From a virus (Duplodnaviria > Heunggongvirae > Uroviricota > Caudoviricetes), in the IMG/VR virus record IMGVR_UViG_3300043009_000101: 48,863 nucleotides of DNA; one strand, given 5' to 3'. The position numbers and the translations under genes are program-made. The notes below the pieces were generated by a model. The model worked only from the letters and a program-made list of their open reading frames with translations. It did not search any database and was not told where the DNA came from. Positions 1 to 48,863 of the stretch are shown in pieces. Each line of letters begins with the position of its first letter. Positions within the stretch are counted from its first letter, which is position 1.

Positions 1-127
1 TCTCTGCCTTAATTTAGCTATGGCTAGGTTTGTCTCTGCCTTAATTTAGCTATGGCTAGGTTTGTCTCTGCCTTAATTTAGCTATGGCTAGGTTTGTCTC
101 TGCCTTAATTTAGCTATGGCTAGGTTT
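1..127. repeat. 32-bp tandem repeat (TCTCTGCCTTAATTTAGCTATGGCTAGGTTTG), about 4 copies, truncated by the window start
   Basis: Identical units start at 1, 33, 65 and 97, followed by degenerate TAGGTTTAGCTA remnants to about 150. Confidence 0.95.
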
Positions 128-156
128 AGCTATGAATAGGTTTAGCTACCTACACC

Positions 157-206
157 GATAGGCGAGCGGTCAGCAGAACGAAGTGATGCTAGGTTGCTCG
201 CCTATC
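157..206. other. Long hairpin in non-coding DNA
   Basis: Perfect 11-bp arms GATAGGCGAGC (157-167) / GCTCGCCTATC (196-206) plus inner AGCA/TGCT pairing; the core is shared with the hairpin at 37802-37845. Confidence 0.7.
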
Positions 207-339
207 TTATCTAGTTTAATAAAAACTTCGCCAAGACAAAGCAGCCAAAGAAATTTGCAACAAAACATATTGTGCCAATAGGCACAGGTTCTTGCTGGTT
301 GTAGACAATTTGTGGCAATCGGTTTCTGGGCGAAGATTA

Positions 340-389
340 AATTGGAATTGGAATTGGAATTGGAATTGGAATTGGAATTGGAATTGGAA
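340..389. repeat. Hexanucleotide microsatellite (AATTGG)8
   Basis: Eight perfect copies at 340-387 in non-coding DNA. Confidence 0.95.
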
Positions 390-758
390 AGATGGATGCA
401 GCAATTTCTGGTCTAAGAAGTTGGGAAGTTTAGAGAAAAATCGAAAAAAGTCTGCGAGGGTGTGGTGCAGACTGGTTGGAAAAGTGTGATTTGGGTGCAG
501 AAATAGAGTTTTTGAGAAGGAAATCTGAGTGTAGTTATTCCTTCTGTTAGGCCTAGTTATCATCTTTTATAGGGTTTTTCCTTAGAAAAATTGGGTGGTG
601 GAAGATTTTGATGCACACGAAGATGTGCAGATATATATCTAATATTAGATAGGGCTGAGCAAACAAAATACCCAAGGAAGTAGTTCAAGCGGGAGGCGGA
701 TAGGTAAGAGGATAGGCAGAAGGGATGACGGCGAAAAGAAGACGAGCTGAAAATGAGC

Positions 759-784
759 AAAAGAAAAGCCAGCGGGAACTGGCT
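759..784 (-). terminator. Probable intrinsic terminator of 783..1328
   Basis: AGCCAG/CTGGCT stem followed by TTTTCTTTT on the minus strand, overlapping the stop codon. Confidence 0.6.
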
Positions 785-1328
785 AGTCGTAATATTCAAT
801 TACATCAATGTATTTGCCTTTAAGATTTTTCTTGTGAACTCCATCGTAGGCTTGATAATAGAACCAATTTCCACGAATTTCCCCGTCTACCTCGAATTCA
901 CAAGGTTTTGGATGTGCTCTTGTGCCTTCCCATTCCGTAATACTGCAACGAACATGACGAACGGGTTCAGGTGTGGATTTGTTCGCTTTATTTCTTGCTC
1001 TTGCTTCTTTGGAACGGTCAATCAGCTGGTCAAGTAAAGAATAAGTCAGGTTAGCAATAGATTCTTCATCGAGGGAATAGAAAACCGTTTCGTTGTAATA
1101 TTTGCCTGTATGATGCCAAGATGTTTGTTCAAGGAAATAGGTTTGCAAGATATTGAGGTTGACTTGATTTAATTTAGATGTGGGAATATCTGGGCGGGCA
1201 TCTGTGATAGCTTCGACAAGAATAGATTTCGTCCACTTGCTCTTTGGCATCTCACCTGTTTCATAAGCAAGAACAGCACGATTGCTCATACTGTAGCCAG
1301 AGTACCCGGAGTTTGCATTGTATGACAT
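783..1328 (-). CDS. Hypothetical protein (phage/mobile-element-like)
   Basis: 181-aa ORF with a GGAG RBS upstream and a downstream terminator; no catalytic motif recognised. Confidence 0.8.
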   Translation of the reverse strand: MSYNANSGYSGYSMSNRAVLAYETGEMPKSKWTKSILVEAITDARPDIPTSKLNQVNLNILQTYFLEQTSWHHTGKYYNETVFYSLDEESIANLTYSLLDQLIDRSKEARARNKANKSTPEPVRHVRCSITEWEGTRAHPKPCEFEVDGEIRGNWFYYQAYDGVHKKNLKGKYIDVIEYYD

Positions 1329-1330
1329 AG

Positions 1331-1624
1331 TTATTTGTATTCTCCTTTGATTGTTAAGAAAGGGTTTGCTTTAATATCTGATGATTGCAGATTAGGAATT
1401 GCATCATAAATTACTAGTGGGGAAACATCTTGGTAGCGAGTAGCAGCTTCAGCTATCATTAGTTGGAATTTGGGGTCATCTTCTAACTGGTAGCTGTCTA
1501 ATGTGTTTCCTTGGTATAAATAGTCGAGTAATAAGGTTTGAGTGATACAATCTCTGCACGTAAGACAGTTGGAATAGAATGTCTGTACATTTGTAAATGT
1601 TGACTGTTGGTTAATCACTATCAT
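1331..1624 (-). CDS. Hypothetical protein
   Basis: 97-aa ORF, AAAGGA RBS, 2-bp gap to the next gene. Confidence 0.7.
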   Translation of the reverse strand: MIVINQQSTFTNVQTFYSNCLTCRDCITQTLLLDYLYQGNTLDSYQLEDDPKFQLMIAEAATRYQDVSPLVIYDAIPNLQSSDIKANPFLTIKGEYK

Positions 1625-1886
1625 AGTAGTTCCTTTCTGACTGGCAGCCCTTTCGTAATTTATAAAGGATTTGGGGAAGGACTACCGAAAAATGTAAATA
1701 GGTCTAGTGTAGCTTTGGGGAAAGCTGGTATATTTTTAGTAGAAGTGGTGTTGCTTACTTCTGCTTACAGTATAATATATAAAAAACTATTTGTCTATAC
1801 TTTTTGTATGTAAAAAACCTCATATTATAGTAAATATGAGGTTTAATATTATATACTAAATGAATACTGGGGAGTGAGTGGCATGC

Positions 1887-2930
1887 CTAAGAAATTAGAA
1901 CAGCACAGGCATAAGCACCTAAATCATAATACCCGATATAGATACCTTTCGCTTCGGCAAGTTCAATAATTGGTGCTGCTTGCTCTTTATAGTTAGGATT
2001 GACAATCACTAAGGTTGGCAATCTCCTAAGAATAGCACGGAAAGATTCACCTATACCGAGCTTGATTCGTTCGATATCTCTTACGGGAATGTATTGATAC
2101 AGTAAATTCAAAGCATGGGGAACAGCAGTAAAATTCTGTTCTTCTTTTGTTTTTACAGGCAAAGCTAACGGAAAATGTTGGGTAATCTCATCTAAAAAGA
2201 AATTCGTTTGGTCTTGAAAGGCGAGTTCTTCCCAGATTACTGCTCCGTGTTGACGGTGGGTTTCTAATGTAACCGTTCTGCTAACTAATCCGCTTACAGT
2301 AGCATTCAGGCAAGCACTAGGAATACAAATATCTCGCTTTGTCGCAGCCATATCTGCTGTATGTGCTGGGTCAGAAATGACTGCAAGATGTGTTGTAATA
2401 TGGGTATTGCGAGAAGCATTATATACGGTAACAGAGGACATTAAAGTATGTCCGATACCGCCTTTTCCAGTCCAAGCATCTATGAAAACAATTCGTTGGT
2501 CTGCATTTTTATGGTGAGCACAGATATAGTCTAATGCTTCAAAATCAATGCCCTCGTTGCGAATGATAGATACACTGTAATGTGGACAGTCTATTTGGAA
2601 TTTGAATTTCAGATATCGTTTTATCAATGCACCAATAGGTGTGCCAGCTCTTGCCAGAGAAACAATAATTGGATTTTCATAAGTATCGTGAATAGCCATA
2701 GACAAGGTAGCGATATAATTGGCTAAATCTTGTCCGTAACGAGATGTGAGGGTGTGGAATAGGTCTAGTTGCTTCGGGGAAGGAATTGCTTCTTGTCCGA
2801 GAACTTCTCCGTAAGAGTACCCTGCATGGATGCGGGCTTCTTTTTCTTCTTGGCTGACTATGGTGATTTCGTTGCTGAAATCTTCAAGCAGATATATACA
2901 ATCTTCTGGTGAAAAGGTGGATTCTATCAT
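1887..2930 (-). CDS. StiP-family cysteine protease-like protein with C-terminal PELOTA_1 domain (ter-associated cluster)
   Basis: Motifs VSLARAGTPIG, HYSVSIIR, FIDAWTGKG and C-terminal IKLGIGESFRAILRR. Start placed at ATG 2930 (ATGA overlap with the upstream stop) rather than 2957. Confidence 0.85.
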   Translation of the reverse strand: MIESTFSPEDCIYLLEDFSNEITIVSQEEKEARIHAGYSYGEVLGQEAIPSPKQLDLFHTLTSRYGQDLANYIATLSMAIHDTYENPIIVSLARAGTPIGALIKRYLKFKFQIDCPHYSVSIIRNEGIDFEALDYICAHHKNADQRIVFIDAWTGKGGIGHTLMSSVTVYNASRNTHITTHLAVISDPAHTADMAATKRDICIPSACLNATVSGLVSRTVTLETHRQHGAVIWEELAFQDQTNFFLDEITQHFPLALPVKTKEEQNFTAVPHALNLLYQYIPVRDIERIKLGIGESFRAILRRLPTLVIVNPNYKEQAAPIIELAEAKGIYIGYYDLGAYACAVLIS

Positions 2931-4114
2931 AAAACGAACTCCAGCATATGCGGGCAAAGAGCTAGATTCAACGGAAACTCTGTAAGGAGCAAGACTAAAT
3001 CGTAGTGCAAGGTGTCTTCCTGATTGTAGAGATGATAAGTTGCCTGAGTGTGTGGGTCTGTGTAAATCACTTCATCTTTGATAATTACACCATCACAATA
3101 AATTGGGCTTCTAGTGGTTGTTCTAAAATCTACATCAAGAGATTCCGATTGCAGATAAGCAGCAATACGGGAAGGTATATACATAGTTTCACCATGTCCG
3201 AGTACAAGAATCTTATGCTCATAGGCGAGATGCGGGCGGATTTTATTGGCTGCGGATTGGGCAAGTTTTTCTAGTTGCTTGATATCTTGGTAGTGCATAC
3301 CAAATCTGCCTGTGTGCTTTAAGTATAACTCACCATTCTTATAGCGTGGAAATAGATTTAATGCAAGTGGTGGGATAGGATTCGTTGCAGTGATTGGTGT
3401 AGAATCTTGGTTGTGTAAAATAACTGTTGGTTTCTGTGTATGGGAAAGAATTTCATCATCTGCATATAAGGAATAAACATGAATATGAATACCGTATGTG
3501 GCTGCATAGTGGTAATATCTTTGAATATCTTCCTTGCTGCGATTATCCATAATGGTTAAGATACTATACTCTCTGATGTTGGAGTTAGCACGGAGATTTG
3601 TAATTATATTTAAAAGAGAATGGCCTGTGCTAATTTCATCATCTACAAGAATAACTTCTTTAAACTTGTCTATCTCGACAAAATCGGAATAAAGAGTGTG
3701 GGTTGTAGCATGGCTGTGCTCTTCTTCAAATGTAAGCAGAGGAAGAACTTTTTTTACAGGTTCTCTTGTAGTATGAATATACACAGAACCGTCTATGGCA
3801 GATGCAACGGCTAAACCTAATGCAGTTGCTGTTTCGCAGAAGCCAATTACTAATGGTGGTGTATCTGTGGGAAAGGCTTGTAGCTTATAATTTGGTGCAG
3901 CATCATCGAAAATAGTATGTATGGAAAGCATTGGGTTGAACGGATACTTCAAAGAAGCAAGAAGATACCCTGTGGCTTTCACAGTTTCTGGTTTAACTGG
4001 AAGATGCTTACCTAGAAGCTTAGATATAAAGAGGAAATCACGATTCGGATTATCTACTCGCTTTCCCATGGTATAAATATCATCTGGGTTTAGATTGTAT
4101 GGGTTTTTTATCAT
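2927..4114 (-). CDS. Phosphoribosyltransferase (PRTase_2) with C-terminal TRSP domain (ter-associated cluster)
   Basis: NPNRDFLFISKLLGKH, GFCETATALG, PRPP-binding VILVDDEISTG, and TRSP-like LGHGETMY...TTTRSP. Confidence 0.85.
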   Translation of the reverse strand: MIKNPYNLNPDDIYTMGKRVDNPNRDFLFISKLLGKHLPVKPETVKATGYLLASLKYPFNPMLSIHTIFDDAAPNYKLQAFPTDTPPLVIGFCETATALGLAVASAIDGSVYIHTTREPVKKVLPLLTFEEEHSHATTHTLYSDFVEIDKFKEVILVDDEISTGHSLLNIITNLRANSNIREYSILTIMDNRSKEDIQRYYHYAATYGIHIHVYSLYADDEILSHTQKPTVILHNQDSTPITATNPIPPLALNLFPRYKNGELYLKHTGRFGMHYQDIKQLEKLAQSAANKIRPHLAYEHKILVLGHGETMYIPSRIAAYLQSESLDVDFRTTTRSPIYCDGVIIKDEVIYTDPHTQATYHLYNQEDTLHYDLVLLLTEFPLNLALCPHMLEFVL

Positions 4115-4170
4115 AAGAATTACCTTTTCTCTTTCTTAATAATGGTTGTAGCAGTGTTGGAAAAATTGAA

Positions 4171-5241
4171 TTATAAAGTATGCACATCTATGGATTCATC
4201 AGCAACACCGAAAACTTCTGCTTTGGCTAAAATCTTCTTAGCCCATGCAAGATGTGGGGAAACTTCGCACATCTGATTGGCGGATGTGCTTTTGAAAACA
4301 CCTGTTGCAGATTTTTCAGCAGCTTCTACGATGGACTTAGCATCTTTATACTCAGCATAAGATACGATAAATCGTTTACTAACGGGATTGATTTGTGAAG
4401 GGTGGATAATTGTTTTACCGTGAAAGCCGTTTTGAATATCTAAATCAAGTTCTTTGAGCAAGCCTTGAATTTCTGGTGAGTTAACAGACCACGAAAAGTA
4501 CTCCCAGACTGGTCCAGAGATTACATACCCTTGTGGAGTGCGGGAAAAGTAATTCAGAATGTCGGTTAAGGCATCGCTGACAACTTTTATGTCATAAATG
4601 GTCGTGGTCATACTTCTTCGTAAGCCATAAAGGGAAGAAAAATCTGTGCCACCAACTCGTAAGCCTAATATGTAGGAGTTGTATTGTTCGAAAATATGGC
4701 TTAGTTTTTCAAGCTCTTGTAGGCGGGTTTCTTTATACATCACTTGTGCATCTTCCAGTATAGGTAATCCGTAAAGTACAGAATTGGTAGAAATAGATAA
4801 CTGCTTTAAAGTTTCAAAGTAAGAGACAGCATTGGTACTGTTGCATTTTGGAAAATTAAAACCAGTCAAATATCTCAAATGCTTGGGTGTTAGCTTCTTG
4901 GCGAAGGCTTGAAACTGCTGAGGAGTTCTGACTCGTATAAAAAGAAGTGGAAGTTCTTCTGGATTGATATTTTTTTCGGCTAATTTGTTGAGAAGATACA
5001 ATGTTGTTATTTCTGCTTCGAGAACATCTTGCTCTTCGATAGCATCTTCCATGCATAGAGTTAAAGCACCCAAGTTAGTATACTTCTGCGTAACTAATTT
5101 TCTAAATATTTGTCTATTCGTAGCTGGGCAGTACATATTAGCACCGAGTGCATATTGTAGAATCTGCTTAGGTGTATCTTTTGTTATGGGAATTGGCTCC
5201 TTATAAAATTTCAATTTGTCAATGTCTTGAAAGTGCTGCAT
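4171..5241 (-). CDS. HpcH/HpaI aldolase / citrate lyase-beta family protein (ter-associated cluster)
   Basis: LGANMYCPAT, CMEDAI, RVGGTDFSSLYGLRR, SGPVWEYF, GKTIIHPSQI; RBS GAGGT. Confidence 0.85.
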   Translation of the reverse strand: MQHFQDIDKLKFYKEPIPITKDTPKQILQYALGANMYCPATNRQIFRKLVTQKYTNLGALTLCMEDAIEEQDVLEAEITTLYLLNKLAEKNINPEELPLLFIRVRTPQQFQAFAKKLTPKHLRYLTGFNFPKCNSTNAVSYFETLKQLSISTNSVLYGLPILEDAQVMYKETRLQELEKLSHIFEQYNSYILGLRVGGTDFSSLYGLRRSMTTTIYDIKVVSDALTDILNYFSRTPQGYVISGPVWEYFSWSVNSPEIQGLLKELDLDIQNGFHGKTIIHPSQINPVSKRFIVSYAEYKDAKSIVEAAEKSATGVFKSTSANQMCEVSPHLAWAKKILAKAEVFGVADESIDVHTL

Positions 5242-5333
5242 TTTTGTACCTCGTGTAAGATATATAGCGATTTTTCATAATTTTAAGCTGTGTACATAAA
5301 TTTAAGTTAATATTAGCACATAATAAAGGTATA

Positions 5334-5364
5334 AAAAATAACGGTGCTATGCACCGTTATTTTT
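5334..5364 (-). terminator. Intrinsic terminator (possibly bidirectional) closing the mini-CRISPR transcript
   Basis: Perfect 14-bp inverted repeat AAAAATAACGGTGC / GCACCGTTATTTTT with a 3-nt loop and T-tracts on both strands. Confidence 0.8.
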
Positions 5365-5389
5365 ATGTAAAGTGGAAACAAAAATCTGT

Positions 5390-5480
5390 GGAAACCAACC
5401 CCGCCCGTGCGGGGCAAACTCTTCAGGATTAATATTCTTTTCTGCGAGTTTGGAAACATCCCCGCCCGTGCGGGGCTCAC
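5390..5480 (-). CRISPR. Orphan type I-E-like CRISPR mini-array (repeat-spacer-repeat)
   Basis: Minus-strand repeats GTGAGCCCCGCACGGGCGGGGATGTTTCC (5480-5452, 29 nt) and GTTTGCCCCGCACGGGCGGGGTTGGTTTCC (5419-5390, 30 nt) share the CCCCGC..GCGGGG hairpin typical of type I-E. Spacer 5420-5451 is 32 nt. No cas genes in the window. Confidence 0.88.
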
Positions 5481-5535
5481 TTGTGTGTTTCCACTCAAGC
5501 ACCTCAATATATAATGCTTTTCCTTGTATGAATAT

Positions 5536-5563
5536 AGTATACCACTAAAATTACAATATGCAA
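5536..5563 (-). promoter_or_regulatory. SigmaA-type promoter upstream of the mini-array
   Basis: Minus strand TTGCAT-16 nt-TATACT with an extended -10 (TGgTATACT), about 55 bp upstream of the first repeat. Confidence 0.65.
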
Positions 5564-5692
5564 GAAAAAATTAAAAAATTCTCATAGCTATAAATATGAA
5601 AATGCCTTTTGCAGTATAAAATTTCTAAAATACTATACAATATAGATAAATTATTCTATACTATATATGAAGATATGAGGAGGATTAGTAAA

Positions 5693-5890
5693 ATGTATCA
5701 TATTGAATTTAAATACAAGGATAGTTGGAGCAGAGGTGCATGGCAACAGCAGGAATGCTTCGTTTCTTCTGTGCAGCAGTGTATAGATATTTACGGTCTT
5801 GGTATAGATTGCGACTACAAAATTTTACGAGTAGAAACAGAAGAAGAATACTATGAGCGAATGGCTCGGGAAAGAGAAAAGCAGATGTAA
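5693..5890 (+). CDS. Small hypothetical protein
   Basis: GAGGAGG RBS before ATG 5693 (MYHIEFKYKD...); the upstream extension in the ORF track is AT-rich promoter-like DNA. Confidence 0.75.
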   Translation: MYHIEFKYKDSWSRGAWQQQECFVSSVQQCIDIYGLGIDCDYKILRVETEEEYYERMAREREKQM

Positions 5891-5924
5891 AACATCTGCT
5901 TTTATTTTTTGTGGTAAGAGAATA

Positions 5925-6638
5925 TTACTCTTTATTTTCATACTTTTCGAGAAGTGCATCAAAAAGCATGTGTTCAGCTGCATTTTCTGAAATTTCGGTG
6001 ATGGCATACCCGACTTCTTTTTCGAGCTTGTCTAATGCATCATCTACATCTTTGACAAGTGTACGGGTGCATTTATATGCTTCGCAAAGGAAACGAGGGA
6101 AATCTTCTTTGTCTAAAATGTCATCTAAGGCAGCACGGGTCATCGTTTGTGCAAGTTGTGTTTCATAGGTTTGTACCCAGTCTGGATGTGTGGCTGTAAA
6201 GTAAGCAACAAATAGTTCCCAAATCTTATCATCGTGTTTTGTTTTTTCAAGTTTTCTCTCATCATCAAAAAAGTTATTAGCTTTTAAAATTTCCATATAA
6301 GCAAGATTCTCTTCTTTCTTTGCTTGGAATCGCTGGATTTGCTTGTCTAAATACTTATCTTCTTCCATACAGCCAGCGAAAATATTTTTCACTCTCGATT
6401 CACGGTAGTCGATGTCAAGCAAGGCAGTTTCCTTGCTAAAAATTTCGGTATGAATAGATGCTACAATTTGTTCAATCATATTAGATGCGAACTCCCTTTC
6501 TGTATTGTGTAGGTAGTTTGTCTTAGAAAAGACAACACAAAACTCTCTCTTTTGAATTAGTTTAGCATAAATGCAGACTAGATACAAAAAAAAGGCTAGG
6601 CAGTATGACAGTTGACCTAGCCCAATGATAAGGAGCAT
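5925..6638 (-). CDS. Hypothetical helical protein (true start probably downstream of 6638)
   Basis: Long ORF with a charged helical body; the annotated N-terminus runs through a hairpin and is doubtful. Confidence 0.7.
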   Translation of the reverse strand: MLLIIGLGQLSYCLAFFLYLVCIYAKLIQKREFCVVFSKTNYLHNTEREFASNMIEQIVASIHTEIFSKETALLDIDYRESRVKNIFAGCMEEDKYLDKQIQRFQAKKEENLAYMEILKANNFFDDERKLEKTKHDDKIWELFVAYFTATHPDWVQTYETQLAQTMTRAALDDILDKEDFPRFLCEAYKCTRTLVKDVDDALDKLEKEVGYAITEISENAAEHMLFDALLEKYENKE

Positions 6639-6783
6639 GCGAGGTTTTTACCTCGCACATTTATGTTATCACAGAACTATGTCATTTGCAACACGAAAAG
6701 CGAAAAATTTAAAAAATACCCAAATGATTACATATTGAACAGAAACTAAGGAAAAAGATATAATGTATATAGTATAGTGCCAT

Positions 6784-7212
6784 TTGAATATGGTAGAAAG
6801 GGAGCCTAAACCTATGGGTTATTATTCTTACTTTGATGTTTCTGTGTATGCTAATCCTGAGCAAGTACCCGCTAGGGATATACTGGTATGGATTCAAAAT
6901 CGCATGAAAGCTGACCGCAACTTCTTTTACCCGTTCGAGTATGTAGTGCAAGATTTACTCTCGCCTGAATCGGCGGAGTATTTGGCGGAGCACCCGTACT
7001 ATTTCCGATTGAGTGAAGAAGAGGAATTTAAATGGTATGCTGCATATAGAGAAATGCAAGAATTGTCAGAAGCCTTTCCTAGTGTTGTGTTTAAACTGAA
7101 TCGAAGCGGAGAGATGCCTGATGATAACTTTGATAGTTACTTTAAGGCGGGACAAAAGAAAGAATTTGACGGTACAATTCCTCTGCTGCGAGCGGAAGAT
7201 ATGTTTTTGTAG
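6784..7212 (+). CDS. Hypothetical protein
   Basis: 142-aa ORF (possible start at the internal MGYYS after AGGGAG), followed by a terminator. Confidence 0.75.
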   Translation: MNMVEREPKPMGYYSYFDVSVYANPEQVPARDILVWIQNRMKADRNFFYPFEYVVQDLLSPESAEYLAEHPYYFRLSEEEEFKWYAAYREMQELSEAFPSVVFKLNRSGEMPDDNFDSYFKAGQKKEFDGTIPLLRAEDMFL

Positions 7213-7247
7213 GAAATTTGCTTGTAGAGAGGAAAAAGAAAAAAAGA

Positions 7248-7278
7248 AAAAAGCCTGTTGTTCGGAGACAGGCTTTTT
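7248..7278 (+). terminator. Intrinsic terminator
   Basis: AAAAAGCCTGT / ACAGGCTTTTT inverted repeat downstream of 6784..7212. Confidence 0.7.
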
Positions 7279-7533
7279 CCTTTCTAGCTTTGTTGTTTGA
7301 AAACTGAGAGCACAAGCATCGGCAGTATGCTTGCGATAAAGAAATGAGAAGTATATGCTGCTCAAAGCCGTTTGTTAGGCTTTGCAATACTATAATAGCA
7401 CAAATTATACAGAAAACAATAGGTAAATTTAAGTAATAATTACATTGAAAGTGCTTTAAATTACAAGATATAAAAGATGTAGAACAAAAGGTGTGAGTGG
7501 GGGAGGAATAGATAATTGTATGTAAAAAGCCAG

Positions 7534-8097
7534 CTAGTTCGCTGGCTTTTCTGTTGGATTCGTATAAGGAAGATTGAAGCATATCTTGTACTTCACAAGT
7601 TTGCCTTTGGGTGTATCTTTTTTCTGCTGAATTCTGGATTCCAAACTTTCGACATAATTGGCTACATTTAGATATTTGGTATGCTCTGTGGCAGTCATAA
7701 GTGGAGTTTTACATAAAGAGCATTTGCGATTATTAAGCATTTCCTTTGTGATTTGCTTGCCACAATGCGGGCATACCGTGTATCTGTCATAATACCCTCG
7801 CAACTTCTTCGTATAGGAGCTATGCCGCTTTTTCAGTTGTTTGACATCATAACTGTACTCATAAAAAGGTACAACTACACCGACACCTTCTTTGCCTAGC
7901 TTCGTGGCTTCTTCTTGGGCATATTTTGTAGCTTGTTCCTCGGATTCGCATATATAATCGGTTTCTACTATATCTACTTTAGCTGGATGACCTGTGGCTT
8001 CTTGCAGCTGCTTCGCCATTTTCTTACACATGGAAGATAAAGCACCAGATGTTGCTTTGCTTTCCACAAGTGTTGTTTCGTAAGTTAGAGTTTGCAT
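7534..8097 (-). CDS. Zinc-ribbon-containing hypothetical protein
   Basis: CPHCG...CSLCK pair of CxxC motifs; GGCGGGG RBS-like sequence upstream. Confidence 0.75.
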   Translation of the reverse strand: MQTLTYETTLVESKATSGALSSMCKKMAKQLQEATGHPAKVDIVETDYICESEEQATKYAQEEATKLGKEGVGVVVPFYEYSYDVKQLKKRHSSYTKKLRGYYDRYTVCPHCGKQITKEMLNNRKCSLCKTPLMTATEHTKYLNVANYVESLESRIQQKKDTPKGKLVKYKICFNLPYTNPTEKPAN

Positions 8098-8209
8098 ATA
8101 TTCCCCGCCTTTTCTTGCTGTTGATACTCTTGTTACTCTCTAGGGTTTACAAGTATATTGTAATGAAAAACCGCTTTTTTGCAAGTTTTTTAGTATGAAA
8201 AGAAAGCAC

Positions 8210-8764
8210 TCAGGCTTGAAACTGGGTGCTTTCTTGATGTTTATTTTTGATAATACGATATAAATCTAATGTTGTATAGCAATCATCTAATGCTCTATGC
8301 ACTCGTGAATCTCCTAGATGATACTTCTCAGCTAAATTATCCAATGAAGTTTTCGGTTCTTTCAAATATTTTTGTGCAAGCATTTGTGTATCTATATATG
8401 TATTCTGTATTGGCTCTTCAAATGTTCTTCCTAATAGAAACAAATCATGACGAATATCAAAACCCATAATTGGCAAATCACCCACCTTAAACTTCATAAT
8501 TTTCTTTAAATCAGTTATAGGCAGGAATTCATCCATATCATCATTTACGATATGCCTGAACTTCCACTGGCGGCGAGGGTCTATTCCTTTATGATAAATC
8601 ATAGAGGAATACTTATCTACAATCTTGTCATCTTTTACATGCAAGAGTGCAAACTCTGTAATCAACCTTTCGTTTGGTCTTTCCACAAATGTATTGTGTT
8701 CAGTATCTATTACAACATATTCTTTGGGGAACTCTTCCTCGGAAGTGTGCAGATGCTCTCGCAT
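8210..8764 (-). CDS. DEDDh 3'-5' exonuclease (DNA polymerase III epsilon-like)
   Basis: ExoI VIDTE, ExoII-like GFDIRHD, IDTQMLA, ExoIII HRALDDC. Confidence 0.85.
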   Translation of the reverse strand: MREHLHTSEEEFPKEYVVIDTEHNTFVERPNERLITEFALLHVKDDKIVDKYSSMIYHKGIDPRRQWKFRHIVNDDMDEFLPITDLKKIMKFKVGDLPIMGFDIRHDLFLLGRTFEEPIQNTYIDTQMLAQKYLKEPKTSLDNLAEKYHLGDSRVHRALDDCYTTLDLYRIIKNKHQESTQFQA

Positions 8765-8769
8765 GTATT

Positions 8770-9426
8770 CTACAAGTTGTATCCGCCGTTCCTTCTTGGA
8801 TAGTTCCCCTGATAAAAATTTGAGTGATACCCTTTATTTGTATTTGTATTTATATTCGTATCCTTATATTTGCAATAATTGTGAAAAGAATCTTCACGAA
8901 CTAATTTTAAATCATACATACCAGCAAGTTTCAAAATCTGGGAAACCCATGCTTTATTTTGCTCTGTAATTTTAGTAGGCAGAATTGCATATTGAATTCC
9001 TCGTTTAAATCGGAATTTTGAAACCATATCCAGTGAAGCCACATCAGCGGTTAATGTAGCATACCCTAATTCATAATCTACACAATCGGACATAAGAACT
9101 TGACAAGAAATAGATTTGTCAAAGCAAGATGTGTGGTTGCAAATCCAACCTGGTTCAAATGTTTCGTCAAGATTTTCACTAATAAATTCTTCGATAGGCT
9201 GATATGGAATGTCATATTTAGCAGATTTATGAGAAATATATTGTAAACGGCTTCGAGTTTTTTCGTCTAATCGTACTGCACTTGGTCGTACACATAAAAT
9301 ACTTTTTACTTCTGGCTGAATTACGGTTACAGGAATTGCTCCAAGTTGTTCAAGTTTGTTAGATACCCAGTTGTTTAACTCTGGATGTGCAGAAATGTAA
9401 TAAGTGTTGCCTTTGTAGTTTGTCAT
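8770..9426 (-). CDS. Hypothetical protein
   Basis: 218-aa ORF, GGAG RBS, tightly coupled to the exonuclease gene. Confidence 0.75.
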   Translation of the reverse strand: MTNYKGNTYYISAHPELNNWVSNKLEQLGAIPVTVIQPEVKSILCVRPSAVRLDEKTRSRLQYISHKSAKYDIPYQPIEEFISENLDETFEPGWICNHTSCFDKSISCQVLMSDCVDYELGYATLTADVASLDMVSKFRFKRGIQYAILPTKITEQNKAWVSQILKLAGMYDLKLVREDSFHNYCKYKDTNINTNTNKGYHSNFYQGNYPRRNGGYNL

Positions 9427-9663
9427 TTTCCATGCTCCTTTTACTAATTTTACTACATTAAATATATTAAAAGAAAAAATTAAATCATCAAGGTCTGTCT
9501 TATTTGTTACCTTGTGCTATTATATTACACCAATATTTCAACAAAGTAAAGCATAAATTTGCAAAAATTTTAAAAGTTATAATATTTACAAGATAGTTCG
9601 CAAAGATATAAATGTATACTGTTGAAAATTAGCTGCTTGTATCTTATCAAAGATAGACTAACA

Positions 9664-9700
9664 AACCAAGAGCAGATTAGCTAGTAATCTGCTCTTGGTT
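9664..9700. terminator. Intrinsic terminator
   Basis: 16-bp perfect inverted repeat AACCAAGAGCAGATTA / TAATCTGCTCTTGGTT just past the stop of 9711..10457. Confidence 0.75.
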
Positions 9701-9710
9701 TTTAATAGGA

Positions 9711-10457
9711 TTAACGGTTGTCTGCTAAGCGGTAATATCCTAAGATAACTTGCCCGTCTTGTGCTTCTAATGTGCTTACAACAGTTTGAGAACCGTACCA
9801 GCCACCATGTACTGCTTCACCGTTGCCGATATATACAGAAACATGATGTGTGTACACTGCGATATCGCCAGGAAGTAATTCATCTGCTGAAATGGGTGTA
9901 GCTTCCTGACTTAACCACCATGAACCAGCTTTATCATAATACCCGATAGATTCCAATGCTTTATTTACTAATTGAGTACAAGTATGTGTGTTGCCTACTT
10001 CATTGAGTGCAGCTTGTACGACAAGCTGTAAGTAATCCAATGTTTTATAAGTACAAGCACCCGTTTCGTCTACTTCATAATAATAGCCGTCTGCATTGAA
10101 AGATGTATCTTCGGCTAAACCATCTTCCGTAAAATATTTGTCATCCACCCAGCCAGTATACAAATAGCCATTTTCATCAAAATAATAACTGGTGTTGTCT
10201 ATTTCTTGTCTGCCAGTAGCAAAACCGTATTTAGAGAAAAACATTTTGTGTCCGTCTACGGTCTGCCAGCCTGTTTGCAATTCATTGTCTTTATAATATA
10301 AGCCATCTACATAGCCATTTAATACAACTTCTGGCTCGGAACTAGGTTCTTCTGTTAATTCCTCTGTTGCATCTGCTTCGACTGTTGCAGATTGGTTAGG
10401 TGCAATACCAAAAACAGATGAAAAGGAAAGTAATAAACTTAATAAAAAACTAACCAT
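9711..10457 (-). CDS. Secreted NlpC/P60-type cell-wall peptidase with cell-wall-binding repeats
   Basis: Signal peptide; TGWQTVDG / YYFDENGYLYTGW repeats; C-terminal CTQLV...PGDIAVYTHHVSVYIGNG with Cys and His. Confidence 0.8.
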   Translation of the reverse strand: MVSFLLSLLLSFSSVFGIAPNQSATVEADATEELTEEPSSEPEVVLNGYVDGLYYKDNELQTGWQTVDGHKMFFSKYGFATGRQEIDNTSYYFDENGYLYTGWVDDKYFTEDGLAEDTSFNADGYYYEVDETGACTYKTLDYLQLVVQAALNEVGNTHTCTQLVNKALESIGYYDKAGSWWLSQEATPISADELLPGDIAVYTHHVSVYIGNGEAVHGGWYGSQTVVSTLEAQDGQVILGYYRLADNR

Positions 10458-10522
10458 TCCCTCGGAAAACCTCCTTGTTTAATTGTTACAAGGGAATGGT
10501 ATCATAAAAGCAAGAAAAAGAC

Positions 10523-10555
10523 AAAAAACGGGGCAGTTAGCTATGCTAACTGCCC
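10523..10555 (-). terminator. Intrinsic terminator
   Basis: GGGCAGTTAGC/GCTAACTGCCC stem plus a T-tract on the minus strand after 10575. Confidence 0.75.
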
Positions 10556-10574
10556 TAGTCCTCAAAGGAGAACC

Positions 10575-10832
10575 TTATTTAATAGCAGATTTCATGGCTT
10601 CCAGAACTGCAAGCTTGTCGGCCTCTGCACCTGCCTCAGCAAGCTTACCTTCAGCTTGGAATTTAGCTTCCCAGCCACGAATGATACCAATTCTGTCGTC
10701 CAGACGGTCTTTAATGGTCTGTCCATATTTTTTGTCATCATCGCATGGGTTAGCTTCAAATTCTGCAACTACTGCTTGTCCGTACTTGCTGTTACCAGCG
10801 GCTTCTTTCAAAACGTTAATTAAGTTTGTCAT
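10575..10832 (-). CDS. Small Ala/Lys-rich helical hypothetical protein (start uncertain, 10832 or 10919)
   Basis: Protein-like from MTNLINV; followed by a terminator. Confidence 0.65.
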   Translation of the reverse strand: MTNLINVLKEAAGNSKYGQAVVAEFEANPCDDDKKYGQTIKDRLDDRIGIIRGWEAKFQAEGKLAEAGAEADKLAVLEAMKSAIK

Positions 10833-11163
10833 ATGTTTTACTGTCAGCCTAGTATATTCTTTGCTGAGGCATCCGCTTTCCGTGGGGCTGACTTTTCTCC
10901 TTTGTTTTTTTAAAACCATACACGAAAAGTTTAAGTATTGGGTAAGAGGAAGATTTGGGGAACCTCTTATCTTTTACACTGTCAATATACACCTTAGCTT
11001 GAAAAGGTGGTATTGATTTGCCCAAAGAAAACAGTTAGTATTGACTAACTGTAAAGAGCATACCCGAAGTAATGGTTTTAGTGCAAAACAGTAAGAAATT
11101 CGGTAAAATAAAAGGTGGGAAATATAAGAAAGAAAGAAAGTTTCTTTAAGAGGAATAGATTGA

Positions 11164-11601
11164 ATGTTTGGCATAGATATTATGCAAATTGTTTTTCCAT
11201 GTGCTATTGTTTTAAGTTTTGTATATTGCTTGATGCAATTTGCTTACCATTTTGTGTTGTATGCTCTGCCTGGGCTTTGGCTTGGTTTCGTGTTGAAGTT
11301 AGAAACTTGGCAAGAAAAAGTACGGTATGGCGGTGGTTTGGCTCTGCTTCTTGTGGCTGGATATGTCTTGGTGCGATTTGTTTTGTTTAGAAATTGCGAT
11401 ATGTCATTTTATCACTTGATACAGACAAATCTGCCTACATGGACAAAAGGCTATCAATATGTGCTAACGGTTGTGTTGGCAATTCCGTCTATGTACAAGG
11501 CATTTGATAAAATTGGTTGGAAAGCTTTGTTGTGGCAATATGGTGTTGCTGCGGTGAGCTTTGTTGTGGCAAACTTTGGTTTTATGCTCTATTATGCTTA
11601 G
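11164..11601 (+). CDS. Multi-pass membrane protein
   Basis: Several hydrophobic segments; GAGGA RBS before a TTG start. Confidence 0.7.
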   Translation: MFGIDIMQIVFPCAIVLSFVYCLMQFAYHFVLYALPGLWLGFVLKLETWQEKVRYGGGLALLLVAGYVLVRFVLFRNCDMSFYHLIQTNLPTWTKGYQYVLTVVLAIPSMYKAFDKIGWKALLWQYGVAAVSFVVANFGFMLYYA

Positions 11602-11646
11602 CATAAAAATGCTAGGTAAAGAAAAAGGCTGAATAAAGAAAATACT

Positions 11647-11698
11647 AGGCAAATTAAAAGGCACGGCTCGGAACGAGGTTGTGCCTTTTAATTTGCCT
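11647..11698. terminator. Bidirectional terminator between convergent genes
   Basis: 18-bp perfect arms AGGCAAATTAAAAGGCAC / GTGCCTTTTAATTTGCCT. Confidence 0.75.
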
Positions 11699-12171
11699 TA
11701 AGCAATATTCCACTGCTGAGATTTTAAATCTGGTTTGATTTTCTTTTCTAAAATCTGTGGGTCATTCAGATAATAGCTAATCTGGTCTGCTAAGTTTCCG
11801 TACAGTTCTTGATTTCCGTACATAGAATACATATCTTGTTGTAATCGTGGCAGAATAGGACTTGCATCTCGTTTAAATGGTGCTCGCTGCTGTTTTGTGT
11901 ATTCTTCAATCATTACTTGGTTTGTCTGCAAACCGAACATAGTAAGAGCTGGTTTAAGGAAAACATAGTCCTGAATAATTTCATCATACCCAAGATATTG
12001 CAACGGGAAGTATTGGTGAACTTGCCCTTTTCCTAATTTTTCTTCTACACGATGTAAATTATCGTGAACCCAGCTATTATGTACAGCAGATAAAGTTGCA
12101 ATTAGAAAATCTGCGGGATTTCCGCCATGGAATTTACGGAGTGCTTTTCCGAATTCTTCATCATTATGTAC
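11698..12171 (-). pseudogene. 3' part of a hypothetical gene interrupted by IS607-like element 1
   Basis: The frame of the 11698..12003 ORF is open up to the IS junction (GTA CAT AAT GAT... = VHNDEEFG...) and joins the 5' part at 14785 in frame. Confidence 0.8.
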
Positions 12172-12335
12172 AGTAGCAGTTTATGCAGAAAAATAAGAAC
12201 CGAAGCTCTTACCCTTCTACACGGGTACCTACGTTGACCATAACTAATAACAGTTATGTCTAACATTGCTTATAGAAATCCTCTGGCTCCTAAAAAGTTA
12301 TTAGATACCGTTATTAGTTATTTGTTAATATGTAA
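12172..12335 (-). ncRNA. Putative omega-RNA scaffold of element 1
   Basis: Between the tnpB stop and the right end: 11-bp stem 12241-12251/12310-12320, TACCC/GGGTA hairpin, terminal AAGAGC-TTCG-GTTCTT hairpin; sequence blocks conserved with element 2. Confidence 0.6.
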
Positions 12336-13994
12336 TTACAAACTATTTTCACTAGTTTGCTTTTTTGTAGTTTCATTCTTTTTCATATATTCTGATACAT
12401 CATATTGTCTAAACATTGCTCTATAAGCAATAACTAATGCAGCAGCTTGATGTTTACTGATTTTTTTCTTTTTAGCATACATTTTTTCTCCAATTTGTGT
12501 TGTATAAGCAGGTGATACAATAAATAGCTTTACATTTTGCTTAGAACATTTAGATTCAAAAGCAGCTCTATATCTTCTAGTAGCAAAATTATGTAATATT
12601 CTATTCATAGCAGATGTGTTGGTTTTATTTTGCTTCTTGGTAGTAAAGTCTAAGTCTTCTATTGAAATACCGTAATTCAGCTTTTTAGCTTCTTCTACTA
12701 TGGTATTAATAGCTTGCATAAGTGTTTTGGTATTTGTATATGAATTTTCTTCTGTTGTGAATACAATATCTTCATTTCTTATGCAACTTCTTTTTTTGTT
12801 TACATAAGAAGTGCTTAGAAAACCATTATTCATATCCACACCTATCATGCCATCTAGACCAGTTTTTCTAAAATAGCCTTGATTTACAATATCGTATTGT
12901 TTATTCACAATAGCAGCTTTTTTTGAACCTAGTTCTTTAAATTCTTTTGAATTAGGTGCAATTGTGCAGTTTCTTTGCATTGTTACATCTAAATACCAAG
13001 ATTTATTCTTTAAACTCTTTTTAAACTTGTAAAGAATAGCTTGATTATTGTTTTGTAATAATGTATTCAACTCTTCGTTGCAGTAAGGAATTTTAATAAC
13101 GATATACCTTGTATTGACACTATCATTTTGAAAGATAGATAAACATTTCATAATATAGTGATTGTTACTAGGCTTATCTGGATTCACAGGGTATAGCTTA
13201 ATCAGACGATTACCCTGTTCTTCATTTAAAGAACCCATTAGTGTAATGCATCTGTTTCTTTTTAAACGCCAAGCTTCTAACCATTTTACTTTTCTATTCA
13301 CATATCTATCCTCGTATTGAGCTTTAAATAGCTTATGTGTTCCAAAGCAATAATTTGTGATAACTTTTGTTTTTAAGATTTCTTCCATCGTTTTTTTACA
13401 ATGTGTTAGTCTTATTATAGCCTGTCGTTTTCTGTATATTCTTGTCTTGTAATTATCATTCAACTTACAAGCATCTTTTGGTGGTTTATACCAAGTAGAA
13501 ATGGCACTGTGAAAGCTAATTCTTTCCTGTTCTAATTTTTGAATTTCACTATTTAAAGAATCAATTTTCTTTTCTGTATTCTTTAAATAGGTTTCTGTTA
13601 ATTCAAGTTGAGCATCTATTATTTGTTGAGCTACAGTAATGGCATCATAAGCAACATTTGCTTTAATACCTAATTTCTTAGCTAATTCACCCCGATACTT
13701 ATCCTTTTTGACAGTTTTATTTTTACTAAGTTTAACAAATGCCATACGGACAGCTTTATTAAATACTTCACTTGCTTTGTCTAGATAAGGACACATACTT
13801 TCGTAACCTTTAAAAGTATTTAAAGATTCCAGTATATCTTCTAAATTTGTATTTTTTGAGACATTGAAAGGAACATCCGTTATTTTATTAGCATTAACAG
13901 CTAATCTATCAAATCTACCAGAAGTTGTAAATGTAATATCTTTCATATAAGTTTCAATAGCACCACACCATGGTATAGCATAAGTATTTGACAT
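12336..13994 (-). CDS. tnpB: Large TnpB-related RuvC protein (552 aa), no zinc finger
   Basis: RuvC-I GVDMN, RuvC-II IEDLDF, VSPAYTT, RuvC-III-like HQAAALVIA; lies downstream of IS607 tnpA. Confidence 0.8.
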   Translation of the reverse strand: MSNTYAIPWCGAIETYMKDITFTTSGRFDRLAVNANKITDVPFNVSKNTNLEDILESLNTFKGYESMCPYLDKASEVFNKAVRMAFVKLSKNKTVKKDKYRGELAKKLGIKANVAYDAITVAQQIIDAQLELTETYLKNTEKKIDSLNSEIQKLEQERISFHSAISTWYKPPKDACKLNDNYKTRIYRKRQAIIRLTHCKKTMEEILKTKVITNYCFGTHKLFKAQYEDRYVNRKVKWLEAWRLKRNRCITLMGSLNEEQGNRLIKLYPVNPDKPSNNHYIMKCLSIFQNDSVNTRYIVIKIPYCNEELNTLLQNNNQAILYKFKKSLKNKSWYLDVTMQRNCTIAPNSKEFKELGSKKAAIVNKQYDIVNQGYFRKTGLDGMIGVDMNNGFLSTSYVNKKRSCIRNEDIVFTTEENSYTNTKTLMQAINTIVEEAKKLNYGISIEDLDFTTKKQNKTNTSAMNRILHNFATRRYRAAFESKCSKQNVKLFIVSPAYTTQIGEKMYAKKKKISKHQAAALVIAYRAMFRQYDVSEYMKKNETTKKQTSENSL

Positions 13995-14015
13995 TTACGA
14001 ACCTCCTTTCAAATA

Positions 14016-14669
14016 CTATTCTATAAATACCTCATCAATTTTGTCTTTAAGCTTCTTAGTATCTTGTCTTCGTAAACTGTATAATTTACCAGAAAAGGAA
14101 GCTATTAAAGACATCATATCTTCTACAAGTTCTTCTTGATTTGTTTTTGCAAAATCATCTTTTACTAAAATGATTTTAACATGGAAAACATTGAAATATC
14201 TAACAAGGTAATCAAAACCAAATCTTGTTAATCTATCCTTGTATGTAATAAATACACGATTAACTTCATTGTTTTCTATCATCTTGAATAATTTCAGTAA
14301 ATTCTTTCTATTTTGATTTAAGCCAGAACCGACATCTTTTAAAATAACTGGTGAATAAAGATTGTATTCTGCTGTATTCTCTAAAATATAGAGTACTTGC
14401 CTATCTAAATCTCCTGTGTTTTTCTGCTTTTGAGAGGAAACTCTAGCATAGATTACATCCTTTTTTAAGGAAGAATCTTGGTAAAGACCTCGTTCTTTAC
14501 CAACTCTTATTATCTCAGCTTTTGGTATGTAATGGCGATTATCAATAGTTACTGAATCTATTTTACCATTATGAGTCCAATTATAAAGAGTTCTTGGTTC
14601 TATACTTAAAAGTCTTTTTACATCCGCTGGTTTGTAAAACTCTTTATCTAAATCCGAATCGCTAAACAT
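14016..14669 (-). CDS. tnpA: IS607-family transposase (wHTH + serine recombinase)
   Basis: N-terminal MerR-like HTH, YARVSS, DVGSGLN, YKDRLTRFG, ELVEDMMSLIASFSGKLY. Confidence 0.92.
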   Translation of the reverse strand: MFSDSDLDKEFYKPADVKRLLSIEPRTLYNWTHNGKIDSVTIDNRHYIPKAEIIRVGKERGLYQDSSLKKDVIYARVSSQKQKNTGDLDRQVLYILENTAEYNLYSPVILKDVGSGLNQNRKNLLKLFKMIENNEVNRVFITYKDRLTRFGFDYLVRYFNVFHVKIILVKDDFAKTNQEELVEDMMSLIASFSGKLYSLRRQDTKKLKDKIDEVFIE

Positions 14670-14693
14670 ACTAACACCTCTCTTTATGTATAT

Positions 14694-14723
14694 AGTATAA
14701 CACTTTTCCTTATTTTATGTCAA
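14694..14723 (-). promoter_or_regulatory. SigmaA promoter in the left end of element 1
   Basis: TTGACA-18 nt-TATACT with TG extension, upstream of the tnpA RBS. Confidence 0.7.
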
Positions 14724-14784
14724 CACTTGGTTAGAAAATATTGAATATTTTCTTGCTTTTTCATAAAAACTGGTTGCTGCTGTC

Positions 14785-15057
14785 TACACCATTTGGGTAT
14801 TTTGTTACTGGTTTCCCTACGGCATAATTATAGATTGAATCGTAATAGTTTAATAAATTCTGATTACCAATAATCTGCACATATGCTTTCATACCGTTTG
14901 CAAAAGAGTTATGTGCATGAGTTTTGGCTTCTACTTCATCATATGTATGATTTAAAAGGAAAGTTGTAGCTTCTTCTGGGCTAAATCCTTTTCTCATTGT
15001 TAAAGCACGATATGCGGAGCGATAATATGGCCGCATAATTCTTTCTTCGTTATTCAT
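14785..15057 (-). pseudogene. 5' part of the gene interrupted by element 1
   Basis: GAGGTG RBS before ATG 15057; reads ...KYPNGV up to the GTA core. The track's DSSNQFL tail is IS left-end sequence. Confidence 0.8.
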
Positions 15058-15111
15058 TTTTAGAATCACCTCAATGTATATACAAAATTTAGGCGGCGGT
15101 TAAAAAATGAT

Positions 15112-15139
15112 AAAAAGAAAAGGCACTCTACGGTGCCTT
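15112..15139 (-). terminator. Intrinsic terminator
   Basis: AAGGCAC/GTGCCTT stem plus T-tract after 15161..15535. Confidence 0.7.
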
Positions 15140-15160
15140 GGTAATACTGGTGGTTTACCC

Positions 15161-15535
15161 TTATTTTTTAGTTACTTTAATACCTTTACGCATACGAGTA
15201 AAGAGAGGTTTGCGGTCTAAAGTAGTAACTTTAACACTAACTTTTCCTTTACGGATTTCTTCAGTCAGAGCTTTAGTTCCACGTTTGTAACCAGCTTTTG
15301 GTGTAAATGTGAATTCATGTACATCAATGTTACGGTCACGAGCCGTCATAGTAATTACATGGTCAACAGTGTTGATTTCATCAAGAATCAGGCCATCAAT
15401 CATAGAGTTGATACCTACAACTTTTACATCATCTTCACCATTAACTACTTCAATAAATCCGTCATAAACACGGAATTCAGGCACTACATCAGAACCTTCT
15501 TCTTTTACGCCTAATAAAGTTTTTAAAGCTTCCAT
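15161..15535 (-). CDS. Hypothetical protein with acidic N-half and very basic C-terminus (possible nucleic-acid binder)
   Basis: 124 aa, Lys/Arg-rich tail, frequent CGT/ACT/GCT codons. Confidence 0.75.
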   Translation of the reverse strand: MEALKTLLGVKEEGSDVVPEFRVYDGFIEVVNGEDDVKVVGINSMIDGLILDEINTVDHVITMTARDRNIDVHEFTFTPKAGYKRGTKALTEEIRKGKVSVKVTTLDRKPLFTRMRKGIKVTKK

Positions 15536-15546
15536 TTAATATATTT

Positions 15547-15686
15547 GTTCCACGATAAACCCCCGTATACTTGTGGAACTTCCTCACTTTCTTAACTTTC
15601 TCAAAATTGTGGAGTATACGGTTCGGAGAAAACTATTCTTGTGTCATTTGACATGACCGTTTTCTCAAAGGTCAATTACACAAGAA
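15547..15686 (-). other. Structured non-coding leader with two interleaved helix pairs
   Basis: Perfect complements 15547-53/15573-79, 15563-71/15613-21, 15626-33/15659-66, 15636-44/15678-86 and 15654-58/15670-74. Confidence 0.5.
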
Positions 15687-15875
15687 ATAAGTGTTTTCCA
15701 TTTTCTTTTTTGCAAACCTATTTTTTTGTGCATTAGAAATGGTTTTACAATATATGTCTTGTTTTATATCTTGATTTTAGCACTAAATGCGGTTTTAACC
15801 AAAAATTCAAGGCATTAGTTAGCCATAAATTTAGTAAAATATACTTAACATATTGATTAGTGCAATACAATATGT

Positions 15876-16853
15876 CTAGTTCATGGCATCAGATAAGAAA
15901 CTCAGACGATAATACCCGTAGAATGAATCTGAATCAGTATCCACTTTCTGGGTGCCTGTTCCGTCAGAAGCAACCATTGTTCCATTTCCAAGATAAATGC
16001 CCGCACTGATTTTTGAACCGTCTGAATCTTTCAATGTAACAATATCACCAGGCATTGGGTCTGTGGTGTAATCACCAACAACTTTACTATCTGTTATATC
16101 TACATCATAATCAGCAAAAACTTCTTTAATAAAGTCTTTTTCTAAATCTGCTTTCTTTGTAGCAGTAGCTGCAACTTGCAAGCCTAAATCCGTAGCTTTG
16201 TAAGTAATTGTACCTGAATCATCTGTCTCAAAATAGATACTTCCGATTTTCTGACTTCCTACAAACAATGTTCCGTCACTGTTGTAATATTTATCACCTA
16301 ACATACCGCTGTACAATGTACCGTCTGCTTGGAAATAGTAGGAAGCATTGTTAATCGTCTGTGAACCTGTAACCATTTTGCCATTTGAATCAAAATACCG
16401 TTTTTCTGGTGTTTCTTGCCAGCCTGTCTGCATTATACCATTTTCATCAAAATAGTATGTTGCATCATCAATCTTTTTTAAGCCAGTTTGAATTACACCA
16501 TCAACAACATAGTATAAATCATCATTGAAAGTATGCCAGCCAGTCGAAGCTCTACCCTCTTCTGTAAACAAAATCAGTGAACCCGTCAACTGCTGAATAC
16601 CCGATTGCTCTTTTCCGTCCTCACCGAAGTACCTCTCTTCTGGTGTGTACTGGATGCCTGTGAGCATTTTACCATCGTCATCAAAATAGTAAGTAGCACC
16701 ATCTATTTCTTGCAAACCTGTAAGCAATTCGTTACTGCTTACATAATAAGTGTTGCTGTTAATAGTTTGCCAACCATCTGTTGTTGTCATGGTGGCGTAG
16801 GTTGTTGGGAGAAGTGAAGCTACTACAAAATTAACGACCCAAACAATAAACAC
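15876..16853 (-). CDS. Secreted cell-wall-binding repeat protein with a degenerate NlpC/P60-like C-terminus
   Basis: Many TGLQEIDG/YYFDENG repeats; PGDIVTL...GIYLGNG scaffold lacking the catalytic Cys/His. Confidence 0.8.
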   Translation of the reverse strand: MFIVWVVNFVVASLLPTTYATMTTTDGWQTINSNTYYVSSNELLTGLQEIDGATYYFDDDGKMLTGIQYTPEERYFGEDGKEQSGIQQLTGSLILFTEEGRASTGWHTFNDDLYYVVDGVIQTGLKKIDDATYYFDENGIMQTGWQETPEKRYFDSNGKMVTGSQTINNASYYFQADGTLYSGMLGDKYYNSDGTLFVGSQKIGSIYFETDDSGTITYKATDLGLQVAATATKKADLEKDFIKEVFADYDVDITDSKVVGDYTTDPMPGDIVTLKDSDGSKISAGIYLGNGTMVASDGTGTQKVDTDSDSFYGYYRLSFLSDAMN

Positions 16854-16926
16854 GAAACCCTCTCCTTCCTTTCGTTCACCTTAATCTTAACATATTAACC
16901 GTAAAACTAAGTGAAAACGAAAGGTT

Positions 16927-19035
16927 TTACAGTTCGATTGTGTTGCTTGCAGCACCCGCTCCGCCAGTAAGATTTACGGCTACGATTTTTACTTGAATAG
17001 ATGTTTTATCTTTCAAATCTGTCAAGAAAGCAGTATTTTCAGCACAGCTATATGTTCCATAGAGAGTATCTTCGCCATTTTCATTGACAATATAGACTTC
17101 ATACCCTGTTGCACCTGTTACAGATGACCAACTAATCATTGGCACATCATTAATTCTTGTACCACCTACTTGTGGCGTTCCAAGTGCAATTCCTGATTTT
17201 GCGGCTGCTTTTGTATTGATATCTCGCCCAGTCTGTCCTTCAACAAATGGAGCAATTTGATAGGTGTATGTTTTGCCTGTTTTATACTCAAATTCATCCA
17301 GATAGCTTGTTTCACCTGGTTCAGATACATATACCAAACTAAATGCTTTTGCTTTTTCATCGTAGCGATAAACACGGAATCTGTCTGTATCAGATTGGCT
17401 CTTCCATTCTACTTGAATTCCGGTTTCCGTTGTATTGATTGCATTGATACCGTATGTTGTTGCATAGTTGGAATAATACTCAGGCATTTCACCAGATGTT
17501 GTAGCACGCACAACTTGAATACGGTATGAGTAATTGCCATTCGTATTTGCATTATGGTCAGTAAACATATTGCCACTTACATTTGCAATCAATTCTTCTT
17601 TTTCACCAGCAGCTTTACGATACACATTGTAAGAATCAGCACCGTCTACACTTTGCCAAGACAACAGTGGTGAAAAAGAGTTTACACTAATACTCAGGCT
17701 AATATTCCCTAAATACGTTACTCGCTGCGGGTCAGAATAAGAGCCTTCATCTTTCTCGCCTTTGTAATTTGAATATGCCTTTACACGATAGTAATATGTA
17801 ACTCCTTCTTCTGCGGTACTATCTACAATCTCGTTGGTTGTAGTATACCCTCTGTCATCTTTTTCTTGACCATCATAAGAAATGACATCAGAATAAGCTC
17901 CATCTTTTTCTGTTGCCCTCTGAACACGATAACCGTCTGCATGGTCAACTCTGTCCCAAGTAATAATCAAGCCTTCGTCAGATGTATATGCTGTAATATT
18001 TGTAGGCTCAACTTTGTTAAAGTTCCATGCTTCTGCGGGCTGCGTACCTGAATCTTCTGTTTCATGCTCATCTAAACGAGGTGTTAACAAGTAAGAATAG
18101 TTGTTGTATTCAATCAATTCAATGCTCTGAATTTGACGGAATACATCTACATCGTACCAAGCACCGTCTGCCATACGTACAAGATTCCAACCATCTTCTA
18201 ATTTATTTTCAACACCAAATTTGTTCAGTAATTTCTGCATTGTTTTTGCAGTAGATACAGCATCACCTTGCTTGTTAATTAATACCGTGTAAACTGAAGA
18301 CTCAGAACCTTCTTGTGCTTCTACAACATTGGTTGTTAAATACGTAAAGATTCTCTTTACTTTATCAGCAGTTGTTGCATTTTCTAAGCCACTCAACTCA
18401 TTGTCAAGTAAACGGTCTACTTCTTCATTTACAGCAGTTTCTTCTTCCTTGGTTAAACCGTAAGTTACTGTATATGTGATTTTATAAACTTTATCATCAC
18501 CTAATTTTTCATAATAACTTACGTCTGCATTTACTGTGTCATCTTCGTTAGCGGTATAAAAGTTATCACACATGCCCTCTTTATAGCCTCTATAATAAAT
18601 TGTGAACTCGCCAATATGATTGTCCATCTGCTCCTGAACAAACTTCTTGGCTGATTCTTCACCACTAAACAATGTTGATTTGTCGCCAGCTGTTGCCTGA
18701 TATACTTCTGCATCTGCTTCTTTTTCATTGCCTAAAAGCACTTTGTAGAAATACGTACCTTCTTCAACACCATCAACATAAGAAGTCTTTCCACTTTTTA
18801 CAGTAGCCACCTTGGTATATTTACCGTCTGATTCTGTTGCACGCATGATAGTTACATCTTTGCTTTGCTCAGCGAATTCTATAACGATACTGCCCGCTGG
18901 ACCTCCTGTAACAGTAATGTTTGACAAAGCCTGCAATTCAACAGGTGTAGCAGCAAGGTACGCCGTACCTGTAAATGTTCCAAAAGAACACATTACGGCA
19001 AGTACTGCCGTTGTGATTCGTCTTTGTACTTGCAT
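16927..19035 (-). CDS. Secreted protein with fibronectin type III-like repeats and a degenerate transglutaminase-like domain
   Basis: Signal peptide; WDRVDHADGYRVQRA..., YYYRVKAY and WQSVDGADSYNVYR FN3 signatures; GWNLVRMADGAWYDVD TGase-like segment. Confidence 0.75.
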   Translation of the reverse strand: MQVQRRITTAVLAVMCSFGTFTGTAYLAATPVELQALSNITVTGGPAGSIVIEFAEQSKDVTIMRATESDGKYTKVATVKSGKTSYVDGVEEGTYFYKVLLGNEKEADAEVYQATAGDKSTLFSGEESAKKFVQEQMDNHIGEFTIYYRGYKEGMCDNFYTANEDDTVNADVSYYEKLGDDKVYKITYTVTYGLTKEEETAVNEEVDRLLDNELSGLENATTADKVKRIFTYLTTNVVEAQEGSESSVYTVLINKQGDAVSTAKTMQKLLNKFGVENKLEDGWNLVRMADGAWYDVDVFRQIQSIELIEYNNYSYLLTPRLDEHETEDSGTQPAEAWNFNKVEPTNITAYTSDEGLIITWDRVDHADGYRVQRATEKDGAYSDVISYDGQEKDDRGYTTTNEIVDSTAEEGVTYYYRVKAYSNYKGEKDEGSYSDPQRVTYLGNISLSISVNSFSPLLSWQSVDGADSYNVYRKAAGEKEELIANVSGNMFTDHNANTNGNYSYRIQVVRATTSGEMPEYYSNYATTYGINAINTTETGIQVEWKSQSDTDRFRVYRYDEKAKAFSLVYVSEPGETSYLDEFEYKTGKTYTYQIAPFVEGQTGRDINTKAAAKSGIALGTPQVGGTRINDVPMISWSSVTGATGYEVYIVNENGEDTLYGTYSCAENTAFLTDLKDKTSIQVKIVAVNLTGGAGAASNTIEL

Positions 19036-19193
19036 TAAAGAACACTTCCCCCTTCCTATTCGTATACCCGTGAATCATGCCTATTTCACAAGGTCATTCG
19101 AATCTTATATACGTTTTCTCAATTTCAAACACGAAAACCCATTTCCAGCAACCCAAATGAAGTTTTTAATAATTCTTTAAGATTGCTTTTTGG

Positions 19194-20114
19194 TTATTCA
19201 CCGTAATAGTCTCGCAACTCAACAATTAAGTTGGTATACTGCTTTGCAACTAAAATAGGTGCAAAATACTTAAAATACCGAACATACATAGGCGTACCCC
19301 AAATATTAGGGTATTGCTCTACTTCACATGCCGTAACTGGTCTATGCCAATTAATACAATCTATCTTAGATATTTTGACAAACTCTACAAAGCCTATATG
19401 TTGAGTTCCGTTTAGCTGAATATCCCGATAGAACAACTCAAAATGAGATTGGCAATATCGTTCCCCGTTACTTACATTATAACTCCCAACATACTGCTGC
19501 TCTTGACAAGGGCAATCATACTGCCCTTTCATTGGTATAGCTACTTGTTGCTGCCATTTTGTATATGCCTTGTACACTATGGTATCAGGTATACCCTTGT
19601 TCCTTTCCGATATTTCTTTAATAGGCGGATATTCCACTTTATCTATTACGAAATCGGGGGATGGCTTTCTGCCTACCTTGACTGGTGTATACATTCTGCC
19701 TGTAAGCTGATGATATTTTTGCTGATAAAGCAACAAAATCAAAGATGTTACAAAATCAAGACTTGCCTTATCAATCACTTTTAACTGTCTGCTTACTTTC
19801 TTATTTTCATGTGTTTTCTTCCAGATAACTACATCGTCCTCTGTCAAAGGATACAACTCAAAATAAGATTTTCCAGAGTCTAAGTACTCATCTCGCATAA
19901 CAAAGCAATAATAAACCTCAGGTATTTGATATTCCCGAGGCGTTCTTACCTTTGTAGATACCTCAAAAACATACTCTATTTCTTGTATTTCACAAACTCT
20001 TGACGGCCAGCCACGATGCTCTCCCCATTTTGTTACATAAGCCATTCCTTCTGGATTTACTACATTCAACATCTCTTTCAAAAGACATTCTGGATATGCC
20101 TGCTCATCCAGCAT
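19194..20114 (-). CDS. Hypothetical protein
   Basis: 306-aa ORF, GGAGGT RBS, overlaps the upstream stop. Confidence 0.75.
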   Translation of the reverse strand: MLDEQAYPECLLKEMLNVVNPEGMAYVTKWGEHRGWPSRVCEIQEIEYVFEVSTKVRTPREYQIPEVYYCFVMRDEYLDSGKSYFELYPLTEDDVVIWKKTHENKKVSRQLKVIDKASLDFVTSLILLLYQQKYHQLTGRMYTPVKVGRKPSPDFVIDKVEYPPIKEISERNKGIPDTIVYKAYTKWQQQVAIPMKGQYDCPCQEQQYVGSYNVSNGERYCQSHFELFYRDIQLNGTQHIGFVEFVKISKIDCINWHRPVTACEVEQYPNIWGTPMYVRYFKYFAPILVAKQYTNLIVELRDYYGE

Positions 20115-20676
20115 TCACATCACCTCCTACAACAAGATACTTATTCACTGCAACATTGGGCAAGTCCTTATCCGAATCTTCTGTAGGGCTGACAAGTTCT
20201 GTACCTATATAGGCTACTACAATTTTCTTCGTATTCTGGGAAGATACACAAACAACTGTATCCACTCCTGTGGAGGAAGTGTATCTTTCAGCATAATTCA
20301 GTGCATCGTTATATTCAGTAAAGGAATTCTTTCCCACTTCTATTATATCGCTTGTCAAGGCATTTACAATAAAATAGGTAGCATGTTCCCGTTCTGTTGG
20401 TCCAAATAAATCCACAACTACTTTTCGCTTTCGCCATTCTATAGCACCAAAATTAACAATGACAACTAAATTATCTGCAATAGGTTGCTTTAACAAATAA
20501 TTTCGCCAAGCTTCTACACTTTTACCTTCGGAATACATAACATATGTTTCATGGTTTGCAAACAAACCATTGGATTGTTCAATAATTTTTTGCTCAATAT
20601 CTTTCTCTTCGCAAACTATTTCAAAGCAAATATTTTTCACAGTAATCCCCCATTCACTATATGTAATATTTTTCAT
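20104..20676 (-). CDS. Hypothetical protein
   Basis: 190-aa ORF in the same run of genes. Confidence 0.7.
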   Translation of the reverse strand: MKNITYSEWGITVKNICFEIVCEEKDIEQKIIEQSNGLFANHETYVMYSEGKSVEAWRNYLLKQPIADNLVVIVNFGAIEWRKRKVVVDLFGPTEREHATYFIVNALTSDIIEVGKNSFTEYNDALNYAERYTSSTGVDTVVCVSSQNTKKIVVAYIGTELVSPTEDSDKDLPNVAVNKYLVVGGDVNAG

Positions 20677-20736
20677 TAAATTTGTTAAATTATATTAAAA
20701 TGAGGTAGTTGTACTACCTCATTTCTTATATGTTTA

Positions 20737-21564
20737 CTATTTATTCATGTTTTGCTTAAAATTTGCTAATTCTTGTTTAGCTTTAACCAATTCTTGTTTA
20801 GCAGTAGCCAAATTTTCCTGTGCTTTTGGAATACTCTTATTCTTTCTAAGAGAAATACCACTTTTAATAACTTTCTCTCTTTTTGCATCCGTATTTATAC
20901 GACGCTCATTCTCTAATTTTTGCAAATCATTCTGTATGTCTTGCAATTTATTTTTGGCTGCCGTAAGATTATCCTCAGCAGTATTTACATTCTGTTCTAA
21001 TTGTTTCTCTTTATAAAGAGCATTTGACTGGGCAAGAACTTCCTCTCGCTTAGCAGCCGCTTCTTTATAAGCAGCTTCTTGTGCCGCTTTATTTTCAGAA
21101 TTGATTTTAGCAGAAGATTTAAGTGCTAATTCTTCCTTACCGTTTACAACACTTGCAACACTATTATCTATAGGTGCATTGTAACCATCATACCCAGCCT
21201 TGCAAACAAAATTCAGGCGTTTATTTACTTTACGAATACGGCATACTCCTCGCAGCAAGCCAGCACAAATTGCAGTTCTAGGCACTGCTTCCATAGAAAT
21301 AATGTCTATATCAGATGCTGTAATCTTATCCTCAGCTTTTTTTGCATAATGTTTATTGTACTGATTTACAATAAACTGATATGTATCTCTTTTACTAATT
21401 GGAGCTGTACCCACAAGCCCCGCTTCATTCTGCCAATTCTTGTTGCTATTAAAAGCCATATCAATAGCACCAGACGTTGCGGAGGGTTTCCCTAGTTCCA
21501 GAGTAATGTCATCAACTGTTGTACAGTCATACAAGGCTCTTTTTTGAATATCTGTATAGGACAT
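20737..21564 (-). CDS. Hypothetical protein with C-terminal coiled coil
   Basis: 275 aa; Ala/Lys/Gln heptad-like C-terminal half. Confidence 0.8.
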   Translation of the reverse strand: MSYTDIQKRALYDCTTVDDITLELGKPSATSGAIDMAFNSNKNWQNEAGLVGTAPISKRDTYQFIVNQYNKHYAKKAEDKITASDIDIISMEAVPRTAICAGLLRGVCRIRKVNKRLNFVCKAGYDGYNAPIDNSVASVVNGKEELALKSSAKINSENKAAQEAAYKEAAAKREEVLAQSNALYKEKQLEQNVNTAEDNLTAAKNKLQDIQNDLQKLENERRINTDAKREKVIKSGISLRKNKSIPKAQENLATAKQELVKAKQELANFKQNMNK

Positions 21565-21566
21565 GC

Positions 21567-23876
21567 TTATTTACGCCCCTTTCTTGTATCTTTAATTTTA
21601 ATCGCACCGTCTCTGATTGCTTCAAAGGAATAAACAACTTGCTTATTCTGTGCATTCATAAATACATATCGTACAACTGGTACAGATTCAGCTGGTGTAT
21701 CCTCTTTCTTCTTTTTCAGAATCTGTTGATGCACTTCTCCTTGATACGTAATATACTCGCCTGTGGTTGTATCTTTGTATGCTTCACCCGGTGTTATCTT
21801 ATAGCATAAAGCACCATTTGTCATCGTATAGAAATTGTATGAAAAGTCATACCCGTCTGCAACTCTGGTTACATAATAGCAGCGATGTTTATTCTCATCT
21901 ACGCCTATATGATTAAGATAGATTAGGCCACTATCACTCATATAATACTCATTCTCTACCAAGGAAGTATATGCAACACGATTGCTTATTGCGGCTGCAT
22001 CTTTTTCTTTTGCCATTTGCTCTGTTACTTTTGGTGATTTACGAGTTAAGATAGTTCGCACATCTGCCTGCTGTTTAATGTCTTCACGAACATCATCTAC
22101 GGTTGTATCTTCGGCAACTGGTAAGTAATTACCAGCCAAAATCTCTTTTATAGGTAAAAGAAGTTCCTGTGCTGTACCATCTTCTTGGAAAATAGCCACG
22201 GTTGTATCGTATGCATCTGTTAAGTCATTTATAAATGCATCATTTTCAGCAGCAACTTCTTGTAAATTTAAGTTATGCAGTTCTTGTGCGAATTCTTTTA
22301 ATTCATCTTCTCTTGCTGCATCTACTTTGTATAGAGGGCGTGCAGAAATTTTACCTGTGAATTTACCCACTGTTAATGTACCATTATGAACAAATGTGTA
22401 ACGAGCATCTTTTACTAATCGTTCTTTCTGCACTACACCATTCGTAAAATCTTTGAACGTATAATATCTAAGTGCATTTCCATCTGGTGTTACCCTAGCA
22501 ATATTATTGAATACGTATACAGTATCTTGTTCCAATAATGCCTTAGCTGCATCAATATCACCCTGAGCAAATAACTCTGCCAGTAATTCAGGTAAAGTCT
22601 TGGCTGCTTTTTCATATTTTCCGCCAGAAACTACATCTGGTTTATACTGTAAGGTTCTACCTTCTGCTGTTTTCTTTAATTGATATGCACCCACATAATA
22701 CAATGGGCCATAAGCTGAATAATATTTATTTAAAGCAGAATTTGGGTTATTCAAGTCAGACAATTTAGATAATTTAGAACGAACAACCTTGTACTCTTTT
22801 GGCACGTCAAAATACCCTTTGGAATTACTTAAGTCTACAATCGTTTTTTCCTCTGCATTGTTTTCTGCAACCCATAAACGATATTTTACTTGTGCAATAT
22901 TATCTTTTACAAGTTTATCAAGTGTCTGCTTCTTATATTGTTCATCTACCGCATAACGATAAATATGGTCAAATACACTGTTTGCTGCCAGTTTTCCTTG
23001 TACTCTTGATTTTGTATGTACATTGTTAAAAGCAAGAATATGACTGAAAGTAACGTCTATAATACCCTCTTTTTTATCATTTGGCTGAGATTCATCAGAA
23101 GTTGCTTTCCTTTTACGTTTAACTTCTTTAAAATGAACAATACCCGTTCGTGCTTTTTTATCGAAAGCTTCAACACCTGTACAAACACATTTCTTATTGT
23201 CTACATAATATACTTTGTCTTTATTTCCTTTGTCCGCAGCATCTCCCTGTTTCCCGTAAAAAATTCTTGAAATTTTTGCAGGCGTAAGAATTTCATCGGA
23301 ATCATTTAATGCTGCATTTTCATCTGTATCGAAATACATACCGAATTCATATCTATTGAAGTTGTAAACATTTGCAGATTGAATGTCCCCACTTAATGCC
23401 ACATCATTTTCAACAAAACGAATTGCTAACAAATAATCTTGGTTGTGAATATTTGCTTTGAACAAAGTCATATACAGGGGTTGTCCATTTTCTTGCCCTA
23501 CTAGAACAGTTTCTTTCTCTATATCTTGTATACTTTGTCTTAAAGGTTTTTTCTTATATTTAAATGCCATAGCTTGCTGAATCAAGGGTGTCGGGTCAAA
23601 TTCTCCCAGTTCTTGTTTTCTCAGCTCACTTAAAGCGGCTATTTGTTTACTTTTAGAACTACTGAAAGTATACATTGGGTTATATGCTAAATCTTTAGCT
23701 GTGAATGTTTCTATACTATCAGAAAATGTTCTAAATTCATATTCGTTATCTTCATTCTTGCCGTTATATGTTAAAAGGCCATAAACAATTTTACCTCGTT
23801 TATCCCTTTCTGCCTGCTGATATGTGCAGTCCAGCTTTAACTTATCAGGCTCCACGGCAACTAAATATTCGCTCAT
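21567..23876 (-). CDS. Large hypothetical protein (769 aa)
   Basis: Long ORF, GAGGTG RBS; no motif recognised. Confidence 0.85.
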   Translation of the reverse strand: MSEYLVAVEPDKLKLDCTYQQAERDKRGKIVYGLLTYNGKNEDNEYEFRTFSDSIETFTAKDLAYNPMYTFSSSKSKQIAALSELRKQELGEFDPTPLIQQAMAFKYKKKPLRQSIQDIEKETVLVGQENGQPLYMTLFKANIHNQDYLLAIRFVENDVALSGDIQSANVYNFNRYEFGMYFDTDENAALNDSDEILTPAKISRIFYGKQGDAADKGNKDKVYYVDNKKCVCTGVEAFDKKARTGIVHFKEVKRKRKATSDESQPNDKKEGIIDVTFSHILAFNNVHTKSRVQGKLAANSVFDHIYRYAVDEQYKKQTLDKLVKDNIAQVKYRLWVAENNAEEKTIVDLSNSKGYFDVPKEYKVVRSKLSKLSDLNNPNSALNKYYSAYGPLYYVGAYQLKKTAEGRTLQYKPDVVSGGKYEKAAKTLPELLAELFAQGDIDAAKALLEQDTVYVFNNIARVTPDGNALRYYTFKDFTNGVVQKERLVKDARYTFVHNGTLTVGKFTGKISARPLYKVDAAREDELKEFAQELHNLNLQEVAAENDAFINDLTDAYDTTVAIFQEDGTAQELLLPIKEILAGNYLPVAEDTTVDDVREDIKQQADVRTILTRKSPKVTEQMAKEKDAAAISNRVAYTSLVENEYYMSDSGLIYLNHIGVDENKHRCYYVTRVADGYDFSYNFYTMTNGALCYKITPGEAYKDTTTGEYITYQGEVHQQILKKKKEDTPAESVPVVRYVFMNAQNKQVVYSFEAIRDGAIKIKDTRKGRK

Positions 23877-23969
23877 GTCTCTATCACCTCGATATTTATA
23901 CTTCTTTTCTAACCTACAAAAACAGAAAAAAGCAAACTGTAATAGTCAGCTTGCTTTTCTTATTTTATA

Positions 23970-24935
23970 CTAATCGCCGTATGTAAATGTGTATTTCAAA
24001 CCATCACTGGTATTTGTAATTGTCCAGCTTACAACACCTTTGCCTTCAATGTTTTCTGCTAACCAGGCTTCTGCTTCATCGGAATCCGTGAATGTTTTTT
24101 CTTTCACTGAACCAAATGAACCGGATTCACTGGAACTAGAGCTAGAACTGGAGTTTGAAGAATCCGATGTAGAATCTTTGTATTTCTGTCGCCAGTCACT
24201 AGAACTTGAAGAGCTAGATGAACTGGAAGAACTAGATGAACTAGAAGAACTTGATGTGTAAGAATCATCATCTTCATCATCGTCAGTATCACTGGAACTA
24301 GAATTATTCTGCAAAATAGAATAGTCTGTTGCGGAGCCATTTCCTACAGTCAAATATACAACGAGTGTACTTTTATTGGAATACACATCTGTTGCGGTAA
24401 ATGTTACAGGATATACCCCGTCATTGAACATATCAACTTCGGAACTATCAATATCTACATTGAAATCCGAATAATCTTCAATGTCTACCATATTGGTATA
24501 ATCATAAGCAACTGCACCTTTAACAGCTGTATGCTTGCTTTCTGTTTCTGTAATCGTAGGAGCTTGTGTATCTTCTACAATCAGTTTGCTTGTGGCTTCT
24601 TTGTTGCCTGCCATAAAATTAATTGTATATGTTCCAGCTTCAAGATAATCTTTTCCAGCAGTACGAACTTCTTCAGTCTGTGGGTAATATGTATATTTGG
24701 AATCGTTCTTTGTCAAAGTTGTACTCATACTTACCTTAGCAATATCTTTTTCAGACATAGTATCAGACATGAACATTTCTGGTTCCAGATACACACTATT
24801 TCCAACTTCTACTCGAACTTCCTCAAGTACATCTAATTTTGTTCCGAATAATACTTTATACCCGAAAACACCTAGAATCACAAGCAATGCAATTACAATC
24901 TCAATAATGAGAATCAGTCTTTTATCCTTCGTCAC
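23970..24935 (-). CDS. Membrane-anchored surface protein: N-terminal TM, bacterial Ig-like domain, Ser/Asp-rich linker
   Basis: Hydrophobic N-anchor, VEDTQAPTI...GVYPVTFTATD Ig-like motif, poly-Ser tract. GTG 24935 follows a GAGGAG RBS. Confidence 0.75.
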   Translation of the reverse strand: MTKDKRLILIIEIVIALLVILGVFGYKVLFGTKLDVLEEVRVEVGNSVYLEPEMFMSDTMSEKDIAKVSMSTTLTKNDSKYTYYPQTEEVRTAGKDYLEAGTYTINFMAGNKEATSKLIVEDTQAPTITETESKHTAVKGAVAYDYTNMVDIEDYSDFNVDIDSSEVDMFNDGVYPVTFTATDVYSNKSTLVVYLTVGNGSATDYSILQNNSSSSDTDDDEDDDSYTSSSSSSSSSSSSSSSSSSSDWRQKYKDSTSDSSNSSSSSSSSESGSFGSVKEKTFTDSDEAEAWLAENIEGKGVVSWTITNTSDGLKYTFTYGD

Positions 24936-24948
24936 AATACTCCTCACA

Positions 24949-25722
24949 TTAGCCCCTAAAAATGGCAATAATAATAACTATCGTAATAAATACGATAAAT
25001 GCACCTAAGAATACAACAAGGTCATTTTCATGGCTGCTTGTGTATGGAATAGGTTTTGCTTCTAAGTCTGCAAAGTCATCTGCAAACAAATCATCTTTGT
25101 TCAAAACAATAGGTTCATCTGGCTTTTCTGCCTCAACTTGTGTTTTCACTGGCTCGGAATATGCTTCCTTACTTTCTTTGCTAAGTTTTACAGATTTCCC
25201 CTGTTTTACTGCCTGTGGAATAGATTTCGTTTGCTTAACAACTTTTTTCTTTTGCTTCTTTTGTTTTTTCTTGGGTACAGGTTCTTCTGCAACATAATTA
25301 TGCTTGGCAAACGAAATTTCTGTACCTGTATCACCAAAACCAATCACAACATGCGGGTCGTCTTCTTCCCCTTCATCAGCGAGAATGTCTGGAATACCCT
25401 TGCGGTGTACTGGTGGTAAATCTTCGGTTTCTTGGTTCGCTCTGCTGCGGGTAAATTCTGGCAGCTCGCCAACTTTTTCAACAGTGTTGTCTACAACAGG
25501 TTCATTTGGCTCTTCCGGTTCAGAAGATATAGTAGGTGCAACCTGTTCAGATTCAACGTTGTATTCCTCTTCCTTGATAGGAAGTACTTCAATACTTTCT
25601 TCTGGTTTCTGCTTTCGATATTCTTCTTTGACTGTATTCACTACAAAATTTTTGGACGTATCTTCGCCTTGAATACTCTTTTCAATAATATCTGTGATGG
25701 TACTCTCTTTCTTTTCGGACAT
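24949..25722 (-). CDS. Acidic, probably disordered protein with a C-terminal TM anchor
   Basis: Glu/Pro-rich body and a terminal hydrophobic helix VVFLGAFIVFITIVIIIAIF. Confidence 0.8.
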   Translation of the reverse strand: MSEKKESTITDIIEKSIQGEDTSKNFVVNTVKEEYRKQKPEESIEVLPIKEEEYNVESEQVAPTISSEPEEPNEPVVDNTVEKVGELPEFTRSRANQETEDLPPVHRKGIPDILADEGEEDDPHVVIGFGDTGTEISFAKHNYVAEEPVPKKKQKKQKKKVVKQTKSIPQAVKQGKSVKLSKESKEAYSEPVKTQVEAEKPDEPIVLNKDDLFADDFADLEAKPIPYTSSHENDLVVFLGAFIVFITIVIIIAIFRG

Positions 25723-25795
25723 ACTTTTCTACCCCTTTTGTTTCTGGTACAATCATACACTTGTTACACAGAAATTGCAATATACAAAAATAGAT

Positions 25796-26107
25796 TTAAC
25801 TGTAATACGGCTCTATCCACTCAATTTTTGCATAAGTTGACTGAGCTATTCGCAATACAGAGAGAACACTCATCACTATGGTTTGTGTGTATATATCCAA
25901 TACCGAAGAATAATTGAACTGCACGGCTGGTATATTCTCATAGGTTAATGTTGCAAAACTCTTTTCACCATTCTGAGCAACAGCTATTAGAAAATAAACG
26001 GGTATGCTATCTAAACTGAGTACATACCCTTGTGATGTTCTACCATCAATCGTTACTTTCTGAGGGCCTTCCCATAATACTTGAATCTGCGGTTGAACTG
26101 TTTGCAA
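25796..26107 (-). CDS. Hypothetical protein
   Basis: 103-aa ORF, GAGG RBS. Confidence 0.65.
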   Translation of the reverse strand: MQTVQPQIQVLWEGPQKVTIDGRTSQGYVLSLDSIPVYFLIAVAQNGEKSFATLTYENIPAVQFNYSSVLDIYTQTIVMSVLSVLRIAQSTYAKIEWIEPYYS

Positions 26108-26151
26108 ACCTAAATCGCCTCACTTACTATTTCCTAATGCGATTTGATTTA

Positions 26152-26748
26152 TTACTTTTTCCAGGAAGCTTTTGTCCCCCAAGAACTGTATTTCTTTCTT
26201 TGTCTAGGTTCTTCTTTCTTCTCAATAGTTTCTTCAATAAGCTTCTCTGTTGCAGTTAATTTCTCACTGCTCTCATGAATCGTATCGGTTTCTGGTTCAG
26301 TAACTGCTGCACTTGGTATAGCTGTGTCTAAATTTACCAAATCAATGGTTAAATCATCTGCTTCGGAAGTTGTATCTTCCTCAGAATCATATTCCATATC
26401 CTCTGAAAATTCCATTGGTTCAGCATAGCAATAAGCTTCTTTTGGCACATCTCTGCTTACACGTATACTAGGTACATCACACCTGTACATGCATTCATAT
26501 AAAGATATGATGATAGACACCTGTTCATCTGGCATATCATCTTCCAATTCTACCCGATACGTCTGTGCTAAATATACTGGCTGCCCTAAAGTATAAATCA
26601 AACGCTCCGTTTCCAAACTGTATTTCTCTGTATATACCAGATTTACTCCGTCTATATTGACAAGCCATCGAAAATCCCATTCAGAATATACATACTTTGC
26701 AATAATCTGAATTGTATGACTAAGTTCTAGTGAGTATTCGTACTCCAC
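26152..26748 (-). CDS. Hypothetical acidic protein
   Basis: 198-aa ORF, GGAGGG RBS, GTG start. Confidence 0.7.
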   Translation of the reverse strand: MEYEYSLELSHTIQIIAKYVYSEWDFRWLVNIDGVNLVYTEKYSLETERLIYTLGQPVYLAQTYRVELEDDMPDEQVSIIISLYECMYRCDVPSIRVSRDVPKEAYCYAEPMEFSEDMEYDSEEDTTSEADDLTIDLVNLDTAIPSAAVTEPETDTIHESSEKLTATEKLIEETIEKKEEPRQRKKYSSWGTKASWKK

Positions 26749-26781
26749 ACATATACCCTCCTTCTGATTAACTATAATGAA

Positions 26782-27090
26782 TTAGTTTGTATATGTGTTA
26801 TAGAGTTTTCCACTAAAATGATTGAAGCCTGTGCCTTCTAAAACAAGACGGAGCTGCTTGAAAATAAATTCCTCTTGTGAGTTCACAAGTTTCTCAATTT
26901 TTGTACGTTCCGTTTCATCCGAATGGAGATAATGATTCAATTCTCCTTCTGGAATCTTAAAAATATGATATTCTGGCTTGTCTTGATTATTGGAAGAATA
27001 AAGTACATTCATACCATATTCTTCATCGGTATAGAAAATATGTCTGCTGCTGTATGCACGTTTGTATAAAATCATAAAATTCCATTCCAC
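26782..27090 (-). CDS. Hypothetical protein
   Basis: 102-aa ORF, AAAGGTG RBS-like sequence. Confidence 0.65.
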   Translation of the reverse strand: MEWNFMILYKRAYSSRHIFYTDEEYGMNVLYSSNNQDKPEYHIFKIPEGELNHYLHSDETERTKIEKLVNSQEEFIFKQLRLVLEGTGFNHFSGKLYNTYTN

Positions 27091-27179
27091 CTTTCTAAAA
27101 AACTTTCTAACTTAATTATACCATTTTAATTGTGTGTATAAAAGTAAAATCGAAAGTTTTGCATAAATAAACATAGCAA

Positions 27180-27812
27180 TCACCAGGTAACTGCTATGTC
27201 AATTTGTGTTGGATTTGTTAAGGCAAATGTGCCTGTATCACAAACAATACCCGTGCCAAGACTTGTTTCAACGAGTGAACCTCTTGGTCTTAAATTTAAA
27301 TCGGCTGCTATCATTACATAATCGCCTAGCATTTTTACACCGTCATCTCTTACCCAGTATTCATCTGTGTTGCCCATATTTCGCATAATCTGCACAACTC
27401 CGCTCATATCAAGGTTGTAATAGGTTTCCTTGCCACTTGGTCCAATGATTGTACCCGCAGAGCGAGTAAGTACTGCTCCGTTGTAGGTTTGAGTTTGGTC
27501 AGTAGAAGTTGTTTGTGTTTGAGTTACAGGTTCTTTACTGACAACATCTTCGGATGCGAGAACTTCGGAACTCGTTCCGCTGCCATGGGCTGTTTCACCA
27601 TTTTGAACAGATTTGGATAACAGAAAGACATCAGATGTATTTGCTACGGCTGAATAACCAAACCAAAGTGTCATACTGGCAACTACACAACATACAACCA
27701 CGGTTATTGCCTTAATGTACCCTTGCTGCAACATTATTGTAAATAAACTTGGGCCTGCTTTGTATGTGTGAGTGCGGTATGCTTTGTGTTTATTCAATTC
27801 TACCACCTCCAT
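27180..27812 (-). CDS. Membrane-anchored protein with a 3D-domain-like (peptidoglycan transglycosylase-like) C-terminus
   Basis: TM helix, Thr-rich linker, then IAAD...GSLVETSLG.GIVCDTG...IDI three-Asp pattern. Confidence 0.65.
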   Translation of the reverse strand: MEVVELNKHKAYRTHTYKAGPSLFTIMLQQGYIKAITVVVCCVVASMTLWFGYSAVANTSDVFLLSKSVQNGETAHGSGTSSEVLASEDVVSKEPVTQTQTTSTDQTQTYNGAVLTRSAGTIIGPSGKETYYNLDMSGVVQIMRNMGNTDEYWVRDDGVKMLGDYVMIAADLNLRPRGSLVETSLGTGIVCDTGTFALTNPTQIDIAVTW

Positions 27813-28342
27813 TTTTTTGTGGATTTGAACATGTCTGTGTAGATTTGTGTTAATTCTTCAACTTCTTCATCTGTCATTGTTCGTTCATGTGCGTCATGTG
27901 TATCTACGGTTCCAATATGAAAATCGTAGATTTGTCCGTTGCCAACAATCATAACTGTTGGCACATAAAAACGAAATTCGCCTGTATCTTCATCAAAATA
28001 CTCCGAAAAATCTAGGTCTGATTTATTCATATATTCTTGAATTTCGGATTTTAAGGCATCTGTTAACAGAGTTTCTCCGTTTTCATCTGTTATACAAATA
28101 TAATAGACTTTTACTCGTTCTTTTTTAGCTACTTCTTGCATTACGGGTGCTGCTTCCTTGCACCATGGGCAAGTTGGATAACCAAAGTAGAGAATAGATT
28201 TGGTGTCAGATTCAATTAGGTCTAGTCCTTCTTGAATAGATAAATCTGTGTTCCACTCGTAGTGATGATTTTGATTATATGTAAATCCGGCTGTAAAACC
28301 GAGAATTAGGGCAGCTAGAAATAGTGCTATTCTTTTTGGCAT
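27800..28342 (-). CDS. Exported thioredoxin-fold protein
   Basis: N-terminal hydrophobic signal; YFGYPTCPWC active site; cis-Pro-type VPT motif. Confidence 0.85.
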   Translation of the reverse strand: MPKRIALFLAALILGFTAGFTYNQNHHYEWNTDLSIQEGLDLIESDTKSILYFGYPTCPWCKEAAPVMQEVAKKERVKVYYICITDENGETLLTDALKSEIQEYMNKSDLDFSEYFDEDTGEFRFYVPTVMIVGNGQIYDFHIGTVDTHDAHERTMTDEEVEELTQIYTDMFKSTKKWRW

Positions 28343-28407
28343 AGTTTTTCCTCCTAGGGTTAGTGTAGCATGGAATAGGTTTTATTCCAAAAATATGGCG
28401 AGATGTA

Positions 28408-28440
28408 AAAAATAAAAGCACGGGTGTGCTTTTATTTTTT
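28408..28440 (-). terminator. Intrinsic terminator
   Basis: AATAAAAGCAC/GTGCTTTTATT stem with flanking A/T tracts after 28448. Confidence 0.7.
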
Positions 28441-28447
28441 TCTTTTG

Positions 28448-30805
28448 TTAGTTTTCTGTTTGTTCGTCAGGTTCTTGTACTATAGTAGATGGGCTTAGCA
28501 CTCCCATAGGGGAAATGTATGTGCTATTAAAATTAAAAGTATAAGTAACTTCTTTACTACAAGAGTCATTCGTATCCCCAGTTAAATAATAAGTAACTGT
28601 TTTTGTTATGTTATTGTCATCTGTGTACTGCCATGATATTTTGTTATCAACCTTTTGAGCATTATCATATGCGAGATTATTCTCATAATATAAAAATGGT
28701 AAATTATTTACATCTGTATCAAATTCTAAGTGTATTTCTTGTATATCAGGTAAACCAGCATCTGTACTGTTTACTTCAAAGATTACTTCCTCATATCTTG
28801 GGGCAGAATCTGTCCAGTAACCTTGTGTTACAGATTGCTCATATACAGATTGCTGGCTTACTAAATAAGCATTCACCATAGTTTTTATATCGTTCTGAAC
28901 ATCTTTTGAAACGACACCATTAGTACTCCTAAGCTTACCATTATTATCATAAGCCCAACTACCCCATACTGGTATATATTTAGTCTGGCAATATGTACCC
29001 TCTATACCCTCTGTATGTATCTCTTTTCGTGATAATGTACCAACATTAATTGTATTATCTTGTGTATCTGTTACAGATACAATTTGGTCTTTCTCAAAAT
29101 AAAAATAAGGCATATTTGCATTTTCAGAGTCTAGGTATCTGTAATACCGCAGTGTTACTTTAAATTTACCGTCAGTAGTTTTATCATACTTAAATGTATA
29201 ATATGCATAATGACAATTCCAAAATTCTGTACCCTCTGATATTGTTGCTACATTAAAAACAATATCTTCTGTAGCATACGTTTCTCCAGATTGCATATCA
29301 ATACTATTACTTTCTGCATTCGTACCACTAAAAGTAATTGTTCCTGCCTTTACAGTAACAACAGAATTAGTATCAGTTGTATCTGATATTGTTTCTTCTT
29401 TACTTGGTAGAGTGGAAGAGGTTTCTTCTTTACTTGGTAGAGTGGAAGAGGTTTCTTCTTTACTTGGTAGAGTGGAAGAGGTTTCCTCTTTACTTGGTAA
29501 AGTGGAAGAGGTTTCTTCTTTACTTGGTAGAGTGGAAGAGGTTTCTTCTTTACTTGGTAGAGTGGAAGAGGTTTCCTCTTTACTTGGTAAAGTGGAAGAG
29601 GTTTCTTCTTTACTTGGTAGAGTGGAAGAGGTTTCTTCTTTACTTGGTAGAGTGGAAGATGTTTTTTCCTTCTCTGTATCTGTACCTATTACAGTTGAAA
29701 TAAATGTAGTCAGCCAGTTAGAATTATCTGTGTCTGTTGCAGCTTCTTTATCTTCTGACTTATCTTTATCTTTATCCTTATCAGAATCTGTTTCCTCAAT
29801 ACCCAGCCTATCCTCAATGAAATCATTTACTGCTTCTTGGTCTTTATCCTGACTGGATTCCCGTTCTGCTAAGATATCTGCAATCTTATCTTGATAATCG
29901 CTGGCATAATCGTCATAATCATCGCCAAAAATTTCTTTTTGCAACTCCCGCTCTTCTTCAGTTAACGAATTACGAATTTTGGCTAATTCATCTTGCTTGG
30001 CTGCAAACTCTGCAGCGGTAAGGAACTCGCCTGATACAAAATCTTCACCAAAATTCAAAGTGGAACGGTCTACCGTAATATCATCCGCAGAAACTTTGGC
30101 TCTGGTTTCATCTGTTACAGGTGCATACCCGTAACGATTGATTGTCAGTTGTCTTGGATTGGACTGGGCTTCTTTATGGCTGATGATGTTCAAATAAACT
30201 TCTTTGACTTCTGTATTACCAGATGTGTCATAAGCCATGACATTCAGGACATAAGCACCTACCTTGGATAAGTCTAAATCGCCGTTGGCATCGGTCAAAA
30301 CATACGAAGCATCGGTATCATAATCGAAGATGTTGTAATAATCAAGCAATTCTTTCTCGCTCTTTAAGGCGGATTCCTCGACATAAAGAGTTAAGTATAA
30401 ATTGCGGAATTCTGGCGGAACATTGTCCGTTACGGAAACTAGAATCGGTTCCTCTTGGTCGCCTAATAGCATATCCACATCATATTTTCCCATGTAGAGA
30501 TACGGAAGATTTAAATCTGTGGCAACACAAGTGTCTTCATCATAATTATATTTTGTACTGTCATACAAGTCCGAATTTGCTATGGTCTTTGTTTTTGCTT
30601 TTGATGTCATTGTTGTAGCAAGCAATCTGTCTTTACCAACATTTGCTTCTTCGTAGCCTGCTTCGTAGCCAACATATGGACTTCTTACAAGCAAAACATT
30701 GAAGTTGAAAATGTACCACAATGACCCAAATAGAATAATAGCTGCCAAGGCAATAATAAGGACTATGCCTGAATACAAAACTTTGCTCTTGGTCTTTTTC
30801 TGCAT
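28448..30805 (-). CDS. Large surface protein: TM anchor, Ig-like domain, acidic region, 10-aa repeats, Tyr/Thr-rich C-terminal domain
   Basis: N-terminal hydrophobic helix; TDNVPPEF...GAYVLNVMAYD Ig-like motif; 9 x TSSTLPSKEE. Confidence 0.8.
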   Translation of the reverse strand: MQKKTKSKVLYSGIVLIIALAAIILFGSLWYIFNFNVLLVRSPYVGYEAGYEEANVGKDRLLATTMTSKAKTKTIANSDLYDSTKYNYDEDTCVATDLNLPYLYMGKYDVDMLLGDQEEPILVSVTDNVPPEFRNLYLTLYVEESALKSEKELLDYYNIFDYDTDASYVLTDANGDLDLSKVGAYVLNVMAYDTSGNTEVKEVYLNIISHKEAQSNPRQLTINRYGYAPVTDETRAKVSADDITVDRSTLNFGEDFVSGEFLTAAEFAAKQDELAKIRNSLTEEERELQKEIFGDDYDDYASDYQDKIADILAERESSQDKDQEAVNDFIEDRLGIEETDSDKDKDKDKSEDKEAATDTDNSNWLTTFISTVIGTDTEKEKTSSTLPSKEETSSTLPSKEETSSTLPSKEETSSTLPSKEETSSTLPSKEETSSTLPSKEETSSTLPSKEETSSTLPSKEETSSTLPSKEETISDTTDTNSVVTVKAGTITFSGTNAESNSIDMQSGETYATEDIVFNVATISEGTEFWNCHYAYYTFKYDKTTDGKFKVTLRYYRYLDSENANMPYFYFEKDQIVSVTDTQDNTINVGTLSRKEIHTEGIEGTYCQTKYIPVWGSWAYDNNGKLRSTNGVVSKDVQNDIKTMVNAYLVSQQSVYEQSVTQGYWTDSAPRYEEVIFEVNSTDAGLPDIQEIHLEFDTDVNNLPFLYYENNLAYDNAQKVDNKISWQYTDDNNITKTVTYYLTGDTNDSCSKEVTYTFNFNSTYISPMGVLSPSTIVQEPDEQTEN
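29391..29660 (-). repeat. 30-bp coding tandem repeat x9 (TSSTLPSKEE)
   Basis: Units start every 30 bp from 29391; synonymous variant units at 29481 and 29571. Confidence 0.95.
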
Positions 30806-30915
30806 AGTTTACTCCTTTGCTTTGTTTCACAAATTATATTATTTTTGTATGAATTTGTGGAATAAAGAATAGTAAAGTAGAAGTAAATAAAAACAAAGCC
30901 TGATGGTTTTGTTTT

Positions 30916-32000
30916 TTAGTTGGTTGTTGTTTCTTCTTGGTTAGAATCAGTTTCTGGGGTAGAGGTTGTGTCTGCATCAGTGGTTGTACTTGGTAATTCT
31001 TGAACATCCGTGCTGGATGCTGTAATAGTAATTGAAAAGAGTTCTATTTCTGATACATCCCCCGTAGGATTACTTGACTCCAGAAATACACCCTTTGAAC
31101 TATTATATGATTTAAGAACACCTATAACACTATAATCATTTGTATCATCTGCACCCGTAATTTCTGAAACAGTTAAAGTCTTTGTAGCACCCGCATTCAA
31201 ATAAATGGTAATTTCTTTTTTAATATAATGTTTATTTTCATCTGACCATTGATAAGGGAATTTTTCCATTAAATCCTTCCTAGTAAACACATCATCTAGT
31301 ATTAGACCATTGTATCCGCTTAGAATATATGCCTTTCCCGTAGCTTTCACCTCAGTTACTGCATTATATTCTTCCTGACTATCCGTATCCACATAATACA
31401 CACCGCCAGTATAGGTCTTGTCATTGATATTCTGCTTAGACAAAGGTGTTAATACATCAACTATCCCACCGTCTTCTTCTTTAATTAATTGTATAGCGGT
31501 AAACCAGTCACTGCCCTTGAAGTCAGTTTTAGATGCTATTCCTGTTAAATACCCTGTATCTCTAAATTCCAAAGTATAAACATAGTTATCCGTATCTGTG
31601 TCATAGACAACATTTTTAAATATAATGCTACTGTACTCCTTGAAATTATCTTTATACGTATCACTAACATCAGGTTCCTGTTCTAGTAATGTATACTCTG
31701 TACCTAGTGTCAAATCTGTTGTTTCACCATTGATTGTATAAGCTAGCTTAGGATAAGTCTTTGGTGTATCATCATCAGACGAATTACTATCAGACGAATT
31801 ACTATCAGACGAATTACTGTCAGACGAATTACTGTCAGACGAATTACTATCAGACGAATTACTATCAGACGAATTACTATCAGACGAATTACTATCAGAC
31901 GAATTACTATCAGACGAATTACTATCAGACGAATTACTATCGGACGAATTACTGTCAGACGAATTACTGTCAGATACATTAGTGCTTGCAGAGTTATTAC
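30916..32000 (-). pseudogene. 5'-truncated surface-protein gene abutting the right end of element 2
   Basis: Begins at the IS junction directly in a Ser/Asn linker with no signal or anchor; the track's MGLLLRNIGWFLFFCK start is IS right-end sequence. Confidence 0.7.
31775..31969 (-). repeat. 15-bp coding tandem repeat x13 (DSNSS)
   Basis: Unit TCAGACGAATTACTA on the plus strand; variants (GAC/GAT, TCT/TCC) are synonymous only in the DSNSS frame. Confidence 0.95.
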
Positions 32001-32222
32001 CGTAGCTATTTTTGCAGAAAAATAAGAACCACCCTATATTTCTTAACAAGAGCCCCACGGCTGGCTGACAGCTAATAGTAACTACAGCCTAATATTATTA
32101 ACCGTGGTTAATTATATTAAACTATAATCTAGCATGGCTTATATAAATCCTCTGGTCTATAAAAAGTTGTTAGATATTACCATTAGCTGGGTCTGTATAC
32201 AAGAGGAGTATCACCTTCATTT
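32001..32222 (-). ncRNA. Putative omega-RNA scaffold of element 2
   Basis: Stem CAGCTAATGGTAA/TTACTATTAGCTG is positionally equivalent to the element 1 stem but differs in sequence; the CCAGAGGATTT.TATAAGC block and terminal TAAGA/TCTTA hairpin are conserved. Confidence 0.6.
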
Positions 32223-33824
32223 CTATTTATACTCCTCTACATCAAATTGCTTTCCCATAGCTCGTAGAGCTATGGTCAAAGCAGCAGCTTGATGTACACT
32301 AATTTCATATTTAGGTGCATATAATTTTCTACCTATACGAGTAGTATATGCAGGAGATACAATGAAAAATCTTACATTATTTTTAGAACATGCAGATTCA
32401 AAGGCTTCTCTACATCTTCTAGTAGCAAAATTATGTAACATTCTATTCCTTGCTTTTCCATTTTTAGCTCTTTTCTTTTTTGTAAAGTCTAAATCTTCGA
32501 TAGCAATACCATAATTTAGTTCCTTAGCCTCTTTAACTAACTCACTAATATGAGTTAATAATCGTTCTTTATTCTTTGTTGAGCTGTCTTCCGTTGTAAA
32601 GAATAAATCTTTACTTCTTTCATATTCTTCCTTTTTGCTTAAATAAGTAGCACTAAGGAAACCGTCATTCATATCAACACCAATCATCCCAGATAATTTC
32701 GTGTTTTCAAAGTAAGTATCATCAATATAGGCATATTTCCTGTTTTTTAGGAATGCTTCCTCTTTATCTAAGGATTGGAACTCCCTAGAATTCGCTTTAA
32801 TAGTACGATTTCTTTGGAGAATTACATCTAGATACCAAGAATAGCCATCTTTAGCTCTCTTAAAGCGATATTGTACTGCTTGATTATTTAGCATTAAAAC
32901 CTCATTTAAGAAAGCACGATTGTAAGGTATTCTAATAATAAAATACCTAGCTTTTTTCATGTCATCTCGAAATATAGATAGACATCTCATAATAAAATAT
33001 TGATTATCAAATGAGCCCTCTTTAACAGAATAAAGTTTAATTAACCTATTTCCTTGAGCTTCATCTTGAGAACCACCAAATACAATGCATCTATCTCTTC
33101 TCAATCGCCATTTTTCTAACCATTTTGCATGATTGTACTTATAGTTAGAATTTTGCTTTTTAAAGAAATACCAACCACCAAAACAATAATGTTTTATAAT
33201 TTTAGTGTTCACTTCTTTTTCTAATGCTTGCAACTCATATTGTTTTTTTATTATAGCTTGCTTTTTCCAATAGAGAGCCTTTTTTAAGTGTGCATTTTGA
33301 ATACAAGCATCCTTAGGTGGATACAACCAATTTCTAACAGATAAATTGTATTCTATCCTTTTATTTTCCAGTTCTGCATATTCCTTCTTTAGTACTTCAA
33401 GTCTTGCTTTCAAATCTACAATTCTCTTTTTAGTACTTTCAAAATGAGCATCTCTGTATTTTTCTGCTTCTGATATAGCATCATATGCTACAGAAACTTT
33501 GATACCCAACCTATCTGCTAATACTTTTCTATATTGAGTTTTGGAAACTGCTTTTCCTTTATTACAATGTGAAAAAGCTATACGAACAGCTTCACCATAG
33601 ACAGCTGATGATTTATCCAAATACCTAGTTAATTCGTTGTAATTATCCTCAGAATTCAACTGAGTTAATAACTCTTTTTCTGAAATTCCGGGTACATTGA
33701 AAGGTATTTTAGTAATTTTGGATTTCTTCATAGCAAATTTATCTAATCTACCAGAAGTAGTAAATGTAATATCTTTCATAAAATTTTCCACAGCACCACA
33801 CCATGGTATTTTAAAATCTGCCAT
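32223..33824 (-). CDS. tnpB: Large TnpB-related RuvC protein (533 aa), no zinc finger
   Basis: GVDMND, IEDLDF, VSPAYTT, HQAAALTIA; collinear with 12336..13994. Confidence 0.8.
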   Translation of the reverse strand: MADFKIPWCGAVENFMKDITFTTSGRLDKFAMKKSKITKIPFNVPGISEKELLTQLNSEDNYNELTRYLDKSSAVYGEAVRIAFSHCNKGKAVSKTQYRKVLADRLGIKVSVAYDAISEAEKYRDAHFESTKKRIVDLKARLEVLKKEYAELENKRIEYNLSVRNWLYPPKDACIQNAHLKKALYWKKQAIIKKQYELQALEKEVNTKIIKHYCFGGWYFFKKQNSNYKYNHAKWLEKWRLRRDRCIVFGGSQDEAQGNRLIKLYSVKEGSFDNQYFIMRCLSIFRDDMKKARYFIIRIPYNRAFLNEVLMLNNQAVQYRFKRAKDGYSWYLDVILQRNRTIKANSREFQSLDKEEAFLKNRKYAYIDDTYFENTKLSGMIGVDMNDGFLSATYLSKKEEYERSKDLFFTTEDSSTKNKERLLTHISELVKEAKELNYGIAIEDLDFTKKKRAKNGKARNRMLHNFATRRCREAFESACSKNNVRFFIVSPAYTTRIGRKLYAPKYEISVHQAAALTIALRAMGKQFDVEEYK

Positions 33825-33843
33825 TTATAGAAGCCTCCTTACT

Positions 33844-34515
33844 CTAAACTTCTTCTGTAAATACCTCATCAATTTTGTCTTTGAGTTTCTTAGCATCTTT
33901 TTTGGTATCTTGCTTTCTTAAGCGATATAATTTACCAGAAAAAGAAGCTATTAAAGACATCATATCTTCTACAAGTTCTTCTTGATTCGTTTTTACAAAA
34001 TCATCTTTTACTAAAACAATCTTTACATTGAATACTGCAAAATATCTAACAAGATATTCATAGCCAAAGCGGGTTAGTCTATCTTTGTAAGTAATAAATA
34101 CCCGATTTACTTCATTGTTCTCAATCATCTTAAAGAGTTTTAGTAAATTCTTTCTTTTCTGATTTAAACCAGAACCCACATCTTTTAGAATAACTGGTGA
34201 ATATAACTTGTAATCTGTTGTATTCTCTAAAATATAGAGAACTTGTCTATCTAAATCACCGTCATTCTTCTGCTTTTGAGATGAAACCCTAGCATAGATA
34301 ACATCTTTCTTTGTACAGTCTTCTAAGTAAAGACCTCGTTCTTTACCTAATCGTATGATTTCTTTTTTAGGTACATAGTTTCTATTATTTATGCTTACTG
34401 ATTCTATTTTACCATTATGAGTCCAGTTGTAAAGAGTTCTTTGTTCTATACCTAACAGTTTTCTAACATCAGCGGGCTTATAAAACTCTTTCTTTAAATC
34501 AAAATCACTAAACAT
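33844..34515 (-). CDS. tnpA: IS607-family transposase
   Basis: Close paralog of 14016..14669; start ATG 34515 after GAGAGG. Confidence 0.92.
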   Translation of the reverse strand: MFSDFDLKKEFYKPADVRKLLGIEQRTLYNWTHNGKIESVSINNRNYVPKKEIIRLGKERGLYLEDCTKKDVIYARVSSQKQKNDGDLDRQVLYILENTTDYKLYSPVILKDVGSGLNQKRKNLLKLFKMIENNEVNRVFITYKDRLTRFGYEYLVRYFAVFNVKIVLVKDDFVKTNQEELVEDMMSLIASFSGKLYRLRKQDTKKDAKKLKDKIDEVFTEEV

Positions 34516-34540
34516 ATGTTTACCTCTCAATCTTGATTAC

Positions 34541-34569
34541 AGTATACATTAGCTTAGCGATTTTGTCAA
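34541..34569 (-). promoter_or_regulatory. SigmaA promoter in the left end of element 2
   Basis: TTGACA-17 nt-TATACT. Confidence 0.75.
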
Positions 34570-35528
34570 ATATTTATTTCATTTTTAGAAGAATTTCTAT
34601 GAATTCTTGAAAATTGGCTACTGTGGTCTACCCTTGCATCTGAATAAGTACCGTCTAAGAGCCTCCTTCCCGGATGTACATTATTATGAGAGCCTATATT
34701 TCCATTATTCATAGTTCTTGCTGGTGCTGGTGCATTCCATTTCATACGCTTGTAAGTATTATGAAAGCCTTTTATACGAGTACCATCTGCCTTTTTAGGA
34801 TAATATACTTCATTGGTCATAGCACTACAGCCTTCAGCAGTATGTTTCATACATTCAATTTCACGAGCATTATGTTTCTTTGCATTATGATATTTAATAT
34901 TGGATGTTTCACCAGCTTCTAAGCTAGGCAAATCTCCTATTGCTTCTTGCAAAGTAATCTCTTTTTGTACCTCTGGCCATCCCCAGAGCAAACCTTTTTT
35001 ATAAAGTTTTATAATTGCCCTTGGTCTACTCTGTGGCACACCATAATCCTTAGCATTTAACACCTTAGCCTCTACAATGTACTTAGATGCATACTTATCT
35101 CTTAGTATATCTTCCAAAGTAGAAAAACCATTTTTATATGGAAAAAACATGGTTAAAAACCGAGGTACATTTTCTATTAGAATATAATTAAAATCCTTAT
35201 TATCAATTACATCCAAAATATCGAATACCAGATAATTTCTAGGGTCGGATTGCATTTGAGACAATTTTTTATTCACACCTAATGTGCTCACACCTTGGCA
35301 TGGAGGTGTTGCAATTAAAAACTCAACATCTTGCTCAATACTACTGAGAAAAATTTCTTTTGTTTTACGAATATCTCCAACAATCATTTTCACGTCAGGG
35401 TACATTTTCGAATAAAATTCAGCCCTCTTCTGTAGCAACTCACTAGCCACAACAATATCAATGTTGGCCTTCTTAAAATATGTTTCTGCAATTCCTGCAC
35501 TTGAAAACATGGAAGCTCCTTTAATCAT
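34566..35528 (-). pseudogene. C5-cytosine DNA methyltransferase (second of a tandem pair), C-terminally truncated by element 2
   Basis: Motif I FSSAGIAE, IV PPCQG, VI ENV, VIII PQSRPR. Native sequence stops at ...SDARV (34629); about 52 aa present in the paralog, including motif X GEAIPP, are missing. Confidence 0.85.
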
Positions 35529-36591
35529 CGTTTTCACCAATTCCTTTCACAATATTATATGCAAGCATAGGCGGTATAGCTTCACCTATAATTTGCCTAA
35601 CAAATGTATCAGTACACCACTCGGGTACATTCCAATCTTCTGGTAAAGATTCAACAATAAATAATTCTTTTAATGTCAATGCCCTTGCATCCGAATATGT
35701 TCCATCTGGTAATTTTCTACCCGGATGTACATTCTCTTGGGAAGATATAGCATCACTTCTCATTGTTACAGCAGGTGCGGGTGTATCCCACCGCATTCTT
35801 TTATAGGTAGAATTAAATCCTTTAATTCTACTACCGTCTTTTTTAATTGGATAATACTCTGTATTATCAAATGCAGAACAACCTGTTGGTGTATGTTTCA
35901 TCCATAGGATATGCTTAGCCATATGCTTTCTTGCACTATGATATGGTATATTCGAAGTTTCCCCTGCTTCCAAGCTAGGCAAATACCCAATAGCTTCTCT
36001 CAAAGTAATTTCTTTCTGAATTTGTGGCCATAACCAAGTTAAGCCCTTCTTATATAATTTTACAATAGCCCTTGGTCTACTCTGTGGCACACCATAATCT
36101 TTTGCATTTAGTACCTTGGTTTCAATCGCATAAGTATCTGCATACTTATCCTGTAATATCTCTTGAATTGTTTTCAACTCATCTTTATAGGGTAATAATA
36201 CTTTCAAAAAACCCGGAACATTTTCTATTAAGATATAGTCAAAGTCAGCAGCATCTATTACATTTAAAACATCGAAAATCAAATAATTTCTAGGGTCTTT
36301 CATCCTAGAATCCAAGTCCTTATTTTTACCTAAATTGCTGACCCCTTGACATGGTGGTGTTGCAACTAAGAACTTAACATCCTCTGTTATACCATTCAAA
36401 AACTCAGATTTAATACTCTCTTGTCGTATATCACCGACTATCATATGAGTATTAGGATACATTTCTTGATAAAATTTACCTCTCTTAGCTAATAACTCGT
36501 TAGCAACAACAATATCTATACCTGCTCTCTTAAAATATGTTTCACCAATTCCCGCACTAGCGAACATAGATGCACCTTTCACAATAATCAC
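35521..36591 (-). CDS. C5-cytosine DNA methyltransferase (first of pair; resembles HgaI-type M1/M2 enzymes)
   Basis: FASAGIGE, PPCQG, ENVP, PQSRPR, TRD NVHPGR..DGTYSDAR, motif X GEAIPP. Confidence 0.9.
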   Translation of the reverse strand: MIIVKGASMFASAGIGETYFKRAGIDIVVANELLAKRGKFYQEMYPNTHMIVGDIRQESIKSEFLNGITEDVKFLVATPPCQGVSNLGKNKDLDSRMKDPRNYLIFDVLNVIDAADFDYILIENVPGFLKVLLPYKDELKTIQEILQDKYADTYAIETKVLNAKDYGVPQSRPRAIVKLYKKGLTWLWPQIQKEITLREAIGYLPSLEAGETSNIPYHSARKHMAKHILWMKHTPTGCSAFDNTEYYPIKKDGSRIKGFNSTYKRMRWDTPAPAVTMRSDAISSQENVHPGRKLPDGTYSDARALTLKELFIVESLPEDWNVPEWCTDTFVRQIIGEAIPPMLAYNIVKGIGENDD

Positions 36592-36717
36592 CTCATTTAT
36601 GCTAGTATGGAAATAATATAAACTAGCAAAATATTTTCTACATCTAGTATATCGTAAAACAACTATCTTTCAAAAAAAGGGTGTGGTTTAACAGTCGCCA
36701 AAATAAGAGGAAGATTA

Positions 36718-37446
36718 TTAGTTAACCAAAATCTCCCTCTTAATAATATTGGAAAGCATAGAGATAGGTGCAAATCTGCGGTACTTCGTGGAAATGAAAT
36801 CCGTAGGCTTGTTCCACATAAAGTTCGGTCTGTAATCGCACAAGGCCTGTTTGTCTAATATCAATGCCTGACAATTACTGGCAGAATATCTATCCAATGC
36901 ATGTGTTTCGATAACTAACACTTTTGCTCCTTGTTCAACAAGATGGCTTCGCTTATTGTTTCTGAAATTTAAGCCGTCTCGTTCAGCAGAGCCTGTATGA
37001 GACATGACAAGTTCGAGCAGCAATTCTTTGCCTTTATAAATTACTTTATAATCAGCATCATTGGTAACTTTTCGGACTTTGACTTCTCTGGCTGAATCTG
37101 CACCATTGAGTTCAATCTTTAAATCTTTATCTTGTTTCTCGATAACAGCACGGACAATATCTTCATAAATCCAGCCAGCTACAAGGTCTTGATAATACTG
37201 CAATTTATTGCGGGTGTCTGTTCTGCCTCGGGTGCGGAAAGCAAGTTCATTGAATAAATCTGGGCTGTACTGCTGCAAATAATTCAAGTCGCCTGACATA
37301 ATAGCGAAATTTTCGTCAGAATACCCGAATTGCTTCATTACAGCTATGATTTGCTGCTGGCTGAACTCTTTTCTCAATGCACAATACATTCCACGGTCTA
37401 AAGATGGCTTGGCAAGTGTATAATCTTCCTTTACATAATTTGACAT
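36718..37446 (-). CDS. Putative PD-(D/E)xK nuclease, possibly the restriction partner of the MTase pair
   Basis: E(WIYED)...DADYKV...LLELV spacing compatible with a PD-(D/E)xK core; same strand, directly upstream of the MTases. Function is inference. Confidence 0.45.
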   Translation of the reverse strand: MSNYVKEDYTLAKPSLDRGMYCALRKEFSQQQIIAVMKQFGYSDENFAIMSGDLNYLQQYSPDLFNELAFRTRGRTDTRNKLQYYQDLVAGWIYEDIVRAVIEKQDKDLKIELNGADSAREVKVRKVTNDADYKVIYKGKELLLELVMSHTGSAERDGLNFRNNKRSHLVEQGAKVLVIETHALDRYSASNCQALILDKQALCDYRPNFMWNKPTDFISTKYRRFAPISMLSNIIKREILVN

Positions 37447-37801
37447 GATGTTCCAAATCCCCCTTAATATGAATATTATATCATAAGTAAAGCAGATTTT
37501 AGACTTTTTGCAAGGCTTTTATACAAGAAGAGAGTAGAATGTGATATGAAAAACTGGAATTATGTAGTAATTTCTGCACGAAAATAGGTTTGGTGCTAGT
37601 GTTGAAATTGAAGCAAAATATAAATTTCGACAAGAATGGCTGGAAGAAGTATAGGGTTAGAACGTGGATGGGATGGTGCGAGGTGGAACTACGGCTAGAC
37701 AAAAGTATGACAAGAAAGAACTTCAACAAGAAAGGCACGAAGTCCGTCCTATGAATGTAATGAATAGGGCGAGGTAACGGGCCTTTAACTAATACAAGGC
37801 A

Positions 37802-37845
37802 AAAGAGGTGCGGTCAGCTGCAGAGCAGCTAGGTTGCACCTCTTT
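37802..37845 (-). terminator. Terminator-like hairpin with an internal-loop motif
   Basis: AAAGAGGTGC/GCACCTCTTT outer stem and AGCTGC/GCAGCT inner stem; T-tract on the minus strand 20 bp after the MBL stop. Confidence 0.65.
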
Positions 37846-37865
37846 CTATATATTACAAACCTACG

Positions 37866-39296
37866 TTAAAGCGGAAGAAACATTCCTCTATGTGATACAA
37901 GCACTTCATGTGTCTTGTTCTGTTGGCTGATTGCTTCCTGTAGGTCTGGTCGCAAGGCTTTCTTTGCTTCGGGAGAGCCATGCACGAGTACCAATTTATT
38001 CGTGCGGATATGACTTCCATATTCAATTAAACCTTTTCTTGACATATGGCTGCTGAAACTTTCAAAAACTTCGCAATTTGCTCGGTTCGGGTAAGATGTT
38101 CCAAACAATGTAATTGTTTTCTGATGATTTTTGAGTTTGTAGGAAATATATGCATTGTTATCACCAGCATACCCTGTTAAGAAAATCATAGCATTTTTAT
38201 TTTTAATATTATGTCGTAAATGCTCCAATACCCTTCCATTGTTGCAGAAGCCAGAAGAAGCAATTACAATTTTCTGGTGGTCATTTTGAATGCAGGCAAG
38301 TGAATCTTCTTTTTCACGAATTAGATGCACATTCTTCCAATGCATCGCTTCTTTCCAGAGAATTAAATCATCTCCTTGCAATATCTTTTCGTATGCTTTG
38401 CAGATGTCTACGGTTAGCATGGAATCTACAATAATGTCTGTGTGGAAATTTTCATCTTTCCCAAAAATATGATACAGGCAGACAAGTAATTCTTGCGATT
38501 TCACAAAACTGAATGCTGGCATAATAACTTGTGCATTTTTATCTAAAGTTTCTCGAATTAGCTTTTCCATTCGTTTTAAATCAGTTGTGCGAGAAAATTT
38601 TGGTGTTCTGGAAGGTTCACCATAAGTGCTTTCCATAATTGTGTAATCGTTAAAAAAGTTTGGAATCTCTGTGTTGTCTACAAAATGATTTACTCGTTTC
38701 TTTTCACCTAAATCCGATGTATATAAAATCTTCTTTGTTCTTTTTCTATCTTTTAAAATTAATTGTAGCTGGCCAGCTCCTACACAATGTCCGTTAGTCA
38801 ACCATTGGAATGTAATACCCTCTGCCAGTGTGAACAGCTTATCCGTTTCATCAAAAATGTCGATATAAGATAAAGCATTTTCCACATCTGCTTTGTTGTA
38901 AATAGCGGGATATTCCCTACCAAATCGTTTGGAAAGGCATATGCTTTCGCTGCCTAGAATATACGCAGAATTATGCCAGAGCAAGTCTACAATCTCTGCT
39001 GTTGCTTTGCGAGCAATAATGCGGGCATGGCAGCCTTCTTTATATAAACGAGGAATCAGCCCCGTATGGTCTATATGTGCATGACCGATAAAGATAAAAT
39101 CAATCTCTTTCGGGTCATATTCTAATTTTCTAGTGTTTTCTCGATATGCTTCTAAATAATTGGACGATGCGGATTGGTACAAGCCAGCTTCTAATAAAAT
39201 TTGATACCCGTTGAAGCGAATATAGTACATTGAGCCTGTTACATCCTCTGCTGCATTACCGATAAAATAAATCCCATCTTCTTTTGTTGCTTTCAA
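37866..39296 (-). CDS. Metallo-beta-lactamase-fold beta-CASP nuclease (Ysh1/CPSF73-like)
   Basis: GHAHIDHTG, GHCVGAG, YTSDLG, MESTYG, FSSH, LVHG motifs; TTG start. Confidence 0.88.
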   Translation of the reverse strand: MKATKEDGIYFIGNAAEDVTGSMYYIRFNGYQILLEAGLYQSASSNYLEAYRENTRKLEYDPKEIDFIFIGHAHIDHTGLIPRLYKEGCHARIIARKATAEIVDLLWHNSAYILGSESICLSKRFGREYPAIYNKADVENALSYIDIFDETDKLFTLAEGITFQWLTNGHCVGAGQLQLILKDRKRTKKILYTSDLGEKKRVNHFVDNTEIPNFFNDYTIMESTYGEPSRTPKFSRTTDLKRMEKLIRETLDKNAQVIMPAFSFVKSQELLVCLYHIFGKDENFHTDIIVDSMLTVDICKAYEKILQGDDLILWKEAMHWKNVHLIREKEDSLACIQNDHQKIVIASSGFCNNGRVLEHLRHNIKNKNAMIFLTGYAGDNNAYISYKLKNHQKTITLFGTSYPNRANCEVFESFSSHMSRKGLIEYGSHIRTNKLVLVHGSPEAKKALRPDLQEAISQQNKTHEVLVSHRGMFLPL

Positions 39297-39297
39297 G

Positions 39298-39558
39298 TTA
39301 ATTTACAACCTTTCTTGTATGTGTGTCCATGATTTCTTTCAGATACTTGACTTGTTCTTCTGGCGTTCCTGTCAAGATTTCTAAATTATACTTGTGTTTG
39401 GTTTTATTCCTTTTCTGAAACACATACTTGTTATCCATTCGCTCAAAAGAGCCCCAAGCTACAAGTTTATCGTTGCACCACAATATTGTTGGCTTTTCTA
39501 TGATTATGCCATTTCCTGTGCAAACTTGATTGTCTTGTACAAACGGATACTTTGTCAT
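39298..39558 (-). CDS. Hypothetical protein
   Basis: 86-aa ORF, GGAGG RBS, 1-bp gap to the MBL gene. Confidence 0.7.
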   Translation of the reverse strand: MTKYPFVQDNQVCTGNGIIIEKPTILWCNDKLVAWGSFERMDNKYVFQKRNKTKHKYNLEILTGTPEEQVKYLKEIMDTHTRKVVN

Positions 39559-39677
39559 AAAAACCTCCTTTTATTCTATACATATTATAAAACTTTTAAA
39601 GTTGGTTGGTATCTGTTTGCCTAGAAATATTTACTACATGTAGGAACTTGGTAAAGAAAGCAAAAAAAGATGCTGAT

Positions 39678-40706
39678 TTATTCAGCATCATCTGGGTCAA
39701 TATCCATAAAAGTATAGAACTCGTCAGCATCATCTTCTTCATCAAACTCTGTAGTGTTTACTTGTACTTCTTCATCATCATAAATTTCAGCAAAAGCTTC
39801 ATCATGCTCATACATATCATACTCGCTGCGAATGACAGGTTGTCCGTCATCATCGTCATCATCGTCTACGTCAGCAAAAAGTTCTGCTAATTTTTCTGGT
39901 GGGAATTTTTCATCTAATTCTTTCAGTTGTTGTGCATTCATTAACTCAGTGTCCTCCGCCTTCTTTTGTCTTTTCTTCAGGCTATTCATTCGTTTATAAC
40001 GAGCAGCCAGATATTTATTTAAACTTTCTGGATTGTAATAAATAAAATTATCTGGTGACAAATGGCAAGACAAGGAATATTTCTCGCCTTGAACATCTTC
40101 TCGCACATATTCTTTGCTAGCTGATGCTGTATCTAAGGTGAAAATAGCATCTATAATAGCAAAGCTATCAAAAGGTAAATTGGTTTCTTTTTCGATATAC
40201 GAACCTTTCTTACGAAAATCCTCCGCAGTGTAATCCACAAAAGCTTCTTCTGGATATTCTTTTAGCTGCTTTGTACTAACTGCACGTTTCAATTTTAACA
40301 TATTACCGTCATTATCCTCGAAAAAGAATACCCCGGAAATAAGTGTGATAACGATAAACTCGCCTACAGTAAAGAAACGAACATAGGCACCACATTCATT
40401 TGTGAAACGAACTTTCTTTGTGATAATTGTAACTAAAGGATTCTCGTCCGTTGGTTTGTATTGTTTTAGTGTTAATCGAAATACACCTTTTCTTAAATTC
40501 TCTGACATATCAATGCTATCTTCCATATTGTCTGCATTTAAGAACTTTAAAGTGTCTTTCTTTCTAACTAAGCTGTAAGGACGTATTTCTTTCAAGAATT
40601 GCTTGCCTACTCGCATCTGAGTAAAACCTAATGTTTCTGCAAAAGGTCTGTCCTCTCGTTCAAATGAGGTCAAGTTTGTAGCAGTATATAAGTAAGTATT
40701 CGACAT
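39678..40706 (-). CDS. Hypothetical protein with a highly acidic C-terminal tail
   Basis: 342 aa, Asp/Glu-rich last 70 aa. Confidence 0.8.
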   Translation of the reverse strand: MSNTYLYTATNLTSFEREDRPFAETLGFTQMRVGKQFLKEIRPYSLVRKKDTLKFLNADNMEDSIDMSENLRKGVFRLTLKQYKPTDENPLVTIITKKVRFTNECGAYVRFFTVGEFIVITLISGVFFFEDNDGNMLKLKRAVSTKQLKEYPEEAFVDYTAEDFRKKGSYIEKETNLPFDSFAIIDAIFTLDTASASKEYVREDVQGEKYSLSCHLSPDNFIYYNPESLNKYLAARYKRMNSLKKRQKKAEDTELMNAQQLKELDEKFPPEKLAELFADVDDDDDDDGQPVIRSEYDMYEHDEAFAEIYDDEEVQVNTTEFDEEDDADEFYTFMDIDPDDAE

Positions 40707-40818
40707 ATCCCCCTAATAACCTCCACAAATATAATAACACAAAATTTAGAGATTGTATTTTTACAGGCAAGCTGTTCTAGCAGAAGCACCTATGCATAGC
40801 ATAGGTGCTTTCAAATCT

Positions 40819-41448
40819 TTACACAGCAACACTATTCTTAATATCGTTCAAGTAACACTCAAAGCATTGAGTAGAATCTATGATAGCCTTCATAAGCTCT
40901 ACACGATTCCCCTCTTCGTCCTTATTTACACTTTCTTTCAGCAAATCATATTCTTCATTAAACCAAACATCCAAATCTATTATACTGTTTCGCAAATCAT
41001 TGTATATGGTCATAAAGCCACGCATAGGTATATCTTTCAATTCCTTGTTGGCTGTAGCAGCTGGTTCTTCAAAAAAATTACCGTTCAACTTTTCATAAGT
41101 CGCATTTGGTGTGAATTTTTTAGCTTCCGCTTGTAATTCTTTTCGTAATTTTTCGCCATTCCAAGTAACACAACTTCTATCACAAATATTACCGAATTTA
41201 TCTGTCATAAAATATACTTCATAAATTGCGGCTAAATTGGCAAGTTCTGCATCACAATCTCCCAGACCAACTAATGTATTTGATATATTCCGAATATAAG
41301 TATGAAAACTTTCATAAAGGAAAGAAAAAGGTGTCCCTTTAATAGCATAATATACCCGTGTTAAATGGGCACAACATTCGACATACATTCGCATGATAAA
41401 TTCCTTAGAAACACTCAATTCTGTCATGCTATTATCTTTTACAGTCAA
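40819..41448 (-). CDS. Hypothetical helical protein
   Basis: 209-aa ORF, AAAGGAG upstream. Confidence 0.75.
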   Translation of the reverse strand: MTVKDNSMTELSVSKEFIMRMYVECCAHLTRVYYAIKGTPFSFLYESFHTYIRNISNTLVGLGDCDAELANLAAIYEVYFMTDKFGNICDRSCVTWNGEKLRKELQAEAKKFTPNATYEKLNGNFFEEPAATANKELKDIPMRGFMTIYNDLRNSIIDLDVWFNEEYDLLKESVNKDEEGNRVELMKAIIDSTQCFECYLNDIKNSVAV

Positions 41449-41486
41449 TCTCTATTACTCCTTTCAGTATATTTCACAATATATAC

Positions 41487-42836
41487 TTATTTTCTGACAA
41501 TTTTAGGCTTATTTGCAGTATTTGTATTCTGCTTGGCTTTACCTTGTAAATGTCCAGTATGAGTATTATTGAAAGCTGTGCTTAGATTAGCAGTTTGATG
41601 TTTCATAGTATTTGCTTGCGGTCTGCTAGCAGGCTGTAAATTTGTTTTTGTTTGATTACCTTGCTGATGCAAATTCCCAGTTGTAGTTGTTTGCTTGGTT
41701 TGTGCTAAATTCCCCGTAGGATTCTTTACAGTTGCGGAATTCAAATTAGAAGTTGCTTGTCTGCTTAAATTGGTTGTTTCTTGTTTTCTTTGCGTAAAAT
41801 AAGAAGTTGATTGGGTCGTCTGAGTATTGTTTGCTTGTAAATTCACAGTTGAAGAAGCTCTACGAGTATTCAGATTACCTGTATTCTGTCTTTGTTGATA
41901 TGCAGTATTCAAATTCCCTGTATTCTGCCTTTGTTGAGGAGAAGAACTTAACGTTGATGTCTGATGCCTATTTGCTACAATTGGTGTAGTCTGCTGCCTA
42001 TGTGGGATAGCACCTTGGTTTACTGGCTGAGAATATTGATTGCTCAAATTTGCAGTTTGATGGCGTACTTGTTGCGGATAATTCTGCTGCTGTAAAGTAT
42101 TGGTAGTATGCTTATGAATTTGTGGTTGTGCTGGTACTGTATGCACAGTTCTTTGTGCATTAGCCTGTGGTAAATATTTTGCAGTCTGCTGATAATCTGT
42201 TTTCTTCTGCTGAATAGGTACATTTGTATTCTGCATTTGTGCCTGTACAGGTGGTACAAGAAGTGGCTCATCTGATTGCGTTTTTGCAGTGTTATTCACA
42301 GGCACACGATTAGAACCAGGCAACAGATTGGAAGTAGTATTTACAGGCTTTGCTTCTTTAATCTGTTTCTCTTTTTTCTTTTTATGTGCATGCTTCTTTT
42401 TGGCACCATGCTTGATAGCACTGAATTCGCCAGTTATCCATTGATATAGCAAAATTGGGTCACGATACGGATTGTAATGATGTTTGCAAAGTTTATCATG
42501 TTTATTCTGTCTATCTGTATTTTGTCCGATTCTTGCCTCTTCCTCAGCACTATTAGCTGAATTGATATAGTCCATAAACCCTAGAAACACAGTACCTACA
42601 AGAATAGCAAGCATAACAGTGCCAATATATGGGAGCATAGTTGTCAGATACACTTTGCCCGTGTATTTGTATTGTGTATATAGATAAATAGGTATAATCC
42701 AAAAGAATAATCCTCGAACTATCCAAGCATTCAATTGTGGCTTGCGGGCAAATAATGTACCGTAAATGCCATAAATAATCATGCCATATCCTATTGCACC
42801 TAGCACTAAAAATGTAATATTCCATAAATTCAGCAT
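41487..42836 (-). CDS. Membrane protein with a long Gln/Thr/Asn-rich low-complexity tail
   Basis: About three N-terminal TM helices, then a polar tail with a recurring T-x-N-L motif; ATG 42836 after GGGAG. Confidence 0.8.
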   Translation of the reverse strand: MLNLWNITFLVLGAIGYGMIIYGIYGTLFARKPQLNAWIVRGLFFWIIPIYLYTQYKYTGKVYLTTMLPYIGTVMLAILVGTVFLGFMDYINSANSAEEEARIGQNTDRQNKHDKLCKHHYNPYRDPILLYQWITGEFSAIKHGAKKKHAHKKKKEKQIKEAKPVNTTSNLLPGSNRVPVNNTAKTQSDEPLLVPPVQAQMQNTNVPIQQKKTDYQQTAKYLPQANAQRTVHTVPAQPQIHKHTTNTLQQQNYPQQVRHQTANLSNQYSQPVNQGAIPHRQQTTPIVANRHQTSTLSSSPQQRQNTGNLNTAYQQRQNTGNLNTRRASSTVNLQANNTQTTQSTSYFTQRKQETTNLSRQATSNLNSATVKNPTGNLAQTKQTTTTGNLHQQGNQTKTNLQPASRPQANTMKHQTANLSTAFNNTHTGHLQGKAKQNTNTANKPKIVRK

Positions 42837-42875
42837 AGATATGCTCCCTTCTCTTTTCTTCAATATCCTTTCAAA

Positions 42876-44933
42876 CTAAAACACTCTTGTTGTTCTAGTT
42901 CTGGAAGGAGTAGACAAATTTAATTCTTTTAAAAATTCGCCTTCATGTTGCCTTATAGTGAAGATAACAAGTTTATTTTGTGCTCTTGTACAAGCAATAT
43001 AATGTATTCTTCTTTCTTCTTCTTTAGTATCTGCCGTAATTCTTTCCCCTTTTTTAAAATGAGGAAACATACCCTCAGAATCATTCCAAATATATACTAG
43101 GGATGATTGTGCACCTTTATAATCATGCACTGTGGCAATTTCTATTGGTGTTTTATCACTATCATCTCTGCCTGTATGACTAGCTGCACGGGTTAATATC
43201 TCCCGCCAGTTATCATAAATCATTTCTAAATCAGCATATGGACTGTTTACAATGTAATTCCAAAGAGCGTTCATAATAGCCTTTTGCATCTCACTATAAC
43301 TATTATACTGTGCATTCTCCCTAGAACCAAAATATTTTGTAACAAACATATTCACTAAATTAGCCATAATATGAATATCACAATCTTCCTCATCGCTATG
43401 TTCTTTTTTATATCTCAATGGTTTAATCAGCAATTCGCTTAAGTCTTTATCTGGTATATTCAATGTATCAGGGTCATAATCCCAAAAAGTTTTAGATACA
43501 TCTTCCCCGTTCATATAATCAAGTAAACCTTCTACTGCTTTATTGTACGGTAAAGCCATTTTACATAAATTCCTAACATGAGCTCTTCTACCATACAAAA
43601 CAAAACCAAACAATGTTTCACATTGTTTCTTTAAACGGGATTCTCTACCACTTAATATTTTACCTGATGCTGAAAAATCTAAATTCTTTTCTGCCATTCG
43701 CAGCACCAAAAGCATTGCATCTTCATTCGTTCTTGTTAAAACTGTAATATGTTCGCCTTTATACTCTAATTGGTCTTTCTCTATTTGTGCAAGACATTTA
43801 TCACTCATATTGTAATAGCTATCTGCCAGTACCTTTTCAACATTCCCACCTTTATAAAAAGCTTTAATCGTTTTACTGTGCCTTCCTTTATTCTTCTCAA
43901 TACTTGGTACAACTGGATTTAATATATTCTCTTTACATCTAAAATTATAAGACAGATAATACTGCTTAGCATGAAAATCTTCTTCAAAACTATGCAGAAT
44001 GATATTGTTATTACTTCCTCGCCATGTGTATATGGTCTGGTCATCATCACCTATGGCTAATACATTTGGTGATTTAGAGGCATACACCTTTAAAATTTCA
44101 TATTGCACCTGACTTGTATCTTGAAACTCATCAATATACAAGGAAGTATAACAATTTGATATATATTCTATCCAATTTTTATCTCTTTCCACAACACATT
44201 TTTCATAAATCACCTCTTGAACATCATCAAAGTCCATAAAACCTTCTTTCTGTCGAAAGAATTTCCATTTACGTAATATCCTATCTACGGTTGTACTTTG
44301 TATATTCAAGGAATCGTACAAAACGTGTTTATATCGCCTGTTATCATTCTCAGGATAATTTCTTGTATAACTTAAAGCTGCCGCAAAATCATCTACAATA
44401 TTATTCTTTTCAGAACGATTATCATAATGAATACCCTCTAAATCTAAAATATCTTGCAATATTCTCAGATTTGCATTCTCACTGATAATGTTCGGTGTAA
44501 TATGTGTCATATGCCTGTATGCACGAAAGAACTCTGAATGCATAGTACTAATTGGCCACTCGGTTGTTGGCGTTGTTATTCTGCGTACAGGCTTCTTCTT
44601 TGTTACAAAATCTAAATACGTTGTATTGATTTTTGCTTTTAAATCGTCTGCTCCTTTTTTAAGGAAAGTGCATACCCATGCTTTCCTGTTATCTGTGAAA
44701 TCCCCTCTTTGAAAGTCATAAAGATACTTATGCACAAGATTTGTTGATTTTCCTGAGCCTGCACAAGCAATTACAAGCATATTGCCACTTCCTTCAAGAA
44801 TTGGCTGCATCTCTTTTGTATCTAGTTTGATAATGTTCTTCAAATAATCTAAATACAAATCACAGCCAGATGTGCTGCCGGAAAAATCACCAACTGCTGC
44901 AAAGAGCAAGCTGGTATCAATCTTCGTCAGCAT
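42876..44933 (-). CDS. UvrD/PcrA/Rep-family SF1 helicase
   Basis: Walker A ACAGSGKS, DEFQD, GDDDQTIYTWRG, NFRC, TVHDYKG, EERRIHYIACTRA; ATG 44933 after AAGGAG. Confidence 0.92.
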   Translation of the reverse strand: MLTKIDTSLLFAAVGDFSGSTSGCDLYLDYLKNIIKLDTKEMQPILEGSGNMLVIACAGSGKSTNLVHKYLYDFQRGDFTDNRKAWVCTFLKKGADDLKAKINTTYLDFVTKKKPVRRITTPTTEWPISTMHSEFFRAYRHMTHITPNIISENANLRILQDILDLEGIHYDNRSEKNNIVDDFAAALSYTRNYPENDNRRYKHVLYDSLNIQSTTVDRILRKWKFFRQKEGFMDFDDVQEVIYEKCVVERDKNWIEYISNCYTSLYIDEFQDTSQVQYEILKVYASKSPNVLAIGDDDQTIYTWRGSNNNIILHSFEEDFHAKQYYLSYNFRCKENILNPVVPSIEKNKGRHSKTIKAFYKGGNVEKVLADSYYNMSDKCLAQIEKDQLEYKGEHITVLTRTNEDAMLLVLRMAEKNLDFSASGKILSGRESRLKKQCETLFGFVLYGRRAHVRNLCKMALPYNKAVEGLLDYMNGEDVSKTFWDYDPDTLNIPDKDLSELLIKPLRYKKEHSDEEDCDIHIMANLVNMFVTKYFGSRENAQYNSYSEMQKAIMNALWNYIVNSPYADLEMIYDNWREILTRAASHTGRDDSDKTPIEIATVHDYKGAQSSLVYIWNDSEGMFPHFKKGERITADTKEEERRIHYIACTRAQNKLVIFTIRQHEGEFLKELNLSTPSRTRTTRVF

Positions 44934-46113
44934 AATACCTCTCCTTAAACCTTTGCTCATCATAAGGAATATCGTATTCATGCAGCATATATTCCACTGC
45001 TTCCACTTCCCGCATTTCCTTTAAGCCATCATTGGTATAAATTGTAGTTGTAGTATGCTTATCTAAAGGATTTAAAATGTATCGTTCAGCTTCTCTTGTA
45101 TACATGTGCTTTGGAGAGGATAATACATTGATTGAAAAATGACCACCAATTGCTACGGAGTACAAGTCATATTCTTTTAAATCAACAGTAGGTCTTTGAC
45201 TTACAACATCTTCATAATATGCTTTTAAACCATCATCCAAAGAATCGTAATCATGCTGTAATTCTGCTTTTGTTCTAGAAAGATAAATTCGTCTAACTTT
45301 AATTGTTGTTCCTGTATGCCCAAGATATTCCACTAAAGAAACATCAATAATATCGCCTGTACTGCGGAACTCAGACATTTTACCTCGTTCATACAAAGCA
45401 AGCAAGTCTCCTTTTTTAATACCCGCATCTTCAATTTGCTGAATCTTTTGACCGATTGTATATTCCCCAAGTGTACTCTTTTCAAGACATTCCATATAAA
45501 ACAAGGAATAACCAATGTCAAGATTTCCAACGCCCACGGAATCCCATTCTAAACGATACACATTCTTAAATTGTGGATGATTCTTCTTAACTAATTCAAT
45601 ATACAAGAAATATTTCAAACTGCCTGACATAATGTTGTCTAATTGCATAACAACTGTTCTCTTATCCTTGTCAAGAATCTGTTTAGCAATCAGACAGAAC
45701 ATAAAGAAACGAATTTGGTCATGCTGTGGCATAGATTGAAGCAGCTCATTATACGTATCACGAGCATAATCTAAATTCCAAATGCACTCTGTATCCGTAT
45801 TTTTTGTAAGCTCTAACTGATTCAGTTGTTCCATATCAATACTGTCATAGATAGATTCTTCGTTTTCCTCATATGATGTGTAATTCCAGTTCGTTACAAC
45901 ACCTTCTTTCGCTAAGGAACACATTTTATTCCATACTTCTTGATTGATACTATTTTCATGTCGCAATTCATTTGGAACTACAATGCCCTCCATATCAAGT
46001 GTATCTTTGCGAACTTTACACCAGGCAGCTATTGCTATCAATAATACAAAATCTGCACTGCACCGAATATTCTTGAAACCCACAAGTTCGGTAGCTTTAA
46101 TTTCCTTTTCCAC
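44917..46113 (-). CDS. Hypothetical protein (398 aa), coupled to the helicase gene
   Basis: Long ORF overlapping the helicase start. Confidence 0.8.
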   Translation of the reverse strand: MEKEIKATELVGFKNIRCSADFVLLIAIAAWCKVRKDTLDMEGIVVPNELRHENSINQEVWNKMCSLAKEGVVTNWNYTSYEENEESIYDSIDMEQLNQLELTKNTDTECIWNLDYARDTYNELLQSMPQHDQIRFFMFCLIAKQILDKDKRTVVMQLDNIMSGSLKYFLYIELVKKNHPQFKNVYRLEWDSVGVGNLDIGYSLFYMECLEKSTLGEYTIGQKIQQIEDAGIKKGDLLALYERGKMSEFRSTGDIIDVSLVEYLGHTGTTIKVRRIYLSRTKAELQHDYDSLDDGLKAYYEDVVSQRPTVDLKEYDLYSVAIGGHFSINVLSSPKHMYTREAERYILNPLDKHTTTTIYTNDGLKEMREVEAVEYMLHEYDIPYDEQRFKERYYADED

Positions 46114-46149
46114 TTTCCTATTCCCTATTTCCTTTCTAAGCTCTATTCA

Positions 46150-46659
46150 TCAAACAACCTCATCTGTCATTTTGGCTAATTTCACCAAAGTCAATTCGGA
46201 GGCTGTTGCTCTTTTTCTTTCTTTTTCTATTTCTTCCTGTGATGCACGCTTCAAGAACTTTTCTACTGCCAAATGAGTTATTTGACTATTATTCTGTTCT
46301 TCGACATACTTCACACCTTCTTTATGGTATGGCCGCCATGTACCTTTTGACTGCTCATCATAAAACAAAGGAAAATTCAAAGAGTTGTCGCCACTAAATA
46401 CCCAGTGTGCAAAGTATGCACATTCACCTTCACTTAAACGTGCTAAATTACGGCAAACTTTTGAAAAGCTCACACTTTTAGAAGCGTACATCGTGAATGT
46501 CGTGGAAACTGCTGTGCCATCTTCCAAGGTAATGGTTAAAGTATTCCCTTCCCATCTGTGGTTGTAATAACTCTCAAAATAAGTTTCATCTGTCATATTG
46601 AAATTATATTTGATACCACTGTAATCCCGTTCGATATCCCTATTAAAACTAAAAAACAT
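46150..46659 (-). CDS. Hypothetical protein
   Basis: 169-aa ORF, GGAGG RBS. Confidence 0.75.
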   Translation of the reverse strand: MFFSFNRDIERDYSGIKYNFNMTDETYFESYYNHRWEGNTLTITLEDGTAVSTTFTMYASKSVSFSKVCRNLARLSEGECAYFAHWVFSGDNSLNFPLFYDEQSKGTWRPYHKEGVKYVEEQNNSQITHLAVEKFLKRASQEEIEKERKRATASELTLVKLAKMTDEVV

Positions 46660-46698
46660 GTTTTGTTCCTCCGCTAATGTTCTTCTATGTCTGCATAA

Positions 46699-47043
46699 TC
46701 AGGCATCTTTTTTATGCCTAAAATGAATCTTACCGTCATCAAATCCTTTTTGAAATGCTGCTAAACTTCTTATATAGTAGCAAAAGAACAGAATTAAATA
46801 AAAAATACCCATTATCAATAAGCCTGAAGTGATTTCTGGCAGAATAGAATGCATATTGTAATATATGAAGTAAATCATAGCATAAGCTACAATCTGCAAC
46901 GTACCCCATATTGCACAGTCCTTAGCATCTGCTAAAAGTTCATCGTCCAATGCCTTAGGTAATGAATATAAGTAAACCAAACCTACAAACCCTAAAAATA
47001 CTAATAACAATCTGAATAATGCATTAAGCATTTGGCACATCAT
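46699..47043 (-). CDS. Small membrane protein
   Basis: Three hydrophobic segments. Confidence 0.7.
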   Translation of the reverse strand: MMCQMLNALFRLLLVFLGFVGLVYLYSLPKALDDELLADAKDCAIWGTLQIVAYAMIYFIYYNMHSILPEITSGLLIMGIFYLILFFCYYIRSLAAFQKGFDDGKIHFRHKKDA

Positions 47044-47506
47044 CCTTTCTAACAGATAAACTGTATTTTCTATATAGTATATAAGATATTATTGCAACAA
47101 AACATTCTGCGATTGTTAACCACAATGCATGCTGCAAATGAAATAAGTAAAAGTCTAAACCCAAAATCAACACAAAAACAACAAAAGACAGACTGAATAC
47201 TTTAAACCAGCGATTCATACTTCTGCCAGCTTCTATGTATCGTATCAGTCTGCCTGAACTAAACCCTTTTACATCTTGCAAACTGTACAATCGTTCAACA
47301 ACAAGAGGTGTAATATGCTCAATATCTTTCAACAAGATATTCAGTTCCTCTTTGTCATTGTGTCCTTTAGACAAGGTTATCATATACCGCTTTCGGTCCC
47401 CGCCATCTGCATATATATCTAAAAAATATATGTCATTTCGGCTAGATTCCATTGTAAAAGATACCCTATAATCGTCCACTATCTTTTCTTTTAACTCTAT
47501 AAACAC
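47024..47506 (-). CDS. Membrane protein with two C-terminal TM helices
   Basis: Soluble N-domain plus two hydrophobic helices; GTG start. Confidence 0.7.
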   Translation of the reverse strand: MFIELKEKIVDDYRVSFTMESSRNDIYFLDIYADGGDRKRYMITLSKGHNDKEELNILLKDIEHITPLVVERLYSLQDVKGFSSGRLIRYIEAGRSMNRWFKVFSLSFVVFVLILGLDFYLFHLQHALWLTIAECFVAIISYILYRKYSLSVRKDDVPNA

Positions 47507-47601
47507 CGCTATTCACGTCCCCTTTTGGTTCTATTTACTTAATAGTGTATCAGAAAGAGTGTTGAAATCAAAAAAAGCGGGCAGACAGTTTGCATATAGT
47601 A

Positions 47602-48495
47602 TTAACGAGCAAGGAGCTTTGCCCTTGCTCGTATTTTGTTTGTATTGGTGAAATTTACTTTTGCAACCTTATCTAAGGCTGTTATGTCATGCTCTTGTAT
47701 AAACTTTACACCTTCCTCAACAGTATTTTGACCTGCACCTTTTGGGAAGTTAAAGTCGTACTCATCTCGCAACTTATCCAGAGAATTTAGGTACTTGGCT
47801 CTTGCTATCACTGCCGCTGCCATAACGGAGACATCTTCACTATCTGCCCGATTTTTGAACTCTATATTTTGTATAGGCTCTTTCATATATCTCAATTCAT
47901 AATAGTGTTTTTTCGTGCAGAAGGCATCAATTGTACGAATACCTGGCAATGCTTCTTTATCGGCGAGTACTTTCCAAACTTTATCGTGGAAAAAACATTT
48001 CATATCCACTAAGGACATACCCTGCTTAACAAGGCGATTGTATTGCTCTGGGTGTACTGTTACACAAGCAAAAGTGCATGTTTGTCTAACGAGTGCATCT
48101 AGGCGAAGAACAGCCTTGTCTGTCATTTTCTTTGTATCTCGCAAACCTTCACGGGTTAACTGCTCTGCTATGGCTGGTGTTGGTACAATTACTGCACCAA
48201 ATGTCATAGGCCCGTAGTATTCACCGCAGCCAGCTTCATCTGAGCCAGCACGTGGAAATGTAACTACATCTTTGTAATCAATCCTATCGTGGTCAATTAA
48301 ATCCATTGCCCAAGCTATATCTGTACCTTGAAGGAGTAGAGTACCCGATGTGTAAGCAGTAGCTGTACAACCGTCCATTTTTAATCGCCACAAGGTGTAT
48401 TGTGGTTTGGTTTCTTGGGTGGAGTATGGTAAAAGTTTGGCTTTTAATTGTGCAAGAGATTCCTTGGTATTGCCTTTACAACTAAAAGAGGACAT
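47602..48495 (-). CDS. rnhC: Ribonuclease HIII
   Basis: N-terminal TBP-like domain (TATAYTSGTLLLQG), then GSDEAG.GEYYGP, GLRDTKK, IDAF, RADS..SVMAAAVIAR, FPKGAG. Confidence 0.85.
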   Translation of the reverse strand: MSSFSCKGNTKESLAQLKAKLLPYSTQETKPQYTLWRLKMDGCTATAYTSGTLLLQGTDIAWAMDLIDHDRIDYKDVVTFPRAGSDEAGCGEYYGPMTFGAVIVPTPAIAEQLTREGLRDTKKMTDKAVLRLDALVRQTCTFACVTVHPEQYNRLVKQGMSLVDMKCFFHDKVWKVLADKEALPGIRTIDAFCTKKHYYELRYMKEPIQNIEFKNRADSEDVSVMAAAVIARAKYLNSLDKLRDEYDFNFPKGAGQNTVEEGVKFIQEHDITALDKVAKVNFTNTNKIRARAKLLAR

Positions 48496-48863
48496 TTAGT
48501 TGCCCTCTTTTTCTTTTAGCACAGCATCGTGCATAGCTTCAAGCTGTTGTAACTGCTGCATATAAATCAGATAAGTGTCGGAATTTTCTGACATAGCGTT
48601 CAACTGGTTTTTATACCAATTTACGAGATGATTGTAATTTTCCTCGGAAGATACACAGGTTCGCATAAGAGAAGATGTGCTAGTGTCTGAAAAAACAGGT
48701 GCATCTTCTTCATCATTAGGAACATCTTCGTCAGTATCTTCTACATCTGTATCAATATCTTCGTCATATTCATCATCTTCGTCAATATCTTCTACATATG
48801 TATCTTCATAATCATCCTCATCTTCGTCATCAATTTCGCTATACCCTCGTGTAAACCAAGATG
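48496..48863 (-). CDS. C-terminal part of an acidic hypothetical protein (truncated by the window end)
   Basis: Open frame SWFTRGYSEIDDEDEDD...KEKEGN, with stop at 48498-48496 abutting the rnhC ATG; absent from the track because the start is outside the window. Confidence 0.8.
   Translation of the reverse strand, partial: SWFTRGYSEIDDEDEDDYEDTYVEDIDEDDEYDEDIDTDVEDTDEDVPNDEEDAPVFSDTSTSSLMRTCVSSEENYNHLVNWYKNQLNAMSENSDTYLIYMQQLQQLEAMHDAVLKEKEGN

Follow-up and report, generated by a model that had tools for sequence, protein, structure and literature searches.

Why would a phage-like element carry a one-spacer CRISPR array beside a gene that the spacer matches almost, but not exactly? The locus that raises this question lies in a 48,863-nt stretch of DNA (the window, i.e., the whole stretch analysed here) of a 576,898-bp contig, and its carrier is a very large phage-like element (~577 kb) from animal guts.

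Anatomy of the array unit and its surroundings

On the minus strand at 5480-5390, we found a repeat-spacer-repeat unit with type I-E repeat anatomy, which is composed of and flanked by the following features.

5480-5452, minus strand: repeat 1, GTGAGCCCCGCACGGGCGGGGATGTTTCC, 29 nt
5452..5480, minus strand: layout of repeat 1, namely 5 nt, the 16-nt hairpin CCCCGC-ACGG-GCGGGG and the 8-nt handle ATGTTTCC
5451-5420, minus strand: spacer, the sole one in the array, 32 nt
5419-5390, minus strand: repeat 2 (terminal), 30 nt, with a 16-nt hairpin identical to that of repeat 1 and the 5' flank GTTTG
5563-5536, minus strand: candidate promoter-like site of the array unit, TTGCAT (5563-5558), 16 nt, and TGg-TATACT (extended -10, 5544-5536)
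5364-5334, minus strand: intrinsic terminator, a 14-bp perfect stem with a 3-nt loop, then a T run
5371..5495, minus strand: 10-nt perfect inverted repeat flanking the repeat-spacer-repeat unit, AGTGGAAACA at 5495-5486 and TGTTTCCACT at 5380-5371

The flanks of repeat 2 are degenerate, with a 1-nt insertion in the 3' handle; this degenerate handle is outside the single predicted mature crRNA. The promoter-like site was spotted by eye and is sub-threshold in a consensus promoter scan, and the terminator at 5364-5334 closes the array unit ahead of the operon promoter. The unit is furthermore invariant, as the same sequence was present in all contigs spanning the site and no spacer turnover was seen.

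The array is followed on the same strand by a three-gene Ter-associated operon, the first gene of which encodes a C-C bond lyase.

4171..5241, minus strand: C-C bond lyase gene (Pfam PF15617 C-C_Bond_Lyase, TIM-barrel fold, E 5.5e-110)
2927..4114, minus strand: PRTase_2 and TRSP gene, by domain search
1887..2930, minus strand: StiP and PELOTA_1 gene, 347 aa from ATG
1844-1815, minus strand: operon terminator hairpin

The name "HpcH/HpaI-like", under which the lyase gene had been described in an earlier note on this DNA, is acceptable, PF15617 being a Ter-cluster relative of HpcH/HpaI and citrate lyase beta. The gene that the spacer resembles belongs to an accessory operon and is not a core gene. 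The phage label of the element leans on its ORFan-rich content and one-strand gene layout, and no capsid or terminase gene was seen in the window. The ORFs neighbouring the array are without family matches; a neighbouring ORF of 237 aa hit only the element's own protein in the protein collection, positions 4000-6000 of the window had no match in phage DNA, and the helicase had none in viral contigs. For the ORF-poor 5.8 kb that precede the window, a recoding of stop codons was also considered and is unsupported.

Match of the spacer to the neighbouring lyase gene

The earlier note had claimed that the spacer aligns at 26/32 to the lyase gene with six silent differences and an AAC 5' of the match, and both the coordinates and the letters proved to be right.

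4986-4955, minus strand: self "protospacer" in lyase-gene codons 86-96, identical to the spacer at 26/32 positions
4989-4987, minus strand: PAM-position triplet AAC (Asn85), immediately 5' of the match

The match is in frame; codon 86 of the gene (5241-4171) begins at position 4986. The spacer and the self site differ at spacer positions 4, 6, 9, 15, 21, and 27; all six differences are silent, both sequences being translated to KLAEKNINPE, and they include seed position 4. Among the 11 silent-capable sites in the spacer, six are changed. The AAC lies on the side predicted by the orientation of the repeats, and the similarity between the spacer and the gene ends exactly at the repeat borders. 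A match by chance is excluded: the next-best spacer match in the window is 22/32, none of 2000 shuffled spacers reached 26/32 (best 25), and six random substitutions preserve the peptide in 6 of 2,000,000 trials (P ~3e-6).

Positions 6, 12, 18, 24, and 30, which are flipped in Cascade, are all wobble sites in this frame; four of them fall in two-fold degenerate codons (GAR, AAY, AAY, and GAR), and the paired wobble sites 9, 21, and 27 (3/5) are four- or three-fold degenerate. A selection of the self-mismatches for the base-pairing positions of Cascade was not accepted (4/5 versus 1/5, one-sided Fisher P 0.10 by hand calculation).

One might still suppose that the neighbour match is coincidental and that the true target of the spacer is a bacterial pheT. 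A pheT in a 1.1-Mb, 34% GC MAG was indeed the sole match to the codon-degenerate pattern in 596 Gb and is identical to the spacer at 27/32, and spacers of huge phages against host aminoacyl-tRNA synthetase genes are on record (PMC7162821). The triplet upstream of the pheT site is AGC, however, and the search pattern itself forces at least 21/32 matching bases. Also, pheT of the other matched family members lacks the motif (24 genomes, best 22/32), and that MAG is without the I-E-type hairpin. Given that the in-window match cannot be chance, we attach almost no credence to pheT as the target.

Assignment of the repeats to type I-E

The array metrics fit those of type I-E, i.e., 28-29-nt direct repeats, a 61-nt period, and 32-33-nt spacers: here, repeats of 29 and 30 nt enclose a 32-nt spacer at a spacing of 61-62 nt, as read from two repeats only. 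The repeat layout, in which 5 nt are followed by the G/C hairpin CCCCGC-N4-GCGGGG and a 7-8-nt handle, also matches I-E arrays, and the same 16-nt hairpin is present in I-E-type arrays of many genomes, Streptomyces among them. In Ruminococcus sp. YE71 (rumen), the identical hairpin occurs in an array directly downstream of, and in the same orientation as, a complete I-E operon with the order cas3-cse1-cse2-cas7-cas5-cas6e-cas1-cas2/DnaQ. The YE71 repeat differs from repeat 1 in both flanks, and none of the readable YE71 spacers matched the window. The type I-E repeat and the minus strand, both of which had been proposed from the letters of the locus, are hence supported by arrays of known type.

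A cognate array was nonetheless not encountered among the sequences searched. A search of Rfam including the CRISPR-DR models gave no significant family, the exact repeat 25-mer had 0 matches in genome contigs, and among the species-collection genomes no plausible host had an array with this exact repeat. The sole match to a handle-array pattern was a Saccharopolyspora, and the metagenome matches to the repeat were degenerate arrays at 56% GC. No Cas families were detected among the 37 scanned proteins of the 48.9-kb window of the ~577-kb element.

Origin of the spacer

The peptide KLAEKNINPE was found in none of the 119 nearest non-self lyase homologues (best 6/10, among the best 120), the nearest of which is 61% identical, and because of this absence the donor would be the orthologue of a close relative. 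The target peptide sits in a variable stretch of the lyase. Such close relatives do exist: in animal-gut RNA libraries, we noticed operon variants that are 92-97% identical in the lyase and PRTase genes and differ mainly at third codon positions, with up to 7 differences per 32 nt (3800-3831). The variant contigs are ~93% identical at 3698-4093 and ~97% identical at 4608-4830, and one RNA run contained an identical contig at 5049-5244. These contigs cover the operon genes, with none over the target site or 5245-6065, and no RNA library was listed for the array stretch; both results are silent on expression of the array. Contigs from two samples, furthermore, end between the target site and the array.

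The differences being silent only, the peptide being absent from the 119 homologues, and relatives having the needed density of silent sites, the earlier proposal that the spacer was derived from another allele of a close relative holds up. An origin of the spacer from a diverged orthologue of the lyase gene, and neither from the carrier's copy nor from a distant homologue, is supported by these sequence comparisons. The spacer search of phage, plasmid, and metagenome collections that had also been proposed did not go the same way, as it gave no perfect match and the spacer-type allele was absent throughout: no 32/32 or near match was found in viral, metagenome, or genome contigs or in phage or plasmid records, the exact spacer had 0 matches in viral contigs, and only partial matches (E >= 0.08) were obtained in phage and plasmid records. 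A codon-degenerate KLAEKNINPE(D/E) pattern had 0 matches in metagenome contigs, 0 in viral contigs, and 1 in genome contigs, the pheT site regarded as a chance match, and nothing was scored when a 101-aa lyase piece around the target site was compared with proteins for gene fragments. The earlier note had named the lack of a relative with the spacer-type allele as a refutation. Although this allele was missing from every collection searched, its absence is uninformative, because the element itself was returned by none of the three scanned contig collections (viral, metagenome, and genome) and its lineage is without relatives in the protein collection.

Alternatively, the spacer might have been taken from the element's own gene, which later escaped by mutation. 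A constrained gene would permit silent escape mutations, but one change in the seed or the PAM suffices for escape; changes at 6/11 silent-capable sites imply that the spacer and the gene diverged over a long time, in which an array without use should have decayed. We therefore regard an own-gene origin as very improbable.

Proposed function

The reading that we favour, with moderate confidence, is that this cas-less I-E mini-array, with its spacer from the lyase orthologue of a related element, is used together with host Cascade-Cas3 against relatives of the carrier. The carrier would be a very large phage-like element of animal-gut Firmicutes, and a related element would have supplied the spacer from its C-C-lyase orthologue, at a site preceded by AAY. 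Transcription, processing, the use of host Cas proteins, the killing of relatives, and self-escape are steps that we infer as follows. A short RNA would be made between the promoter-like site (near 5563-5536) and the terminator (5364-5334), and host Cas6e would cut it into one 61-nt crRNA composed of the 8-nt handle AUGUUUCC, the 32-nt guide, and a 21-nt hairpin end. Host Cascade-Cas3 with this guide may then destroy co-infecting or superinfecting relatives that bear the matching allele, while the carrier allele would be spared by its five mismatches to the guide at positions that base-pair, one of them seed position 4. The neighbouring gene is probably targeted since recombination in the phage population must not separate the guide from the immune allele; any recombinant that combined the guide with a sensitive allele would kill itself. 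The degeneracy of repeat 2 is confined to parts absent from the mature crRNA, and we count this in favour of a working guide. A potential cost here is primed adaptation against the carrier, which in E. coli I-E can be set off by a partial self-match.

The unit could instead be a neutral relic that arose once, when a solitary repeat gained a spacer or a piece of a host array was captured, and is now a functionless passenger. A single spacer without turnover among the contigs and a partly degenerate repeat 2 would be consistent with such a relic, as would the failure to find a cognate host array and Cas genes in the species-collection genomes and the 37 window proteins. Both 16-nt hairpins are nonetheless perfect, all parts for one mature crRNA are intact, and a promoter-like site and a strong terminator belong to the unit itself. 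Also, a captured host spacer would match the gene beside its insertion site in about 1 in 500 cases for a ~577-kb genome. A relic is hence unlikely in our estimation, but it deserves to be weighed.

The repeats might also act as a decoy, as in RNA anti-CRISPRs (Racr), by sequestering host Cas6e and Cascade subunits, with the spacer being incidental. Solitary phage repeats behind promoters do inhibit I-F, I-E, I-C, and V-A systems (Camara-Wilpert et al. 2023, PMC10651486), and the unit described here is likewise cas-less with its own promoter-like site. Racr are described as solitary repeats, however, and a Racr extended by a further repeat and a spacer became a functional crRNA (PMC10651486). 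The two phage repeat mimics are thus alike in being cas-less behind their own promoter, and I-E examples of Racr exist; but a Racr is a solitary repeat, often beside acr genes, whereas two repeats enclose a genuine spacer in our unit, which makes it a guide and not a decoy. The origin of the spacer is non-random with a PAM-consistent border, and the PADLOC defence library gave no notable match among the neighbouring genes. A decoy is accordingly improbable.

In still another reading, Cascade with the partly matching crRNA would bind the carrier's own lyase gene without cleavage and thereby tune the operon in the manner of CreA/CreR. The target adjoins the array as in crRNA-like regulators, and nuclease-less arrays of huge phages have been proposed to repress their targets (PMC7162821). 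The mismatches are, however, exactly at silent sites, which is the mark of two diverged coding copies rather than of designed partial pairing; a mismatch at position 4 breaks the seed, the site lies away from the promoter at 255 nt into the coding sequence, and the guide has the mRNA sense and so pairs with the template strand. In I-E CRISPRi, pairing with the template strand is the weaker roadblock orientation. The earlier note had ranked a roadblock on the own operon as less likely, and we agree on account of the mid-CDS site, the broken seed, and the silent-site mismatches; we consider self-regulation quite improbable. CreA and CreR are crRNA-like regulators through which Cascade represses a toxin or cas promoter, and, like our unit, they are degenerate mini-arrays with a "spacer" that is partly identical to a neighbouring gene. 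Their match is limited to the PAM-proximal seed and is placed at a promoter, whereas that of our spacer extends over the full 32 nt with a broken seed and silent mismatches and lies within the coding sequence.

Comparison with known viral arrays and significance

The use of a mini-array against relatives has precedents. The portogloboviruses SPV1 and SPV2 of Sulfolobales carry mini-arrays of 1-2 spacers with a promoter-containing leader and no cas genes (Medvedeva et al. 2019, PMC6858448); their spacers target close relatives, point mutations set apart the orthologous site in the carrier, and the targets are near the arrays, a proximity that the authors leave unexplained. The array described here is alike in its few spacers, the lack of cas in the 48.9-kb window, the mutated orthologous site of its own, and the target near the array. 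SPV1 and SPV2 are, in contrast, archaeal, chronic viruses of ~20 kb with type I-A/III-associated repeats, whereas our carrier is a bacterial element of ~577 kb with an I-E repeat; also, their spacers have reciprocal 100% matches between co-existing strains, while the match here is known only to the carrier's own gene.

Huge phages without interference or adaptation genes, furthermore, have compact arrays with repeats like those of the host, and some of their spacers are directed against other phages (Al-Shayeb et al. 2020, PMC7162821). They share with our element a very large size and short arrays, and many of them have Firmicutes hosts. In those phages the median array has six repeats, and a limit of <=1 mismatch was set for calling targets, whereas our array has a single spacer, the only visible match of which is the carrier's own adjoining silent-site variant. 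Most likely, the array is a bacterial instance of a known viral strategy and not a new kind of system.

Cas-less mini-arrays that direct the CRISPR machinery of a host at competing viruses have been documented in archaeal viruses and are inferred in huge phages, but clean bacterial cases in which the origin of the guide is readable from sequence are few. In our locus, the silent-site pattern directly points to a guide copied from another allele of a gene that the carrier owns. A guide beside its own immune allele is the population-genetic expectation for a killer-immunity pair and is also a requirement for a homing element. Comprising a single guide, a single target, and a single self allele, the locus is a simple testable model, which could show how phages use borrowed CRISPR against one another and whether gene conversion spreads such arrays.

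Beyond the defence against relatives that we favour, the array and the silently altered adjoining allele might form a "weapon plus immunity" cassette that is spread by CRISPR-guided marker exclusion or homing, an extension that we regard as rather doubtful. In T-even phages, marker exclusion by homing endonucleases relies on a weapon gene beside a cut site that is present in relatives and silently altered in the carrier, so that the weapon can be copied into the rival by repair. The T-even weapon is a protein-encoded nuclease that makes a defined break, whereas the guide here would borrow the processive host Cas3. The target lies 401 nt from the array and has its PAM side turned towards it. 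Since degradation by type I-E Cas3 proceeds into the DNA upstream of the PAM (PMC6897959), the gap in a relative would cross the position of the carrier's array. Repair from the carrier genome would then copy the array and its Ter-like operon allele into the co-infecting rival. If true, such homing would explain the closeness of targets to viral mini-arrays (PMC6858448). Weak hints in this direction are the uneven identity of the variant contigs, the identical contig at 5049-5244, and the contigs ending between the target and the array.

Repeat unit and its surroundings

We found a repeat-spacer-repeat unit on the minus strand; it precedes the start codon (5241) of a lyase gene by 150 to 240 nt.

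Features of the array unit and its neighborhood
5563-5536, minus: candidate promoter-like site recognized by eye upstream of the unit (TTGCAT, 16 nt, TGgTATACT)
5495-5486 / 5380-5371, minus: 10-nt perfect inverted repeat enclosing the unit (AGTGGAAACA / TGTTTCCACT)
5480-5452, minus: repeat 1, 29 nt; its hairpin has 5 nt in front and ends in the 8-nt tail ATGTTTCC
5451-5420, minus: spacer, 32 nt
5419-5390, minus: repeat 2, 30 nt, with both flanks unlike those of repeat 1
5364-5334, minus: perfect hairpin of 14 bp leading into a T run, downstream of the unit
5241-4171, minus: C-C bond lyase gene (PF15617, E 5.5e-110)

Both repeats share the perfect hairpin CCCCGC-ACGG-GCGGGG, and neither further copies of the repeat nor other array-like repeats were found in the window. 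The promoter-like site scores under the threshold of a consensus scan, and the downstream hairpin stands between the unit and the next gene's promoter region. The enclosing inverted repeat includes the repeat tail TGTTTCC, and its arms are paired in the predicted RNA fold (5325-5505, z = -7.3). Divergent from the array leader is a 65-aa ORF (5693-5890, plus strand) with its own terminator (5871-5909); its placement beside the unit would suit an anti-CRISPR protein or a regulator, with no Pfam, PHROG, or PADLOC match in support.

Behind the lyase gene come a PRTase_2+TRSP gene and then a StiP+PELOTA gene, and this trio, with its own terminator (1844-1815), consists of families tied by Pfam to tellurite-resistance (Ter) clusters. 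A complete three-gene Ter-associated module (1887-5241, minus) is present on a very large phage-like element, and its nearest homologues are at most 61% identical.

When one genome per prokaryotic species was searched, the identical 16-nt hairpin was found in 61-nt-period arrays of Streptomyces and other actinobacteria, which have a 5+16+8 layout with the tail ATGGTCCC, and also in a 61-nt-period array of the rumen isolate Ruminococcus sp. YE71. The YE71 array is directly downstream of, and co-directional with, cas3, cse1, cse2, cas7, cas5, cas6e, cas1, and a cas2-DnaQ fusion, and its tail comes after the hairpin; this arrangement supports the minus-strand orientation of our unit as well as its assignment to type I-E, which the earlier note had proposed. 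The YE71 locus further demonstrates that an I-E system with this Cas6e hairpin can occur in gut Firmicutes. The data do not point to YE71 itself as the host: its repeat flanks are different, and none of its readable spacers matches the window. The genomes and contigs searched yielded no host with the exact repeat, and the 37 window proteins scanned yielded no Cas family.

Silent-site match to the lyase gene

The spacer matches the lyase gene at 4986-4955 (minus strand) in 26 of 32 nt. Codon 86 starts at position 4986, spacer and gene both encode KLAEKNINPE, and all six differences (spacer positions 4, 6, 9, 15, 21, and 27) are silent; the AAC triplet (Asn85) directly precedes the match. The earlier note had reported this alignment, its silent differences, and the triplet, all of which are borne out. 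Within the window, the second-best match of the spacer reaches 22/32, a score of 26 was attained by 0 of 2000 shuffled spacers, the peptide was kept after six random substitutions in 6 of 2,000,000 trials, and the similarity stops exactly at the repeat borders. A chance match is therefore excluded, and the sharp borders together with these statistics indicate a true spacer-sized unit rather than a duplicated gene fragment. The silent-site match is, indeed, a real observation and was well read. Selection of the mismatches to fall at base-pairing positions is unsupported: differing wobble sites amounted to 4/5 at paired versus 1/5 at flipped positions (one-sided Fisher P 0.10), and this split is due to codon degeneracy.

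Origin of the spacer

Because all differences are silent, the two sequences must have diverged while both were protein-coding. KLAEKNINPE sits in a variable stretch of the lyase family; when 5.8 billion proteins were searched, the best 120 matches included it solely in the two entries of the element itself, the others reaching 6/10 at most and the nearest non-self lyase homologue being 61% identical. This absence from non-self homologues points to an orthologue of the same lineage as the donor, not to a distant homologue or a paralogue in the same element. Suitable relatives exist: animal-gut metatranscriptome contigs share 92-97% identity with the lyase and PRTase genes, and nearly all substitutions are at third codon positions, with local densities of up to 7 in 32 nt (3800-3831) and 9 in 43 nt. 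None of these contigs spans 4955-4986 or the array. The all-silent divergence, the lineage-only peptide, and the existence of relatives hence lend good support to the proposal that the spacer derived from a relative's allele. That it was instead taken from the carrier's own gene, which then escaped by mutation, is highly improbable, since 6 of 11 silent-capable sites differ, far beyond what escape needs.

The spacer-type allele, for which the earlier note had anticipated perfect matches in relatives, was found in none of the viral, metagenome, and genome contigs or the phage and plasmid records. This missing allele weighs little, because the element itself was returned by 0 of the 3 scanned contig collections, the 237-aa neighboring ORF has no homologue at all, and a lyase fragment query gave no match.

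The sole match to a codon-degenerate pattern was pheT in a 1.1-Mb MAG of 34% GC (locus L024:4450-4481), which encodes KLAEKNINPEE and has identities of 27/32 with the spacer and 28/32 with the lyase gene. We rate it a coincidence of a 596-Gb search with a pattern fixing 21 of 32 bases. AGC is the triplet that precedes the match, the motif is missing from pheT of the other matched family members (24 genomes), and the MAG has no I-E-type hairpin; a bacterial pheT as the true target is extremely improbable.

Possible role of the mini-array

The best reading is a cas-less viral mini-array that employs host Cascade-Cas3 against related elements; such a function is plausible, and its every step is one that we infer. 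The guide would be loaded into host Cascade and direct Cas3 against related elements, and the self allele would be shielded by five mismatches where guide and target pair, one of them at seed position 4. The remaining difference, at position 6, falls on a base that I-E Cascade flips out. In archaeal viruses, Medvedeva et al. (PMC6858448) have described the use of cas-less mini-arrays against relatives, where the carrier's orthologous sites are likewise mutated and the targets are close to the arrays for reasons unclear to the authors. For huge phages, Al-Shayeb et al. (PMC7162821) have inferred that host Cas proteins are used in this way as well.

Alternatively, the unit might be a neutral relic, which is unlikely but deserves some weight. 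A Racr-like decoy is very unlikely, as the spacer of the unit is genuine and a Racr supplied with another repeat and a spacer became a working guide (PMC10651486). The earlier note had also considered Cascade binding as a roadblock on the element's own operon and judged it less likely; we agree and rate it very unlikely, marginally below the decoy, for the match lies mid-gene with a broken seed, pairing of the guide is with the template strand, and the mismatches are distributed as expected of divergence, not design.

For a mini-array directed against relatives, the proximity of the target calls for explanation: a random target would lie within 500 nt of the array at a frequency of ~1/600 in ~577 kb. 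In a recombining population, a guide parted from its immune allele would kill its own genome, so that only tightly linked pairs would persist. Furthermore, the target has its PAM side toward the array, at a distance of 401 nt, and the DNA that I-E Cas3 degrades is upstream of the PAM (PMC6897959), so that a gap in a rival would cross the array site; repair from the carrier genome could then copy the array into the rival. Such homing, which is compatible with the linkage explanation, is quite unlikely. Weak hints of it are the identity of variant contigs, which climbs toward the array, and the contigs of two JGI samples (L001 and L004), which hold only the Ter-like cassette (window 1867-5259); both end at 1867, and their other ends, 5128 and 5259, fall past the self target but short of the array and may mark a strain fork on the array side. 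Mini-arrays with relative-directed guides are already known, and what this locus adds is a simple model of why viral mini-arrays are linked to their targets, a linkage that still lacks an explanation.

Carrier element

The lyase protein occurs letter-for-letter in several samples, on eight contigs, the longest of 576,898 bp; the four loci compared with the window show 100% identity to it, and the array is unchanged in both loci reaching it. The genes are nearly all on one strand, and most have no Pfam or PHROG match, consistent with a very large phage-like element, and choline-binding repeats point to a Gram-positive host.

Several other observations were made on this element. A 5.8-kb stretch (L002:15241-21071, in a locus running past window position 1; window 1-127) has no ORF >112 aa in any frame, and read-through of any single stop codon opened no long frame; it is full of dispersed repeat families of 40-130 nt, with a 32-nt tandem repeat (5 copies) at its edge. 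Two large ORFs contain in-frame tandem repeats (29361-29690 and 31714-32028; 30-nt x ~10 and 15-nt x ~16). There are also two IS607-like pairs of a resolvase-type gene and a large TnpB-like gene (12336-14669 and 32223-34530), ~82% identical in the resolvase part, and two adjoining C5 cytosine DNA methyltransferase genes (34566-36591), one of which matches the PADLOC MTase_II model with E 3.8e-98.

Follow-up and report, generated by a model that had tools for sequence, protein, structure and literature searches.

A probable virus-borne type I-E CRISPR mini-array whose spacer is a synonymous variant of the neighbouring C-C lyase gene

This study identified, on the minus strand of a 48,863-nt viral sequence (IMG/VR record IMGVR_UViG_3300043009_000101; the window, hereafter, is this whole stretch of DNA as analysed), a compact type I-E repeat-spacer-repeat unit whose only spacer closely resembles part of the gene lying next to it. 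We consider it probable, at about 0.7, that this virus-borne unit acts as a type I-E mini-array serving competition between phages via the CRISPR machinery of the host, since the pattern published for viral mini-arrays fits the unit. The anatomy of the array, the type I-E membership of its repeats, the link between the spacer and the neighbouring gene, and the PAM were demonstrated in the analysis, and the positions of the features are collected in Table 1.

Table 1. Positions of the mini-array, its expression signals and the neighbouring lyase operon in the window.
Feature	Positions	Strand	Description
Predicted promoter	5536-5563	-	-35-like TTGCAT, 16-nt spacer, TGgTATACT extended -10; sequence reading
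Promoter parts	TTGCAT 5563-5558; TGgTATACT 5544-5536	-	
Predicted transcription start	near 5529	-	
5' leader	5481-5529	-	about 49 nt
Repeat 1	5452-5480	-	29 nt; 5-nt flank, 6-bp CCCCGC/GCGGGG stem, ACGG loop, 8-nt ATGTTTCC
Spacer	5420-5451	-	32 nt; between repeats 1 and 2
Repeat 2	5390-5419	-	30 nt; 5' flank and hairpin intact, 3' part degenerate (TTGGTTTCC)
Predicted mature crRNA	5399-5459	-	61 nt; 8-nt handle, 32-nt spacer, 21-nt 3' hairpin
Intrinsic terminator	5328-5364 (hairpin 5334-5364)	-	14-bp stem, 3-nt loop, U run
Protospacer homologue	4955-4989	-	match 4955-4986; AAC at the PAM position 4987-4989
C-C_Bond_Lyase gene	4171-5241	-	PF15617 at 5.5e-110; array neighbour, first of a three-gene operon
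PRTase_2/TRSP gene	2927-4114		PF15609 with PF12500; lyase operon
StiP/PELOTA gene	1887-2957		PF11202 with PF15608; lyase operon

The succession of promoter, leader, repeat, spacer, repeat and terminator that a first-pass annotation had proposed for the minus strand was found complete, with each element where it had been placed. The type I-E repeat of E. coli has a 5-6-4-6-8 layout with a CCCCGC/GCGGGG stem, and Cas6e cuts at the 3' base of the repeat hairpin. The same geometry was observed here, namely a 29-nt repeat divided 5-6-4-6-8, a period of about 61 nt and a 32-nt spacer, with repeat 2 one base longer in its 3' part. The two 16-nt all-G+C hairpins are identical and spaced at exactly 61 nt; the GC content of the genome around the array is 36%, and no further hairpin of this kind occurs in the 48.9-kb window, where the expectation from shuffled sequence is 0.00. 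The crRNA geometry calculated earlier (8 + 32 + 21 = 61 nt, with ends at 5459 and 5399) is arithmetically correct, and RNA folding recovered the 3' hairpin of the predicted crRNA. The 3' end of repeat 2 is degenerate, as had also been noticed, by a 1-nt insertion and an A>T substitution. Degeneration is limited to this part and to the 5' flank of repeat 1, which are the repeat halves absent from the mature crRNA, and such decay, confined to dispensable halves, fits selection for exactly one guide.

Concerning transcription, the promoter claimed earlier (TTGCAT-16-TATACT) held for its extended -10 and proved weak in its -35 hexamer, which agrees with TTGACA at 3/6 positions; because of this low agreement, a consensus scan made no call there. 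The predicted promoter thus depends on the extended -10, and the same TTG...TGnTA...T architecture is present upstream of several other genes in the window. The segment 5506-5566 is common to at least three other contigs (run X1) and is therefore a recurring module. At the other end of the unit, a short trailer separates repeat 2 from the terminator hairpin, which folds at -17.1 kcal/mol (z = -6.3). As the terminator of the preceding gene lies upstream of the array at 5909-5871, the mini-array is bracketed by terminators as its own transcription unit. The leader also carries a motif, GTGGAAAC (5494-5487), complementary to GTTTCCAC motifs located downstream of the array.

The membership of the repeats in type I-E was established by comparison with natural arrays. 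When one genome from each prokaryotic species was searched for the exact hairpin twice at array spacing, the 16-nt hairpin was found at a 61-nt period in 36 loci, all long CRISPR arrays, among them those of Ruminococcus sp. YE71 and a rumen Lachnospiraceae MAG. Metagenome contigs were likewise scanned for the stem, whatever its loop, followed by the unusual 8-nt 3' segment ATGTTTCC; this gave 52 loci, mostly long arrays of 61-nt period on human-gut contigs. One array of this type (L039) is flanked by cas3, cse1, cse2, cas6e, cas7, cas5, cas1e and cas2e, and the Cas6e and Cas7 encoded beside it are named Sutterella wadsworthensis in NCBI. Since ATGTTTCC stands in arrays beside an I-E cas operon, the 8-nt handle predicted from the window is therefore a genuine I-E crRNA handle in nature, identical to that of natural arrays.

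The search for a host with a matching I-E repeat led to arrays that share the stem and handle and not to the exact repeat. When the repeat was compared as a functional composite (the 5' 21 nt of repeat 2 joined to the 3' 8 nt of repeat 1), it was absent in its exact form from the natural arrays found, the closest of which agreed at 23-24 of 29 positions; the samples of the element itself lay outside the contigs searched. Rfam (E <= 10, positions 4500-6500) matched neither the repeats with a CRISPR-DR model nor the unit with any other family. Among the viral_contigs, the scan with the hairpin pair returned one unrelated high-GC contig only, and the scan with hairpin and handle returned none. 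A single hairpin with handle on a 615-kb contig (L049) was considered as a relative of the unit and rejected, since it was unrelated by tblastx and is placed like a terminator between genes. Searches of the approximately 50 ORFs in the 49-kb window with Pfam, PHROGs and PADLOC revealed no Cas family, in agreement with the first-pass annotation. These sequence data support a type I-E repeat-spacer-repeat unit that is self-contained, has no cas genes close by and would depend on Cas6e, Cascade and Cas3 provided in trans.

The main functional clue, which the first-pass annotation overlooked, is the match of the spacer to the neighbouring gene. Apart from the spacer itself, the best match in the window covers 26/32 positions at 4955-4986 on the minus strand, 434 nt from the array, and lies on the same strand and in frame within codons 86-96 of the adjacent C-C_Bond_Lyase gene. 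Of 1000 spacer shuffles, none reached 26 matches anywhere in the window. The six mismatches, at spacer positions 4, 6, 9, 15, 21 and 27, are all synonymous, and the probability that six random substitutions keep the peptide is 5e-6. The nearest non-self homologue of the lyase among 5.8 billion proteins is 61% identical, and the peptide encoded by the spacer falls where the protein family is least conserved. Because the peptide belongs to this most variable stretch, the spacer can be assigned to a close allele of the neighbouring gene; judged from the pattern of substitutions, its source is an allele evolving as coding sequence, and not a distant homologue or a decaying local duplicate.

Diverged lyase alleles were present in other animal-gut samples, at 5-11 differences per approximately 150 nt; eight of the ten differences listed are at third codon positions, and those contigs stop short of the protospacer. 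No perfectly matching protospacer was obtained from the collections searched. The back-translated protospacer had no match in viral_contigs, where relatives of the C-C lyase were also not found; blastn of positions 4000-7000 against the phage collection gave no match; and the spacer compared with phages and plasmids gave weak, AT-rich partial matches only (E >= 0.09). In the reverse comparison, the best match of approximately 2,000 distinct host-array spacers to the window was only 20/22. The other contigs recovered with the array locus (L038 and L092-L095) all match it at 100% identity, and this invariance across samples shows no sign of spacer turnover.

The PAM was derived from the spacers of Sutterella-type arrays, which represent the ATGTTTCY-repeat family, by matching them to four complete gut gokushovirus genomes at a threshold of at least 28/32. 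Among the 131 distinct natural spacers that matched, the trinucleotide directly 5' of the protospacer was AAC for 55 and AAT for 43, amounting to 75% AAY against a background of 3.6%, from which we infer that the PAM of the family is AAY. The last base of the repeat (C or T) equalled the -1 base of the PAM in 118/131 cases, and a repeat end derived from the PAM is a signature of type I-E. In the window, AAC (background 1.7%) stands immediately 5' of the spacer homologue, and the last base of repeat 1 is C; both a PAM-flanked site and a PAM-derived last repeat base are thus present, on an imperfect match of 26/32. The orientation, the spacer length, the PAM and the PAM-derived base all agree with the spacer having been acquired by a type I-E adaptation complex belonging to the ATGTTTCY-repeat family. 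The agreement of these four features is the strongest evidence for a true CRISPR array whose reading strand is the minus strand.

The same evidence bears on an explanation outside CRISPR, in which the unit would be a structured 5' leader of the lyase operon, resembling an attenuator or riboswitch, or merely a chance pair of GC hairpins. The order of promoter, structured RNA, terminator and gene would suit a leader, as the lyase gene begins 93 nt downstream of the array terminator and the fold is very stable (z = -6.6). We nevertheless regard this explanation as extremely improbable, since no Rfam family was matched, natural I-E arrays share its hairpin, its handle, the 61-nt period and a 32-nt insert, and a leader leaves unexplained why the insert is a synonymous coding variant with the ATGTTTCY-family PAM at the homologous site.

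As the array carries a guide related to a gene of its own genome, the self site must be considered under the reading of the unit as a mini-array. At this site, the guide would be mismatched at seed position 4 and once in each of the later 5-nt paired segments. According to the I-E seed rules, a seed mismatch predicts poor binding, and the mismatches at the seed and in each later segment should therefore prevent interference with the own site. A preference of the self-mismatches for the positions paired in Cascade was also considered and rejected: the positions are right, but the pattern is not significant (P = 0.10, or P = 0.26 when weighted by codon degeneracy) and cannot be told from neutral synonymous divergence.

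A regulatory role near the lyase gene is suggested by the finding that partly complementary crRNA-like RNAs control adjacent genes (bioRxiv 10.1101/2023.03.03.530964, 10.1101/2024.10.29.618823), and the guide here adjoins a partly matching site with a retained PAM. In such a role, as in CreA, CreR and Cracr, the guide-loaded Cascade would bind the lyase site without cleavage and block transcription of the operon. Cracr arrays resemble the present unit in being phage-borne I-E units with degenerate repeats, and Cracr RNAs are processed by host Cas6e (bioRxiv 10.1101/2024.10.29.618823). However, the known I-E regulators have shortened pseudo-spacers (21-24 nt) that pair with promoters without interruption at the PAM-proximal end, those of Cracr matching host cas promoters (bioRxiv 10.1101/2024.10.29.618823), whereas the spacer here has 32 nt, matches phage coding sequence at codons 86-96 and shows neither property. 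Given also the poor binding predicted from the seed mismatch and the one mismatch per 5-nt paired segment, as well as a number of seed matches to cas promoters in the fetched I-E loci (approximately 5) equal to the expectation (approximately 5), a crRNA-like regulator appears highly improbable.

Regarding the genomic setting, the unit has the properties of a mini-array, with one spacer, no cas genes alongside within the 49-kb window, and a location in a viral genome. The window encodes phage-type helicase, exonuclease and endolysin-like proteins. A TnpB paralogue of the element is located on a contig of 576,898 nt, consistent with an element of approximately 577 kb; the search for TnpB homologues returned only this paralogue of the element's own, in another context. 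With endolysin-like choline-binding proteins present and the named lyase homologues belonging to Clostridia, the gene content of the element suggests a phage infecting a Gram-positive host. The arrays sharing the handle are proteobacterial (Sutterella-type), unlike this apparent host. The suggestion of the first-pass annotation that a minimal cassette hijacks the Cas6e and Cascade of the host is strengthened in one respect, the I-E unit with its spacer and PAM; an exactly matching host repeat was not found among the natural arrays.

This discrepancy raises the explanation that the unit is an inert relic, that is, an array once host-derived or functional that now does nothing because a compatible Cas6e and Cascade are missing. 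The absence of an exact host repeat from the arrays found, the conflict between the handle taxa and the apparent Gram-positive host, the degenerate repeat 2 and the invariance of the locus across samples would all be expected of a relic. Decay, however, has touched only the dispensable halves and left intact the parts for one mature crRNA; a dedicated promoter and a strong terminator are retained; and both 16-nt hairpins are still identical in a genome of 36% GC. On balance, an inert relic seems quite unlikely.

The novelty of the unit was over-rated in the first-pass annotation, as virus-borne mini-arrays of exactly such behaviour have already been described (PMC6858448, PMC11656645, PMC8616872). 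[quoted passage not shown] The mini-arrays of the Saccharolobus portogloboviruses SPV1 and SPV2 (Medvedeva et al. 2019, PMC6858448) are comparable with the present unit, since they have one to few spacers, no cas genes and a promoter upstream, and since their targets lie near the array in a close relative while their own ortholog is point-mutated against self-targeting. Their mechanism, superinfection exclusion through host Cas proteins, was shown experimentally (PMC6858448), whereas here it would be deduced from the sequence. They differ further in belonging to archaeal viruses, with repeats related to types I-A and III and identical to those of host arrays, and in having leaders and spacer acquisition; the unit in the window belongs to a bacterial element and has type I-E repeats.

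Similar properties were reported for the mini-arrays and solitary repeat units of phages and prophages by Faure et al. 2019, as summarised in PMC8616872 and PMC11656645. These also have one spacer with a complete and a truncated or degenerate repeat, a putative promoter, no adaptation leader and a reliance on host Cas proteins, and some target adjacent genes of close relatives and spare the carrier. However, their repeats usually equal host repeats or come very close to them, whereas the best agreement here is 23-24/29, with stem and handle identical. The compact arrays of huge phages (Al-Shayeb et al. 2020, PMC7162821) are alike in occurring in very large phage-like genomes without interference or adaptation genes nearby, and in the inferred use of host Cas proteins against competing phages. 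They have a median of six repeats (PMC7162821), whereas the present unit has the minimal two, and its lack of cas genes is known for the 49-kb window.

An RNA anti-CRISPR or decoy, the alternative offered in the first-pass annotation, would titrate Cas6e and Cascade in the manner of Racr, or fill Cascade harmlessly, and would thereby lower host immunity. Racrs are phage-encoded repeat mimics that engage Cas6 and Cas7 as small RNAs and can inhibit CRISPR-Cas (Camara-Wilpert et al. 2023, PMC10651486), any crRNA that a phage makes in abundance competes for Cas proteins (bioRxiv 10.1101/2024.10.29.618823), and the unit has its own promoter. Racrs, however, are solitary repeat-like units without a functional spacer (PMC10651486), which is not what was found here: a canonical 32-nt spacer with a PAM-flanked homologue stands between two repeats, and the coding ancestry of the spacer, together with the correct PAM at the homologous site, would be needless for a pure decoy. 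Titration was therefore the weaker of the readings offered, and we judge it very unlikely as an explanation of the unit. The decoy and targeting roles are not mutually exclusive.

In the mini-array reading, transcription, processing, loading, interference and the existence of a perfectly matching allele are what we infer from the sequence. The host-type extended -10 promoter would drive a repeat-spacer-repeat RNA of approximately 200 nt that stops at its own terminator. Cas6e supplied in trans, by the host or putatively from elsewhere on the element, would cut at the 3' base of each hairpin, and the resulting 61-nt crRNA (5459 to 5399) would be loaded into Cascade. The guide would be aimed at a C-C lyase allele preceded by AAC in related phages or other elements, so that the infected cell would destroy a co-infecting or superinfecting relative through Cas3. 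The copy of the phage itself, in which the PAM is kept and six synonymous differences include seed position 4, would be spared.

A further step can be considered, in which the guide and the recoded immune allele form a linked selfish cassette, an RNA-guided counterpart of free-standing homing endonucleases. The free-standing homing endonucleases of T4-like phages cause intronless homing and marker exclusion. By analogy, in both cases the specificity determinant adjoins a resistant target allele and relatives carry the sensitive allele; the difference is that a nuclease acts there, whereas here a guide RNA would use host Cascade-Cas3. In a mixed infection, Cascade-Cas3 of the host would cut the sensitive lyase-operon allele of a related phage, and recombinational repair on the template of the resident genome would transfer both the immune allele and the guide beside it, which would let the cassette spread in the phage population. 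Although we consider this unlikely, it would, if true, account for the location of viral mini-arrays close to their targets, a placement that has been described as unexplained (PMC6858448). Only if guide and immune allele act as such a homing-like drive would the mini-array change the understanding of CRISPR biology.

Without that step, the unit enlarges the small group of virus-borne mini-arrays by a clean bacterial case of type I-E, found in a very large gut phage. It is unusually legible, as the guide is a synonymous variant of the neighbouring gene, the PAM is retained and only the unneeded repeat halves have decayed. Specialists may note how cleanly the gene is recoded by synonymous changes with the PAM retained, how closely guide and immune allele are linked (434 nt), and the megaphage setting. 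The unit also predicts the CRISPR subtype of the host (I-E, with the ATGTTTCC handle and an AAY PAM), which may aid the host assignment of an uncultured megaphage, and it predicts a sister phage lineage carrying the exact protospacer. In addition, its promoter, repeats, spacer and terminator form a compact natural cassette that could be used with I-E systems.

Finally, RNA contigs from the region were observed. They span the flanking genes without positions 5318-5578, and no RNA run containing the array was found, which is neutral on the expression of the array. RNA contigs from two studies stop at 5239 and 5244, beside the start codon of the lyase gene, at a depth of approximately 3, and these ends give a faint hint that the mRNA of the operon may exclude the array.

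The promoter of the mini-array and its first transcribed bases (5506-5566) are common to at least three other contigs of sequencing run X1, with 0-5 differences, and unrelated sequence flanks the shared segment on both sides in these contigs. This comparison suggests that the segment is a promoter module present repeatedly elsewhere in the element. A 77-nt unitig of similar depth in the same run spans the leader and repeat 1 (5459-5529) but departs from the window at five positions, 5494 and 5495 among them; it could stem from a variant strain present in the same sample, or the genome could hold a second, slightly altered leader-repeat copy at another site.

Within the leader, GTGGAAAC (5487-5494, minus strand) is complementary to two copies of GTTTCCAC (5388-5395 and 5372-5379, minus strand) located just 3' of repeat 2, and in the minimum-energy fold the resulting long-range stem encloses the whole array. 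Stabilisation or presentation of the array precursor are possible roles of this predicted stem.

Directly 3' of the array lies a three-gene operon (see the table), whose nearest named homologues were found in Clostridia and Anaerobutyricum at 54-57% identity. This gene set is associated with tellurite-type stress systems, and its predicted product is a nucleoside-like metabolite; here it is borne by a phage-like element.

Other genes of the element in the window (all on the minus strand)
Feature	Coordinates	Strand	Remark
Three-gene operon: C-C_Bond_Lyase; PRTase_2 with TRSP; StiP cysteine protease with PELOTA domain	1887-5241	-	directly 3' of array
Proteins with choline-binding, cell-wall-binding repeats	9711-10457; 15876-16853	-	match phage endolysin families
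IS607-like pairs: serine-recombinase TnpA and large TnpB-like protein (552 and 533 aa)	12336-14669; 32223-34530	-	

For two genes, the C-C lyase gene (4541-4750) and the 237-aa gene upstream (6304-6454), diverged alleles occur in animal-gut metatranscriptome contigs (runs X3 and X4), differing by 3-7%, predominantly at third codon positions, and the window's own alleles of both genes are also present in these RNA libraries. The diverged alleles indicate that related strains of the element circulate.

Concerning the host, the choline-binding proteins that match phage endolysin families argue for a Gram-positive bacterium. This indication conflicts with the proteobacterial origin of the arrays sharing the crRNA handle. 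Among the latter, human-gut Sutterella-type I-E arrays (metagenome loci L039-L090 and L096-L099; repeat ending in ATGTTTCY) have many spacers directed at gut gokushoviruses, and the 131 spacer-protospacer pairs gave a PAM of AAY, the -1 base of which is copied in the last repeat base. In two of these loci, L039 and L060, cas5 and cas1 flank the array, and cas6e precedes cas7.

As for the IS607-like elements, a TnpB copy with 96% identity was found on a 275,938-nt contig from another sample (locus L091), where its neighbourhood (NrdD, FHA, PP2C, and kinases) differs from that in the window.
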